Shown here piece after piece: positions 1 to 64,000 of a stretch of 64,000 bases of DNA (within the stretch, counting starts at the first letter, position 1; every line of letters starts with the position of its first letter). This DNA comes from Massalongia carnosa (lineage: Eukaryota), in NCBI GenBank assembly GCA_965645245.1, contig OZ287087.1, positions 930,001 through 994,000 on the forward strand, in the 5' to 3' direction. Both the position numbers and the translations under genes were made by a program. The notes under the pieces are model-generated. The model was not told the origin of the DNA and did not search any database. It worked only from the letters and a program-made list of their open reading frames with translations.

Positions 1-888
1 GCCAAGCTATCCACCGGATACCACCCGGAGACCGACGGGCAGACCGAGCGAGCCAACGCCACCATGGAGCACTACCTAAGGGCTTATGTCAACTACATGC
101 AGGATGACTGGGCACAATGGCTTCCTGGCGCCGAATTCGCCAGCAATAACACCGATTCATCTAGTATCCTGGCCTCCCCCTTCCTAGCCAACTTCGGGCA
201 ACATCCCCGCATGGGATTTGAACCGGAGGAACCCCTGCCGCAAGACCTAACCGCTCAGGGCAGAGCAAACCTAGTTGCAGCCAATCAGTTCGTGAATAAG
301 ATGCAGGATATCGACACTCATCTTCGAGACGAAATGCTGATGGCCCAAGCTTCGTACGAAGCAACTGCAAATGCTAACCGACGTCCCTGCCCCCGCTATT
401 TCGTTGGCGATATGGTGTGGCTAAGCACCAGAAATATCCAAACCGCTCGCCCCACAGTCAAGCTGGATGACCGAAATATCGGCCCCTACCGCGTCAGCAA
501 GGTGTTTTCCAACCCCTTGATCGTACAGCTGGAGCTTCCCGATACCGTCAAAATCCATCCCGTCTTTCACGTCAATCTGTTGCAGCATGATGCCAATGAC
601 CCCCTCCCCGGGCAGAGACCGGAGCCTAGAGACCCCGTCATCGCCGAAGATGGCCAACGAGAATGGTATGTCAATAGGGTATTGAATTCCAAGCTCGACC
701 GACGTTTTCAACCCCCGCTTCTGAAATACCTAGTGGATTGGGAAGGGCATCCTTCCACCTGGGAGCCTTTCAACTATCTCATCAATTGTCAGCAAGTCAT
801 AGACGAATACCACCAAGCCTATCCCAATGCGGCCGGCCCTCATCTAAACCCCTGTCAAATTCCCCGTTGCCAATGCCACGAGGCATAG
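1..888 (+). CDS. Ty3/Gypsy (chromovirus) pol 3' end: integrase C-terminus plus chromodomain, 5' part outside window
   Basis: YHPETDGQTERAN integrase motif at the window start; GPY/F motif (KLDDRNIGPYRV...IHPVFHVNLL); chromodomain (EWYVNRVLNSKL...YLVDWEGHPSTWEP); followed by polypurine tract GAAGGGGGAG at 918-927. Confidence 0.95.
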   Translation, partial: AKLSTGYHPETDGQTERANATMEHYLRAYVNYMQDDWAQWLPGAEFASNNTDSSSILASPFLANFGQHPRMGFEPEEPLPQDLTAQGRANLVAANQFVNKMQDIDTHLRDEMLMAQASYEATANANRRPCPRYFVGDMVWLSTRNIQTARPTVKLDDRNIGPYRVSKVFSNPLIVQLELPDTVKIHPVFHVNLLQHDANDPLPGQRPEPRDPVIAEDGQREWYVNRVLNSKLDRRFQPPLLKYLVDWEGHPSTWEPFNYLINCQQVIDEYHQAYPNAAGPHLNPCQIPRCQCHEA

Positions 889-931
889 ATAAGATGGCAT
901 CGCAGGAGCTCTGCCTTGAAGGGGGAGCTAC

Positions 932-1418
932 TGTCATGAAATGCCTCCGACCTCACCACGTGCCTCTATCACGTGCCTTGATCTGATGACTACTCACGGA
1001 CGTCGTGCCATGCCTTCGGGACCCTCATATCATTCTTCGAATTCGCCGATTACTGATCATTAATCAGCCTCGCATTGATGATTTATTCCCGTCTTTCGAC
1101 TATTATCATGTCTAATAGCTTCGCATTGATGTTTGACATCTCCCGTCTCCTCGCTGACCCCATCGTGCTTATTGCCGCTATAATGCCCCTCATTCATCAT
1201 CGCACTGACTAGACATCATTCGCCGCCACCCTAGAAAGATGAATATGGGAGGACAAAGATATAAGAAAGAAGTCGAATCATGGAAGTTCTGATTCTTTGT
1301 CGAACGTCTTGAATAGCCAACCTAGCCTAGCCTAGATTCATAGCTATAGACTCAATCAATAAGCTTGACCATCAACCCACCTTGCCTTTGCCCTTGCCCT
1401 CGACCTGATTTCGTGACA
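932..1418 (+). repeat. 3' LTR of the Gypsy element (LTR family L1)
   Basis: Starts TGTCATGAAA just after the PPT and ends TTTCGTGACA (inverted termini); Tad1 RT sequence resumes at 1419, so the Gypsy is inserted in a LINE. Confidence 0.92.
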
Positions 1419-2690
1419 CTCCAAATCGACACCAAATTGAAATAGGGAGCCCACATACGGAAAACACAGGAAAATATGACGTCACAGTCGCTGGCGCTAA
1501 CAAAAATATCGACATCCACCTGGGGAGCTTCTTTCGCGAAGGCCCGGCAGGTTTACACCGCCGTTGTTCGACCGGCAATGACTTATGGAAGCACCGTGTG
1601 GCATACACCTATGGAAATCAAGAAAAACAAGGCCACGACGTCCAAACTCAGCGTCATGCAGAACAAATGCTTACGCACCGTGACAGGGGCGTTCAAGGCA
1701 ACACCCGTCGAAGTTCTCGAAGCGGAAACGTCAATCGCCCCCATGGAGATGCATCTGGACAATCTACAGATAAAAGCAAGGTATCGTTTACGGGCCGCAG
1801 GGCAGGCGAACTAATTTCCAAAGCCTGCAATACAATAGCGAACAAGCTACGGGGTAAGGCAGGACGCAAAAGAACGCAACACCTCACCCCAGGAGAGTTG
1901 AAATACGAATGGGCCAGCAAAATATTAAATAACGAGGCACCAGTCACAATGCCCCCATTGCCCCGCCCTGGTCCACACCCGACCCGGCGCACCTCGAAAA
2001 ATGCACTACGACACGCCATACCGTAGAGAAACACACAAAGGCTACCACAGAACGCATTAAGGAACGCTGGGACTCTATATGGAAGACGTACCAGAAGCGC
2101 ATTCCCAGCCCGACAGAGGCACAGTTGGGATCTCTCAGTAGGACGAGACTGAAGATACACAACAACCTGATGAATATGGAAAGCGCGCTAACAACGCAAA
2201 TCCGCACCGAAAAAATAGGCTTGGCAAACTTCCTGTTCAATCGTCGGGTACCGGGCGTTATGACCCCGGCCTGCTCGTGCGGATGGCAGAAGCAGACAGA
2301 GAAACATATTATTCTACATTGCAGGCTAATCGATGGTAGATACGAAGTGCTAAAACAAATAGGCACCAACGACTATCGAACGATCATGAGCTCGTCGAAA
2401 ATGTTGAAAAAACTAACCACATGGATAATAAAAGCAAATTTGCTGACCCAATTTTCACTAGCATCGCAACTGTTAAACGTGTGATAACTCTCATTTCGTC
2501 AAGGATTTTACAGAACATCGAGCGAAGAATGCAGTCCAGAAACGGAACACGTTTGGGATAATGGCGCAGTCTACATGGTTTTTATCCCTTTAAAAGGTTT
2601 TCCCTGTAAGAATAAGTAGATAGCCCGCATGGGCCGGCCTTCGGCCGGTGTCAGATCGGTACAAGAATCAATAATCATCATCATCATAAT
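1419..2690 (+). mobile_element. Tad1-clade LINE 3' part (family A), frameshifted ORF2 C-terminus with (CAT)n tail
   Basis: LQIDTKLK...STWGASFAKARQVYTAVVRPAMTYGS; C-terminal CSCG...HIILHC zinc knuckle; tail ATCATCATCATCAT; closely similar to the minus copy at 57682-58950. Confidence 0.92.
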
Positions 2691-3213
2691 ATCTTGCAAG
2701 AATATAATTAATCCATTAAAGTCATATACTGTTTCGTGAACAATTCTGATATTACAATTTCTGTGATTGTCGTACAACAGGTTTTTGGGATCGGGACTGA
2801 ATATCTGACGCGATAAACAATCAACTCGAAAACACGTTCGTGATCGCCGACGCGGAGCAGAGAGATCAACTGCTGTATAAGATTGATGACTATCGGATAG
2901 GCATAGGAGACGGAGGGGAACCAGAGGGAACAGGGATTCTAGAGGAGGTGATAAATTTCTCGATAATCAGAGAAGCATCGACAACGACAACTAAAATACA
3001 CCGAAGTCCATTCACGACACCCTGACTGAAATACAAAGAAGTCTAGCCCGTATCGAAAGTGCTAAGACTCCCACAACAACTACAATCAGCTATTCCGCAG
3101 TCGCCACCAGAGGTCAAGTTTTGGAGGCCCCCTCGAATCCCCGCCGCACCAAGCCAATCACTTCTTCAAAATAAACTGAACCCTAACCAAAAGAAGTTCG
3201 TCAGGCTAGAGCA

Positions 3214-4104
3214 ATGACCGTAGTCATTTCCAGCGCAAGCGACAAAGAAAAAATAAAGAACATATCCACAAAAGATCTCGAGGAGATACTACAAGCAGAA
3301 ACGGAAGGGATTCGGGGAGTATCGCGACTCATCAACGGAGATCTCAAATTTCACACGGAATCACTAGAAGTCAAAAAGTCCCTACAAGAAAAGTCGGAAT
3401 GGACCCGAAAAATAGCCGACTCAGCGGCGATTAAGACATGGACGTACTCGGTCAGAGTAAATGGTGTCAAGATAGAACATATCAAAACTGCCAACCAATT
3501 GCAGGCTATAGGGTACCTGCAGATCGCTAACGCACGCCTGCACCCGGACGTGCAGATAAAGAAAATAACCTGGTCTACTAGAGCTATAAGGGAGAAGAAG
3601 GTGTTCTCCACGCTAAAAATTGAAGTCGCCACCGCCGAAACGGCCAATCGGGTCATAGCCGAGGGTCTCATAATCGACTATAATATCAAAGACTGTGAAA
3701 GTTTCACGAAGGGATGCACCATTACGCAATGTTTTAATTGTCACAAATATAGTCATATAGGTCGATCATATCCTAACCCCACCGCCTGCGGTTACTGTGC
3801 TAGGGCTCACCCTAGCACCGAATGTAACATGGGAACAATAGATAGATATCGAAGAGGTTCTGCATGCAGTAAAAAGGGACACGAAGCCTGGTCAACATCC
3901 TGCGAAATCAGGATTGTCGAAAAACGCAATGGAGAGAGGGCCATGCAAAAACGGATCCCATTCTACCCAATAGTCGCCCCCGTACCGGGTTCCAGAGCGA
4001 AAACATCAACCCGGTCCTTGGCAACACAAACAGCAAAAAGGGGAAAATCGTATCCCCCCCGATACCTCCCCGAATCCCCCACGAACGGGAACATCCTGGG
4101 CTAA
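3214..4104 (+). pseudogene. Tad1 LINE ORF1 (gag-like, CCHC zinc knuckles) fragment
   Basis: QCFNCHKYSHIG...CGYCARAH; homologous to ORF1 at 27551-29036. Confidence 0.85.
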
Positions 4105-6491
4105 CACCGGCATCATAAATCTAAAAAATATGACAAAGGCCCTTGCAAAACCAATTTTTGATAGACTCCTACTCAGACCCCAAGTTGTATCTACTGCCCC
4201 GGCGAGAATTAGAGTAAACAACACTACCAGCGACCCCTCGACCTCCCAGGCCGAATCAATGGACGTACTATGAGGGACACGAAATCACTCTCCATAATGT
4301 ATTTCAAAGTCAAAAATTACAGAGTCAGTACAATGTTGCCCCTCTTAGCGGATCCAAAAACTCAAGACTATGATATTATCGCAATTCAGTAACCCTGGCG
4401 CAATCTATCTATTCCTACCACATTAAGCTCTCATTAAAGTAGGTTTTATTAATTATATCGCCCAAATTGAGACACCAGAGTATGTTTCCATATAAATGAT
4501 ACTATTGACCCTGATAGCTGGGAAGTAGAGTTTCCGTCGGCCGACATGTGAAACCTAAAAATTGGAATGAAAATTGGAAACACATTAGACGTGATCTATA
4601 TCCACAATGTGTATAATCCCTCCCCCATTTCCTATTCTTCTATAGATAGTCCGTCTACGCTAGCAACAGTGAAACGTTAATTAACTGCAGAGACAAAACA
4701 TATTTTACTGGGCGACATTAACCTCTATCATCTATTGTGGAATCATTCGTCAAGGCCTACTCAAAATGCGGAGTCGGAACAATTACTGAACATAATTAAA
4801 GAGGCAAATCTATCACGAACACTTCCAAAAGGCACCATTACATGGGAGGCTAGACAATCGTCTAGCATAATCGATATTGTATTCATGTCAGAAGAATTAA
4901 CGGATAGATTAGAACATTGCATGTCAAGACCGGAACTCAATTAGTCGTCCGATCAAATTCCGATTTCCACCCGAATCATGCTGAACAGTAAGGTTCAAAC
5001 GATCAGAGAACGCAAGGCCTGGAAACTGACGAACATGAGAAATCTAAAAGAAGCGGAAAAGAGAGCGCCCCCCCCGAGGACCCCCCGATCCCCCGCCGAA
5101 ATCGATTCTTATACCTTGTCAATTCAAAAATACCTTCTAGAAGTAATAGAATCCTGTCTACCTTAGGCTAGACCTAGTAAGTACGCTAAAAACTTTTGGA
5201 ATGATAAATATAGTATGATCACGAAAGAAACTCGTAGGCTCAGACGTGTCGGGTCCAATTCCAGAGTCATTTCTGATTAGATAACATACAAAAAATCCAA
5301 TCACAGAAAACAAAAAATCTTTCAAAAGGCTAATAGACTGTCGTTCCCCAAGGAAATAGAAAAAGCCACCCAATCGCTTTCGTATCTCTCGCGAATAGCC
5401 AAATACGCGAAAGACAAAAGTGACCAGACAAGAGAAATTCCTAAAATGCTCAATCTTGTTCGAGACGACCAAATAGCAGAGACGTTCGAGGAGGGATTGG
5501 ACATGCTAAAACAGAAATTCTTTCTACCCGCCCCTCCGGTCGACCTCAGCGACATATATAGTTTATTTTTCACCAGCCCGCCACAATATCTAATGATCAT
5601 AACCAAACTAGAGGTTATGGCAGCCATACGCCGACTCAAGCCCGATACGGCCCCGGGTTCGGATGGAATACCCAATAGAATGAAGGCATGCTCGGAAAAG
5701 CTAGTAGAATTACTCACCCTACTATTTCAAGCATGTGTAGAACAAGTATATTATCCTCGTGCATTCAAAACCGCCAATACAATCACGCTCAAGTAAACAT
5801 GCAAGGATGACTATTCGGCCCCGGACGCCAATCGACCAAAAGCACTTCTAAACACGCTTGGAAAAGTAATGGAATCCATCATGTCAAAAAAAATAACAAT
5901 CTAGCGGAAACATACCGACTCCTACCCGACACCCAGATAGGCGCCAGACGAGGAAGAGCAACCGAATCTGTACTAGAATTGTTTACTGAACAAATTTATA
6001 CAGTGTGGGGACAAGGCACGGATAAAGTAGCCACATGATTGAGCATGGACGCAGCAGGAGCCTATGACACATTGACACATCGAAGACTGATTCACAATCT
6101 TCGCAAAAGTAAAATCCTAAAATGGATCACTGATTAGGTGAGCAGTTTTATGAACCGAAGAAGCACTACCCTGGCAATTCACAGCCGAGTCACGGGCATA
6201 TTCGATGTAAAAACCGGAATCCGATAAGGCTTCCCCATTTCTCCTATTCTTTATCTGTTCTACAATGCAGACCAACTAGACATATGTGAAAGACCAGGCA
6301 TCAACACGAGTGCTCTAGGCTTTGTAGATGACATTAATGTGCTAGCATACGGAAAAAGCACCGAAGAAAATTACAAGACGCTAGAGGTAATTCACAAAAA
6401 AATGTGAAAAATTGGCAAGTCGACATGGTTCAGTATGTCATGAAACAGTTTCGAACCAAAAGGATCTCGGTCTTATCCGTAGTTGCCCCCT

Positions 6492-7521
6492 TGTAATGGG
6501 CTACGAGACCAGTAAGCTTATCACGAGCGACACTGATCTCGAAAGGGGAAATGCTCAGCGTGAGAGGAGGAAGATAGCTACTACGTGCTAGTCTCCGAGA
6601 GTATACGTGATCCAAAGAACTAATGGATGTGGAAGTGCTTAGACCAAGAGATCTCGTCCGAGACCCAAACGTAGGTTGTTCATAGAATAAAGACTAATTG
6701 CTAACGAATACTACAAGATTCGTTCTGATATTTATCCTACTCACCCCAAGCCTATAGCCTTGGGAGCCTTGGAACCTTAGGAGCCTTGCAAGCCTTGGGA
6801 GTCTTGCGAGCATTACAGCCTTGCAATCCACATCCGACTTTATCGCATTACATCCAACCATCCCTCAGGATCCATCCACGAACTCGGCGTTCGCTGGATC
6901 ATCTAGTCAGCCTCGAGCAGCCTTCTAGATCTTCCCTTGCAAGGTAGAACAATTCTACCCCCGGCTAGATCCCTCACTACATGCCTCAGGCTATGTAGCT
7001 TAATTTCGCCGTCACCACTACCTAGTGATGGAAGGTTACCTCCGACTGAATACCTCGCTACACTGCGGACCTGCCTCTAGACACAAGGTCTAGACAACGA
7101 GGTCATGTAGGTTCATTCAGCCGACATCACTACCAACGTAGTAATAAAGGTTGAAGCTGAAGTTTACACCAGGGAGCCTAGCTCAAGCTGCGTCTAGCGA
7201 GCCGTGCCTCCTGCTACCTCTCTTGAACCATCAAGAGATCCAGTAGCTCCGAGTAGGCCAGTAGATCCCATATAGAGTTCCTTGGCGTCTCCACAGGAGT
7301 CCGCCTTACACTCCATGGCAATCTACCACCACGGCCTCGACAGGTGTTTGATCTGTAAGTAGTCAAGAATGTGATAACAATAACTCCGAAGTTTCGGGGC
7401 AAGATGGCAGTGTGTCAGCCTCGACGGCTTATGCGACTTCGTACTACGGCATGGTCCACGCTAGTTAATCCCGCAACCGCCATAGGCGATCACGTATCTC
7501 TCTAGCGCCATCCGTATTACA
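6492..7521. mobile_element. Solo LTR family L2 (~1030 bp)
   Basis: TGTAAT...ATTACA termini with exact TSD CCCCT (6487-6491, 7522-7526); inverted homolog starts at 11911. Confidence 0.9.
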
Positions 7522-7546
7522 CCCCTCTATCTGTCCCTACCTACTA

Positions 7547-7685
7547 TACCGCAGGTTCATTGGACCTACCGCAGGTTCATTGGACCTAACGCAGCTTTAT
7601 TGGAACTACCGCGGGTTTATTGGACCTACCGCGGGCTCATTGGACCTACCGCAGGTTTATTAGACCTACCACAGCTTCATTGGTC
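7547..7685. repeat. 20-bp minisatellite, about 7 copies, inside the L1-like LTR
   Basis: Repeated TACCGCAGGTTCATTGGACC with variants. Confidence 0.9.
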
Positions 7686-9398
7686 AGTGCGCGCTATTCC
7701 AACCTTTCTCGATGCGGTTAGATCGAGTACGGCTCCGCCTCCGATCTTCGAAACTATAATTACCCGGTCCCCATTAGGTATCTTCGTATTAACTTAGGAA
7801 AAGGAGATGAATAGGAGATATCGAAGATCAAGGAAACAAAGGGGGAAGGAGGTGAGGAACAGATACAAATGAAGGGGTCGAGTCTCGAAAATTCTGGCTT
7901 CTTGTCCGACGTCTTGAATAACCAATCTAGCCTAGCTGTTGCTATAGACTCAGTCAATTAGAAAGCTTGAACATCCAATCCAGTTCCCTGACACAGTCTT
8001 CGCTCCGAAGAAAAACGAATTGATATATCTATCAAGAAATCCGAAGAAATTATGTTTACTGTTATTCAAATAGGAAATAACATCATAAAACCAAAGTCAG
8101 ATATCAGAATTCCAGGACTTCAAATTAATTCAAAATTGAACTGGGGTGGTCACACAAGGAAAATCATGTAAAAAATAACAATACAATCTAGGGCATTGAC
8201 AAAAATATCCATCTCCTTATGAGGCTCCACTCTTCTAAAGGCACGCCAGGTTTACACTGCCGTAGTCCCGTCGGCCATGACGTATGGCTCAACTATTTGG
8301 CACATGCCAAAAGAAATTAAAAAATTAATCGTCATCTCGAACAAACTGGCTATCATACAAAACAAATATCTAAGAAATATAGCTGGAGTCTTTAAAGCAA
8401 CGCCCATAGCTGTCCTAGATGGAGAGACATTTATAGCCTCGATTGACATATATTTAGATCAACTACAGGCCTAGACCAGACAACGCCTATGTCGAAATTG
8501 CGAAAAGATTTCATTACAAATACATGCAACAAAATAGCCGATAAACTTCGAGGTTGGACAGGAAACAAGAGGGCCCCAGTCATCACTCCAGGAACGCTAA
8601 AATACGCCTGGGCTAAGAGAATCATATCGGAGGCACATAATTCTCCAACACATTTACCTAATCCACAATGGGCCAAATTCCCCCAAATCTCGCCCGAGAA
8701 ATAGGGGAGGCACGCGCCGCTCATAACAAAATAACTTCACAAATCAAAAAACGATACAAAGTTGCATGGCAGGCCTCGTGGAGATCATATCAGGAACGCA
8801 CACCCGCTTACACCCCGGCACAATCGGGTTTTTTATCTAATAAACGCATCAAATTGCACGAAACTCTAGCCAAAGCGCAGAGCGCGCTAGCCATTCAGAT
8901 ACGACCAGAAAAGATAGGCCAAGCAGCCTTCCTACATATACACCTAGTCCTAGACGTCTCGTCAATAAACTGCTCATGTGGCTGGCACAAACAGACTGCG
9001 AAATATGTTATCGTCTTTTGCAAACTCAACAACAACAGAAAAACTTTGCTAAATACGATAGACACAAACAACTTTTGATTAATTACTAATTTATCTAAAG
9101 CAATTAAATTTGTCACAGAATGGCTAATAAAGACAGGTTTGTTGTCACAATTCTCGCTGACAGCACAGCATCTATACTGTTAACAATAGGCATACTTTGT
9201 TTAATTTTTCATAATTGTCTTAGGTTAATGATTTTTTCATGGAGCACACGGCTGGGACCCGGAGGCTTCTCGGCCCGGCACAGGATTGGATAGTGTATCT
9301 TCCTTAAAAGGTTTTCCATGTACAATACAACTAGATAGACTCGCCCGCATGGGCCGACCTACGGTCGGTACTACACCGGAATAAGAATCATCATCATC

Positions 9399-10860
9399 GA
9401 ATTACTCGCGAGGCTCTTGGTATAGCGGATAAGGATATTTGGAATATAGACGAGACAGGCTTTCGAATTGGCTGTAGGCGAGCTTATTAGGTTGTTTCAA
9501 TTTATTCTAGAATTTCTTTGTTGTTGAAGGACTCCAACAATAGAGAATATATTTCCTTGTGTAAATGTATTAGTGTATAGGGGCATTATATTCCCCTAAT
9601 GATCATAACTGCTAGGGCATGGGTAATGGAGAAATATGCCCAACTCAATAACTTCGATAATGATTTTCCATGACCACAAGTCCTACCGGCTATTCCAATT
9701 ATGATTTTGCTCTCGATTGGTTGAAACATTTCGACAAAAACAGTCGAAAGGGGCAGGTAGAGACATGGCGCATGCTTATCATGGATAGATATTTATCTTA
9801 TATGACATTCGAGTTTTTACCTATGCAAAACGAAATAAATCGACTTGTTTAGTCTTCTACCATATTTTATACATTTCACTCAGCTATTAGATTTAGGATG
9901 TTTTCAGCCTTTCAAACATTTTTATTCCCAATCCATTGATCAACTGAGGCAGGGTGGAGGGTCTTATTTCGAATAACTCGACTTTCTATTGCTTTTTCAG
10001 ATCATGCGAAATAAAACATTTACGTTAACTACTATATTTGCTTTATTCAGAAACACGAGTCTTGTGCCTTATAATCCAGAAAAAGTAATCCGCAAAGTAG
10101 ATGCTTTTCAGACCCGTAGTTCTGCTATCCCGCGCCTACTTCTATCAGCTCTATTGCTCGCCAGAATACCTTCCATAGCCAAGGAAGTTTTTGACTATTG
10201 AAATAGGCTTCGGAAAAGCCTCAAGAAGTATAATGTTTTGAATGCCGAGTGGGACTATCATATGGAACGATTCGTGAAAGGCTCTATCTCTAGTATTTAA
10301 GCACGTCAGATTTCAGAGCGAGACCTTCAGGCAGATCAAATGCTGTCTATCACGAAGATAGCACGACGAAAACTTGATGGAAAGGTGGCCCAGAAGGGAG
10401 GATTCATAACAGCTCGAGATGTACGGGCGAAAGTTACAAAACGCACCTCAAAATAATACGGAAAAGACTAAGCAGGCCTATGCACGTGCCGTACTAGCTG
10501 CTGAAAAGATGCAAATAGCCCTTGAATGAAATTATAGAGCAATCACTCTATCTACGCCGCATAACGGGTCGGGTTTCTCTACTGAAAACCCAACCTGTTT
10601 GTGACGAACCCTATGATTTTTGTTGTCCGGGTTTAGTTTTTAAAGAAAATCCGGTGGCGAAAAAGCAATTTTATGGCGAAAACACAACCCGTTGCGCGAC
10701 GTAACTCGATCTATATGAAGGCAACCAAAGCTGTTTCACTAGCGTCATAGTCAATTAAATTCTACATAACTATTGTTATCCATAAATTGTATGTAAAATA
10801 GTAGGTGTAATGGGAAAAAAGCGTCACTAAGCTGTATGCGTTACTGAGGTATCGGATACT
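9399..10860 (+). pseudogene. Degenerate pogo/Fot1 (DDE_1) transposase relic
   Basis: DKDIWNIDETGFRIGC, GYSNYDFALDWLKHF, WRMLIMD, QLLDLGCFQPFK, SLVPYNP; many stops; right limit approximate. Confidence 0.85.
10553..10703. mobile_element. hAT-type MITE (151 bp)
   Basis: TIRs TACGCCGCATAACGGGT / ACCCGTTGCGCGACGTA; 8-bp TSD ACTCTATC/ACTCGATC. Confidence 0.85.
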
Positions 10861-10970
10861 AGTAGGCGACTCGCTTCGATTACTACTTTCTTGACACGAT
10901 TATTGGAATTCGCTGATTAAAAGATCAGAATCATAATTTAATTCGAAAGATAATCGTTGAAATTGAAATC

Positions 10971-11141
10971 TGTAACGCTTCGACCAAGCGTGGTGCGGAC
11001 GGCAGGACCTACAGCGAACATAGCAGGAGTCCCAGTTATAGTAGAATAGATCTTGGTCTGCGGACTAAGTATTGTGCCTTTTGGTCGGGAAGGACAGATG
11101 GCGCAATGGTAGAAATCTATTCACTATCTCGCTTCGTCACA
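10971..11141 (+). mobile_element. Solo LTR family L4 (171 bp)
   Basis: TGTAACG...CGTCACA; exact TSD AAATC; further copies at 16143, 54853 and 55253. Confidence 0.92.
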
Positions 11142-11484
11142 AAATCAGAAGATATTAAAGTTATTATTACTTATATAATAAAATAAGAAAAGTTAACATA
11201 ATTGCTTGTTTTCCTATCGAATATTCGTAAACTTTCTTTAATAATATTGATATCTTTTCCGCGGTATTGATTGATTTGACAACATACTTTCTCAATCTAG
11301 ACTTCAATTGACGCATAAAGAATCGTCAATTCTATTTTTCACATAAGTTTTTATATAACATTTCCGTCGACATGTGGGTTTTTTTACTAATAACTCATTA
11401 GAGATTATGGTGAGTAAATAATTTATACGTGATATCTTTTTATCGATAAGAACTAATAAATTTAAAAGCTTCACGAAACGTATT

Positions 11485-11910
11485 TACGCCGCGCAACGGG
11501 TCGCGTTGGATCAGGTTTTGACTAGTCGAACCCGACCCGCTACTGGGTTGGGGAACCTCTAGGGCTCAACTCGGTGGGTTGGCGAACCGTTCCGGAGTAA
11601 ACCTGTTTAACCCGTTCGACCCGGTTAATTTTTTATGTCAATTTTAAACATGTTTTTAGAAGTTTTAAACATATTTGAAAATTCTGAAAATTTTGAAAAT
11701 TATTCATCAGTAAGTAATGATTTGTAAGCAAAAAATTTATCACTTCAAACGTCATAGTTTCGTTGAATTTTTATATTAAATTTGCAAAAAAAACTAACCG
11801 GGTTAAATTATTTAACAAGGAAACCCGAATAGAAAACCCGAGCCCGAAGGGTTAGGTTCGAGGGGCTTTAACCCGACCCGAAAATTCGACCCAAACCCGT
11901 TGCGTGGCGT
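11485..11910. mobile_element. hAT-type MITE (~426 bp), right tip hit by an L2 LTR
   Basis: TIRs TACGCCGCGCAACGGGT / ACCCGTTGCGTGGCGT; subterminal AACCCG repeats; AT-rich core. Confidence 0.8.
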
Positions 11911-13347
11911 TGTAATACGGATAACGCTATAGGGATACGTGATCGCCTACGGCGGTTTTGGGATTAACCAGTATGAGCCAAGCCGTAGTACGAAGTCGCA
12001 TAACCGTCGGGGCTCACACGACGCCACCTTGCCACACAACTCCAAATTAGTTGTTACTATGTTCTAGACTGCTTACAGATTAAACACCTGTCGAGGCCAC
12101 GGTTGTAGGTTGCCATGGAGTATAAGTGTAATAGGGTAGGCCTAGTATGCGTTCGTTGAACGTAAGACTGGCCTATGTGGCTATGTGGGATACGTATAGC
12201 CAAAACAACTACCAAGACAATAAGGTCCCGCCTAACCCAGTTAGGCATAGTGTGGGGACTTAACTTATTATGGAGGTGTTTTCGTAGTACACGAAGTATC
12301 CCCTCGCCTCGCCTCACCTCCCCTAGCTCACCTGCCTAGTCTTATCTACCCGTGTCTTTCGGTGTCCGAAGTATTTCGGAGACCGAAAATACCAGGTAGT
12401 ATGGGCAAGGTATGGAAGAAGAGCTTAGGTTATGGATTGTCCTATCCTATATAGATCAATGATCAAGCACTTTAAAAGGGTAGCATTTAGTCTACCCTTT
12501 GACCCGACCCAGCCTATTTGTACCTCTATTGTGACCATCACGTTGTGTAGCCCCTGTGGATCCCATCTTCCAGTAGTGAATGCCTGCTGGGAGAAGGTCT
12601 CCCCGTTTCAATAAGGCGAACTCCTTTAGGCACTAGCCGTGAACTCTACATGAAATATACCGGCCTACTCGGAACTACTTGATCTATTGATGGATCAAGT
12701 ATTGTAACAGGAGGCACGGCTAGCTGGACCCAGCTTGAGCTCGGCCTCCCTAGTGTAATCTTCAGCTTTAACCTTTATTGCTACGGTGGTAGTAATGTCG
12801 GCTAAATAAACATACATGACCTTGTTGTCCAGACCTTGTGTCTAGAGGTAGGTACGCAGTGTAGAGAGAGATTCAGTTGTAGGTATCCTTCCATCGCTAC
12901 GTTAGTAGTGGTGACGGCGAAATGAAGTTATATAGCCTCTGCGTCTAGACTTTATGTTTAGAGGTGTGATAGCAATATGGCGAGTGATCTAGCCGGAGGT
13001 AGAACATTTCTACTTTGTAGGGGATGATCCAGAAGGCTACTCGAGGCTGACTAGATAATCAAGTGAATTTCGAGTTCGTGGATGGATCCAGAGGAATGAT
13101 TGGATGTAAGACGATAAGGTCAGATGTGGGTTGCAAGGCTTCTAATGTTCCAAGGCTCCAAATGCTATAGGTTAGGGGTTCGTAGGATAAATACCAGAAT
13201 GAAACCTGTAGTATTCGTTAGCAATTAGTCTTTATTCTATGAACAACCTACCTTTCGGTCTCGGACGAGATCTCTTGGTCTAAGTACTTCCACATCAGTT
13301 AGTTCTTCGGATCACGTATACTCTCGGAGACTAGCACGTACTAGCTA
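11911..13347. mobile_element. L2 LTR copy, inverted relative to 6492-7521, truncated by a pogo element and containing an L3 solo LTR
   Basis: Reverse-complement similarity to ~6578-7521 on both sides of the 12127-12610 insert; similarity stops at the TA at 13346-13347. Confidence 0.88.
12127..12610. mobile_element. Solo LTR family L3 (484 bp)
   Basis: TG...CA termini, exact TSD ATAAG; near-identical inverted copies at 35353 and 62592. Confidence 0.93.
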
Positions 13348-13436
13348 ATGTATTTCACTGCGCAACGGGACAAACTGGGCAACAGGACTAAGTAAATCCG
13401 AAACTATTACTTTTTGACCATTTTACATAATGAAGC

Positions 13437-13836
13437 TGTAACGTCAGTGCAACCTCTCTATGGTCAGTAGAGGTGCATGGGCAATCAAGTATGAACTGGG
13501 TTAGAGTTAGCTGGAATATCCGCTTCTGGATTACTAGTGAGTTAACCGCGAGGAATCTAGCTTATGAGAAGATAGGCTTCCTTAAATACATGATGGGTGC
13601 TGGGGGTCTCAGTACTGGTCACTGTTAAGTATGACTCCTAGTGACCAAGTGGTAACTGGTGTCCAAGCCATGGACACCCTAGTGGTCTGGGCGGTTACTT
13701 GGTTTCTTGATCCAGACTAGCGTGCCCCTAGTCACATGACGTCCTCTATCTTGTCTATAGCCGTATCTCTAGCTCTAGCCCATCCTCTAGGTCTACTGGG
13801 TTGCCACCGCCATGTTCAGGGTGCGTCTACGTAACA
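13437..13836. mobile_element. Solo LTR (400 bp)
   Basis: TGTAACG...CGTAACA termini with exact TSD GAAGC. Confidence 0.88.
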
Positions 13837-14266
13837 GAAGCCTTCATTACATACATGTTACATACAAATATCATAGCTGAATATATTTATCAATTTATAA
13901 CTTTATAATTCTGGTTGTTGGTAAAAAAACTACCTTCCACAAGACCTCTACCTCTATCTATCAACAATGATTACAATCAGCCTTTGTGGCCTGGAAACAG
14001 ACCAATGGAGCTCATTCTATTACGAAGGCAGCTACTCGATATGCTGTTTCGTAGTCAACTCTGCATGCCCGCATTTAGGGTCGTCAACCACGATTCAAAT
14101 CTGATTAGACTAAACAACTGCTGACTCCCAAGGAGAACGACGCTTTAAAGAACAAGGTTTTACAACTATACGCGTAGGGCTGGCCTGCTAAAATCGCCCT
14201 GTTACGTGAAATGGCCGTGAAATTACTGCGACCAAGGTGGGATCATACTGTACTGGGTGTCAATTG

Positions 14267-14509
14267 TGTTATGATCTACCTAGAGACAAATCATAGGGAT
14301 ACTAGAAACGAATACAATAAAGATAAAGAGGGAAAAGACAATCGACAGCCAGAACCTGCCCCTATATATCCTCTACTGCGCTAGTAACTATGTGGTATAG
14401 TCGTCATGGAACCTTCTAGTAGCTGCGGGAACGAAATCGAAAGTGCCTGCTTATTCCACCTACGATTGCCCTAGGCGGTGCCGAGGTCGTGCCGAGTAGA
14501 ATCGTGATA
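14267..14509. mobile_element. Degenerate solo LTR (~243 bp) within the pogo transposase
   Basis: TGTTATGAT...ATCGTGATA termini; TSD AATTG/AATTT; pogo reading rejoins across it (LGVN|FQQYFLNR). Confidence 0.7.
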
Positions 14510-16142
14510 AATTTTCAACAGTATTTTTTAAATCGTGATCCCGATTTGCATGCTAAATACAGTCGCACAGTTAATCAAGACCGATTATTCGCTGAGAATA
14601 AAGAGATATTTCAGCGCTGGTTTGACCTCTTCCTCTCCATCAAGGAAAAGCACGGAATTCTTGATGAAGAAATCTATAACATTGAGGAAAAGGGGGTTCA
14701 TGATAGTGGTAGCTAGTAGTGTTAAAGTGGTGATTTCTAAGCACGAAAAGCAAGCCTTTTCAGCACAATTAGGCAATCGAGAATGGGTGCTATTGATCGA
14801 GTCCATTTGTACTACCGGCCGATGTTTACCTCTTTTCGTCTTCAAATAAGTCAACACGCAAAAGGCCTGTTACGATATTCTGGAAGACATTGACACTGAA
14901 ATAGCTACAAGCGAAAACGGATAGAGAGACAATAAACTAGATCTTGATTGGTTGAAAAAGTGGTTTGAACCTGCTACTGCAAAACATCTACAAGATAAAT
15001 ATCGACTTCTTATTGTAGATAGTTATGCTTCCCATATTTTTACCGAATTCATTAAGTTTTGCAATGAAAAGAAAACCATTCTTTTGTGTCTACCTCTACA
15101 TATTATCCATATGTTGCAACCTCTAGACGTGAGTGTTTTTGGGCTGTTATCACGGGAGTACAAAAAACAATTAGAGGTCTTCACCCGATTCAACGTCTGT
15201 TCAACGTCTGTTCAGTAGACAAGGTCGATTTTCTGAACATTATTTCAAAAGTAAGAAAAGAAGCAATCAACACAAAAATAGTGCTGACCGCAGGGAGAGC
15301 AACCGGATTAGTACCATACAATCCGTCATCAGTTCTTCAAAAATTTACTAAAAAATAATCGGTGTTGCGAAAGACTAATAGCATCACTACCACTACCACT
15401 ATTACCACAACCACGAATATCACATCTTCTTTCTATCCTAACACTCCGACAACCCTTCAAAACTCTCACTAAATTGAAAAGACACCTGCTTATATCGATT
15501 AAATAAATCAACTGATTCGTCGAATTCGTCGAATTCGGACTGATAAAGAATCAGACTCGACACACGTCCGAGCGCTAAATAAATTGATAAAAGGCGCTTA
15601 ATATGCCTCCGCAGACTCTACCTTACTACGTATTACCAACAACGAGCTACTTTAAGCTAATGTTCGGCGCCACCCTCGAGTCAATAGTAGCGGGGTTCAC
15701 AAATGAGGAAAGGCTCGACTTGTAAGCCTTGAAGACGTTCAACAAAGACAGTAATAAGCCAAAGATAAACAAACGGTAAAAGACGACGAAAAGAAAGCCG
15801 CTCAGCTAAAACGAGCCGAGCAGGACCTTATCAAAACTTTCAGCGAAATTTGTCGATTTAGACCGGATTTACTAGGACAAACGTCTACTGCATCTCCGAC
15901 GAAAAGTCCTTAGAAAGCACCCGATAGTTCACAAATTAGGCCTATTTATTCATTTTAAAGACGATCACTACCCCCTCCCGTGCTTCAACCAATGACTAAA
16001 GAGGTAGAGGGGGTAGAAGAGGTAAAGGTGACGAGGGTAGAGGGGGTAGAGGTGGTAAAGGTAAGTTGGAGGGGAAGAGGTAGAGGTAGAGGTAGTAGAA
16101 GAGGTAAAGAAGGTTCAAACTACTAGATGGAGTCGTATTATA

Positions 16143-16313
16143 TGTAACGGTTCGACCAAGCGTGGTGCGGACGGCAGGACCTACAGCGAACATAGCAGGA
16201 GTCCCAGTTATAGTAGAATAGAGCTTGGTCTGCGGACTAAGTATTGTGCCTTTTGGTCGGGAAGGACAGGGGGCGCAATGGTAGAAATCTATTCACTATC
16301 TCGCTTCGTCACA
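16143..16313 (+). mobile_element. L4 LTR with non-matching flanks, joining pogo DNA to Copia internal DNA
   Basis: Near-identical to 10971-11141; left flank TTATA (pogo), right flank AAATC (Copia leader). Confidence 0.88.
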
Positions 16314-16377
16314 AAATCCAAGGAACCAAAGGGACCCTCTTTTTTTCCCCGCTCAGTAACCCCTACTCCTAAGCACG

Positions 16378-19300
16378 ATGGCCAAAGGGGAGAGTCTATA
16401 CACATTCCCAAAGCTAATGGGGAGTGGAAACTATAAGAAATGGTCCAGAGACATGGCCTTCGCCCTGCAGGAGGCGGAACTTTGGAACTACGTGACTGGT
16501 GCTCGGAAAATGCCTCGAGAAATTCCCCCTCCACCTCCAAAAGCTGATGAGATACCCCCGGAGGAAACAGAGGAACAGCTAGAAAAGCGGGACAAACGGG
16601 ACCATGAACGCCTAGAGTTCTCGGAGAATCAAAGGAGAGTAGTTTGTAAAATAGGCAAGATGTGCACAGATGACGTGCAACAGGAATTCTTGTCGATGAG
16701 AGACCTAGCCAGTGGGGGCATCTGGGACCCGAAGGACCTTTGGGAACACCTGAAAACCCGATACACCCTCAGAAATTGGAGTGCGAAATGGAGCACATTC
16801 AACCGGCTGGAGGAGATAAACTATGAAAATTGCAAGACCATCGAGGAGTATGGTAGCCTAGTCAGGGATATCAAGGCCGAAATCACCGACATGGCCCTGA
16901 CCGTTGAGCACATTGTAGTGCTCAAACTCCTCAATGGACTCAGCAGTTCATTCAACACCTACTTGACCATCCTGAACGAACAAGCTCGGCGGGAGGTTAA
17001 ATTCCCGGCGTTGGATGACTTACTAAAAAACCTGGAGGACGAGGAGGCTCGTATGCGCCAGGACCCTGTCGCCGTAGCTAACATGCTGAAGGCAAAGGGG
17101 AAGAAGAACCCCACCGAACAGGGTAAGACCAAATGCAAATGCTGTGGTTATAATCACTCCGGAAAATGCAGGCATAGCAACGCTACATGTAGGAAGTGTA
17201 GTAAGATTGGCCATCTGGAACGCATTTGTGAAAGCAAAGAAGGTAATGAAACCTCAAACCCCCAAATAGTTTGTACAATAAGGGAATGTTCCGGGAAAAG
17301 AACCCAGGAAACACCGCTTATTTGTATGGCAAATCTGTACCGAGGTCCCAAGAATGCCCACGATCTATTGATCGACTCCGGTGCCACCGCGCACATTATA
17401 TGCAATAAAGATCTCTTTCAAGAAGTGACCTTTCTGAGCGAAAATAGCTGTTTAGAAACTGGTTCCGGAGAGGTGTTATCGACAGAGGGGAAAGGCTCTC
17501 TGCTCGTACCACTGGACAATGGAAATAGAGGTGTAACGTACCTCATTTTGACCAACGTCCTTTTCGCCCCCGACCTAAAATTCAACCTCATCAGCATAAT
17601 ACAACTCGGCAAAAAGGGCATATCTACGTACCTGATGGCGGATGACAAGCCCGCTCAACTGGTGCATAAAGGAAAGGTGGTTGGACTGGCCAAAACAATA
17701 AATAATCAGTATGTTTTGCAGACAACCACTATTAGCCCTACCGAAGCACGGGCCCTCACCACCACAAACGGTACAAAGGCCCCTATCCAAACATGGCACG
17801 AACGACTCGGCCATCTCAGCTACCCAAACCTCCTATAATTAAATCATTTAGCCAATGGAGTCACCATCGAAGGACCCATACCAGAAGAAGTATGCGGCTT
17901 ATGCATGATGGGAAGACAACAGCGGAAAATAAATCGCACTCCACGAACCCGAGCAACAGAATTTCTCGGAATAGTGCATAGCGACTTAGGGGGACCATTT
18001 CCACTGACAAGGTTCGGTGAGCGTTTTTATGCTACGATGAAAGACGACTTCTCCGGGGTAGTGTGGATCTACCTGCTGAAAACAAAGGGTCAAACCTTCA
18101 AATGTTTTAAGCAGTTCAAGACATGGATAGAAAATCAATCGGGAATGAAAATAAAGAGACTCCGAGCTGATGGAGGAGGGGAGTACACCAGTGGTGAATT
18201 CCAGGAATTCCTAAAGAGTGAAGGCATCCAGTGGGAGGCCCGGGCACCAAATGTGCCAGAACAGAATGGGAAGGCCGAAAGGCAAAATTATACCCTCATG
18301 GTCCCCACTCGGTCCATGATGAAGGCTAAAAAGCTCCCAAAGTCCCTTTGGGGGGAGGTCCTGAAGACGGCCGGGTACATCAAGAATAGAAGTCCCGGGG
18401 TTGACGAGGTCACTCCATATGAACGCATGAATAATGCGAAACCCTTCTTCGGCCACATGAGAACGGTCGGGGCAAGGACGTGGGTACATATCCCAAAAGA
18501 GAAGCGCAAGAAGCTGGACGATAGGTCCTGGCAGGGGATATTTGTTGGGTATGAAGGAAACAATCAGTATCGAATTTACGATCCTCTCACTGGAAAAGTC
18601 CATGTTTGTCGCGATATCACCTTCTACGAAGGCAATATATATGATTCCAAGGACAAAAAGGCCTGGGACCTAGCCGACATTCCATGGGAGGGAGACGATG
18701 ATGCTTTGTTTGATGACCCAGATGATTTTGTTGATGAAAACAAAAGTCATAATCCGCCATCTTCGTTGTCTCCAAAAACTCCGAGCTCTGAAATATCGAG
18801 AAGTTCGGAAGTTCAAAATGAAACGGCCCCACCAGCACCACGGATAGTGCTACATCCAATGGGAGTAAATGCTTCGGGGGGAGGCCGAGAAGAGGAGAAT
18901 GGGGGGGAGAGTGACTCCGATGAAGTGGAGGACATTTCTCGCCAGCCCATCGAACCTCGAAGATCTGGACGACTAAGGGTCCCCAGTCAAAGAGCACTGG
19001 AGAACATTTGTCCCAGCATCAACACCGTATTCAGTTCAAACCAGGTCCCGAAATCCCATGAGCACATGGTGCGGGTGCTAGCAACCCTGGCAGGTGGCGA
19101 GGACAATGAGGGCCTCGATGATCCTTTGACACTGAAAGAGGCTATGTCCTCACCCCACTGGGATCAATGGAGAAAGACCATGGAGACCGAGTATCAATCG
19201 CTAGTGGAGAATAAAACTTGGACACTAGAAAGGGCACCGACTGATCGAAAGGTGATCACCGGTCGCTGGGTGTTCAAAATAAAGAAAGACAGAGATGGTA

Positions 19301-20067
19301 AAGTACTGAAGTACAAAGCGAGATGGGTAGCTCATGGCTATAAACAAAAGGAAGGCCTGGACTACCTCGACACCTTTGCCACAGCGGTATAACCAGTCTC
19401 TTATAAGGCATTGATGGGAATCAGTGTAAAGAAGGGACTGTCCATTCATCACATGGATTTGGTGACTGCTTTCCTGTATGGCTCCCTAGATGAAGCCATA
19501 TATGTCATACAACCCACCTTGTTCGAAAAAGGGGAGAACAAGGTCTGCTTACTACGAAAGGCCCTATATGGCCTAAAACAATCCCCTCGTGTATGGTACC
19601 AGACCCTGCAGGATTTTCTGCAAAAGATGGGATTTAAACGAACAGATTCGGATCATGGAGTCTTTGTATCGGACGATATCTTTATAGCGATTTACGTTGA
19701 CGACCTTCTCATCTTCGGAAAAGACACTTCAAAATTGCAGCAATTGCAACTCGAATTGAAGTCCCGTTTCCGCATGACGGACTTGGGAGAAGTCTCCCAT
19801 TATCTGGGAATCGAAGTCGATGTCAACATTGAAAAATCGGTTATAACTATTCGACAAACAACTTACCTGAAGAAGGTGCTGCAGCGATTTAATATGGTCG
19901 ACTGCAGGCCCATTTCCACCCCCATGGACCCCGGTGCCGGAAACACACTCATGCCGTCGGAAGACCAGGCCGACAAGGAAACAATTGCCTGGTACCAGTC
20001 GGTGGCGGGCTCGCTGATGTGGCCAGCCATGCATACACGCCCCGACATCGCTTATGCAGTGGGAGTT
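16378..20067 (+). pseudogene. Ty1/Copia gag-pol (gag, protease, integrase, RT) in one frame with two premature TAA stops; 3'-truncated
   Basis: CRKCSKIGH knuckle, LLIDSGATAH protease, WHERLGH, HSDLGGP...RADGGGEY...EQNGKAER integrase, YKARWVAHG and IYVDDLLI RT; ORFs starting 16378, 17905 and 19411 share a frame. Confidence 0.95.
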
Positions 20068-21226
20068 ACTGGCCGCTAAACCCTTTGAGGACTTTAAGTC
20101 AATGCTTGGCATGGGCTAAACCCAAAGAGGCAAAAATATCCGGAGAGCCTCTAACATACTCGCTCCCTGGGTTAAAAATGACCTAAATGATGATGTTGTC
20201 ATCTCTACGGCTGACTCTGGTTGTACCAATGATTGGTTGAGATTGCAATGGATAAAACACTTTGATAAACACACTGAAAAAATCCGGAAAGGGGCTTGGA
20301 GACTTTTGATCATGGAAGGTTTTGGGTCGCATCATACTCGTGAATTTATAGACTATTGTGAAATCAAAAACATTGTTCCATTCGGATTACCTTCTCATAC
20401 CACACATCTCTTGCAGCCATTGGATGTGTGTGTGTTTCAGCCTCTGAAACACTGGCACTCCGAGGCCGTCAATGAGGCAATTCAGAACGGAGACGAAACG
20501 TTCTCCAACGTCAAATTTTTTGCTGTATTTGACTCGTTTCGATCGCGAGCGTTTAAATCATCAACAATAAAGTCCGCTTGGAAACAAACGGGCTTGATTC
20601 CATACAATCCGGAAATTGTTCTCGATAAAGTTCGAGAACTTCTTCCTCGTCCTCGTGAATCAACTCCAACTCCAACTCCGTCTCATATAGCACCTCAATC
20701 AGTACAAAAAACTCCTCGAACCGTGCGACAGTTGGCCGAGGTAGCCACAGAAATTATGATGCATCCGGCTTGTTCTGGTGATCTTGTACAAATGGTCAGC
20801 AAATTTGTGAAAGGAGCTGTGGCCGAAGTACGAAAAGGCGATCTTCTCGAACAATGCTGGGAACAGCAAACCGCGGCCCAGACTGCTCGAAAAGCTCGTA
20901 AACGAGAGTCCAATAAGATTCTCCATCGCGGAGGTGTACTTACTGTTGGAGAGGCCCGTTCAATGGTTCGAGACAGGGAGGAGCTAGAGGAGGAGAGAGA
21001 GAAAGAACGAGGGGTCGCATGGGAAAAGCGCTATTGTACGGCTCTCACCAAGGTGGCTAGACAGTCAAAAGCGCATAGAAAGATGCTCATGACTAGGCGA
21101 ATGAATAGTCACAAAAGATGGATGGTGATCATGAAGGAATTGTTGAAAAAAACCCCGATGTATGTAGAATAGTTGATTTTTGATTGTATGGCTGGCTAGC
21201 ACTAAGCGAGGCCGACCGAGCGAAAG
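20068..21226 (+). pseudogene. pogo/Fot1 DDE_1 transposase 3' half (ORF 20237-21172) between two inverted Copia copies
   Basis: WRLLIMEGFGSH, LPSHTTHLLQPLDVCVFQPLK, TGLIPYNP, GGVLTVGEAR. Confidence 0.9.
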
Positions 21227-24200
21227 ATGTTCTCCAGTGCTCTTTGACTGGGGACCCTTATTCGTCCAGATCTTCGAGGTTCGATAGGCTGGCGAGGAAT
21301 GTCCTCCACTTCATCGGATTCACTCTCCCCCCAATTCTCCTCTTCTCGGCCTCCCCCCGAAGCATTTACTCCCATTGGATGTAGCACTATCCGTGGTCCT
21401 GGTGGGGCCGTTTCATTTTGAAATTCCGAACTTCTCGATATTTCAGAGCTCGGAGTTTTCGGAGACAACGAAGATGGCGGATTATGACTTTTGTTTTCAT
21501 CAAACAATGCATCATCGTCTCCCTCCCATGGAATGTCGGCTAGGTCCCAGGCCTTTTTGTCCTTGGAATCATATATATTGCCTTCGTCGACGGTGATATC
21601 GCGACAAACATGGACTTTTCAGTGAGAGGATCGTAAATTCGATACTGCTTGTTTCTTTCATACCCAACAAATATCCCCTGCCAGGACCTATCGTCCAGCT
21701 TCTTGCGCTTCTCTTTTGGGATATGTACCCACGTCCTTGCCCCGACCGTTCTCATGTGGCCGAAGAAGGGTTTCGCATTATTCATGCGTTCATATGGAGT
21801 GACCTCGTCAACCCCGGGACTTCTATTCTTGATGTACCCGGCCGTCTTCAGGACCTCCCCCCAAAGAGACTTTGGGAGCTTTTTAGCCTTCATCATGGAC
21901 CGAGTGGGGACCATGAGGGTATAATTTTGCCTTTCGGCCTTCCCATTCTGTTCTGGCACATTTGGTGCCCGGGCCTCCCACTGGATGCCTTCACTCTTTA
22001 GGAATTCCTGGAATTCACCACTGGTGTACTCTCCTCCTCCATCAGCTCGGAGTCTCTTTATTTTCCTCCCCGATTGATTTTCTATCCATTTCTTGAACTG
22101 CTTGAAACATTCGAAGGTTTGACACTTTGTTTTCAGCAGGTAGATCCACACTACCCCGGAGAAGTCGTCTTTCATCGTAGCATAAAAACGCTCACCGAAC
22201 CTTGTCAGTGGAAATGGTCCCCCTAAGTCGCTTTGCACTATTCCGAGAAATTCTGTTGCTCGGGTTCGTAAAGTGCGATTTATTATTCGCTGTTGTCTTC
22301 CCATAATGCATGAGCCGCATACTTCTTCTGGTATGGGTCCTTCGATGGTGACTCCATTGGCTAAATGATTTAATTTTAGGAGGGTTGGGTAGCTGAGATG
22401 GCCGAGTCGTTCGTGCCATGTTTGGATAGGGGCCTTTGTACCGTTTGTGGTGGTGAGGGCCCGTGCTTCGGTAGGACTGATAGTGGTTGTCTGCAAAACA
22501 TGTTGATTATTGATTATTTTTGCCAGTCCAACCACCTTTCCTTTATGCACCAGTTGAGCGGGCTTGTCATCCGCCATCAGATACGTTGATATGCCCTTTT
22601 TGCCGAGTTGTATTGTGCTAATGAGGTTGAATTTTAGGTCGGGGGCGAAAAGGACGTTGGTCAAAATGAGGTTCGTTACACCTCTATTTCCATTGTCCAG
22701 TGGTACGAGCAGAGAGCCTTTTCCCTCTGTCGATAACACCTCTCCGGAACCAGTTTCTAAACAGCTATTTTCGCTCCGAAAGGTCACTTCTTGAAAGAGA
22801 TCTTTATTGCATATAATGTGCGCGGTGGCACCGGAGTCGATCAATAGATCGTGGGCATTCTTGGGGCCTCGGTACACATTTGCCATACAAATAAGCGGTG
22901 TTTCCTGGGTTCTTTTCCTGGAACATTCCCTTATTGTTCAAATATTTGGGGGTTTGAGGTTTCATTACCTTCTTTGCTTTCACAAACGCGTTCCAGATGG
23001 CCAATCTTACTACACTTCCTACATGTAGCGTTGCTATGCCTGCATTTCCCGGAGTGATCATAACCACAGCATTTGCATTTCTTCTTACCCTCTTCGGTGG
23101 GGTTCTTCTTCCCCTTTGCCTTCAGCATGTTAGCTACGGCGACAGGGTCCTGGCGCATACGAGCCTCCTCGTCCTCCAGGTTTTTTAGTAAGTCATCCAA
23201 CGCCGGGAATTTATCCTCCCACCAAGCTTGTTCGTTCAGGATGGTCAGGTAGGTGTTGATTGAACTGCCGAGTTCATTGAGGAGTTTGAGCACTACAATG
23301 TGCTCAACGGTCAGGGCCATGTCGGTGATTTCGGCCTTGATGTCCCTGACTAGGCTACCATACTCGATGGTCTTGCATTTTTCATAGTTTATTTCCTCCA
23401 GCCGGTTGAATGTGCTCCATTTCGCACTCCAATTTCTGAGGGTGTATCGGGTTTTCAGGTGTTCCCAAAGGTCCTTCGGGTCCCAGATGCCCCCATTGGC
23501 TAGGTCTCTCATCAATAAGAATTCCTGTTGCACGTCATCCGTGCACATCTTGCCTATTTTACCAACTACTTTCGTTTGTTTCTCAGAGAACTCTTGGCGT
23601 TCATGGTCCCGTTTGTTCCGCTTTTCTAGCTGTTCCTCGGTTTCCTCCGGGGGTGTCTCATTAGCTTTTGGAGGTGGAGGGGGAATTTCTCGAGGCATTT
23701 CCGAGCACCAGTCACGTAGTTCCAAAGTTCCGCCTCCTGCAGGGCGAAGGCCATGTCTCTCAACCAGTTCTCATAGTTTCCACTCCCCATTAGCTTTGGG
23801 AATGTGTATAGACTCTCCCCTTTGGCCATTGTGCTTAGGAGTAGGGGTTACTGAGCGGGAAAAAGAGGGTCCCTTCGGTTGCTCGGATTTTGAAGTGGGA
23901 TATGAAAAGGAATATATATAATATAGAATGAGGTAGGTGGAAGAGGTGGAGGTGAGTTTGTTTGACAATCAATGTGGGAGCTTATTCAAACGTAGTAGAA
24001 GTGAGCCGGGCTCATAACCTAATGAATGATAAATTCACGTGTAGGTATAATAGCATGATTGTCATAAGATGATTATCTATGTGGGCTATTTGTCTGCTTT
24101 ATATAGCAGTCACAAAACAGTCACATCTAGGAGCCTAAGCGGTCAGACCTTGTCCCCCCATATCTGCTTGTTTAGGCACCCTGACGGTCAGACCTTGGCT

Positions 24201-24339
24201 CCCATATCTGTTTGTTTAGGCACCCTGACGGTCAGACCTTGGCTCCCATATCTGCTTGTTTAGGCACTTTGCAAGGCACCTCCCGAGGCTCATGATGGAT
24301 GCCCATATTGGTGGTGGCCTCATCATCTAACATCTAACA
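21227..24339 (-). mobile_element. Second copy of the same Copia (5' LTR, PBS, gag, protease, integrase), inverted and 3'-truncated
   Basis: ORFs 22931-23725 and 21540-22886 nearly identical to the 16378-19000 products; PBS GGTTATGAGCCC (minus strand, 24008-24019); LTR 24020-24339. Confidence 0.93.
24140..24268. repeat. 44-45 bp tandem repeat x3 in the Copia LTR
   Basis: CGGTCAGACCTTGGCTCCCATATCTGCTTGTTTAGGCACCCTGA units starting at 24140, 24185 and 24229. Confidence 0.9.
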
Positions 24340-25530
24340 ATAGTAACCGGCGTCACTATGTGGCTGACATTTTGCCCCCTAGCAGAACGGGTCAATAGAA
24401 GGGTTGCGATGTCTACTGGCCCCTGCCGTTTCTAACCCTAACCCTTGGATTGTTGGGTTTGAGACAAGTCTTTGCCATGTGGCCGTAATCGCCGCAGTTA
24501 TAGCACTTGATGGTACTGTAGTTGTTACCATTGTTGCCACGGCGTTCCCGCTGACGGCTCGGATCTGTCCTGTCATGATTGAAGGACCTTATAGGCTCCT
24601 TATTGTTTGATGCGTGTCGATTATACTTTCCTCCCTCGTTATATGTGCGATGAGAAGATACGGACCTCTTGCGACGCTGACCTTGATGGAAATCGTCCTT
24701 GTTCCTCTTGTCATGAATAAGGGTTTGATGAAAGCCAGATCGGTAATCATTCCCCGAATCCGATTTCCAGACGTTCCATCCAGTTGTGGCGTCGCTATCC
24801 CATGTGAATCGCGATGATGCCTCTCTTCGGCCATTCGCCTTGGTACGGTTATAGTTGTTGTCAATGGCCTCGAGCTTCTGAGCTAAGGGTTCAAGGAGTT
24901 CCCGGGTGGTTACCGTAGAATTGTGCTTGATTATTTCTTCCCGGAGGGTAGGCTTCAGAGCTCCTAGGAGTGTGTTCATTCTCATGGATGACTCTTGTGG
25001 GGGTAGGATGTCTTCTATGCTCCTGATGTACGCGATTAGCTGGGCAACTGTTTGTCCTTCCCGTTGTCGCACTGAGCGGTACTTCAAGAACCCGTCATGA
25101 AGTCGGAGGTGTGGTGGCCAAACATCGTCTCTCAACCAGGTAACGTATGTTTCCCAGGTAATATTATCGAGACCTACCGCTTCCTCGTGTGTTTTTATTA
25201 TTTATTCATTAAGCGTATGCATCCTAAGAATATGACGCTGTGACTTTTATTTATGTACGTGAACAACAGTCAGGAAGTGGAACCCTGGCCCCCAGGGTAA
25301 AACCACTCCCTTGTTCCATATTGAATGCAACGAAATCGTTCTTCTACCACGCGGTGCATACACCCAGATCTTCAAGCGCTAGGAATCCTATTGACTCGAT
25401 GAACTAGACAGTGTATCTCCACACGTTCGACGAACGTTCTCTCTCTTTAACCGTTTTGACTCAATGAAGGAAAGACTGGCCGTGATCGAGGGCAGATCGT
25501 GGTGTCGTATAAATGAAGGTGTGGAAGTGT

Positions 25531-25692
25531 GGCCATTCCGAATGAATGGGCTTTTCGATGTGGTGAAAGGCTTCCGCCTGAGGGGTGTGGCCATTCCGAA
25601 TAAATGGACTTTTTCGATAAGGTGAAAGGCTTCCGCCTGAGGGGTTTGGCCATTCCGAATGAATGGACTTTGTATGCCTTCGAAGTGGTGAA
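25531..25692. repeat. 58-59 bp tandem repeat (~2.7 copies) inside the retroposon
   Basis: GGCCATTCCGAAT.AATGG.CTTT units starting at 25531, 25589 and 25648. Confidence 0.88.
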
Positions 25693-25752
25693 TGATTAGT
25701 AGAGACGTTGATCATTAAAACGGCCACCAAGGTGGGCTTCCGCGTTGGCGAT

Positions 25753-25824
25753 GATCAGATATTGGCCACCTCCGAGGAGGTGTTGATAGCCTGCACCACG
25801 TAGAGGTTTCTGACCCAGCAGGCC
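25753..25824 (-). ncRNA. HDV-like self-cleaving ribozyme (double pseudoknot)
   Basis: Minus strand: P1 GGCCUGC/GCAGGCU with G1.U wobble; P2 GGUCAGA/UCUGAUC; P3 ACC/GGU; L3 UCUACGU; P4 CACCUC-CUCG-GAGGUG; J4/2 GCCAA carrying the catalytic-position C. Confidence 0.85.
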
Positions 25825-26855
25825 GCTTCCTCGTGGGTCTGCCACTTGATAACGACGTCTCCTCGCTTGAAGTCTTTTGCGAAAAGGATCTGTCCCTTGG
25901 CCATATCATATGTGGCAGGCTTTTGCTGAAAAGCCTGTAGACATTGGGCTATGAAGATGACACATTTAGCATACGTGTCAGCTTTGTACAGATCTACCTT
26001 GATAACGTTTAGCCGAGCCTCAACCTTTTGATTGTTCTCTAGCTTCTTCTCGAGTATCTCTTCGCTGGACGGCAACCCGCTGCTGCGGCCCAAGTGAGAC
26101 AACGTTATTGGATCGGTATCAGCGAGAGGAAAACCGTCCTGCTCTTCTTGCTCCATGATGGCAAGCTGTCAGCTGAGGTGAGCCTCAGCTTTCTTTGCCA
26201 TGATGGTATCTATACAAGCTTGCATCTGCTCCTTGGTTAACGTTACTTCAGGAGAGGGAATGCTTTGGCTTGGTTTTGTTGGACCCGACGCCGTGCCGGT
26301 GTCTGGCCCGGTGTCCATCTGACTGTATACCACGATTCCAATGCCAGGATGTTGAGCCTCTGGCTCCAGTTCATACACCGATGTTGGGTCGCCTACGGAG
26401 CGACTTCGAAGAGTGTAAGAGGGCATATTATAGGATATATGTATGTCGTTGAGACGACAGAAGAGGGTAGAGTTCCCACTGGACCACTCGTCGTAATGGA
26501 TCATACAATATGTGAGAGTGACTCTGGACTGGGAGTAATTTAGTGGGTTAAAGGTGTCACGGTGCTAGGTCAAGTTGGTAATTCAGGATTGTCTAGCTAA
26601 GTGGACAAGACGTTCGACAAGGAGAAAAGAAACAGAAAATCAAATGTGGGCGAGTATAAGACAGACGAGTGGAACTAACGTATTTCACTGGGCAACGGGA
26701 CTAACTAAATTTCGCTTAATTTCTAAAGCCTACCTCTCACCCTTTTTACATACAAATTCGGCTTCAATATCTATTAGACATGAAATTGATATTTTATCTG
26801 CATGCAAAGGTGTCAGTAAGATTAAATTTATAGTTGTATAATAACAGCTTTATCT

Positions 26856-27521
26856 CGGGATAATAAAGAAGCACTTTGAGAATCAGTAGATCAACAAGTG
26901 GAAAGCATATCAAGCAAAACACACGTTATATCCCACGATCGCACAACAGGCGCCTATACACAGGAAAAGGCTTAACGCACACAAGTTACTAGACAAAGCG
27001 CAAAGCTCACTAGCAACACAGATAAGAACGGAAAAAATCGGACTGGCCAACTTTCTATATCGGCGCAAGGTCCCAGGTGTGAACTCGGCGGCATGTCCCT
27101 GCGGAAGCCTCTTGCAAACAGCCAAACATGTAATCATGTTCTGCAGACTGCACGAACACAGAACGCACATGCTACGAACGGCAGGCTCGTCAGACTACCG
27201 CAAGCTAATCACCGAACCCAAAGCTCTCAAAGTAGTAACCGCGTGGCTCATGCGCATAGGTATTTTAACACAGTATTCCATTGCCACGCAACTGCTTGAA
27301 CAGCAGCTGGGCAGTCTCTCTTCAGTTTGAAAAACAGGTATCGCAGATTTTCGAGATACACGAATCAATCCGCGGGAGCGGCGAACCCCCGATGAAGCGG
27401 ATACGCAGGAGTAGTTTTTCACCTTTGGGTTTTCTACTTATTACATAGCTTATATAGCATCTCCCGCATGGGCCGGCCTTCGGCCGGTGACACAACGGCG
27501 TAAGAATAATCAAATCAAATC
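26856..27521 (+). mobile_element. 5'-truncated Tad1 LINE insertion
   Basis: Exact 13-bp TSD AACAGCTTTATCT (26843-26855, 27522-27534); SSLATQIRTEKIGLANFL and CPCG...HVIMFC; (CAAAT)n tail. Confidence 0.92.
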
Positions 27522-27534
27522 AACAGCTTTATCT

Positions 27535-30500
27535 TCAACTTGTCGCGAAAATGACTACACTCGTACAAACAAACGCGCTCTCGAGAGCGCACAGCGAAAG
27601 GAGGGAATGTTTGCACGTAAAGATCAAGGAGTATCTTGATCGAGTGGGCACCGTTGGTGACCCGGAGGCGTTGCAGTTGCTGAGAAACTCAGCGGAAATT
27701 TTGCAAGCGCAAAATCTAGTCGATGACAAAGTTGCAGAAACTCCCAACAACATAGGTGACACATTACAGGCAATCCAACAATCATTGACACGCATAGAGC
27801 GCAATGAGACCACTCCTCGCAGCTATGCCGCTGCTGCCACAGGGCAAGGCCGAGATGAGCCCGCACCCCCAAAGAACCAAAACGTCAAGCCTCGACAGGC
27901 CCGCAAACACAAAGCACCCACACCAGGAGAAGCGCGACGTGCTCGGGAAATCACCGTTCACATCACGGAGGATGCGGACAAGGAAAAAATGAAGCTAATG
28001 CCAACCAAGGAGTTGGTAGAAACACTACAAAATGGAGCTGAAGGAATAAGGGGAGTGTCGCGTTTGTTAAACGGCGACATCAGGATTCACGCAGAGTCAT
28101 TGGAAGCAAAGAAGACCCTGCAGGAGAAGACCGATTGGATCCGCATGGTGGCCGTCTCAGCTGCGGTGCACACCCGCACCTTCACCGTAAGAGCGAATGG
28201 AATCAGGGTGGAAAACATCAAAGTGGCCAATCAATCAATAGCCATCACCTACCTTCAGGCCGCTAACGCACGCCTGCACCCTAACCTGAAGATCGTCAAA
28301 GTAGCCTGGTCAATCAAGGCCATCAGAGAAAAAAGCGTACTCGACGCTTCATATAGAGGTCGCCACCGCCGAGATGGCTAACCGGCTCATCACCGAGGGC
28401 CTAATGGAAAGCTACGAAATAAAGGACTGCGAGCGCTTCACACGTGGTTGCACCATGACTCAATGCTTCAACTGCCAAAAATACGGACACATCGGTAGAG
28501 CATGCCGCAATCCTGCCGCCTGTGGTCACTGCGCCGGTGGACATCAAAGCAAAGAATGCAATCTGGAGACAACGGGGCAATACCGCCGTTGCGCCGTATG
28601 TGGAGAGAAGGGACACGAAGCATGGTCCACAGCATGCAAAGTCAGATTAGCTGAAAAGCGAAAAACTGAAATAGCAATGCAAAACCGCGCCCCCCTCTAT
28701 GCAATCGAATCACAGCCGCCCTCATTTCAATTTCAACTTCAACGAGAGTCGACACCCGCAGTCACACAAACGGACGAAACTCCGTCAACGTGGAAGATAG
28801 TAAACGGCAAGAAAAGAAAAATACACAACGCTACGCCCTCATCCGGCACACCCCCGGGCCCTCATCGGGGAGACGACGCACCTACCTGGGCTAATATAGG
28901 CATCATGAATCCTGAAAATATGGTAAAGGCCTTAGCAAATCCAGTGCTGGGTAGGCCTCGTGCAGATTCCGTAGCATTAACGGCAGGAACTCAGGTCACA
29001 TCGAACACAGCGGCCGAAACGATGGAAATCCTATGAGGATCACAAAATCCCTCTCTACATTGCAGTATAATGTCAGAAATGACAGAGTGAGTAATATGAT
29101 ACCCCTCTTAGCAGACACAAACACCCAGGACTATGATATTATTGCAATACAGGAACCGTGGCGCAATCCATCCGCCCCCACATCGCTTAGTTCTCATCAA
29201 AGCGGCTTTCACCTCCTATACCGCCCAGGAGGTGACACCAGAGTGTGCTTTTATGTCAACGACCTAATAGACACTGACAGCTGGTAGGTGGAATTCACCT
29301 CGGCCGACATGTGCACTTTGAAAATAAAGACCTACACCGAAGGCGTTATGGAAACAATTCACGTCCATAATGTGTATAACCCCTCTCCCGCCTTCTATTC
29401 ATCCACTGACAGTCCCACGACCTTACCGGCGGCTCGGAGCATGCTTACCGCCGATGCGCATCACATACTACTTGGAGATTTCAACCTGCATCATCCCTTT
29501 TGGAATGGTCCCTCAAGACCCACACAACACGCTGCTGCTGATCAATTACTAGAAATAATCGATGATCATAATCTTTCGTTGACACTGCCGAAAGGTACCG
29601 TAACATGGGAAGCAAGAAACACGTCTAGCACGATAGATTTGGTTTTCATGTCAGAATACCTAGTCGAAAGACTCGAACACTGCATGTCTAGACCAGAATT
29701 GAATCAATCGTCCGATCACGTGCCGATATCAACCCGCATCTTACTCGGAAGCGAGCCCCAACCGAAAATCAAACGAAGAGCATGGAAACTTCTAAACCTG
29801 GAAAAATTAAGGGAGGCCGAACGACACGCCCCTATACTGGAGTCTCCTCGTACCACTGCCGAGATTGATGCGTACACGGAATCGATTCAAAAATTTCTAC
29901 AAAATGTCATCAACGAAGCAGTTCCATGGGCATAATCTAGCGAATATGCTAAGCCATTCTGGACAGAAGAATGCAGCATTGCCACCAAAGCCACACGGAA
30001 ACTACGCCGCATATGGTCTAGCACGTTAGACCTAACGGACTGGTCTAACTATATGAAATCTAATGATAAAAAACAGAAAATCATTCAAAAGGCAAAGAGA
30101 ACAAACTTTCGTCAAGAAATCAATAAGGCCACCGAAACGCCTGAGGGACTATGGCGGCTAGCGAAATGGGCCAAAGACAAAAGTCATCAATCTAGATAAG
30201 TATCCAAAATGCCGATGCTAAAATTCAATAACCAAGTAGCAGACACGTTTGACCAAAAAGCCGAAATACTGAAAGGTGTCTTCTTTCCCGCACCACCACC
30301 GGCCGACCTAAGCGACATAGAAAGATCCTTCTATCCTACATCGCCGCACTGCCCAATAATCATCACCAAGTCAGAAGTATCGACGGCCCTGAGTCAGCTC
30401 AAGTCCGATAAGGCACCGGGCCCAGACGGCATATCTAACAGAATACTCAAAGCATGCAGCGAAATACTTGTCGAACTACTAACACCTCTGTTTCAGGCGT

Positions 30501-32636
30501 GCGTCACACACTCGTACCACCCGTGGGCCTTCAATATGGCAAACACAATAGCGCTGAAAAAAATAGGCAAAGGAGACTATACCACTCCGAAAGCCTACCG
30601 ACCAATTACACTGCTCAACACGCTCAGTAAAGTTATGGAATCCATGATTGGATCGAAAATAACCTATCTGGCGGAAAAACACCCGCTCCTACCCGATACA
30701 CAGATGGGAGTAAGGAAGGGCAGATCCACAGAGTCAGCACTGGAACTGCTAACTGAACTGGTTCACACGATTTGGGGACAGGGAAAAGACAAAGTAGCCA
30801 CACTGCTAAGCATGGACGTCGCCGGCGCGTTCGATACGGTATCACATCAACGACTAACGCACAACCTACGGAAAAGAAAAATTTCAATATGGATCACCGA
30901 CTGGTTAAACAGCTTTCTGAGCGATCGAAGCACCACTTTAGCAATAAATCGAAAAGTCACCGGGCGGTTTGCGGTAAGAACGGGTATCCCGCAGGGCTCT
31001 CCCCTGTCATCCATTCTTTACCTATTTTACAATGCAGATCTATTGGAAATATGTGATCGACCAGGCAAAAACACAAGTGCCATAGGATTCGTAGACGACG
31101 CAATCATTTTTGCATATATAAAAAGCACCGAGGAAAACTGCAAAACTCTATAGGCAATACACAGACAATGTGAGACGTGGGCTTCCCGGCACGGGTCCGT
31201 AGTCGCTCTGACGAAGTACGAACTCATACACTTGTCCAGAAATCCCAAAAGATTCAACATGACTGCATCAATCAATATTGCTAGCACCGAAATTGAACCT
31301 AAAACGGACATCAGAGTATTGGGCCTACAAATCGACACCAAAATGAAATGGGGACCGCACGTTCGCAAAACGCAAGAGAAAATGGTCAAACAATCCATGG
31401 CATTGACAAAAATTTTCACATCAACCTGGGGTGCCACCTTCGCCAAGGCAAGGCAGGTTTACAGTGCCGTGGTGCGTCCGGCCATGACATATGGGTCAAC
31501 CGTATGGCACATGCCCAAAGAAGTCAAAAAGTCAAAAAGTCAAAAACGTCAACGAGCAAGCTCTCCGTCATGCAAAACAATTGCCTTCGCACCATAGCCG
31601 GTGCTTTTAAAGCCACTCCCATCTCAGTACTAGAAGCAGAGACATTCATAGCGCCCATAGACACGCATCTCGACATGCTACAAGCACAGGCAAGGCACTG
31701 CTCCGAGCCGGAGGCCAATTGAAGATCATCTCCTCCGCATGCAACAAAATAGCTGGCAAACTTCGAGGCAAGGCAGGTCGCAAACGACTTCAAAAGCCCA
31801 CCCCGGGAGAGCTGAAACACGTCTGGGCCAAAAGCCTACTGATCGACTCAAAAATAATTCAACCACCAAAGGCACACCAACAATGGTTCGAAGTCCACCC
31901 GGTGTGGTACCGCGAAGCTACCGTTGCGGCAACGGCCCGACACAAGCAGATGCAAACAATCAAAGCACGACAAATGAAGGTCTGGAACGACTCGTGGTGC
32001 GCATATCAAAATCGCGTCATCGAACCCTCCATAGCACAATCAGTCCCACTGAGCAAAAAACGGCTGAAAATACACACGTAGCTAAAAAAGGTAGAAAGCG
32101 CTCTAACAACTCAAATCCGCACTGGCAAGATCGGGTTAGCTGACTTCCTCTACAAGCGACAGGTGCCCTTCGTCACCTCACCGGCCTGCTCATGTGGCTA
32201 GCACAGACAAACTCCAGAACATGTAATCATGTTCTGCAGACTTATTGACAATAGAGAACAGATGTTTCGCGCCGCCGGCACGAGCGACTATCAGCAGCTG
32301 ACCAAATCATCAAAAACTCTGATGATACTAACTGCTTGGCTAATGAAAACAGGCTTATTGAATCAATTCTCACTAGCATCAAAATTATTGTAAAATCAAC
32401 AATAGTTGAACCTTTCTTTCTTTCTTCTCTTTTCACAAGGCATTACAGTTACCACACGTCTTTTGCACTGCGTCTCCCGCCCAACGTCGACCCGTAGTCA
32501 CATCGGACGGGTATCAAGGGATATGGTTTTTACACCTGTGAAAGGTTTTCCATGTAATATAACTTAGATAGCTTTGCCCGCATGGGCCGGCCTACGGCCG
32601 GTGTCATATCGGAGTATGAATACATCATCATCATCT
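27535..32636 (+). mobile_element. Full-length, lightly decayed Tad1-clade LINE (family C)
   Basis: ORF1 27551-29036 (one frameshift; CCHC knuckles); ORF2 29033-~32395 with APE (IQEPW, GDFNLHH, SDH), RT (GIPQGSPLS, GFVDD) and C-terminal knuckle; (CAT)n tail. Confidence 0.95.
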
Positions 32637-35352
32637 GCATGAAAATTCATCACATTTTACGTCGTTGACGTATAATACGACCCCGTCTAGTAGTTTGAAC
32701 CTTCTTCACCTCCTCTACTACCTCCATCTCTACCTCTACCCAACTACTCACCTTCACCTCCTCTACACCCTCTACCGCACTTACCTTCACCTCCTCCACC
32801 CCCACTACCTCTTCAGTAATTGTTCGAAGCATGTGAGGAGGTTGTAATCGTCTTTTAAAAGATGAAAGAGGCCTACTTATTGAACTAACTGGTGTTTTCT
32901 AAGGACTTTTCGTCGGAGATGCAATAGACGTTTGTCCTAGTAAATCAGGTCCAAATCGACACATTTCCCTGAAAGTTTTTATAAGGTCCTGCTCGGCTCG
33001 TTTTAGCTGAGCGGCATTCTTTTTGTTGTCTTTTACCGTTTGTTTATCTTTGGCCTATTGCTGTCTTTTTTGAACGTCTTTAAGGCTTAAAACTCGAGCC
33101 TTTCCTCAATAGTGAGCCCCGCTACGATTGACTCGATGTTGGCGCCGTACATTAGCCTTAAGAAGCTCGTTATTGGAGATACGTAGCAAAGTAGAGTCTG
33201 CGAAGGTAAATTTAGCGCCTTTTATCAATTTATTTAGCGCTCGGACGGGTATCGAGTCTGCTTCTTCATCATTCCGATCTCGACGAATCAGTTGATTTAT
33301 TTAATCGATATTTGCACGTGTCTTTTCAATTTCGTGAGAGTTTTGAAGGGTTGTCGGAGTGTTAAGATAAGAAGAAGAGGTAATATTCGTAGTAGTGATG
33401 ATAGTGATAGTGGTAGTAATACTATCAGTCTTTCGCAATACCGATTCTTTATTAGTGAGTTTTTGAAGAACTGATGACAGATTGTATAGTACTAATCCGG
33501 TTGCTCTCAATGCAATCAGCACGTTTTTTATATTGATTGCTTCTTTTCTCGATTTTTAAATGATCTTCAGAAAATCAATCTTGTCTATTCAATATACGTT
33601 GAATCTGGTGACGACCTCTAATTGTTTTATGTACTTCTATAATAAGGGCCCAAAAATACTCACGTCCAGAGGTTGCAACAAATGGGTAGTATATAGAGAC
33701 GAGATCGTGCCATCTCAGAACTGAGATTTTGGAACCGGTTTCCAGTTTTCACGATCGATACAATTCGTAAAAGGTTGTAAATTTAAAACTACGTCTGCAA
33801 TATAATACTATCTATTTAGTTTAATATTTGCACCATTGAAATCGAAAAATTGAAAACTTTTCTTAAATTTTCTAAAATTTACGATACTTGCGAAATTAGA
33901 GGAAAATGTCACACTTCATTACCCGGACGATAAGTTTTTGATAGCACAATAAATAAACTTGCTGTCTATTTTGGAATTGAATTCAATTTCTTAGTGATAT
34001 GATACTATATATCATCATAAACTTACAGTAAGATTCGTAGGAACATGAGTTATCATGTCATGTTGTGATCGCAGAATTACTTCCGGATATACAATATTAT
34101 CCGTTTCCACGTCATTTCGTTCCGGAAACAACACACATAATCGAGACACATCCGTAACTCGAGATAATGCCATATAGCTGACAATGAATAATAGGAGGCG
34201 CTGAAATATCGACTCCTGCCTTGTCCAATAATTAATCTTGCGACTTGTTGACGGTCATAGCAAAGCATAATCGTATCGGAAATGGTTTGCGACTTATGAT
34301 CCAGGGCAAATCTTCTTCCGTGGTATTATGAATACGCCGCGGAATGGGTTGGGTTGGGTTGGGTTGTCACGTAAAGAACACAACCCAATGATGGGTTGGG
34401 TTCGGGTTGGGTTGGGTTTGGGTTGGGTTTTTATTGGATTACCCAAATCACATGCTTAGTAATAGTAATCAATAACCTTGATTTATCAACGTGGCGATCG
34501 GCGTTAGTATCTTATGTATTCTCAACTATACTATCTACTTACCACCAGGCATACTCTTCCTGGTGGTTGGTTTTCTTATCGCACCAGTTCTGGCACCTGG
34601 TCCGGGTATTCCGTCGAGTGTTCGGTTTGGAATTCGCGCAGGTTTGCGAGTACGTTTGCGCGGAGTCTTCGGTGCCATATCTAAAAGCAAACAGGCAAGC
34701 AGGCAAGCAGACAGGTTATCAGTGGTCGCGCGTGGAAACTAGGTTAGGTTGGATATGGTTAGATTCAGTATGACTAGGTTGGGTTGGCTAGTTTAGGTTG
34801 AATATGTATGCATGCGTTGGATTTGGCTGAGTATTTAGAACATAAACGTAGTTATTAATGCTTTATCGCAGCATAATCTAGTCAATGAAGTTACATTCCT
34901 ACAGCTACATTCCTACTGCTACATCCTATATATACATTCCTATATATACAATCCTCGTCATTCGCAACATAGAGTAGCTCGCAGATGATAGATTCAGAGA
35001 TATACGACCTTCAAGTAGTGGGCAAACCCACCAGATGCTACGCATATGTGGCCGAGAAGAGTGAGGAATTTATGGAGTGGTGGCGAAGTACGAGATGGCA
35101 TTTTGCTAATGAAGAGAAGAGTAGAAAGGCGATGAAGAAGATCGATTGGGGATCGACCAAAAGAAAGGCGGCGGAATGGAAAGAGTTTCAGGAAGGCGCC
35201 ACTGTGGGCGATGGTAATCCCTAAATAATCTGCTCGCTGTTGAGTTAAATAGGTAGGTAATAGTATGTGTGGGAAGAATTGATTATTCTATCTAGGTGAC
35301 TATCTACTATGTTTATATAGCTAGATAGATGAGAGATGAATAAGATAGAGAG

Positions 35353-35837
35353 TGAAACGGGGAGACCTTCTCCCAGCAGGCATTCACTACTGGAAGCTGG
35401 GATCCACAGGGGCTACACAACGTGATGGTCGCAATAGAGGTACAAAACAGGTAGGGTCGGGTCAAAGGGTAGACTAAATGCTACCCTTTTGAAGTGCTTG
35501 ATCATTGATCTATATAGAATAGGACAATCCACAACCTAAGCTCTTCTTCCGTACCTTGCCCATACTACCTGGTATTTTCGGTCTCCGAAATACTTCGGTC
35601 ACCGAAAGACACAGGTAGATGAGACTAGGCAGGCGAGCTAGGGGAGGTGAGGCGAGGCGAGAGGATACTTCGTGTACTACGAAAACACCTCCATAATAAG
35701 TTAAGTCCCCACACTATGCCTAACTGGGTTAGGCGGGACCTTATTGTCTTGGTGGTTGTTTTGGCTGTACATATCCCACATAGCCACATAGGCCAGTCTT
35801 ACGTTCAACGAACGCATACTTGGCCTACACTATTACA
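35353..35837. mobile_element. Solo LTR family L3
   Basis: TGAAACG...ATTACA; exact TSD GAGAG. Confidence 0.93.
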
Positions 35838-35925
35838 GAGAGCAGGAACAGCGGCAGGGCAGGTTTGCCTTGAATCTCCCTGCCGTACCACCTCATTACC
35901 TAGCCGTGTGCGGATCACTTGAGAC

Positions 35926-38900
35926 TACGACGCGGAATGGGTTGGGTTGGGTTGGGTTACTAAAATGAGAACCCAACCCAATGGGTTTGGGTTGGGTTGG
36001 GTTATCGTTGGGTTACCCAACAGAAAAGGGTACTGATATATGGACACCCCATCCGCTACCTAGACACACCCTCTCCGGCTACCTAGACACACCCCTTCCG
36101 GATTTTCAATTATTGTAGATTTATTTTAAAGACTATCACAAAGTAAAATGTAGATTATAGATAAAACATTTATTACGTTGACGTCGAACTACCATAAAGA
36201 TTATCACAAATTCATATGCTATCTTCTATCGAATATCGAAGTATGTCGCCCATTCATCGCTTCCTATTCAAAACTCGTAAAGAACGTCTCTCGCCATCTC
36301 TTCCTTTACTTTCCACCTTCTTGTCATCCCCACCCTCTCCACCCCCCTCCTCTACCTCATCCTCTACTACACACTCCTCCTCCTCCTCCTCCTCCTCCAC
36401 CTTATCCACTACACCCTCGTCCTCCTCCTCCTCCTCCTCCAACTCATCCACCACACTCTCCTCTATCATACCCTCCTTCACCTCCTCGCTTGATGGAAGC
36501 CTCCCCCTTCTTTTGCGCGTTGCAATCCTCTTATTCCTATCGCGTTGCTCGGAAATGGAGTTTCTGTTATTGTAAGTTCGTTTCTTACTTTTCTGTAGAA
36601 TAATTAGCTCAAGAAGACACGAAAGTAAGTGACTCGATACTTATATCTCGCGCTGAGACCTGCGCAACCTGCGATGACCCGATCTGCGTTAACTGGTCCT
36701 CGTCATTGTTATCGTCTTCTTCATCACTAATGTAGACCTTCTGAAAAACCTGTGTTAGGTCTTCATGTCGCCTTTGCATCTCTTTAGTCAAATCCTCAAG
36801 ACTCATGCTTTCTTCTTCTTCCAAATCTACGTGTAAACTTGCATCTGCATTCTCCTTCTGATCGTAGAAACGAACCGTCATCATCGCGGAGAATGTATCC
36901 GGATGAAAATCCTTGCGATGATCCTAAAGGGCTCCCGCAACGCTAAAAACGCACTCACATCCAACGCCAGCGGCTGGTACAGCAAGGATGTCCCTGGCAA
37001 CCATACTCATTTGTGGAAATTCCGGCTCGAGATCATTCTACTGTTGTAGAATAGGACCCGAACAATCATGCATCGCTGTGTATTGTAAATAAGTTGAACA
37101 CAATAAGAAAAGACCTGATTTATTGTATCAGTTAACCTACCTCGCTGATGATAGCAGTTGAACTCGTAATCTAGAGCGAGCGGAGTAGCATTATTCGTGC
37201 TCAAAAGAAGATCCAGATTATTCAAGTCTCGAATGGCCGCGACGTTACGCCCGCGTACTTGTGAGGTTTGAGAATTCTCGTAGATATCGAATTCCGCTTC
37301 CAGAGATTGCCAATATTGATCTTCCCATCGACTTTCCCTATAGGGTGCATCCCAATTGGGACCCTTGAAAATTAGGTCCTTCTTATTGGGAGATAGCAAT
37401 GCCGCCTTTCCATAGATAACCTAATGACCCCTGAGTTTTAGAATAGTATTGACGTAATTTCGTTGCAGCCGCCTCGATGCCATTCAATAGCGCACGTTTC
37501 TACGATACTCGCTTACGAGATAATCTTGCGCGAGCTTGATTCAGATGATCGAACAGTTTATTATAGATCTCGAACACCTGATGAATGGTCGGTTGCTTTA
37601 ATTAACCAATCATCTTTGTGAAGATGCAGAATAGCTGCGTTAAATCGATAAGATATTCTATCTGTGACCATTCCACGTCGAGCAATCTCAAATACTCGGC
37701 TTCATGTTTATCATGATATCTATTCAGCGCTTGTCGCAACTTGAGCGCTCGAATTAACGTGTGACATGTGGAGTCCCATCGAGTATTTACATCTTGAAAA
37801 AGCTTAAGTGCTGTACCGCTGACCGAGTTTCCAGTGCGTCTCTCTTCGTCATTCAATGCTCGTTGAACAGCGTAGAAGTTCTCCTTACGTAAATTGCTAC
37901 TATTAATGTAAACAGCTAATGCTCGAACCTAATCGAAATTTAGAACGACTACCACAACGACTACCACAAAATGAATCTTGCCTTAGCTAGCGTAAGGAGA
38001 ACTCCAGGTGTCGGGTTTTCGAAATCCCGTCTATCTTGCTTATCATCCCAGCTAGTTTTGAAATCGGCATTTTTGGGATTAATGTGAATACACCCAAGTA
38101 GCTGTTTCACGGCAAGTTGAATTTCATGCAATAAACAAGGCACTCGCTGTATCTCATTAGTATCAGTATGTAGAAGTGCCAAGGCTCGATTGCTTCGTAT
38201 CATTCGTCGCAACTCATCTACTATCGTTGTGTTATTAGATCCACTGTCCGTGGTTAATGCCAAAACACGATCTTCAATAGAATGTCTAATTAAAACGCTG
38301 TTCAATACTTCAGCAAGTTTTATACCCGTGTGTGAGCCTTTAACGTGTTCGAAGGCAAGAAGCACTTCGTGATAATTCCCACAGTGGGTGTCAAAAGTTT
38401 TTAGCTAATGAGGGTAGGATTTTTAAGCGAAAATCCCCCATGTGGATGAACATTTTTTTAGATTTCCTCCCCAATCAACCATGGCACCATCTACTCCACC
38501 ACCACAGGCCAAAATATCCCTTGATGCTGATACTATCAGAAAAACCCACTTTTTTCATGCTATTGATCATCGGCCGGAAAATGTCACTATCAAAGATGTC
38601 TGCGAGCAGGAGAGCATCAAGCTCGATCAAGGAAAATATTGGCTAAAGCAACGCCAGCGTCTTGAAGACGTCGCCTATCGACGACGTTCTCGTAGCGGTC
38701 GGCCTAAAAAAGTAAGCACTCAGTTGATAAATCAGATGCTGAATCCACATAAAAATAGCGTTCGCGATCAGCCGTACACCGTACAATTAGAGCACTTTCA
38801 TATAGATGCAACTCGACGTACACTGCAAAGAGCATTCAGTTCTCGCAAACCTCGTGCCGCTCGATTTAAAAAAGCGAATGTGAAAACGCTCAGTCAGAAA

Positions 38901-41202
38901 AACGAGCGACTACGAGTTCTATACGGGAAAGAGCATGAAAATCATACTATTGAGAATTTCTGGTAGTACGTTCATTTCACGGATGAGGCTCATTTCGACC
39001 CGGATCAAACGTACCAAGAGCGAGTTCTTCGAGAGGAAGGTACTAGATACGAGTCAGAAAACATGCAAAAGATGCCGGACATGAAGGGAGTAAAACTGCA
39101 TGTGGCCGCTTCTATTTCGTGGCATCATAAAGGGCCGCTGACGTTTTACAATGACGAGCACGACGCGCCTGAAATTCAGGTTCACAAGCCTAGAAAACAA
39201 CGCAAGCCGAAGTATGAAACGGAACATGATCATCGTCAGCGAATAGCTGAATGGGAGGCATCTCTACCTCACGATTTAGAGATTAAATCAAAGTGCAATA
39301 GCATGACTCAAGCTTATTATACGGAGCGTCTCCTTCCCGGCTATATGACTGAAATTCATTAATGTCGTGTTTTTCATGATCGATTTTGCATCTTTCAAGA
39401 AGATAACGATTCTAGTCACGGCACACGATCTACAGACAATATCGTACGTAGATTCAAGGCAGCTAGCTGGATTGAAACATTGAATTATCCTCCGCATTCC
39501 CATGATCTCAATCCAACGGAAGGGATATGGAATATTCTGAAACAGTGAGTTAGACGGCGACGGTGCAACAATGTGAGAGAGTTAAAACGGGTGATTCTAG
39601 ATGAATGGGACAAAATATCTATAGATGAAATTCGGGCCCGAATTAAGGAGATGCCTGATCGATGTAAGCGATTAATAGCGACGGAGGGCAAAGCAATAAA
39701 ATCCGATCTATGGTAAATTCTGATGATTTTGGTGAGGTGCATTGAAAATTTTGATGAGGGGCCCTGACCCCGATTAGGTAAAAACTTTTGACACCCACGT
39801 GTCCATTTATCGTCAATGAAGTAAGCATTGATGGCCAGATAACCTTGACGATTAAATGACGACCAACAATCCAAAGCCAGAGAGAGCTTTGAACTACCCC
39901 TAGGTAGCCTCTCGAGCAAAAGCGGAATAATCTCTTGACTTCGGGTCATCAAGCGATTCTTGGTTGTCGGTGGTGAAGGAAACTGTACATTATCGAGCAG
40001 ACAGTTAAACGCTCTTTGCAATTCGACATTGGCGATACTTCGTAACGGTAGCCCAAGAAATTGAGGCGTGAAATCATCCTTTTTTAGTCTACGCCCGTTG
40101 AGAGTTAAGGCCTCTTGTCTTTTTGCTTCAATCTAATATTGATTAGCAAAGCACGTAATGTGGTAGTCATTGTAGTAGTCATACTTCGGCATGATATCTA
40201 ACTTTTAAGGAAAGTTGCTTCATTCCTTTCAATGTCGACGTCTTTTTACAGGACTCGGAATTTAAGTGATTAGTCATGCAGTTATTTCCGGAGCGCGTGA
40301 GGGATGAGTCAAGACCAGGGTGCATCGCGAGCAGATTATTTTGGGATTACCATCGCCTACAGTGGCGCCTTCCTGAAACTCTTTCCATTCCGCCGCCTTT
40401 CTTTTGGTCGATCCCCAATCGATCTTCTTCATCGCCTTTCTACTCTTCTCTTCATTAGCAAAATGCCATCTCGTACTTCGCCACCATTCCATAAACTCCT
40501 CGCTCTTCTCGGCCACATATGCGTAGCATCTGGTGGGTTTGCCCACAACTTGAAGATCGTATATCTCTGAATCTATGATCTGCGAGCTGCTCATTGTTGC
40601 GAATGACGAGGATTGTATATATATGAATGTATATATAGGATGTAGCTGTAGGAATGTAGCTGTAGGAATGTAACTTTATTGACTAGATTATGCTGCGATA
40701 AAGCATTAATAACTACGTTTACGTTCTAAACACTCAGTCAAATCCAACGCATGCATACATATTCCACCTAAATTAGCCAACCCAACCTAGTCCTACTGAA
40801 CCTAACCTTACCCAACCTAACCTTATTGCCACGCGCGACTACTGATAACCTGTCTGCTTGCCTGTTTGATTTTAGATATGGCACCGAAGACTCCGCGCAA
40901 GCGTACGCGCAAACCTGCGCGAATTCCAAACCGAACACTCGACAGAATACCCGCACCAGGTGCCAGAACTGGTGCGATAAGAAAACCAACCACCAGGAAG
41001 AGTATGCCTGTTGGTATGTAGATGGTATAGTTGAGAATACATAAGATACTAACGCCGATCGCCACGTTGATAAGTCATGGTTATTGATTACCATTACTAA
41101 GCATGTGATTTGGGTAACCCAATGAGAACCCAGCCCGAACCCAACCCAACCCAACAATAACCCAACCCGAACCCAACCCAACCCAACCCATTCCGCGGCG
41201 TA
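35926..41202 (-). mobile_element. hAT transposon (inner copy, same family, inverted)
   Basis: Same TIRs; 8-bp TSD CTTGAGAC/CATGAGAC; minus-strand ORFs mirror those of the outer copy. Confidence 0.93.
38380..39801 (+). mobile_element. Tc1-like DD38E transposon (transposase 38481-39716 with three stops) inserted in the inner hAT
   Basis: ~30-bp TIRs CAC(A)GTGGGTGTCAAAAGTTTTTA.CTAAT; FTDEAHF...QEDND...DLNPTEGIW; flanked by TCC on both sides. Confidence 0.92.
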
Positions 41203-44200
41203 CATGAGACGTTATTCCCAAGCCGTTATGTTGCCGTCTGGCACGGCACATAGGATAGCTGTCTCATCTAACACTCGCGATGCTCCCAGATCTTGGCTCA
41301 TCCCACACTGGGCTCCGGAAATAACTGCATGACTAATCACTTAAATTCCGAGTCCTGTAAAAAGACGTCGAAATTGAAAAGAATGAAGCAACTTTCCTTA
41401 AAGGTTGGATATCGTGCCGAAGTATGAATACCTTAATGACTACCACATTACGTGCTTTGCTAATCAATATTAGATTGAAGCAAAAAGACAAGAGGCCTTA
41501 ACTCTCAACGGGCGTAGACTAAAAAATGATTATTTCACGCCTCAATTGCTTCGTATGATTGTTGCTCTTGGGCTTCCGTTACGAAGTGTCGCCAATGTCG
41601 AATTGCAAAGAGCGTTTAACTGTCTCCTCGATAATGTACAGTTTCCTTCACTATCGACAATCAAGAATCGTTTGATAACCCGAAGTCAAAAGATTAATCC
41701 GCTTTTGCTCGAGAGGCTACCTAGGGGTAGTTCAAAGCTCTCTCTGGCTTTGGATTGTTGGTCGTTATTTAATCGTCAAGGTTATCTGGCCATCAATGCT
41801 TACTTCATTGACGATAAATGGAATTATCACGAAGTGTTTCTTGCCTTCGAACACGTTGAAGGCTCACATATGGGAATAAAACTTTCTGAAGTATTGAACA
41901 GCGTTTTAATTAGACATTCTATTGAAGATCGTTTTTTGGCATTAACAACGGACAGTGCATCTAATAACACAACGATAGTAGATGAGTTGCGATGCATGAT
42001 ACGAAGCAATCGAGCCTTTGCACTTCTACACACTGATGCTAATGAGATACAGCGAGTGCCTTATTTATCGCATGTAATTCAACTTGCCGTGAAACAGCTT
42101 CTTGGGTGTATTCATATTAATCCCAAAAATGCCGATTTCAAAACTGGCTGGGATGATAAGCAAGATAGACGGGATTTCGAAAACCCGACACCTGGAGTTC
42201 CCCTTACGCTAGCTAAGTCAAGATTTATTTTGTGGTAGTCGTTGTGGTAGTCGTTCTAAATTTCGATTAGGTTCGAGCATTAGCTGTTTACATTAATAGT
42301 AGCAATTTACGTAAGGAGAACTTCTACGCTTTTCAACGAGCATTGAATGACGAAGAGAGACGCACTGGAAACTCGGTCAACGGTACAGTACTTAAGCTTT
42401 TTCAAGATGTAAATACTCGATGGGACTCCACTTGTCACATGTTAATTCGAGCGCTCAAGTTGCGACAAGCGCTGAATAGATATCATGATAAACATGAAGC
42501 CGAATATTTGAGATTGCTCGACGCGGAATAGTCACAGATAGAATATCTTATTGATTTAACGAAGCTATTCTGCATCTTCACAAAGATGATTGGTTAATCA
42601 AAGCAACCGACCATTCATCAGGTGTTTGAGATCTACAATAAGCTGTTCGATCATCCAGATCAAGCTCGCGCAAGATTATCTCGTAAGCGAGTATCGAGGA
42701 AACGTGCGCTATTGAATGGCATCGAGACGGCTGCAACGAAATTACGTCAATACTATTCTAAAACCCAGTGGTCAATAGGTTATCTATATGGAAAGGCGGC
42801 ATTGCTATCTCCCAATAAGAAGGACCTAATTTTCAAGGTTCCCAATTGGGATGCGCCCTATGGGGAAAGTCGATGGGAAGATCAATATTGGCAATCTCAT
42901 GAAGCGGAATTCGATATCAACGAGAATTCTCAAACCTCACATGTACGCGGGCGTAATGTCGCGGTCATTCGAGACTTGAATAATCTGGATCTTCTTCTGA
43001 GTACGAATAATACTACTCCGCTCGCTCTAGATGACGAGTTAAACTGCTATCGTCAGCGAGGTAGGTTAACTAATACTATAAATCAGATCTTTTCTCATTG
43101 TGTTCAACTTATTTACAATACACAGCGATGCATGATCGTTCGGGTCCTATTCTACAACTGTGGAAAGATCTCGAGCCGGAATTTCCACAAATGAGTATGG
43201 TTGCCAGGGACATCCTTGCTGTACCAGCCGCTGGCGTTGGAATTGAGCGCGTTTTTAGCGTTGCGGGAGCCCTTTACGATCATCGCAAGAATTTTCATCG
43301 GGATACATTCTCCGCGATAATGATGGTTCGTTTCTACGATCAGAAGGAGAATGCAGATGCAAGTTTACACGTAGATATGGAAGAAGAAGAAAGCATGAGT
43401 CTCCAGGATTTGACTAATGAGATGCAAAGGCGACATGAAGACCTAACACAGGTTTTTCAGAAGGTCTATATTAGTGATAAAGAAGACGATATCAATGACG
43501 AGGATCAGTTAACGCAGATCGGGTCATCGCAGGTTGAGCAGGTCTCAGCGCGAGATGTAAGCATCGAGTCACTTAATTTCAATTCTTCTTGAGCTAATTA
43601 TTCTACAGAAAAGTAAGATACGAACTTACAATAATAGAAACTCCATTCCCGAGCAACGCGATAGGAATAAGAGGATTGCAACGCGCACAAGAAGGGGTAG
43701 GCTTCAATCAATCGGGGAGGTGAAGGAGGGTATGATAGAGGAGGGTGTAGTGGATATGGTGGAGGAGGAGGAGGAGGACGAGGGTGTAGTAGATGAGGAG
43801 GAGGAGGAGGAGGAGGAAGGTGTGGTGGAGGATGAGGTAGAGGAGGGGGGTGGAGAGGGTGGGGGTGACAAGAAGGTGGAGAGTAAAGGAAGAGATGGCG
43901 AGAGACTTTCTTAACGAGTTTTGAATAGGAAGCGATGAATGGGCGACATACTTCGATATTTATTCGATAGAAGATAGCATATGAGTTTGTGATAGTCTTT
44001 ATGGTTGTTAGACGTCAACGAACTAAATGTTTTATCTATAATCTACATTTTACTTTGTGATAGTTATTAAAAAAAATCTACAATGATTGAAAATCCGGAA
44101 GGGGTGTGTCTAGGTAGCCGGAGAGGGTGTGTCTAGGTAGAGGATGGGGTGTCCATATGTATATCAGTACCCTTTTCTGTTGGTTAACCCAACGATAACC

Positions 44201-45001
44201 CAACCCAACCCAAAACCCATTGGGTTGGGTTCTTATTTTAATAACCCAACCCATTCCGCGGCGTAATTATGAAGAATCCGGGGAATTAATCACGTTTCAC
44301 CGTTGAATTCTTTTCCCAAAATCTTTCCCTCTAGATAGGTCCACGAACTGTGAGTAATACGTAATCGAGTGCCGTTACCGTGACTAAGATTGGGATACAA
44401 ATTCTGCAACAAAATAATCGGAGCTCTAAGTTTCAGTAGTAATTGTGAAGGTGGTAAAGACGATATTTGCTAGGGTTGTAAAAACTCAGGAGAAAGAAAG
44501 TCTCCTCGTTCCTGCGCCGTATCCTTCTCTATTTGATTAACGGAGTTCAATGTATGCGAATCGCCCTGCAATTTATTGAGTACTGCATCGTTTAAATCCG
44601 CTACGATATCGTTTCGCAAAGTCAAAATTGCTCGACTTGCGAAAGAATCCGCATCCAGATGAGCTTGCCGCATGCGATCCAAAGTAAAAACGGTGGCCAC
44701 GAAGCTGTCTAAGTTGTTCAATTGATTGACTTGTTCCGGTAGCTGGACACGACCGTAAAAAGCAGGATTATAAGATTTTTTCCCGATATATTCCGCAACC
44801 GCACTTGCGACTTCGTTACGAATTCGCATATTTTTACGCAAAAACAGTTTTTGAAATCGCGGCCACAGAAAGGTGTTTTCAATGTTCGCCGCAACGATGG
44901 CTTCCCGATTTCCACGGGGAAAAACGGGCAATATTTGAGCGAAATCTCCGCCTAACACTATCGGAAAACCTCCGAAAGATCATTATTGCTTAAAAGGTCT
45001 G

Positions 45002-48000
45002 TTTTGAATATCCAATTCCTACCAGCACAATGAACACCTATCAGTACGATGAAAATAGCACCTACGGCTGTCCTAGATGGACAGATCATCTACGGAAACC
45101 GTAGATGCCGCATTAGGCTTAGTCCCAAGATAAGATAAGATCACCTCGCTTAGAAGGGGGTGACCAGTAATAGGAAAAGATTGCTGCCTAGCAACTCTTC
45201 ATCCTTAACATCACGGTCATACATACCTTTATTATTACATAGCCATATAGCCATAGTCATACACCTATTTCAACAGGTTATGAGCCCGGAAGGGTGCTAT
45301 CGATTTAAACGAATCGAAACTTTTAATCCGCAGCTTCGCAGTGCAATCAGCTAAGCATCGTTCCTATTCAATGAATCGTAGACACATGACTAAAATCTTT
45401 CTGTGTCTTTAGAAACGATCCCTTAAATCACATCAATCAGTTCTCTCTTCTGTACACAGCGATTTCTTGTCAGAAGCACAAAAACTGCGTGTTAGAAAGA
45501 GCATGAACACATTGATCGTACTACACCGAAGCCCTCGGACACCAAAGAGCTTGCTAAGCTCGATGGTCGAAGGCACTCAAGTCCTCGGACACCAAAGAGC
45601 TTGCTAAGCTCGATGGTCGAAGGCAATCAAGTCCTCGGACACCAAAGAGCTTGCTAAGCTCGATGGTCGAAGGCAATCAAGTCCTCGGACACCAAAGAGC
45701 TTGCTAAGCTCGATGGTCGAAGGCAATCAAGTCCTCGGACACCAAAGAGCTTGCTAAGCTCGATGGTCGGAGGCATTCAAGTCCTCGGACACCAAAGAGC
45801 TTGCTAAGCCCGATGGTCGAAGGCACTCAAGTCCTCGGACACCAAAGAGCTTGCTAAGCTCGATGGTCGAAGGCAAGCAAGTCCTCGGACACCAAAGAGC
45901 TTGCTAAGCTCGATGGTCGAAGGCAAGCAAGTCCTCGGACACCAAAGAGCTTGCTAAGCCCGATGGTCGAAGGCACCCAAGTCCTCGGACACCAGAAGAG
46001 CTTGCTAAGCTCGCTGGTCGAAGGCACTTAAGTCCTCGGACACCAGAAGAGCTTGCTAAGCTCGATGGTCGAAGGCACCCAAGTCCTCGGACACCAGAAG
46101 AGCTTGCTACGCTCGATGGTCGAAGGCAATCAAGTCCTCGGACACCAAAGAGCTTGCTAAGCTCGATGGTCGAAGGCAATCAAGTCCTCGGACACCAAAG
46201 AGCTTGCTAAGCTCGATGGTCGAAGGCAATCAAGTCCTCGGACACCAAAGAGCTTGCTAAGCTCGATGGTCGGAGGCATTCAAGTCCTCGGACACCAAAG
46301 AGCTTGCTAAGCCCGATGGTCGAAGGCACTCAAGTCCTCGGACACCAAAGAGCTTGCTAAGCTCGATGGTCGAAGGCAAGCAAGTCCTCGGACACCAAAG
46401 AGCTTGCTAAGCTCGATGGTCGAAGGCAAGCAAGTCCTCGGACACCAAAGAGCTTGCTAAGCCCGATGGTCGAAGGCACCCAAGTCCTCGGACACCAGAA
46501 GAGCTTGCTAAGCTCGCTGGTCGAAGGCACTTAAGTCCTCGGACACCAGAAGAGCTTGCTAAGCTCGATGGTCGAAGGCACCCAAGTCCTCGGACACCAG
46601 AAGAGCTTGCTACGCTCGATGGTCGAAGGCACTCAAGTCCTCGGACACCAGAAGAGCTTGCTACGCTCGCTGGTCGAAGGCACCCAAGTCCTCGGACACC
46701 AGAAGAGCTTGCTACGCTCGATGGTCGAAGGCACCCAAGTCCTCGGACACCAAAAGAGCTCGCTAAGCTCGATGGTCGAAGACAAAAAAAGTATATTGCT
46801 GGCCCTGAGCGCCCCATTGGTTCAAAAATCATCAAAGCGTCAGTTCACCCGTGGTTGAGTTCTGGACACGCAAAAAATACAAAATCCCTCGGACATCAAA
46901 GAGCTTAGTAAACTCATTGATCGAAGGCACAAAGACATTTCTTTTTGGCAATTATGCCTCCTTAAGGCACTAGATGAGATTGTGCGGCAGTTGCCTCTTA
47001 TTATTTAACCGGCCTAAGGCCGGTTAAATCAAATTGGAATAACCCTGCGCTCAATTTGCTTTTGGGCAATTGGACCCTTGAAAAAGCCGGAGTTGAAATT
47101 CTCATCATGGCAAACAAGCATGTTAAGCAAACAGGTTTCTCTGTTGAGACATCAGAGTGGACACTGGCTAAGGAGGGACTGTTTTTTCCTTGTCTATAAG
47201 AAAGGTCACAGATCCACATTCTTTCAGTCACTACTAAGTTTCTCGCCTTGTTCAATTGCTCCCCATTCTCCCATTATGTCTATCATAGATACGTCACATC
47301 TTTTGTAGAAAGCCGAAAGATATTCGGGATGGGCAAGCTATACGAAGGGCATTCTGCTCAAGAACAACTGCGAAGGAGCCATTCTGGAGAATCAATCAGA
47401 AATCACCGCTGAAACCATCAAGGAAGGTTTAATACAAGCAGGCTTCGACGCCAAAGGTCTTTCAGTCAGCATCTTGGTAAAAGAACTGCGTGACTAGAAG
47501 AATAGACAGAAGGCCGAGATGACCAAGGCTATAGGAATCATTCACGGATTAGTTGCGGAGTGCCATTACAGCCTCATCGACAACAAGAATGTGGCAGAAA
47601 TGTGGAAAATCCTGAAGGATAGATTCCAAGATATAGCACCAATGAGCATCAGCGACATCATTCTGAAGGTTAGTTCCAAGAAGATGACCGACTTCGAGAC
47701 GACCAGTCTATACTGTGCATATTACGAGAGCGCTTTAAACAAGATTAAAGGAATGCTGGACGACAAGGCCAAAGTGGATGTGCATACCGTGGAGTTTATG
47801 CTTAAGGGAATGATGCTGGGTAACACCAGACGTCTATTCCCCATTGATAGCCCAACTTCGACGAGATTGAACATACGAAACCACAAACCTGTCGGAAGCA
47901 ATGAAGACCATTATTGCTTATTATGTCAACATGAAAATCACCAAGGCACTTCATATCAGCACACCTGACTCAAGAGGTCGAGCCCCATCAGGGAACTGCA

Positions 48001-51000
48001 CCTTCTCTTAATGTGTCAAGAGAAAGAACACTCGTCATTGGCTAGATACCTGTTTGCAGAAGTTTCCACAGTTAAAAAGACATAGAAGTTCGCTCGAATC
48101 CGGAAGAGCAAAGGAACAAAAGACTACCTCGTTAGAAACGAAGGCGGACTTATCTCATACATCAACCAACATTTCAACGACCATTGACACTCCAGATTTG
48201 AGGATGCATTTGAGCAAAGTGGACGAGGATACCTATCCAAGGACTGGACGTCATTATCTGTTAAATCAAAACTCACTACATGGCATGGAAGGCTTGGTCA
48301 TCTCAACATAGCAACGTGTCGAAAATATCTGAAAACGCTAGACATAACGTACGATGACGATATCAACCACGGTTGGTTTTGCCATGCATGCGAAATGGGA
48401 AAAGCCAAAAAGATATACAACCGAACACGGCAAGAGAAGGCCACAGAGCTCTTTCAAAAGATAAACTCTGACCTAGTGGGACTAATCAAGCCATCAGGAC
48501 TTCTTGAAGAACTTTACCTCTTCACTTTCACCTGTGATGCTAGCAGATACACTCATGTCTATACCGGACACAAGAAGAGTGAATGGTTTGATCACTTGTT
48601 GACATACTACAGCATGGCTCAAAACAAAGCCGGAGAGGCTAAACTCATAAGCAGTTTGCGCACTGACTTCGGCGCGGAGCTTCGCAGTCACAAGTCAGAC
48701 GTTTGGTCCTTGGAACAAGGCATAACGTTTGAAACAGCTGCTCCATACTCTCAAGATGAAAACGGAGTCGCGGAACGAATGGGCAGAACCATCATAGACA
48801 TGACAAGATGCAGTGTCATTGCCGGAGACATTCCAGACTACTTGTGGGCAGAAGTGGTTCTAGCCATGGTTCACACCAAGAACGTCAGACCAACCAACGC
48901 CTTAGCAGGTAAAACCCCGTATGAGATCTTCGAGAAGAAGTCACCTAAGCTGGATCACCTGAGAATTCTCGGATCTGCAGTCTATGCATTAATTCACGAA
49001 GAAGAGCGAAAAGGAATAAACAGCAAGGCTGTTTAAATTTTCTCCGAGGGCTCAGAAAGGAATCCTGTGTGGATATGACAGAAGCACCATCTATCGCGTC
49101 TTTATGGAAAAGACTACAAGGTCATCAGGGTCAAGAACTTACGAATTCATGAAGACGCCACATTCAAGGATAGGACCGATCTACCCACGTACGACTCAAC
49201 ATATCATCGAGCAATGAACTCCAAATACGCAAACGAATGGAGTCAGTCTGGGTAATGGATGAGATCAAAAGTCTGCTGGAGAATAAAACCTGGGATACAT
49301 TACCTACCGATTCCATGGAACCCGAACATATAGTCTTAAGTGGCAAATGAGTATTCAAGCTGAAACGGGATGTAAATGAAAAGATCGTTCGCTTTAAAGC
49401 CAGATGGGTTTTCAAGGATATCTCCAACAATACTGAGTAGATTTCGATCAAACCTTTGCATCTATGGCCAAACAATAGCTTTTCGCTTGCTACTCGCGTT
49501 AGCTGCTCATCATTATCTGCACATCGAGCGACTGGATATAGTGACAGCTTTTCTGAACGGTCTCATTATCAACTCATCTATGTCCACATGCCGAAAGGAT
49601 ATGACAGAGCTGGCATGGTGTGTAGGTTGAACAAAGCCCTGTACGGTTTGAACAGTCTCCGCGTCCCTGGTATGAACGACTGTCAGCTTTTCTATTGAGC
49701 AAATTAGGATTGGAGAAACTCCACGCAGATCATAACATTTTCGTCACACCTCAAGGGATAAAAGGACACATTGTTACCTCTTTCGTTGACGATTTGAACA
49801 TCATAAGCCCAAAGGGTTCCCCGATGATCACAGAAGTCAAGAAACAGCTCAAGTTAGCTTTCAAGATGGTAGACATGGGACCAATCAGCTACTATCTAGG
49901 CCTTAAAGTCGAACGAGATCGAGTCAACAAAACCATAAAGCACTCCCATGCGAGAAGGCTGTCTCTTCATCAATGAATTTCAGGACTCCGACAAGGACAT
50001 AAAGCAATATCAAAGCATGGTCGGATCCATCACGTTCGCAATGATAGAAACCAGGCCAGACATAGCTTTCGCAACGTCCGTAATCAGTCGAAATGCAAAG
50101 AATCCAGGCAAAACACATATGGAAGCGGCCAAACACATTCTCAGATACCTTAGCGGTACCAAGAATAGAGACATCACCTTCGACAAATAGCAGCGAAAAT
50201 CCAACTGGGGTTATGTGTTCATGCTGAACAATGGACCAATAAGCTGGTGTTCCAAAAGACAAATAACCGTCACATTGTCATCAACCGAAGCAGAGTATAT
50301 GGCACTCACCTTAGCAGCAAAGGAGGCAACATGGCTACGTTTACTGATGACCGAACTCGGATTGATGACTTCTGATGACGGATCCCCGACAATAAACGTG
50401 TTAAGAGGAGAAGGCACAATTGCATTGAAAGGCGACAATCAAAGCGCCATAGCACTGGCCAATAACCCCGTATTACACTCCAGGACCAAGCATATCGACA
50501 TTCAGCACTACTTCATACGAAACGAGGTGCTAGAAGGAAGAATCGACCTCACCTATGTTCCGACCGAAGACATGATTGCAGATGGACTGACAAAAACCCT
50601 CATGCACGTCAAGTTCTTCTCCTTTATCAGACAGCTCAACATGGACAAACAGACATGAGAGTTAAAGAAGTTCAACCACGGTTGAATCCACGATGGAAAC
50701 AAGTACTGGTAGGACTTGAGGGGGCGTGTTGAATATCCAATTCCTACCAGCACAATGAACACCTATCAGTACGATGAACATAGCACCTACGGCTGTCCTA
50801 GATGGACAGATCATCTACGGAAACCGTAGATGCCGCATTAGGCTTAGTCCCAAGATAAGATAAGATCACCTCGCTTAGAAGGGGGTAACCAGTAATAGGA
50901 AAAGATTGCTGCCTAGCAACTCTTCATCCTTAACATCACGGTCATACATACCTTTATTATTACATAGCCATATAGCCATAGTCATACACCTATTTCAATA
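45002..51000 (+). mobile_element. Two-LTR Ty1/Copia element with decayed gag-pol
   Basis: 274-bp LTRs 45002-45275 and 50727-51000; TSD GTCTG; PBS GGTTATGAGCCC; PPT GAGGGGGCG; integrase (LRTDFGAE, ENGVAERM), RT (SFVDDL) and RNase H ([23 protein letters not shown]) remnants. Confidence 0.95.
45528..46785. repeat. 50/51-bp tandem array (~25 units) in the Copia 5' leader
   Basis: Unit GTCCTCGGACACCAAAGAGCTTGCTAAGCTCGATGGTCGAAGGCAATCAA repeated with no spacers. Confidence 0.97.
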
Positions 51001-53239
51001 GTCTGTAAAAGTGCGATGTACGGCTATGAAGCATGGTTTGTGATGCATTAGCACCTCATCTCAAATGAATATTGCGGTGCATTGCGAAAGACCGTGTATA
51101 TGCCTGTTGCGGGTGATATTACATATGTTATCCTCATTTAAAATCAAAAGAACTTTAAAATGGGAATGTGAAGTCTGTCAGCCTGGAAGAAGTGAAGCCG
51201 CAATAGCCGGAAGACGCAACGCAAAGAATGATTTAATTCTCCACCCGAATAATGATTGCAAAGAGTCTTATATAATAAAGTCTTACCTATTCCTGCAGGT
51301 CCCTTAACAGAAAAATGTGCCGTTCTAGGATAATCTCTAACTCCTGCAACAATGTTATCAAAACAGTATATCTGATCTGCATTCAATTGAGTATATCGTT
51401 CATTTCGTAACGTCGTTTCTTCGTTAAAATCGTATGTCATTTATTTGCGATCAACGAATTCATAGTACTCCGACCCCAATCTTATGTTAACAGCGGCATA
51501 TTATAATTCTCTAATCGTTTTCCTAAATCCGAAAGAACTCCGTTTAACAAATAAAGGCCTTAATCTAAATGCGGACTCATTAAATCATCTGAATCATCAG
51601 TCATTAATCGTAATCGATACGGTTAATCGTCACATATATCATTTGCGTATCAACTCCATAAGGCCTTAGGATCCGTAACACGACGATAATCGGTTGTGAC
51701 CGCATTCTCCCGCAAAGCCTCGCTGGCGGTTTTGTAAAGCCTGATAAAGGGATTCATATTGTGCAACATTTCTGTTAAACGTCGTACAATATCAGGATCC
51801 AATTTTGTATATTGTCGAGTACGAATCGAGGTTGCGTCGTCTGGATCGTAAAAAAACAGTTGAGTAAAGCGAGGAAAATCGTCATCAGGATCCAAAGGAC
51901 CTTGCAGGTGATACAGTTCTCCGTGAATTTGAAAACAAATTGGTCCACAACCGTTACGAGGAAGTCGGCTTTCGGGTGTGTAGTTTACGGAGGTGAACGT
52001 CAACACGGAATTATATTCTCGGAGGTTTTTGCGAAATACGCAGGATCTAACATTGTCATCAACTAATAGTTGCAGTAAAATCTGTCGCATAGCGGACCTT
52101 AAAGTATACTGACTTTTGAATGCAGCCGGAAAGTCACGATTGGCAACGACACGCTCACGACGGATTTGACGATTTATATCTCGCGACTCTCGACGATTAG
52201 CAGATGAAGAAACGGATCTAAGACTCGCATTTGAAAGGAGATACATGTCTTGAAAACGATCTTACGGAATCGTCATGACGATTACAAATGTTCTCGTTCT
52301 CTTCTGCCTCATTAAGCAGCATTTCTTCCTATACATTTAAATTTTCCTGTTTGGAACGACCTCGAGACAATGAACTCGATGACAAAAAAGCGGACGATAT
52401 AGGAGAGGAACTCGTCGCAGAATCATGAAGCGAAAGTTGCGAAGACGCAGAAGATACAACAGGACTTTTAGGAGGACTAGGCGGACGTAATTAAAGACGA
52501 ACGGGAGATTTTGTAGGCCGTAAAATCAGACGGACGCGTTTCGCAGGTAGATTTTCTGGTTTATTCAAATCACTAAGCGGTCTGCGGGGAGAACCCGACT
52601 GTCGTATAGGAATGTGAAGTCGAGAAGTGATCTCCAGTTGTAGAGAAGAAACTGCTCGTAAAGAAATAACTTAAATATACCCGTTCGCAAAATGGTATGC
52701 CGAACTTTGAACCCCGAAACTGCGCGGTAAAAAAAAAAATAAGCGACAGAATTGGACTACATACCAGAATTTGGTGCATTAGCTAATAGCCATCCTCGCC
52801 TTCACACTTCCCTTTGCAGTCTATGGGATAATATAGTTAATGATATCCTTTTGATTATCGCTTGTATGAACTTTCAACGTAGTTATTCCTGTTATCATGC
52901 CTCGAAAACAGCTTCCTAAACAGCTATCAAAACAGCTCTCCAAACAGCCCTCTAAACAATTATGAAAACGGGCATCTACTACTGAATTACCTAGGAACTC
53001 AGCACTTTTATTTAAATAAAGGCTTACAATCAATCCTCCTAGATCATAATCACCAGTTTTAAATACCCGTATTTCTGATCTTCCATCACGTTCACCTTTA
53101 CCATCTCCTCTAGATTCTCGTTCGGCTTTGCCTTTACCTTCTTATCGTCTCTTCCTCCATGAGAATCACGTTCCTCCAGTTAATATTTGCTAAAGAATTT
53201 CCCGCTAAGCTTCAATGTACGTCCGCTAACTTCTAGGAC

Positions 53240-53400
53240 TACACAAAAGGCTTTTAATGACGAGGAGGAGGGAGAGGAGGAAGAGAAGAACCTGGACGAG
53301 AACGAGGAGGAGGAAGAGGAGGAGGACAATCAGGAGGACAATCAGGAGGACGAGGAGGACGAGGAGGACGAGGAGGATTAGGAGGACGAGGAGGACGATA
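53240..53400. repeat. (GAG/GAC)n purine-rich low-complexity tract
   Basis: GAGGAGGACGAGGAGGAC repeats. Confidence 0.85.
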
Positions 53401-53439
53401 CGGAAGACAGTAGCTGATGAGGAAACTGATTTTTAAGAG

Positions 53440-54760
53440 TTTTATTCAATACTATACTGTCGAAACAATGCACCTGCATCATGTGAATAATATTCACTTA
53501 TAGCCTTTAGTGCTATAAAAATATAGCTTTACTTTGTAGGTATAATAGCATAATTGTCATTGAAGGTGTGGATTATATGTGAGCTATCGACTCATTATAT
53601 AGCAGTCACATTGAAGACTTCCCGGCGACCCCCTTCCATAGGGAGTCAGCTGGTCTACTGATTCTCGGTCCCCAGAGCTCACTTCGGCCCCCGTGGTAGG
53701 GTCACCAAAGATAGGCACTAGACTGATGCCCATGATGGTAGTCTAACAGTTCTTACCATCTAATAACTAGATAGATATTAGATGTTTGTCCTTACCATCT
53801 AACAAGTGCATCTTCTAAAAATCTCCCAAATCCAACAGATTCCTCTATATATGAATCAATTAAACTACTGTGACGTTTAATCCAAGCCTTAAAAATAGAG
53901 AATAAAGTCTCTATTAGATTAAAATCGGGTGATTACGGAGCCAAATGAACCAGCAAAACATATGCATCCTGACACATGATCCTTAATTCCTCACTTCAAT
54001 ATATAGAGGTATTATCCATAATCAAAAACGAACGAGGACTATTACCTCCAGCGCAGTATGGTAAAACCTTGAGCCTGAGGAATTCATTCATAATGTCTGA
54101 TATTATAGAGCCATGATGCACCTCCCAAGCTATGAAACCGTCGATTGTGAACGCTAGTAATATACTCAATCTCTTAGAACGTTTGAGCGCTTGAATCATG
54201 GTCGGTTTGATTCCTGGTGCGGCCAATCCATATCGACGATCACCTAAAGTAATATCAATTCGCAAAGAAACTGAAGTTCTACAAATAGTACTGACCAGTA
54301 TCCTCGCATGTAGCGCTTTCGTCCAGAAAATCAGCTGATCAGCCCTCCATCCTCCCAGTCTAATCATCTTCTCATCAGACAAATATTGGTTGCGTTGTTA
54401 TGCTATACGAATAGCCATCTTTCGATTCCAGGCCATCTGCTTAAGAGTTCGAGAAACCGTAGACTCGCTCACCAAGACGTCGAATTCATCATACAAAAAC
54501 GCCCCAGCACATCTCGTCCAAATATGAGGTAGGTCTCTGATCCAGATAGACGAGTATTTGATCGATTTGATATTGATGCATTTTCTTGCGCCGGTCAGTA
54601 GCAAGCTGAGGTTTTGCAACCTCACTGAAATTTTCCCAATTATGTCTCATCTTAAGTAATTATCTAATGCTGATACCAGTAGCATCTTCATCCAATTCCA
54701 GTCTGAACTTTATAGCCTGGCGTTTGATGATGCTGAATGATCATCCCATGTTTGCTTTTA
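53440..54760 (-). pseudogene. Degenerate Tc1/IS630-like DD34E transposase
   Basis: LYDEFDVLVSESTVSRTLK, LIMDNTSIY...SPDFNLIE (34 residues between D and E), C-terminal DAGALFRQYSI. Confidence 0.8.
53514..53804. mobile_element. Copia-type solo LTR within the Tc1 relic
   Basis: TSD AGTGC; ends CATCTAACA; shares TGTAGGTATAATAGCAT and TATATAGCAGTCACA with LTR 24020-24339. Confidence 0.82.
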
Positions 54761-54814
54761 AAACTACGCGGTAGCAAGAATAAAGATCTACATGAAAATA
54801 CTACATATGATGTA

Positions 54815-55560
54815 TCCTACAGGCTGCAAAAGGCGGTGTGAAGGGGAGACGTTGTAACGGTTCAACCAAGCGTGGTGCGGACGGAAGGACCTATAGCGAA
54901 CAGAGCAGGAGTCCCAGTTATAGTAAAATAGAGCTCGGTCTGCGGACTAAGTAGTGTGCCTTTTAGTCGGGAAGTAGAGGTGGCGCAATAGTAGAAATCT
55001 ATTCACTATCTCGCTTCGTCACTGAATACTTAGTCATCAATCGGTGTACTAGTCGTGAGTTCGATTCCTGGCCTGAGTTCCTCGCTTTTTTGCCTTGCTT
55101 CGATGGACTGAAGCCAGGACGAAACGGGAAAGCGTTGGATAAAAACTCTTTAAGTCGGATCGGCGAGGGCCGTACGCTAAGAAGAGTCCATTCTTCGGGG
55201 CTAACTATAACTGGAAGCGGTTAGGGTCTAGCCGCAGCTAGACGGGTGGTAATGTAATGGTTCGACCAAGCATGGTGCGGACGGCAGGACCTACAGCGAA
55301 CATAGCAGGAGTCCCAGATATAGTAGAATAGAGGTTGGTCTGCGGACTAAATATTGTGCCTTTTGGTCGGGAAGGACAGTTGGCGCAATAGTAGAAATCT
55401 ATTCACTATCTCGCTTCGTCACAGGAGTGCCATTAGCTACTGCACCAAATTCTTATTTGGGGTACAATTCTGTCGATTAATATTTTTTTTACCGTACAGC
55501 TTCGGGATTCAAAACTCGGCACACAATATTGCACACGGTTATAACTGTAATTATGCAATT
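54815..55560 (+). mobile_element. 5' terminal segment of a second, related Helitron
   Basis: Begins A|TCCTACAGGCTGCAAA; once 54853-55423 is removed it aligns with the reverse complement of ~52680-52828. Confidence 0.7.
54853..55423 (+). mobile_element. TRIM-like miniature LTR element: L4 LTR, ~230-bp non-coding core, L4 LTR
   Basis: Direct 171-bp repeats 54853-55023 and 55253-55423; purine-rich GACGGGTGGTAA before the 3' LTR; degenerate 5-bp TSD GACGT/GGAGT. Confidence 0.8.
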
Positions 55561-57681
55561 GTTAGATAAAGTTGTGACGGACTAAACTTATTTTTATTTT
55601 TATTTATGCATTAGATTTATTCAACCTAAGGTTATGATACTTAACTATTTACCAATATGTTTCTATAATACATATAAATCCACCCTTTATAACCCTTCTA
55701 TGTATCGTCGATTTTACCCCGTTTTTACTCCGTTTTAGTAGTAACAACCCATAGTAATCGATAATTTATCGATTTTACAATTTGTCTTTGTAAGTTCGTA
55801 AATTTTTCAGAATAAATCAATTCTGATTTTACTGCTCGATCTCTCCACAACTTCCAGTTTCGGCAATTTCGTCACCAAGCTGTCCTAGTATCTATTTTCT
55901 AGTCGCGATTTTGTTATTGACAATGAATTTAATCAAAATATTAGTTCCGATTTTTTGTTGAATAACATATTCAAGTTAATCCTAGTATTGACATTTTGTT
56001 TCATGTATTAAATTTTATCGGAATAGTAAATACAATTCAATGACAAGTGTTATGGCATTTGTCATTTAATGCAACGATTTATGTATTTTGACGAATTATA
56101 ATCTTTCAATTGACGTAAATATGATCGAAAATAGCCGTATTCGAATTTTAATTGCATAATAATTGCAAATATCAGTTTGGAACAGTTGTTTGATAAATAA
56201 TGAAAACTCGATATGCCAGGTTTCATTTCGAATTTCTCGTAGTTATTTTATTTTATTTATTCATTAAGTGTATTCAACCTAAGGTTATGATACTAAACTA
56301 TTTTAGGATATGTTTCTATAATACAAATAAATCAACCCTTTATAACTAATCTATGAAACGAATGAAAAGAGTTCAGCGGAACTTCGTTAATATTGTTCTC
56401 GAAGACCTCGTTAATAAGATTTTCATAGACCTCGTTAACAACGTTCGGTCATACTCTTAAAAATTCAAGTCCTTTCATGCAGTCATCGGCTGAGAGCTAA
56501 AGACGTACGACACGGGTCAGCTATGTCTATCACACGGTTCTCCTTCGTCTACAACACAGAGTCCTCCGGCTGAAAGAAATACAACATATATAAAAATAGT
56601 GTAGGGTCACACCCTACACGATACAAGGGATTTGCGACATGAAAACAATCCGATTGATGGCTACCGCAAGTAACACGGCCCGAACCGGAGTCTTACCGGG
56701 GATGGTGGAGGCAACCTAGTCATCAAATAGGACACCCTTGGGACAAGAAGAGGGCAATCTACGAGGAACCCGTTAACTGATAACAGTCTAGGCCCTGAGC
56801 TAATAGACGAATTTCAAACGAGCACCCTTCCGAGTTGTCCTCGACTCGTTTTGGTTCGTAGGGACGGAAAATCGATACTATACTGCCTGGTCAGGAGCAT
56901 ATTGGTCAAAATCCCTGCGAGATATGGTCGTTTCATAAATGGGAGACCTTTATGAGTAACGCGAAGTGGGCGTAAAAACCCGTGAGGCGTGGTATGCAAT
57001 GGCGGCCACCATATGGAGACCGTCTGCATAGCCCGAGAGGATAGTATGCGCATGTCGGTATATATAGAGCAGGGAATGTCTATCTCGCTCGTAACCAGAC
57101 TCCGTCGGTTCACCGGCGCATGGGCTGCGGCTAGACACGCACTTGATATATGCTTAAAGAGTAAACTGGGTTTGACCTGGGCGAAAGGGACGTCGTTCAC
57201 CCCAATCGTAGAATTCATCAATAGTCTTGGGCCGTAAAACGCTGTGAAGGGATAAACTGGGTGGTGGCGAACGATAGAAGGATGAAACAAACAAACAAAT
57301 GACCGAATCAACAGAGCCTCACTGCATCGATGAATTAATCGTCATGCCCATCAATGGCCGACTAGCTGTATGAATGAAAGTGTCTATGATAGCTGTATGT
57401 GTTGATAGCAGTATGATCCGAAGATGGATATCCCGAAAGATGAGAAGGAAAGTTTGAGAAAAAGACTCATATAACCGGAACGCCAAGACGCCAGCACCCG
57501 ACCACATGACCAATCACCTGACTCATCACCTCACTTGCCACCGACCCGGTGGAGTTCCACTCCACCCCTCTACAACGCACAAGTGAGATGAACGTAAACT
57601 GGGAAAGAGACTTCACGAAGGAGATGTCAACTCTATTTTATCATTCTTAGTCAACAACTACAACTATTAATGGAATGTGTA

Positions 57682-60600
57682 TTTATGATGATGATTGATT
57701 CTTGTACTGATCTGACACCGGCCGAAGGCCGGCCCATGCGGGCTATCTACTGATTCTTACAGGGAAAACCTTTTAAAGGGATAAAAACTATGCAGACTGC
57801 GCCATTATCCCAAACGTGTTCCGTTTCTGGACTGCATTCTTCGCTCGATTTTCTGTGAAATCCTTGACAAAATGAGAGTTAACACTCGTATAAAAGTTGC
57901 GATGCTAGTGAAAATTGGGTCAGCAAATTTGCTTTTATTATCTATGTGGTTAGTTTTTCAACATTTTCGACGAGCTCATGATCGTTCGATACTCGTTGGT
58001 GCCTATTTGTTTTAGCACTTCCTATCTGCCGTCGATTAGCCTGCAATGTAGAATGATGTGTTTGTCTGTCTGGTTCTGCCATCCGCTCGAGCAGGCCGGG
58101 GTCATAACGCCCGGTACCCGACGATTGAACAGGAAGTTTGCCAAGCCTATTTTTTCGGTGCGGATTTGCGTGGTTAGCGCGCTTTCAGCTTTTATCAGTT
58201 TGTTGTGAATCTTCAGTCTCGTCCTACTGAGATATCCCAACTGTGCCTCTGTCGGGCGGGGAATGCGGTTCTGGTAGGTCTTTCATTTGGAGTCCCAGCG
58301 TTCCTTGATGCGTTCTGTGGTGGCCTTTTTGTGTTTCTCTATGGTATGGCGTGTCGTGGCGCATTTTTCGAGGTGTGCCGGGTCGGGTGTGGACCAGGGC
58401 GGGGGCGATGGGGGCATTGTGACTGGTGCCTCGTTATTCAATATTTTGCTGGCCCATTCGTATTTCAACTCTCCTGGGGTGAGGTGATGCGTTCTTTTGC
58501 GTCCTGCCTTACCCCGTAGCTTGTTTGCTATTGTGTTGCAGGCTTTGGTAATCAGTTTCGCCTGCCCTGCGGCCCGGAGACGATACCTTACTTATATCTG
58601 CAGATTGTCCAGATGGACCTTCATGGGGGCGATGAACGTTTCCGCTTCGAGAACTTCGACGGGTGTTGCCTGGAATGCCCCTGTCACGGTGCGTAAGCAT
58701 TTGTTCTGCATGACTCTGGGTTTGGACGTCGTGGCCTTGCTTTTCTGGATTTCCCTGGGTGTGTGCCACACGGTGCTTCCATAAGTCATTGCTGGGCGAA
58801 CAACGGCGGTGTAAACCTGCCGGGCCTTCGCGAAAGAAGCTCCCCAGGTGGATGTCGAAATTTTTGTGAGCGCCAGCGACTGCGACGTCATCTTTTCCTG
58901 TGTTTTCCGTATGTGGGCTCCCCATTTCAAATTTGGTATCGATTTGGAGGCCCAGAACTCGTAAGTCCGTTTTGGGTTCTATTAGGTTGTTTTCTATTTG
59001 AATAGTAGCCGACATGTCGAATTTCTTTCGATTTCTGGACAAATAAATGAGCTCATATTTATCTGGTGCAAATACGCACCCGTGGCGTGCCGCCCATAGT
59101 TCGCATTTTCTGTGAATTCTTTCGAGGGTTCTGCAGTTTTCTTCCGTGCTCTTACCGTATGCCAACATATTTACGTCGTTTACAAATCCTAGCGCGCTCG
59201 TGTTTGTGCCGGGTTTCTCGCATATCTCTAAAAGGTCGGCATTGTAGAACAGGTAGAGAATTGGGGAAATAGGTGAGCCTTGAGGAATGCCCGTGCACAC
59301 CGCGAACTCCTCGGTTACTCGCCGGTTTATCGTTAGTGTGGTTCTTCTTTCCTTCAGAAAGCTTGCCGTCCAGTCTGTGATCCATTTCGGGATTTTCCTT
59401 TTTCGCAGATTGTGTATCAGCCTGCGATGAGACACTGTGTCGAATGCGCCTGCTACATCCATGCTGAGGAGAGTTGCCACCTTATTGTTGCCTTGTTCCC
59501 ATACAGTGTGTACCTGTTCAGTGAGGAGTTCAAGCGCAGACTCGGTAGATCGGCCACGCCGAGCGCCCATTTGTGTGTCCGGCAGGAGCCGGTGCTGTTA
59601 TGCTATATAAGTGATCTTCCTTGCGATGACTGCTTCTAATACCTTACCTATTGTGTTCAGTAAAGCTATGGGTCTGTATGCCTTTGGACTGGTATTGTCT
59701 TTCTTTTCCGGTTTTCTGAGCGCGATCGTGTTTGATCTTTTGAACTCGCGGGGATGATACGCATGCGTGACACAAGCCTCAAATAAAAGGGGTAAGCAAC
59801 TCTGCTAGCTTTGTGGAGCATGCCTTGAGAATTCTGATGGTGATCTCGTCAGGGCCCGGAGCCTTGTCGGACTTAAGACGTTTTATGTTTGCGATCACTT
59901 CGTCATTTGTGATTGTCATGGGGCAATCCGCGGCGGCGGGGTAGAACGGCCCGGGTATGTCGCTCAAGTCGGCCGGCGGGGGGGGGGGAAAGAATTTGGC
60001 TTTCAGCATTTCCGCTTTTTCTTCGAACGTCTCCGCTGTTTGCCCTTCGTGCCTCAATGGCGGCATTTTCGGTATCTCGCGGGGCTTCTGACTCTTTTCT
60101 TTTGCCCATCTTGCTAGCTTCCATATGCCCAACGGCGACTCGGTTGCTTTTCTTATCTCTTTGCGAAATGAGAGCGTTTTTGCTTTTTGGATTATCTTTT
60201 GCTTCTTGTCGTTGGACTTCATATATGCCTTCCAGTCGTCTAAGTGGCGCGATGACGACCAGAAGCGGTGCAATTTGCGAGTCTCGCGGGTGGCGCGGTT
60301 GCATTCTTCGTTCCAAAAGGGTTTCGCATATTCGCTGGGTCTGGCCCAGGGGACGGAGGCGGTTATGATTTTCTGCAGTAACTCTTGAATTGTCTGGGCG
60401 TACTGATCTATTTCTGCGGTTGAGCGGGGGTGGGTCACGGGCGGGGCGTTGCTTTCAGCCTCCCTCAATTTCTCCATGTTCAGCAGCTTCCATGCTCTGC
60501 GCTTTACTTTCGTTAGCTGTTCACTCCCGAGAAGAATGCGAGTGGATATCGGAATGTGATCAGAGGATTGATTTATTTCCGGTCTTGACATGCAGTGTTC

Positions 60601-63340
60601 CAGTCTTTCCGCCAGAAATTCCGACCTGAATACTAGATCTATAGTGCTAAAGGAGTTCTGGGCCTCCCACGTGACGGTTCCTTTGGGCAGCGTCATTGAG
60701 AGGTCAAATTCTTCTACTATATTCAATAACTGATCTGCGGCTGCGTGTTGTGTTGGCCTGGTGATTCCATTCCAAAAGGGGTGGTGAAGATTGAAGTCGC
60801 CGAGAAGAACGTGCTATGCGTCTGCGGCAAGCTGTTGGCGTACGACGGGGAGTGTGGACGGGCTGTCTGTGGATGAATAAGAGGACGGGGACGGGTTGTA
60901 CATGTTATGAATGTGCAGCACTTTTGTAACCCCATCGGTACACACGTTCAATTTCAACGTGCATAAATCTGCGGTAGGGAATTCTACTTCCCAGCTTTCC
61001 GGGTCTATTTTCTCGTTAACGTAAAAACATACGCGTGTGTCACCGCCGGGACGATACAGGAGGTGAAATCCACTTTGATGTGAGCTGAGCGTTGTAGGAG
61101 CGTGCGTGCTCCGCCACGGTTCCTGTTTTGCTATAACATCGTAGTCCTGCGTATTTAAATCTGCCAAAAGTGGAATTATTGTGCTTACTCGATCATTTCT
61201 GACGTTGTACTGTAGTATGTTAATGGAGTTTATATCATTTATAAATCTCCTTCTTCCATTACGTCCGCTGCCGGGGCGGTGGGGTGGCCCAGTTCTGGGT
61301 CGGCGGGGGAGTGAGATGATACAAGGGTTGCCGGGGGGGGGGCGGGATTCGTGTGGAACGGGGCGGGTGTTGCTGCGGTTGGTGTGTTTGGTGGTCTGCC
61401 AAGAGTTGGCTTGCCATCGCTCTTTGCATGTTCATGGGTTTTATGATCTCCGTGTCCTTCTATGACATGCCCGCTACGCGGCTGGGACCTGCCGAGGAGA
61501 CTTCTTGGGATCCCGCTGGGGCGGTTTTTCTTATCTTGCTGGTGACGACCTTCCAGGAACCGTTGACAGGTCTCTCCGTTGCCTCCCCTGGTGTTGCGCT
61601 GCATTTCTTGTCCGTTGAGGTTTGAGACGAGAAGATGAATGACCGCGCTACGATCGGGTCGCCCGTGACGAAGAGCTGGGGTGAGCTTTTCCTGGCCTTC
61701 TCTATCTTGCTCATTTCTAGTAATCTGAGCTTGCATGTTGGGGCCCACGCTACGTGGCCTCTCTCCTCGCAGCATGCGCACCTTTTGTGTTTACCTGTTG
61801 TTTCTGGGTTGCATTCGTTGGTCGAGTGCCCGCCGGCGCAGAGCCCGCACGCCGTTGGGCTGCGGCAGCGTTTTACTATGTGTCCGTATTTATAGCAGTT
61901 GAAGTACTGCGTTAGCTTGCAACTTTTTACGAATTTTTCGCAATTCTTAATCTCATGATCGACGAGGAAGCCCTCGGTGATGAGGCGGTTCGCCATCGCG
62001 GGAGTCTCTACTTCTACATGCAGCGACGAGTATGTCTTCTTTTCTTTGATAGCCCTGAACGACCAGGCGATTCTCGTGATTTTTAGGCCTGAGTGTAATC
62101 GTGCGTTAGCTGCCTGCAGGTACTGTATGGTTTAATTCTGTTTGGTGGCATCGATATGTGCCATCTTTACTCCGCTAGCTGGCACTGCATAGGTGCGGCG
62201 TTGAACTGTAGCAGACGCCGCAATCGCAGTGATCCATTTAGTGTTTTCATATAAGGTCTTCTTGACCTCTGCTGATTCTGCGTGAATTCGTAGGTCTCCG
62301 CTTGTAAGTCGCGATATTCCCACTATCCCTTCGACTTTTTTCTGCAGCGATTCCACCAACTCCTGAGTGGGCATCTGTCTCACTCTTTCTCGATCGGCCT
62401 CGTTCGTGACTCGTAGTGTGATCTCCCGGGCCCTTTTGGCCTCGCTGGGGGATGGCTCTTTGGTTTTTTGGGGTTTGGGGTGCTTAAGATTGTACGTCGG
62501 GCTTTGCCCGGCCTGGTTCTGGGGCGCCAGCGGGGTGGCCGCGGCGGCGTAGCTTGTAGGGGGCTCGTTTTTCTTTTTGGTGCCTTCTATGTGAAACGGG
62601 GAGACCTTCTCCCAGCAGGCATTCACTACTGGAAGATGGGACCCACAGGGGCTACACAACGTGATGGTCACAATAGAGGTACAAATAGGTAGGGTCGGGT
62701 CAAAGGGTAGACTAAATGCTACCCTTTTGAAGTGCTTGATCATTGATCTATATAGGATAGGACAATCCATAACCTAAGCTCTTCTTCCATACCTTGCCCA
62801 TACTACCTGGTATTTTCGGACTCCGAAATACTTCGGACACCGAAAGACACGGGTAGATAAGACTAGGCAGGTGAGCTAGGGGAGGTGAGGCGAGGCGAGG
62901 GGATACTTCGTGTACTACGAAAACACCTCCATAATAAGTTAAGTCCCCACACTATGCCTAACTGGGTTAGGCGGGACCTTATTGTCTTGGTGGTTGTTTT
63001 GGCTGTACGTATCCCACATAGCTACATAGGCCAGTCTTACGTTCAACGAACGCATACTAGGCCTACCCTATTTCACTATGTGATTAAGTGCGTTTCTTAT
63101 GTCCCGTAGGGACTCTGCTACCGTGACGGTGTCTTCGTTTTCCGAATTAATGTGAAGCTGGGCTTGCAACGTGGCTTTAACCTCCTTCAACAGAGTTTGC
63201 GCCACCGGGTCTCCTACGCTGTTACCGTGCTTTAAGTACTCATCTATCTTTGCTCCCAAGAGCTTTATCTTCTCCTCCTGTTCCTTCTTACGTTTCTCGC
63301 GGTCTTGCGCGAGTGTGTTGATCATTTTCGAAGTTTTTCG
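57682..63340 (-). mobile_element. Near-full-length Tad1-clade LINE (family A)
   Basis: ORF1 pieces 63068-63325, 62132-62590 and 61460-61996; APE 60814-61167; RT 58509-60726 (GIPQGSPIS); (CAT)n tail at ~57685. Confidence 0.93.
62592..63075. mobile_element. Solo LTR family L3 in LINE ORF1
   Basis: TG...CA termini with exact TSD CTATG. Confidence 0.93.
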
Positions 63341-63439
63341 TGAATGTATGTATGTATGTCCAATGTATAATTATATAGTATAAATAGAAAGTATATACAC
63401 GATATCCAGAACGATCGATATCTAAGGGCGATGATGAAT

Positions 63440-64000
63440 TCATTCAATCAGCAAAACGCGTTCTTGAATGAACATAGCGAAAAGAAGGAAAGCTTGCGTG
63501 AGAAAATCAAGGAGTATCTTGATCGTGTGGGCACTGTGGGTGACCCGGTGGCGTTACAGTTGCTGAAAAAGTCAGCGGAGCTTTTGTAAACGCAAAAGCA
63601 GATCGACGACGAAGTCGCAAAGGCGCCCAATATCCTCAATGACACTCTACAATCTATTCAACAAAGACTGACACGCATAGAGCAGAAGGATACAACTCGC
63701 CAAAGCTGAGCCGCTGCCACCACGGGGCGAGGTCGTGATGGACCCGCACCCCCAGCGAAGAAAAATGTCAAGTCCCAACCGACTCCAAAGGACAAAACAC
63801 CTACACCGAAGGAAGCGCGACGCGCTCGAGAAATCATTGTTCACATAACGGAGAATGCAGATAAGGAAAAAATGAAGCTGATGCCAACCAAAGAGCTGGT
63901 AGAAAAATTGCAAAATGGAGCGGAAGGAATACGAGGAGTGTCGCGCTTGTTAAATGGCGACATAAGGATTCACACGGAATCATTGGAGGCAAAGAAAATT
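63440..64000 (+). pseudogene. 5' end (ORF1) of another family-C Tad1 LINE running off the window
   Basis: KIKEYLDRVGTVGDP...MKLMPTKELVEKLQNGAEGIRGVSRLLNGD, homologous to 27551-28120; contains stops. Confidence 0.88.

Follow-up and report, generated by a model that had tools for sequence, protein, structure and literature searches.

The locus considered here raises the question of how a non-coding repeat, lodged inside the gag-like frame of an LTR retrotransposon, has come by a precisely defined 5' end. The window, by which we mean the whole stretch of DNA that was analysed (64 kb), carries one such insertion on its minus strand, and the reading that we consider likely is that it belongs to a high-copy, non-coding, non-autonomous family of non-LTR retroposons whose 5' end is made by a predicted HDV-like self-cleaving ribozyme. 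This reading is built on a fold-compatible sequence, a clean insertion, a high copy number and a 5' end that is fixed at the predicted point of cleavage.

The insertion and its putative ribozyme head

The element is a clean insertion of 635 nt on the minus strand (25824..25190), within a CCHC-type gag frame, and the discreteness that the earlier note had ascribed to it is borne out by the flanks. Translated separately, these read ...VVIKWQTHEE upstream and THEEAVGLDNITWETYV...CYNCGDYGHMAKTC downstream, the frame before the insert being ...KWQTHEE and that after the insert THEEAVGLDNITW..., and as one frame runs across both flanks, the insertion must be clean and sense-oriented within the gag-like ORF. 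The target site duplication (TSD) is CACGAGGAAGCGG, present at 25835..25823 and at 25189..25177 (minus strand); by its letters it is 13 bp long, not the 14 bp previously counted, and the gag residues THEE are accordingly seen twice in the flank translation, once per TSD copy. The 5' junction has a microhomology of 2 nt, the terminal GG of the TSD being ambiguous with G1G2 of the element, and with G1 at 25824 the proposed coincidence of cleavage site and TSD boundary stands. The A-rich tail that had been described is likewise present, as the element ends in ...AATAAATAATAAAAACA at 25190. The CCHC zinc knuckle is the sole Pfam match of the host ORF, and the Gypsy affiliation given to it in the earlier note is therefore only putative. 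A Copia-type element lies directly downstream of this gag-like ORF, on the same strand. The insertion and its surroundings are as follows.

24416..26168, minus: host ORF, LTR-retrotransposon-type gag with a CCHC knuckle, interrupted by the element in sense
25823..25835, minus: upstream copy of the TSD, the final 2 bases doubling as G1 and G2 of the element
25177..25189, minus: downstream copy of the TSD, read from the sequence

Ribozymes of the HDV-like class fold as a nested double pseudoknot and cut at the base of a P1 helix of about 7 bp, typically at a G.U or a purine-pyrimidine pair. Their catalytic C is located in J4/2, and P1.1, a mini-helix between L3 and J1/4, usually has 2 bp. Cleavage is Mg2+-dependent, and the ends produced are a 5'-OH and a 2',3'-cyclic phosphate. 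The first 72 nt of the element follow the order P1-P2-P3-P3'-P1'-P4-P2' of this class, with 7 bp in P1, 7 in P2, 3 in P3 and 6 in P4. The 5' half consists of P1 (GGCCUGC), J1/2 (UG), P2 (GGUCAGA), J2/3 (A), P3 (ACC) and L3 (UCUACGU), and the 3' half of P3' (GGU), P1' (GCAGGCU), J1/4 (AUCAA), P4 (CACCUC-CUCG-GAGGUG), J4/2 (GCCAAUA) and P2' (UCUGAUC), so that every segment of the HDV/CPEB3-type fold is found as it was first listed. The parts of the predicted head are placed as follows.

25753..25824, minus: HDV-like ribozyme head, 72 nt, matched by RF02682 and RF00094; predicted cut 5' of G1 (25824)
25818..25824, minus: 5' strand of P1, 7 bp with 25788-25794, with a basal G1.U37 wobble
25809..25815, minus: 5' strand of P2, 7 bp with 25753-25759, including one G.U; the pseudoknot helix, unscored by the Rfam model
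25795..25807, minus: P3 (3 bp) with the 7-nt L3, 13 of 13 nt as in the RF02682 consensus line
25783..25787, minus: J1/4, AUCAA, in which A38 can pair with U23 (the sole P1.1 pair) and U39 stands opposite C22
25767..25782, minus: P4 hairpin, 6 bp, with a loop of 4 nt
25760..25766, minus: J4/2, in which C60 (25765) is aligned to the catalytic C of both RF02682 and RF00094

The G1.U37 pair at the base of P1 fits the cleavage-site rule of the HDV class, and G1 is also the 5' boundary of the family (see below). A single nucleotide, A17, separates P2 from P3, and C60 is, by its place in the alignments, the candidate catalytic C.

In the Rfam search of the locus, the model for the HDV ribozyme from F. 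prausnitzii (RF02682) matches 25824..25753 on the minus strand over its entire length (1-74 of 74) with 29.9 bits (E = 0.0043 over 2 kb, E = 0.14 over the whole window), and the HDV ribozyme model RF00094 gives 24.5 bits at the same place, both below the respective gathering thresholds of 44 and 50. The RF02682 match is the best of those for 4227 Rfam families across the window, it begins exactly at the insertion boundary, and its alignment covers P1, P3, L3, the CAA of J1/4, P4 and the C of J4/2; the same scan gave no other HDV-like match in the 64 kb. A P2 helix of at least 7 bp in the same geometry arises by chance in about 4% of cases (4398 of 100000 shuffles and 663 of 18260 segments of the window). 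Thermodynamic folding is less telling: the minimum-energy fold of the 72-mer has P1 and P4, that with 40 upstream bases has P2, P3 and P4, and the z-score of -1.73, with 9 of 200 shuffles folding equally well, is not significant, as is expected for a pseudoknot. A structure-only descriptor is unspecific as well, as it gives 14 start sites across the window, and the case for the fold therefore rests on the covariance model, P2 and position.

Family copies, the fixed 5' end and the AU subtype

Parts of the stretch are contained in 20 public runs, of which 10 are lichen metagenomes, one is a plant metagenome and the other nine have coded names for their organisms. Contigs of four of these (X1, X4, X5 and X6; X4 is labelled 'DNA?', the other three '?', and none is labelled RNA) were aligned to the stretch at 80% likeness, which placed 1946, 249, 121 and 29 contigs, respectively. 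Of the sampled words, a fraction of just 0.08 is present in the RNA runs X18-X20, and exact 20-mer scans of genome contigs and of viral contigs gave 0 matches. Summed depth in X1 amounts to 252,520-708,316 over 25208-25801, versus 17,527-38,600 in the gag flanks, an excess of about 7-40 times that is one of depth and not of copy number. By the contigs placed, the family is of high copy number, being highly repeated in all four runs. Its host is probably a lichen-associated fungus, since the nearest Atlas clusters of the LINE reverse transcriptase are mainly fungal and the runs come from lichen samples.

These copies share one 5' end. Among the best-supported loose ends of contigs, beside which 192 further rows exist, 12, 11, 7 and 2 contigs in X1, X4, X5 and X6 end at 25824, and 7, 7, 0 and 1 end at 25825, which means that 47 of the listed contigs lose similarity at G1 or one position further out and have unrelated flanks (agreement of 0.40-0.47 wherever at least 7 contigs end at 25824/25825). 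The family therefore occupies many insertion sites with a single 5' end, located at the predicted cleavage site, and the accumulation of 5' ends at G1 anticipated in the earlier note is seen in four separate runs. The 3' ends are spread over 25185-25216, as variable A tails would give. None of the best 40 of 102 variant rows falls within 25753-25824, while differences shared by nearly all contigs appear elsewhere, and so the head of this copy must be at or near the majority sequence.

Close copies were also found via translation. Frame 1, counted from G1, runs for 42 codons without a stop, and six ORFs belonging to other copies, located on ENA contigs 0.12-2.4 Mb in length, came up when the resulting peptide was used as a query; a query with the frame-3 translation gave no candidate copies. 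Five of the six resemble the element from codon 1 (nt 1-3) onwards and have unrelated residues ahead of it; in P0003, codons 1, 2 and 5 are different. Over the 24 residues that the ribozyme encodes, two of the six show no change and three others show one each: L16F (inferred C46>U) retains a U.G pair in P4, G18R falls in the P4 loop, and P7A in P0004 (inferred C19>G) disrupts P3. Overall, 6 of 144 positions are changed in the head versus 20 of 108 in the next 18 residues, although 6 of these 20 downstream changes represent F36, private to this copy, and 4 in P0007 may represent a frameshift. As the close copies are too alike, and are compared as translations, they give no evidence of covariation inside the family. 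Two diverged copies, P0009 and P0010, were added by a profile search of cluster representatives; they have several changes in common, some compatible with pairing (inferred U37>C, giving G1-C37, and changes of G11 or U71 within P2), others affecting the core (inferred U23>G, among others); since old copies decay neutrally, these changes speak neither for nor against function.

The feature of the head that departs most from the usual is P1.1. The F. prausnitzii type, as represented in the Rfam alignment, has AGG after P1', and the pairs U23-A38 and C22-G39 connect it with L3. The element has AU in this place, and therefore only U23-A38 can form and C22 faces U39. The description of P1.1 as one U-A pair plus a mismatch thus stands, but the suggestion that went with it, that this copy may be decayed, is probably wrong, for AU is found in 6 of 81 unrelated matches listed, and Tyr13 (U37 A38 Y39) is invariant in all six close copies. 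The latter means that A38 is conserved; as to nt 39, a G or an A would create a stop codon and so remain invisible, and the ORF-based sample is biased at this position.

The unrelated matches come from a metagenome scan with a degenerate core pattern, which returned at least 121 stretches, with 81 unique matches among those listed; the positions fixed by the pattern do not count as conserved, while the helices and J1/4 were left free. The listed matches are mostly gut-metagenome contigs with ribozymes of the F. prausnitzii type (65 of the 81 unique ones), and the retroposon family itself is absent from 120 loci among them. J1/4 begins with AGG in 65 of the 81 and with AU in six (L012, L022, L036, L090, L094 and L115). 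In these six, the P1, P2 and P4 sequences differ yet pair, one nucleotide lies between P2 and P3, and two have a G.U at the cleavage site (L036 and L115). Two of the six sit directly between tRNA genes, which is the published setting of theta ribozymes, as far as the consulted portion of that report describes it (PMC10879173). Scored with RF02682, the AU type reaches 36.4-44.8 bits, five of the six falling below 44, and the AGG type 74-79 bits (three ribozymes at two loci, L002 and L004). Judging from these sequences, AU appears to be a natural subtype, and probably the normal state of the family rather than the decay of this copy.

Body, proposed mechanism and rival explanations

The rest of the element fits the earlier view of it as non-autonomous. 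No ATG ORF longer than 84 aa is present in the 635 nt, and the longest stop-to-stop frames are without a Pfam match. No tRNA, no terminal inverted repeats and no B box were found in the element, other Rfam families gave only weak, chance-level matches there at E <= 10, and neither a hammerhead nor another ribozyme family was found in the window, nor a second ribozyme in the element. The body likewise shows no trace of RT or EN. Classical SINEs have a head derived from tRNA, 7SL or 5S RNA, with an internal Pol III promoter, and neither was found in the element. What it does have, a TSD, an A-rich 3' tail and many dispersed copies, and what it lacks, terminal repeats and coding capacity, are together the properties of non-autonomous non-LTR retroposons. 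The body and tail include the following features, with related fragments elsewhere in the window.

25527..25671, minus: internal tandem repeat, 2.5 copies of a 59-bp unit, where other copies are without 117 nt
25190..25235, minus: 3' tail module with the A-rich end, about 45 nt of it common to a second repeat family
56246..56355, minus: fragment of the second repeat family, about 110 bp, with the same tail module, by sequence comparison
55592-55702: another fragment of the second repeat family, 111 bp

The shortened form of the tandem repeat is seen as a skip from 25550 to 25668 in contigs of X1, X4 and X5. The tail is shared: at the loose end 25236, 13 X1 contigs enter the second repeat family with an agreement of 0.99, and the final ~45 nt of the element are found again at the ends of the two fragments, at 56290-56246 and, with a weaker match, at 55637-55597. 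At the other side, the ribozyme's last base, 25753, is the precise point at which four X5 contigs diverge, and it is also the base that one deletion joint in X1 connects to 25696. The head and the tail hence behave like modules, which is also the case in internally deleted derivatives of LINEs. The window was searched for a partner LINE with the head or the tail of the element, and none was found, nor was a convincing ORF over 1.4 kb on the upstream side of the fragment that has the tail. The two LINEs present, LINE A (plus strand, ~27.5-32.6 kb) and LINE B (minus strand, 62.4-57.7 kb), which are ~69% alike, were rejected as partners, their 3' ends consisting of a GC-rich stem-loop and ATC repeats, unlike the tail.

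By analogy with R2, RTE/Baggins and L1Tc/NARTc, as these are presented in the portions consulted of the respective papers (PMC6765202, PMC3774820, PMC4035085, PMC3185411, PMC3383444, PMC3414825), the cycle of such an element could be envisaged as follows. A copy would be transcribed from an upstream promoter or by read-through, which at this site would mean in sense within the gag of an LTR element. The first 72 nt would fold as a nested double pseudoknot and be cut 5' of G1 co-transcriptionally, leaving an RNA with a 5'-OH at G1, whose 3' end would be provided by AAUAAA-like signals and the A-rich tail or by polyadenylation. A LINE reverse transcriptase, acting in trans, would then carry target-primed reverse transcription up to G1. 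The expected products would be full-length copies with a fixed 5' end and TSDs of 11-13 bp, the present copy having in addition the GG microhomology of 2 nt.

The same 5' boundary could be produced without any RNA cleavage, if the HDV-like fold were fortuitous, or a dead relic, and G1 were simply the transcription start from a promoter located within or upstream of the element. A defined start site would lead to such an accumulation of 5' ends in any retroposon, and the Rfam scores below gathering, the single canonical pair in P1.1, the unremarkable z-score and the 14 sites matched by the loose descriptor speak for such a scenario. Against it, the model match and the similarity within the family begin at the same base, the CAA of J1/4, the C of J4/2 and all 13 nt of the P3-L3-P3 block match, and a 7-bp P2 is found independently of the model; the head also varies less than the sequence next to it, and no B box or tRNA head was found. 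We consider this explanation unlikely. An even more improbable one, to which we give very little credence, is a retrozyme-like cycle, in which tandem copies would be cut into unit-length RNAs, ligated into circles and reverse-transcribed. Retrozymes carry hammerhead ribozymes in their repeats and have circular RNA intermediates. One X1 contig does contain a head-to-tail joint (25824 to 25200), and the 5'-OH and 2',3'-cyclic phosphate ends left by a ribozyme are, by established chemistry, substrates for tRNA ligases and could thus be joined. However, the joint occurs in this one contig only and is accounted for if one copy inserted into an older copy's A-rich tail, the element is without a second ribozyme, and linear target-primed reverse transcription is in keeping with copies that are dispersed and have TSDs and A tails.

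Predicted self-cleavage at G1 thus being the reading that we retain, a further issue is that of origin. Rather than an independently assembled SINE, the family may be an internally deleted derivative, of the SIDE/NARTc type, of an autonomous LINE with the same head and tail, a scenario that is a compatible variant of the reading retained and a real possibility, albeit one with less than even chances. It would be in line with the modularity of head and tail (the divergence of the four X5 contigs at the last base of the ribozyme and the X1 joint starting from the same base), with the second family having only the last ~45 nt in common, and with the origin of NARTc and of the R2 SIDEs, which arose in this way according to the sections consulted (PMC4035085, PMC6765202, PMC3414825). 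The window, however, is without a LINE bearing this head or tail, and the body without a remnant of RT or EN.

Relation to known systems and significance

If cleavage is confirmed, the processing of retroposon 5' ends by HDV-like ribozymes, known from animals and trypanosomatids, would be extended to fungi, at least some of the fungal HDV-class ribozymes that are without an assigned role would have a simple explanation, and structure-function work would gain a natural ribozyme that is compact and has a P1.1 of one pair. In terms of annotation, the family is a high-copy repeat of lichen-associated genomes, with an exact 5' boundary and without the usual hallmarks of SINEs, and it could be missed or wrongly delimited.

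The fungal ribozymes in question have been surveyed: 230 variant representatives of the HDV class in 26 species, along with 11 canonical ones, are reported in the consulted text of Li and Breaker, 2017 (PMC5640933), in whose main text the word 'retrotransposon' does not occur. These variants, shown to self-cleave, belong to the HDV class as well and share with the element the extra nucleotide between P2 and P3 (A17), but their cleavage-site pair is C-G and their P4 has an E-loop, while the element has a G.U and a plain P4 of 6 bp (PMC5640933). In the literature searched, outside which most subscription papers fall, no paper was found that links HDV-like ribozymes to fungal or lichen retroposons. 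A far-reaching speculation, which we would regard as rather improbable at present, is that ribozyme-defined 5' ends are a general and unrecognised strategy of fungal non-LTR retroposons, of which the family of the lichen fungus would be the first clear example. The 'orphan' HDV-class ribozymes of fungi, with their variable neighbourhoods, would then be retroposon heads, and the head a portable module taken up by different bodies, with a core that hardly differs from that of the HDV-like ribozymes of bacteria and phages.

That core is where the likeness to RF02682 and to the theta-type, tRNA-flanked ribozymes is most apparent, as the P3-L3-P3 block (13 of 13), the CAA of J1/4, the GGC of J4/2 and the architecture, down to the one nucleotide between P2 and P3, all match the element. 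These RNAs are, however, bacterial or phage ones, in mRNA or tRNA contexts as far as the consulted part of the source goes (PMC10879173), and the element scores 29.9 bits as compared to 36-45 for the AU type and 74-79 for the AGG type.

As to the retroposons themselves, non-autonomous ones with ribozyme heads are well known, and those described in the portions consulted of the pertinent papers are NARTc, NARTco, RIME, SIDER and the R2 SIDEs (PMC3185411, PMC3383444, PMC4035085, PMC3414825, PMC6765202). Promoter-less elements known to combine self-cleavage with read-through transcription, from LTR retrotransposons among others, are in the sources consulted autonomous and coding, whereas the lichen element, at 635 nt, is non-coding. 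The R2 SIDEs of Drosophila are likewise non-coding, with an HDV-like ribozyme at the 5' end, a 3' end recognised by the LINE protein and release from co-transcripts, but they are specific to a site in 28S rDNA and are clearly derived from R2, while the lichen family is dispersed, with unrelated flanks in the 47 listed contigs (PMC3414825, PMC6765202; portions consulted). Closest in layout are NARTc/NARTco, RIME and SIDER of trypanosomatids, whose ribozyme is known as L1TcRz and which are, in the sections available, likewise short, dispersed and bounded by TSDs, their first ~77 nt being HDV-like and cut at the first nucleotide (PMC3185411, PMC3383444, PMC4035085). The trypanosomatid heads are shared with the autonomous LINE L1Tc/ingi and double as a promoter (Pr77), as stated in the part of PMC4035085 consulted, whereas for the lichen family no partner LINE was found in the window. 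The lichen family further differs from this group in its probable fungal host and in a ribozyme core resembling that of F. prausnitzii. With NARTc, NARTco, RIME, SIDER and the R2 SIDEs established, the kind of element described here is therefore already known, and what appears to be new is the host group.

Mobile elements of the window and the tail-sharing repeats

The window is a transposon graveyard, in which the ribozyme-headed element, a 635-nt non-coding retroposon, lies among elements of several other kinds, two LINEs included.

Mobile elements and repeat fragments of the window
1-885: chromodomain integrase end
16360-20076, plus strand: Copia-type element
20120-21169: DDE_1 (pogo/Fot1-like) transposase
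23770-21543, minus strand: Copia-type element
27463-27512, plus strand: LINE-type 3' fragment of 50 bp, just 5' of the LINE A start
27491-32635, plus strand: LINE A, with CCHC ORF1, AP-endonuclease and RT
43074-43589: hAT dimerisation domain
44473-44979: PIF1-helicase fragment
55592-55702, minus strand: 111-bp fragment of a second repeat family
56246-56355, minus strand: 111-bp fragment of the same family
62431-57685, minus strand: LINE B, with CCHC ORF1, AP-endonuclease and RT

LINE A and LINE B are related (about 69% DNA identity). Their 3' ends both carry a conserved stem-loop rich in GC and, after it, repeats of the triplets ATC/TCA; the 50-bp fragment is of the same kind as these ends. 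The second repeat family is represented by two fragments that are 86% alike, and because both share their final ~45 nt with the tail of the retroposon that carries the ribozyme, this family may represent the 3' end of the partner of the element. No clear ORF is found in the 1.4 kb upstream of the tail-sharing fragments.

Junctions and a diverged copy

Just past two A-rich tails, at 25181-25190 and 56233-56245 (minus strand), eight of 10 bases are alike, and this likeness hints at a target-site preference, from two sites only and with a weak flank consensus among the run contigs. A single contig of X1, one of four public sequencing runs whose contigs were aligned to the element and its flanks, contains a head-to-tail joint, the tail of one copy (25200) running directly onto G1 (25824) of the next.

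One diverged copy, whose translation was recovered as protein P0010, has a single repeat unit and, starting with an ATG at head codon 2, a frame of 152 codons without a stop; with so many copies of the element, such an ORF has most likely arisen by chance.

AU-type ribozymes in metagenomes

HDV-like ribozymes of the AU subtype, in which J1/4 begins with AU and not AGG after P1', also occur on metagenome contigs.

AU-type HDV-like ribozymes of metagenome contigs
L022, 5982-6061, plus strand: directly between tRNA genes
L115, 292-366, minus strand: directly between tRNA genes
L090 and L094, about 290-371, minus strand: near-identical pair on short contigs

The tRNA cluster of L022 comprises more than ten tRNA hits, and in both L090 and L094 a run of eight A residues lies directly 5' of the ribozyme. 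When compared to the Rfam HDV-like family RF02682, the L022 and L115 ribozymes score at or below the threshold.
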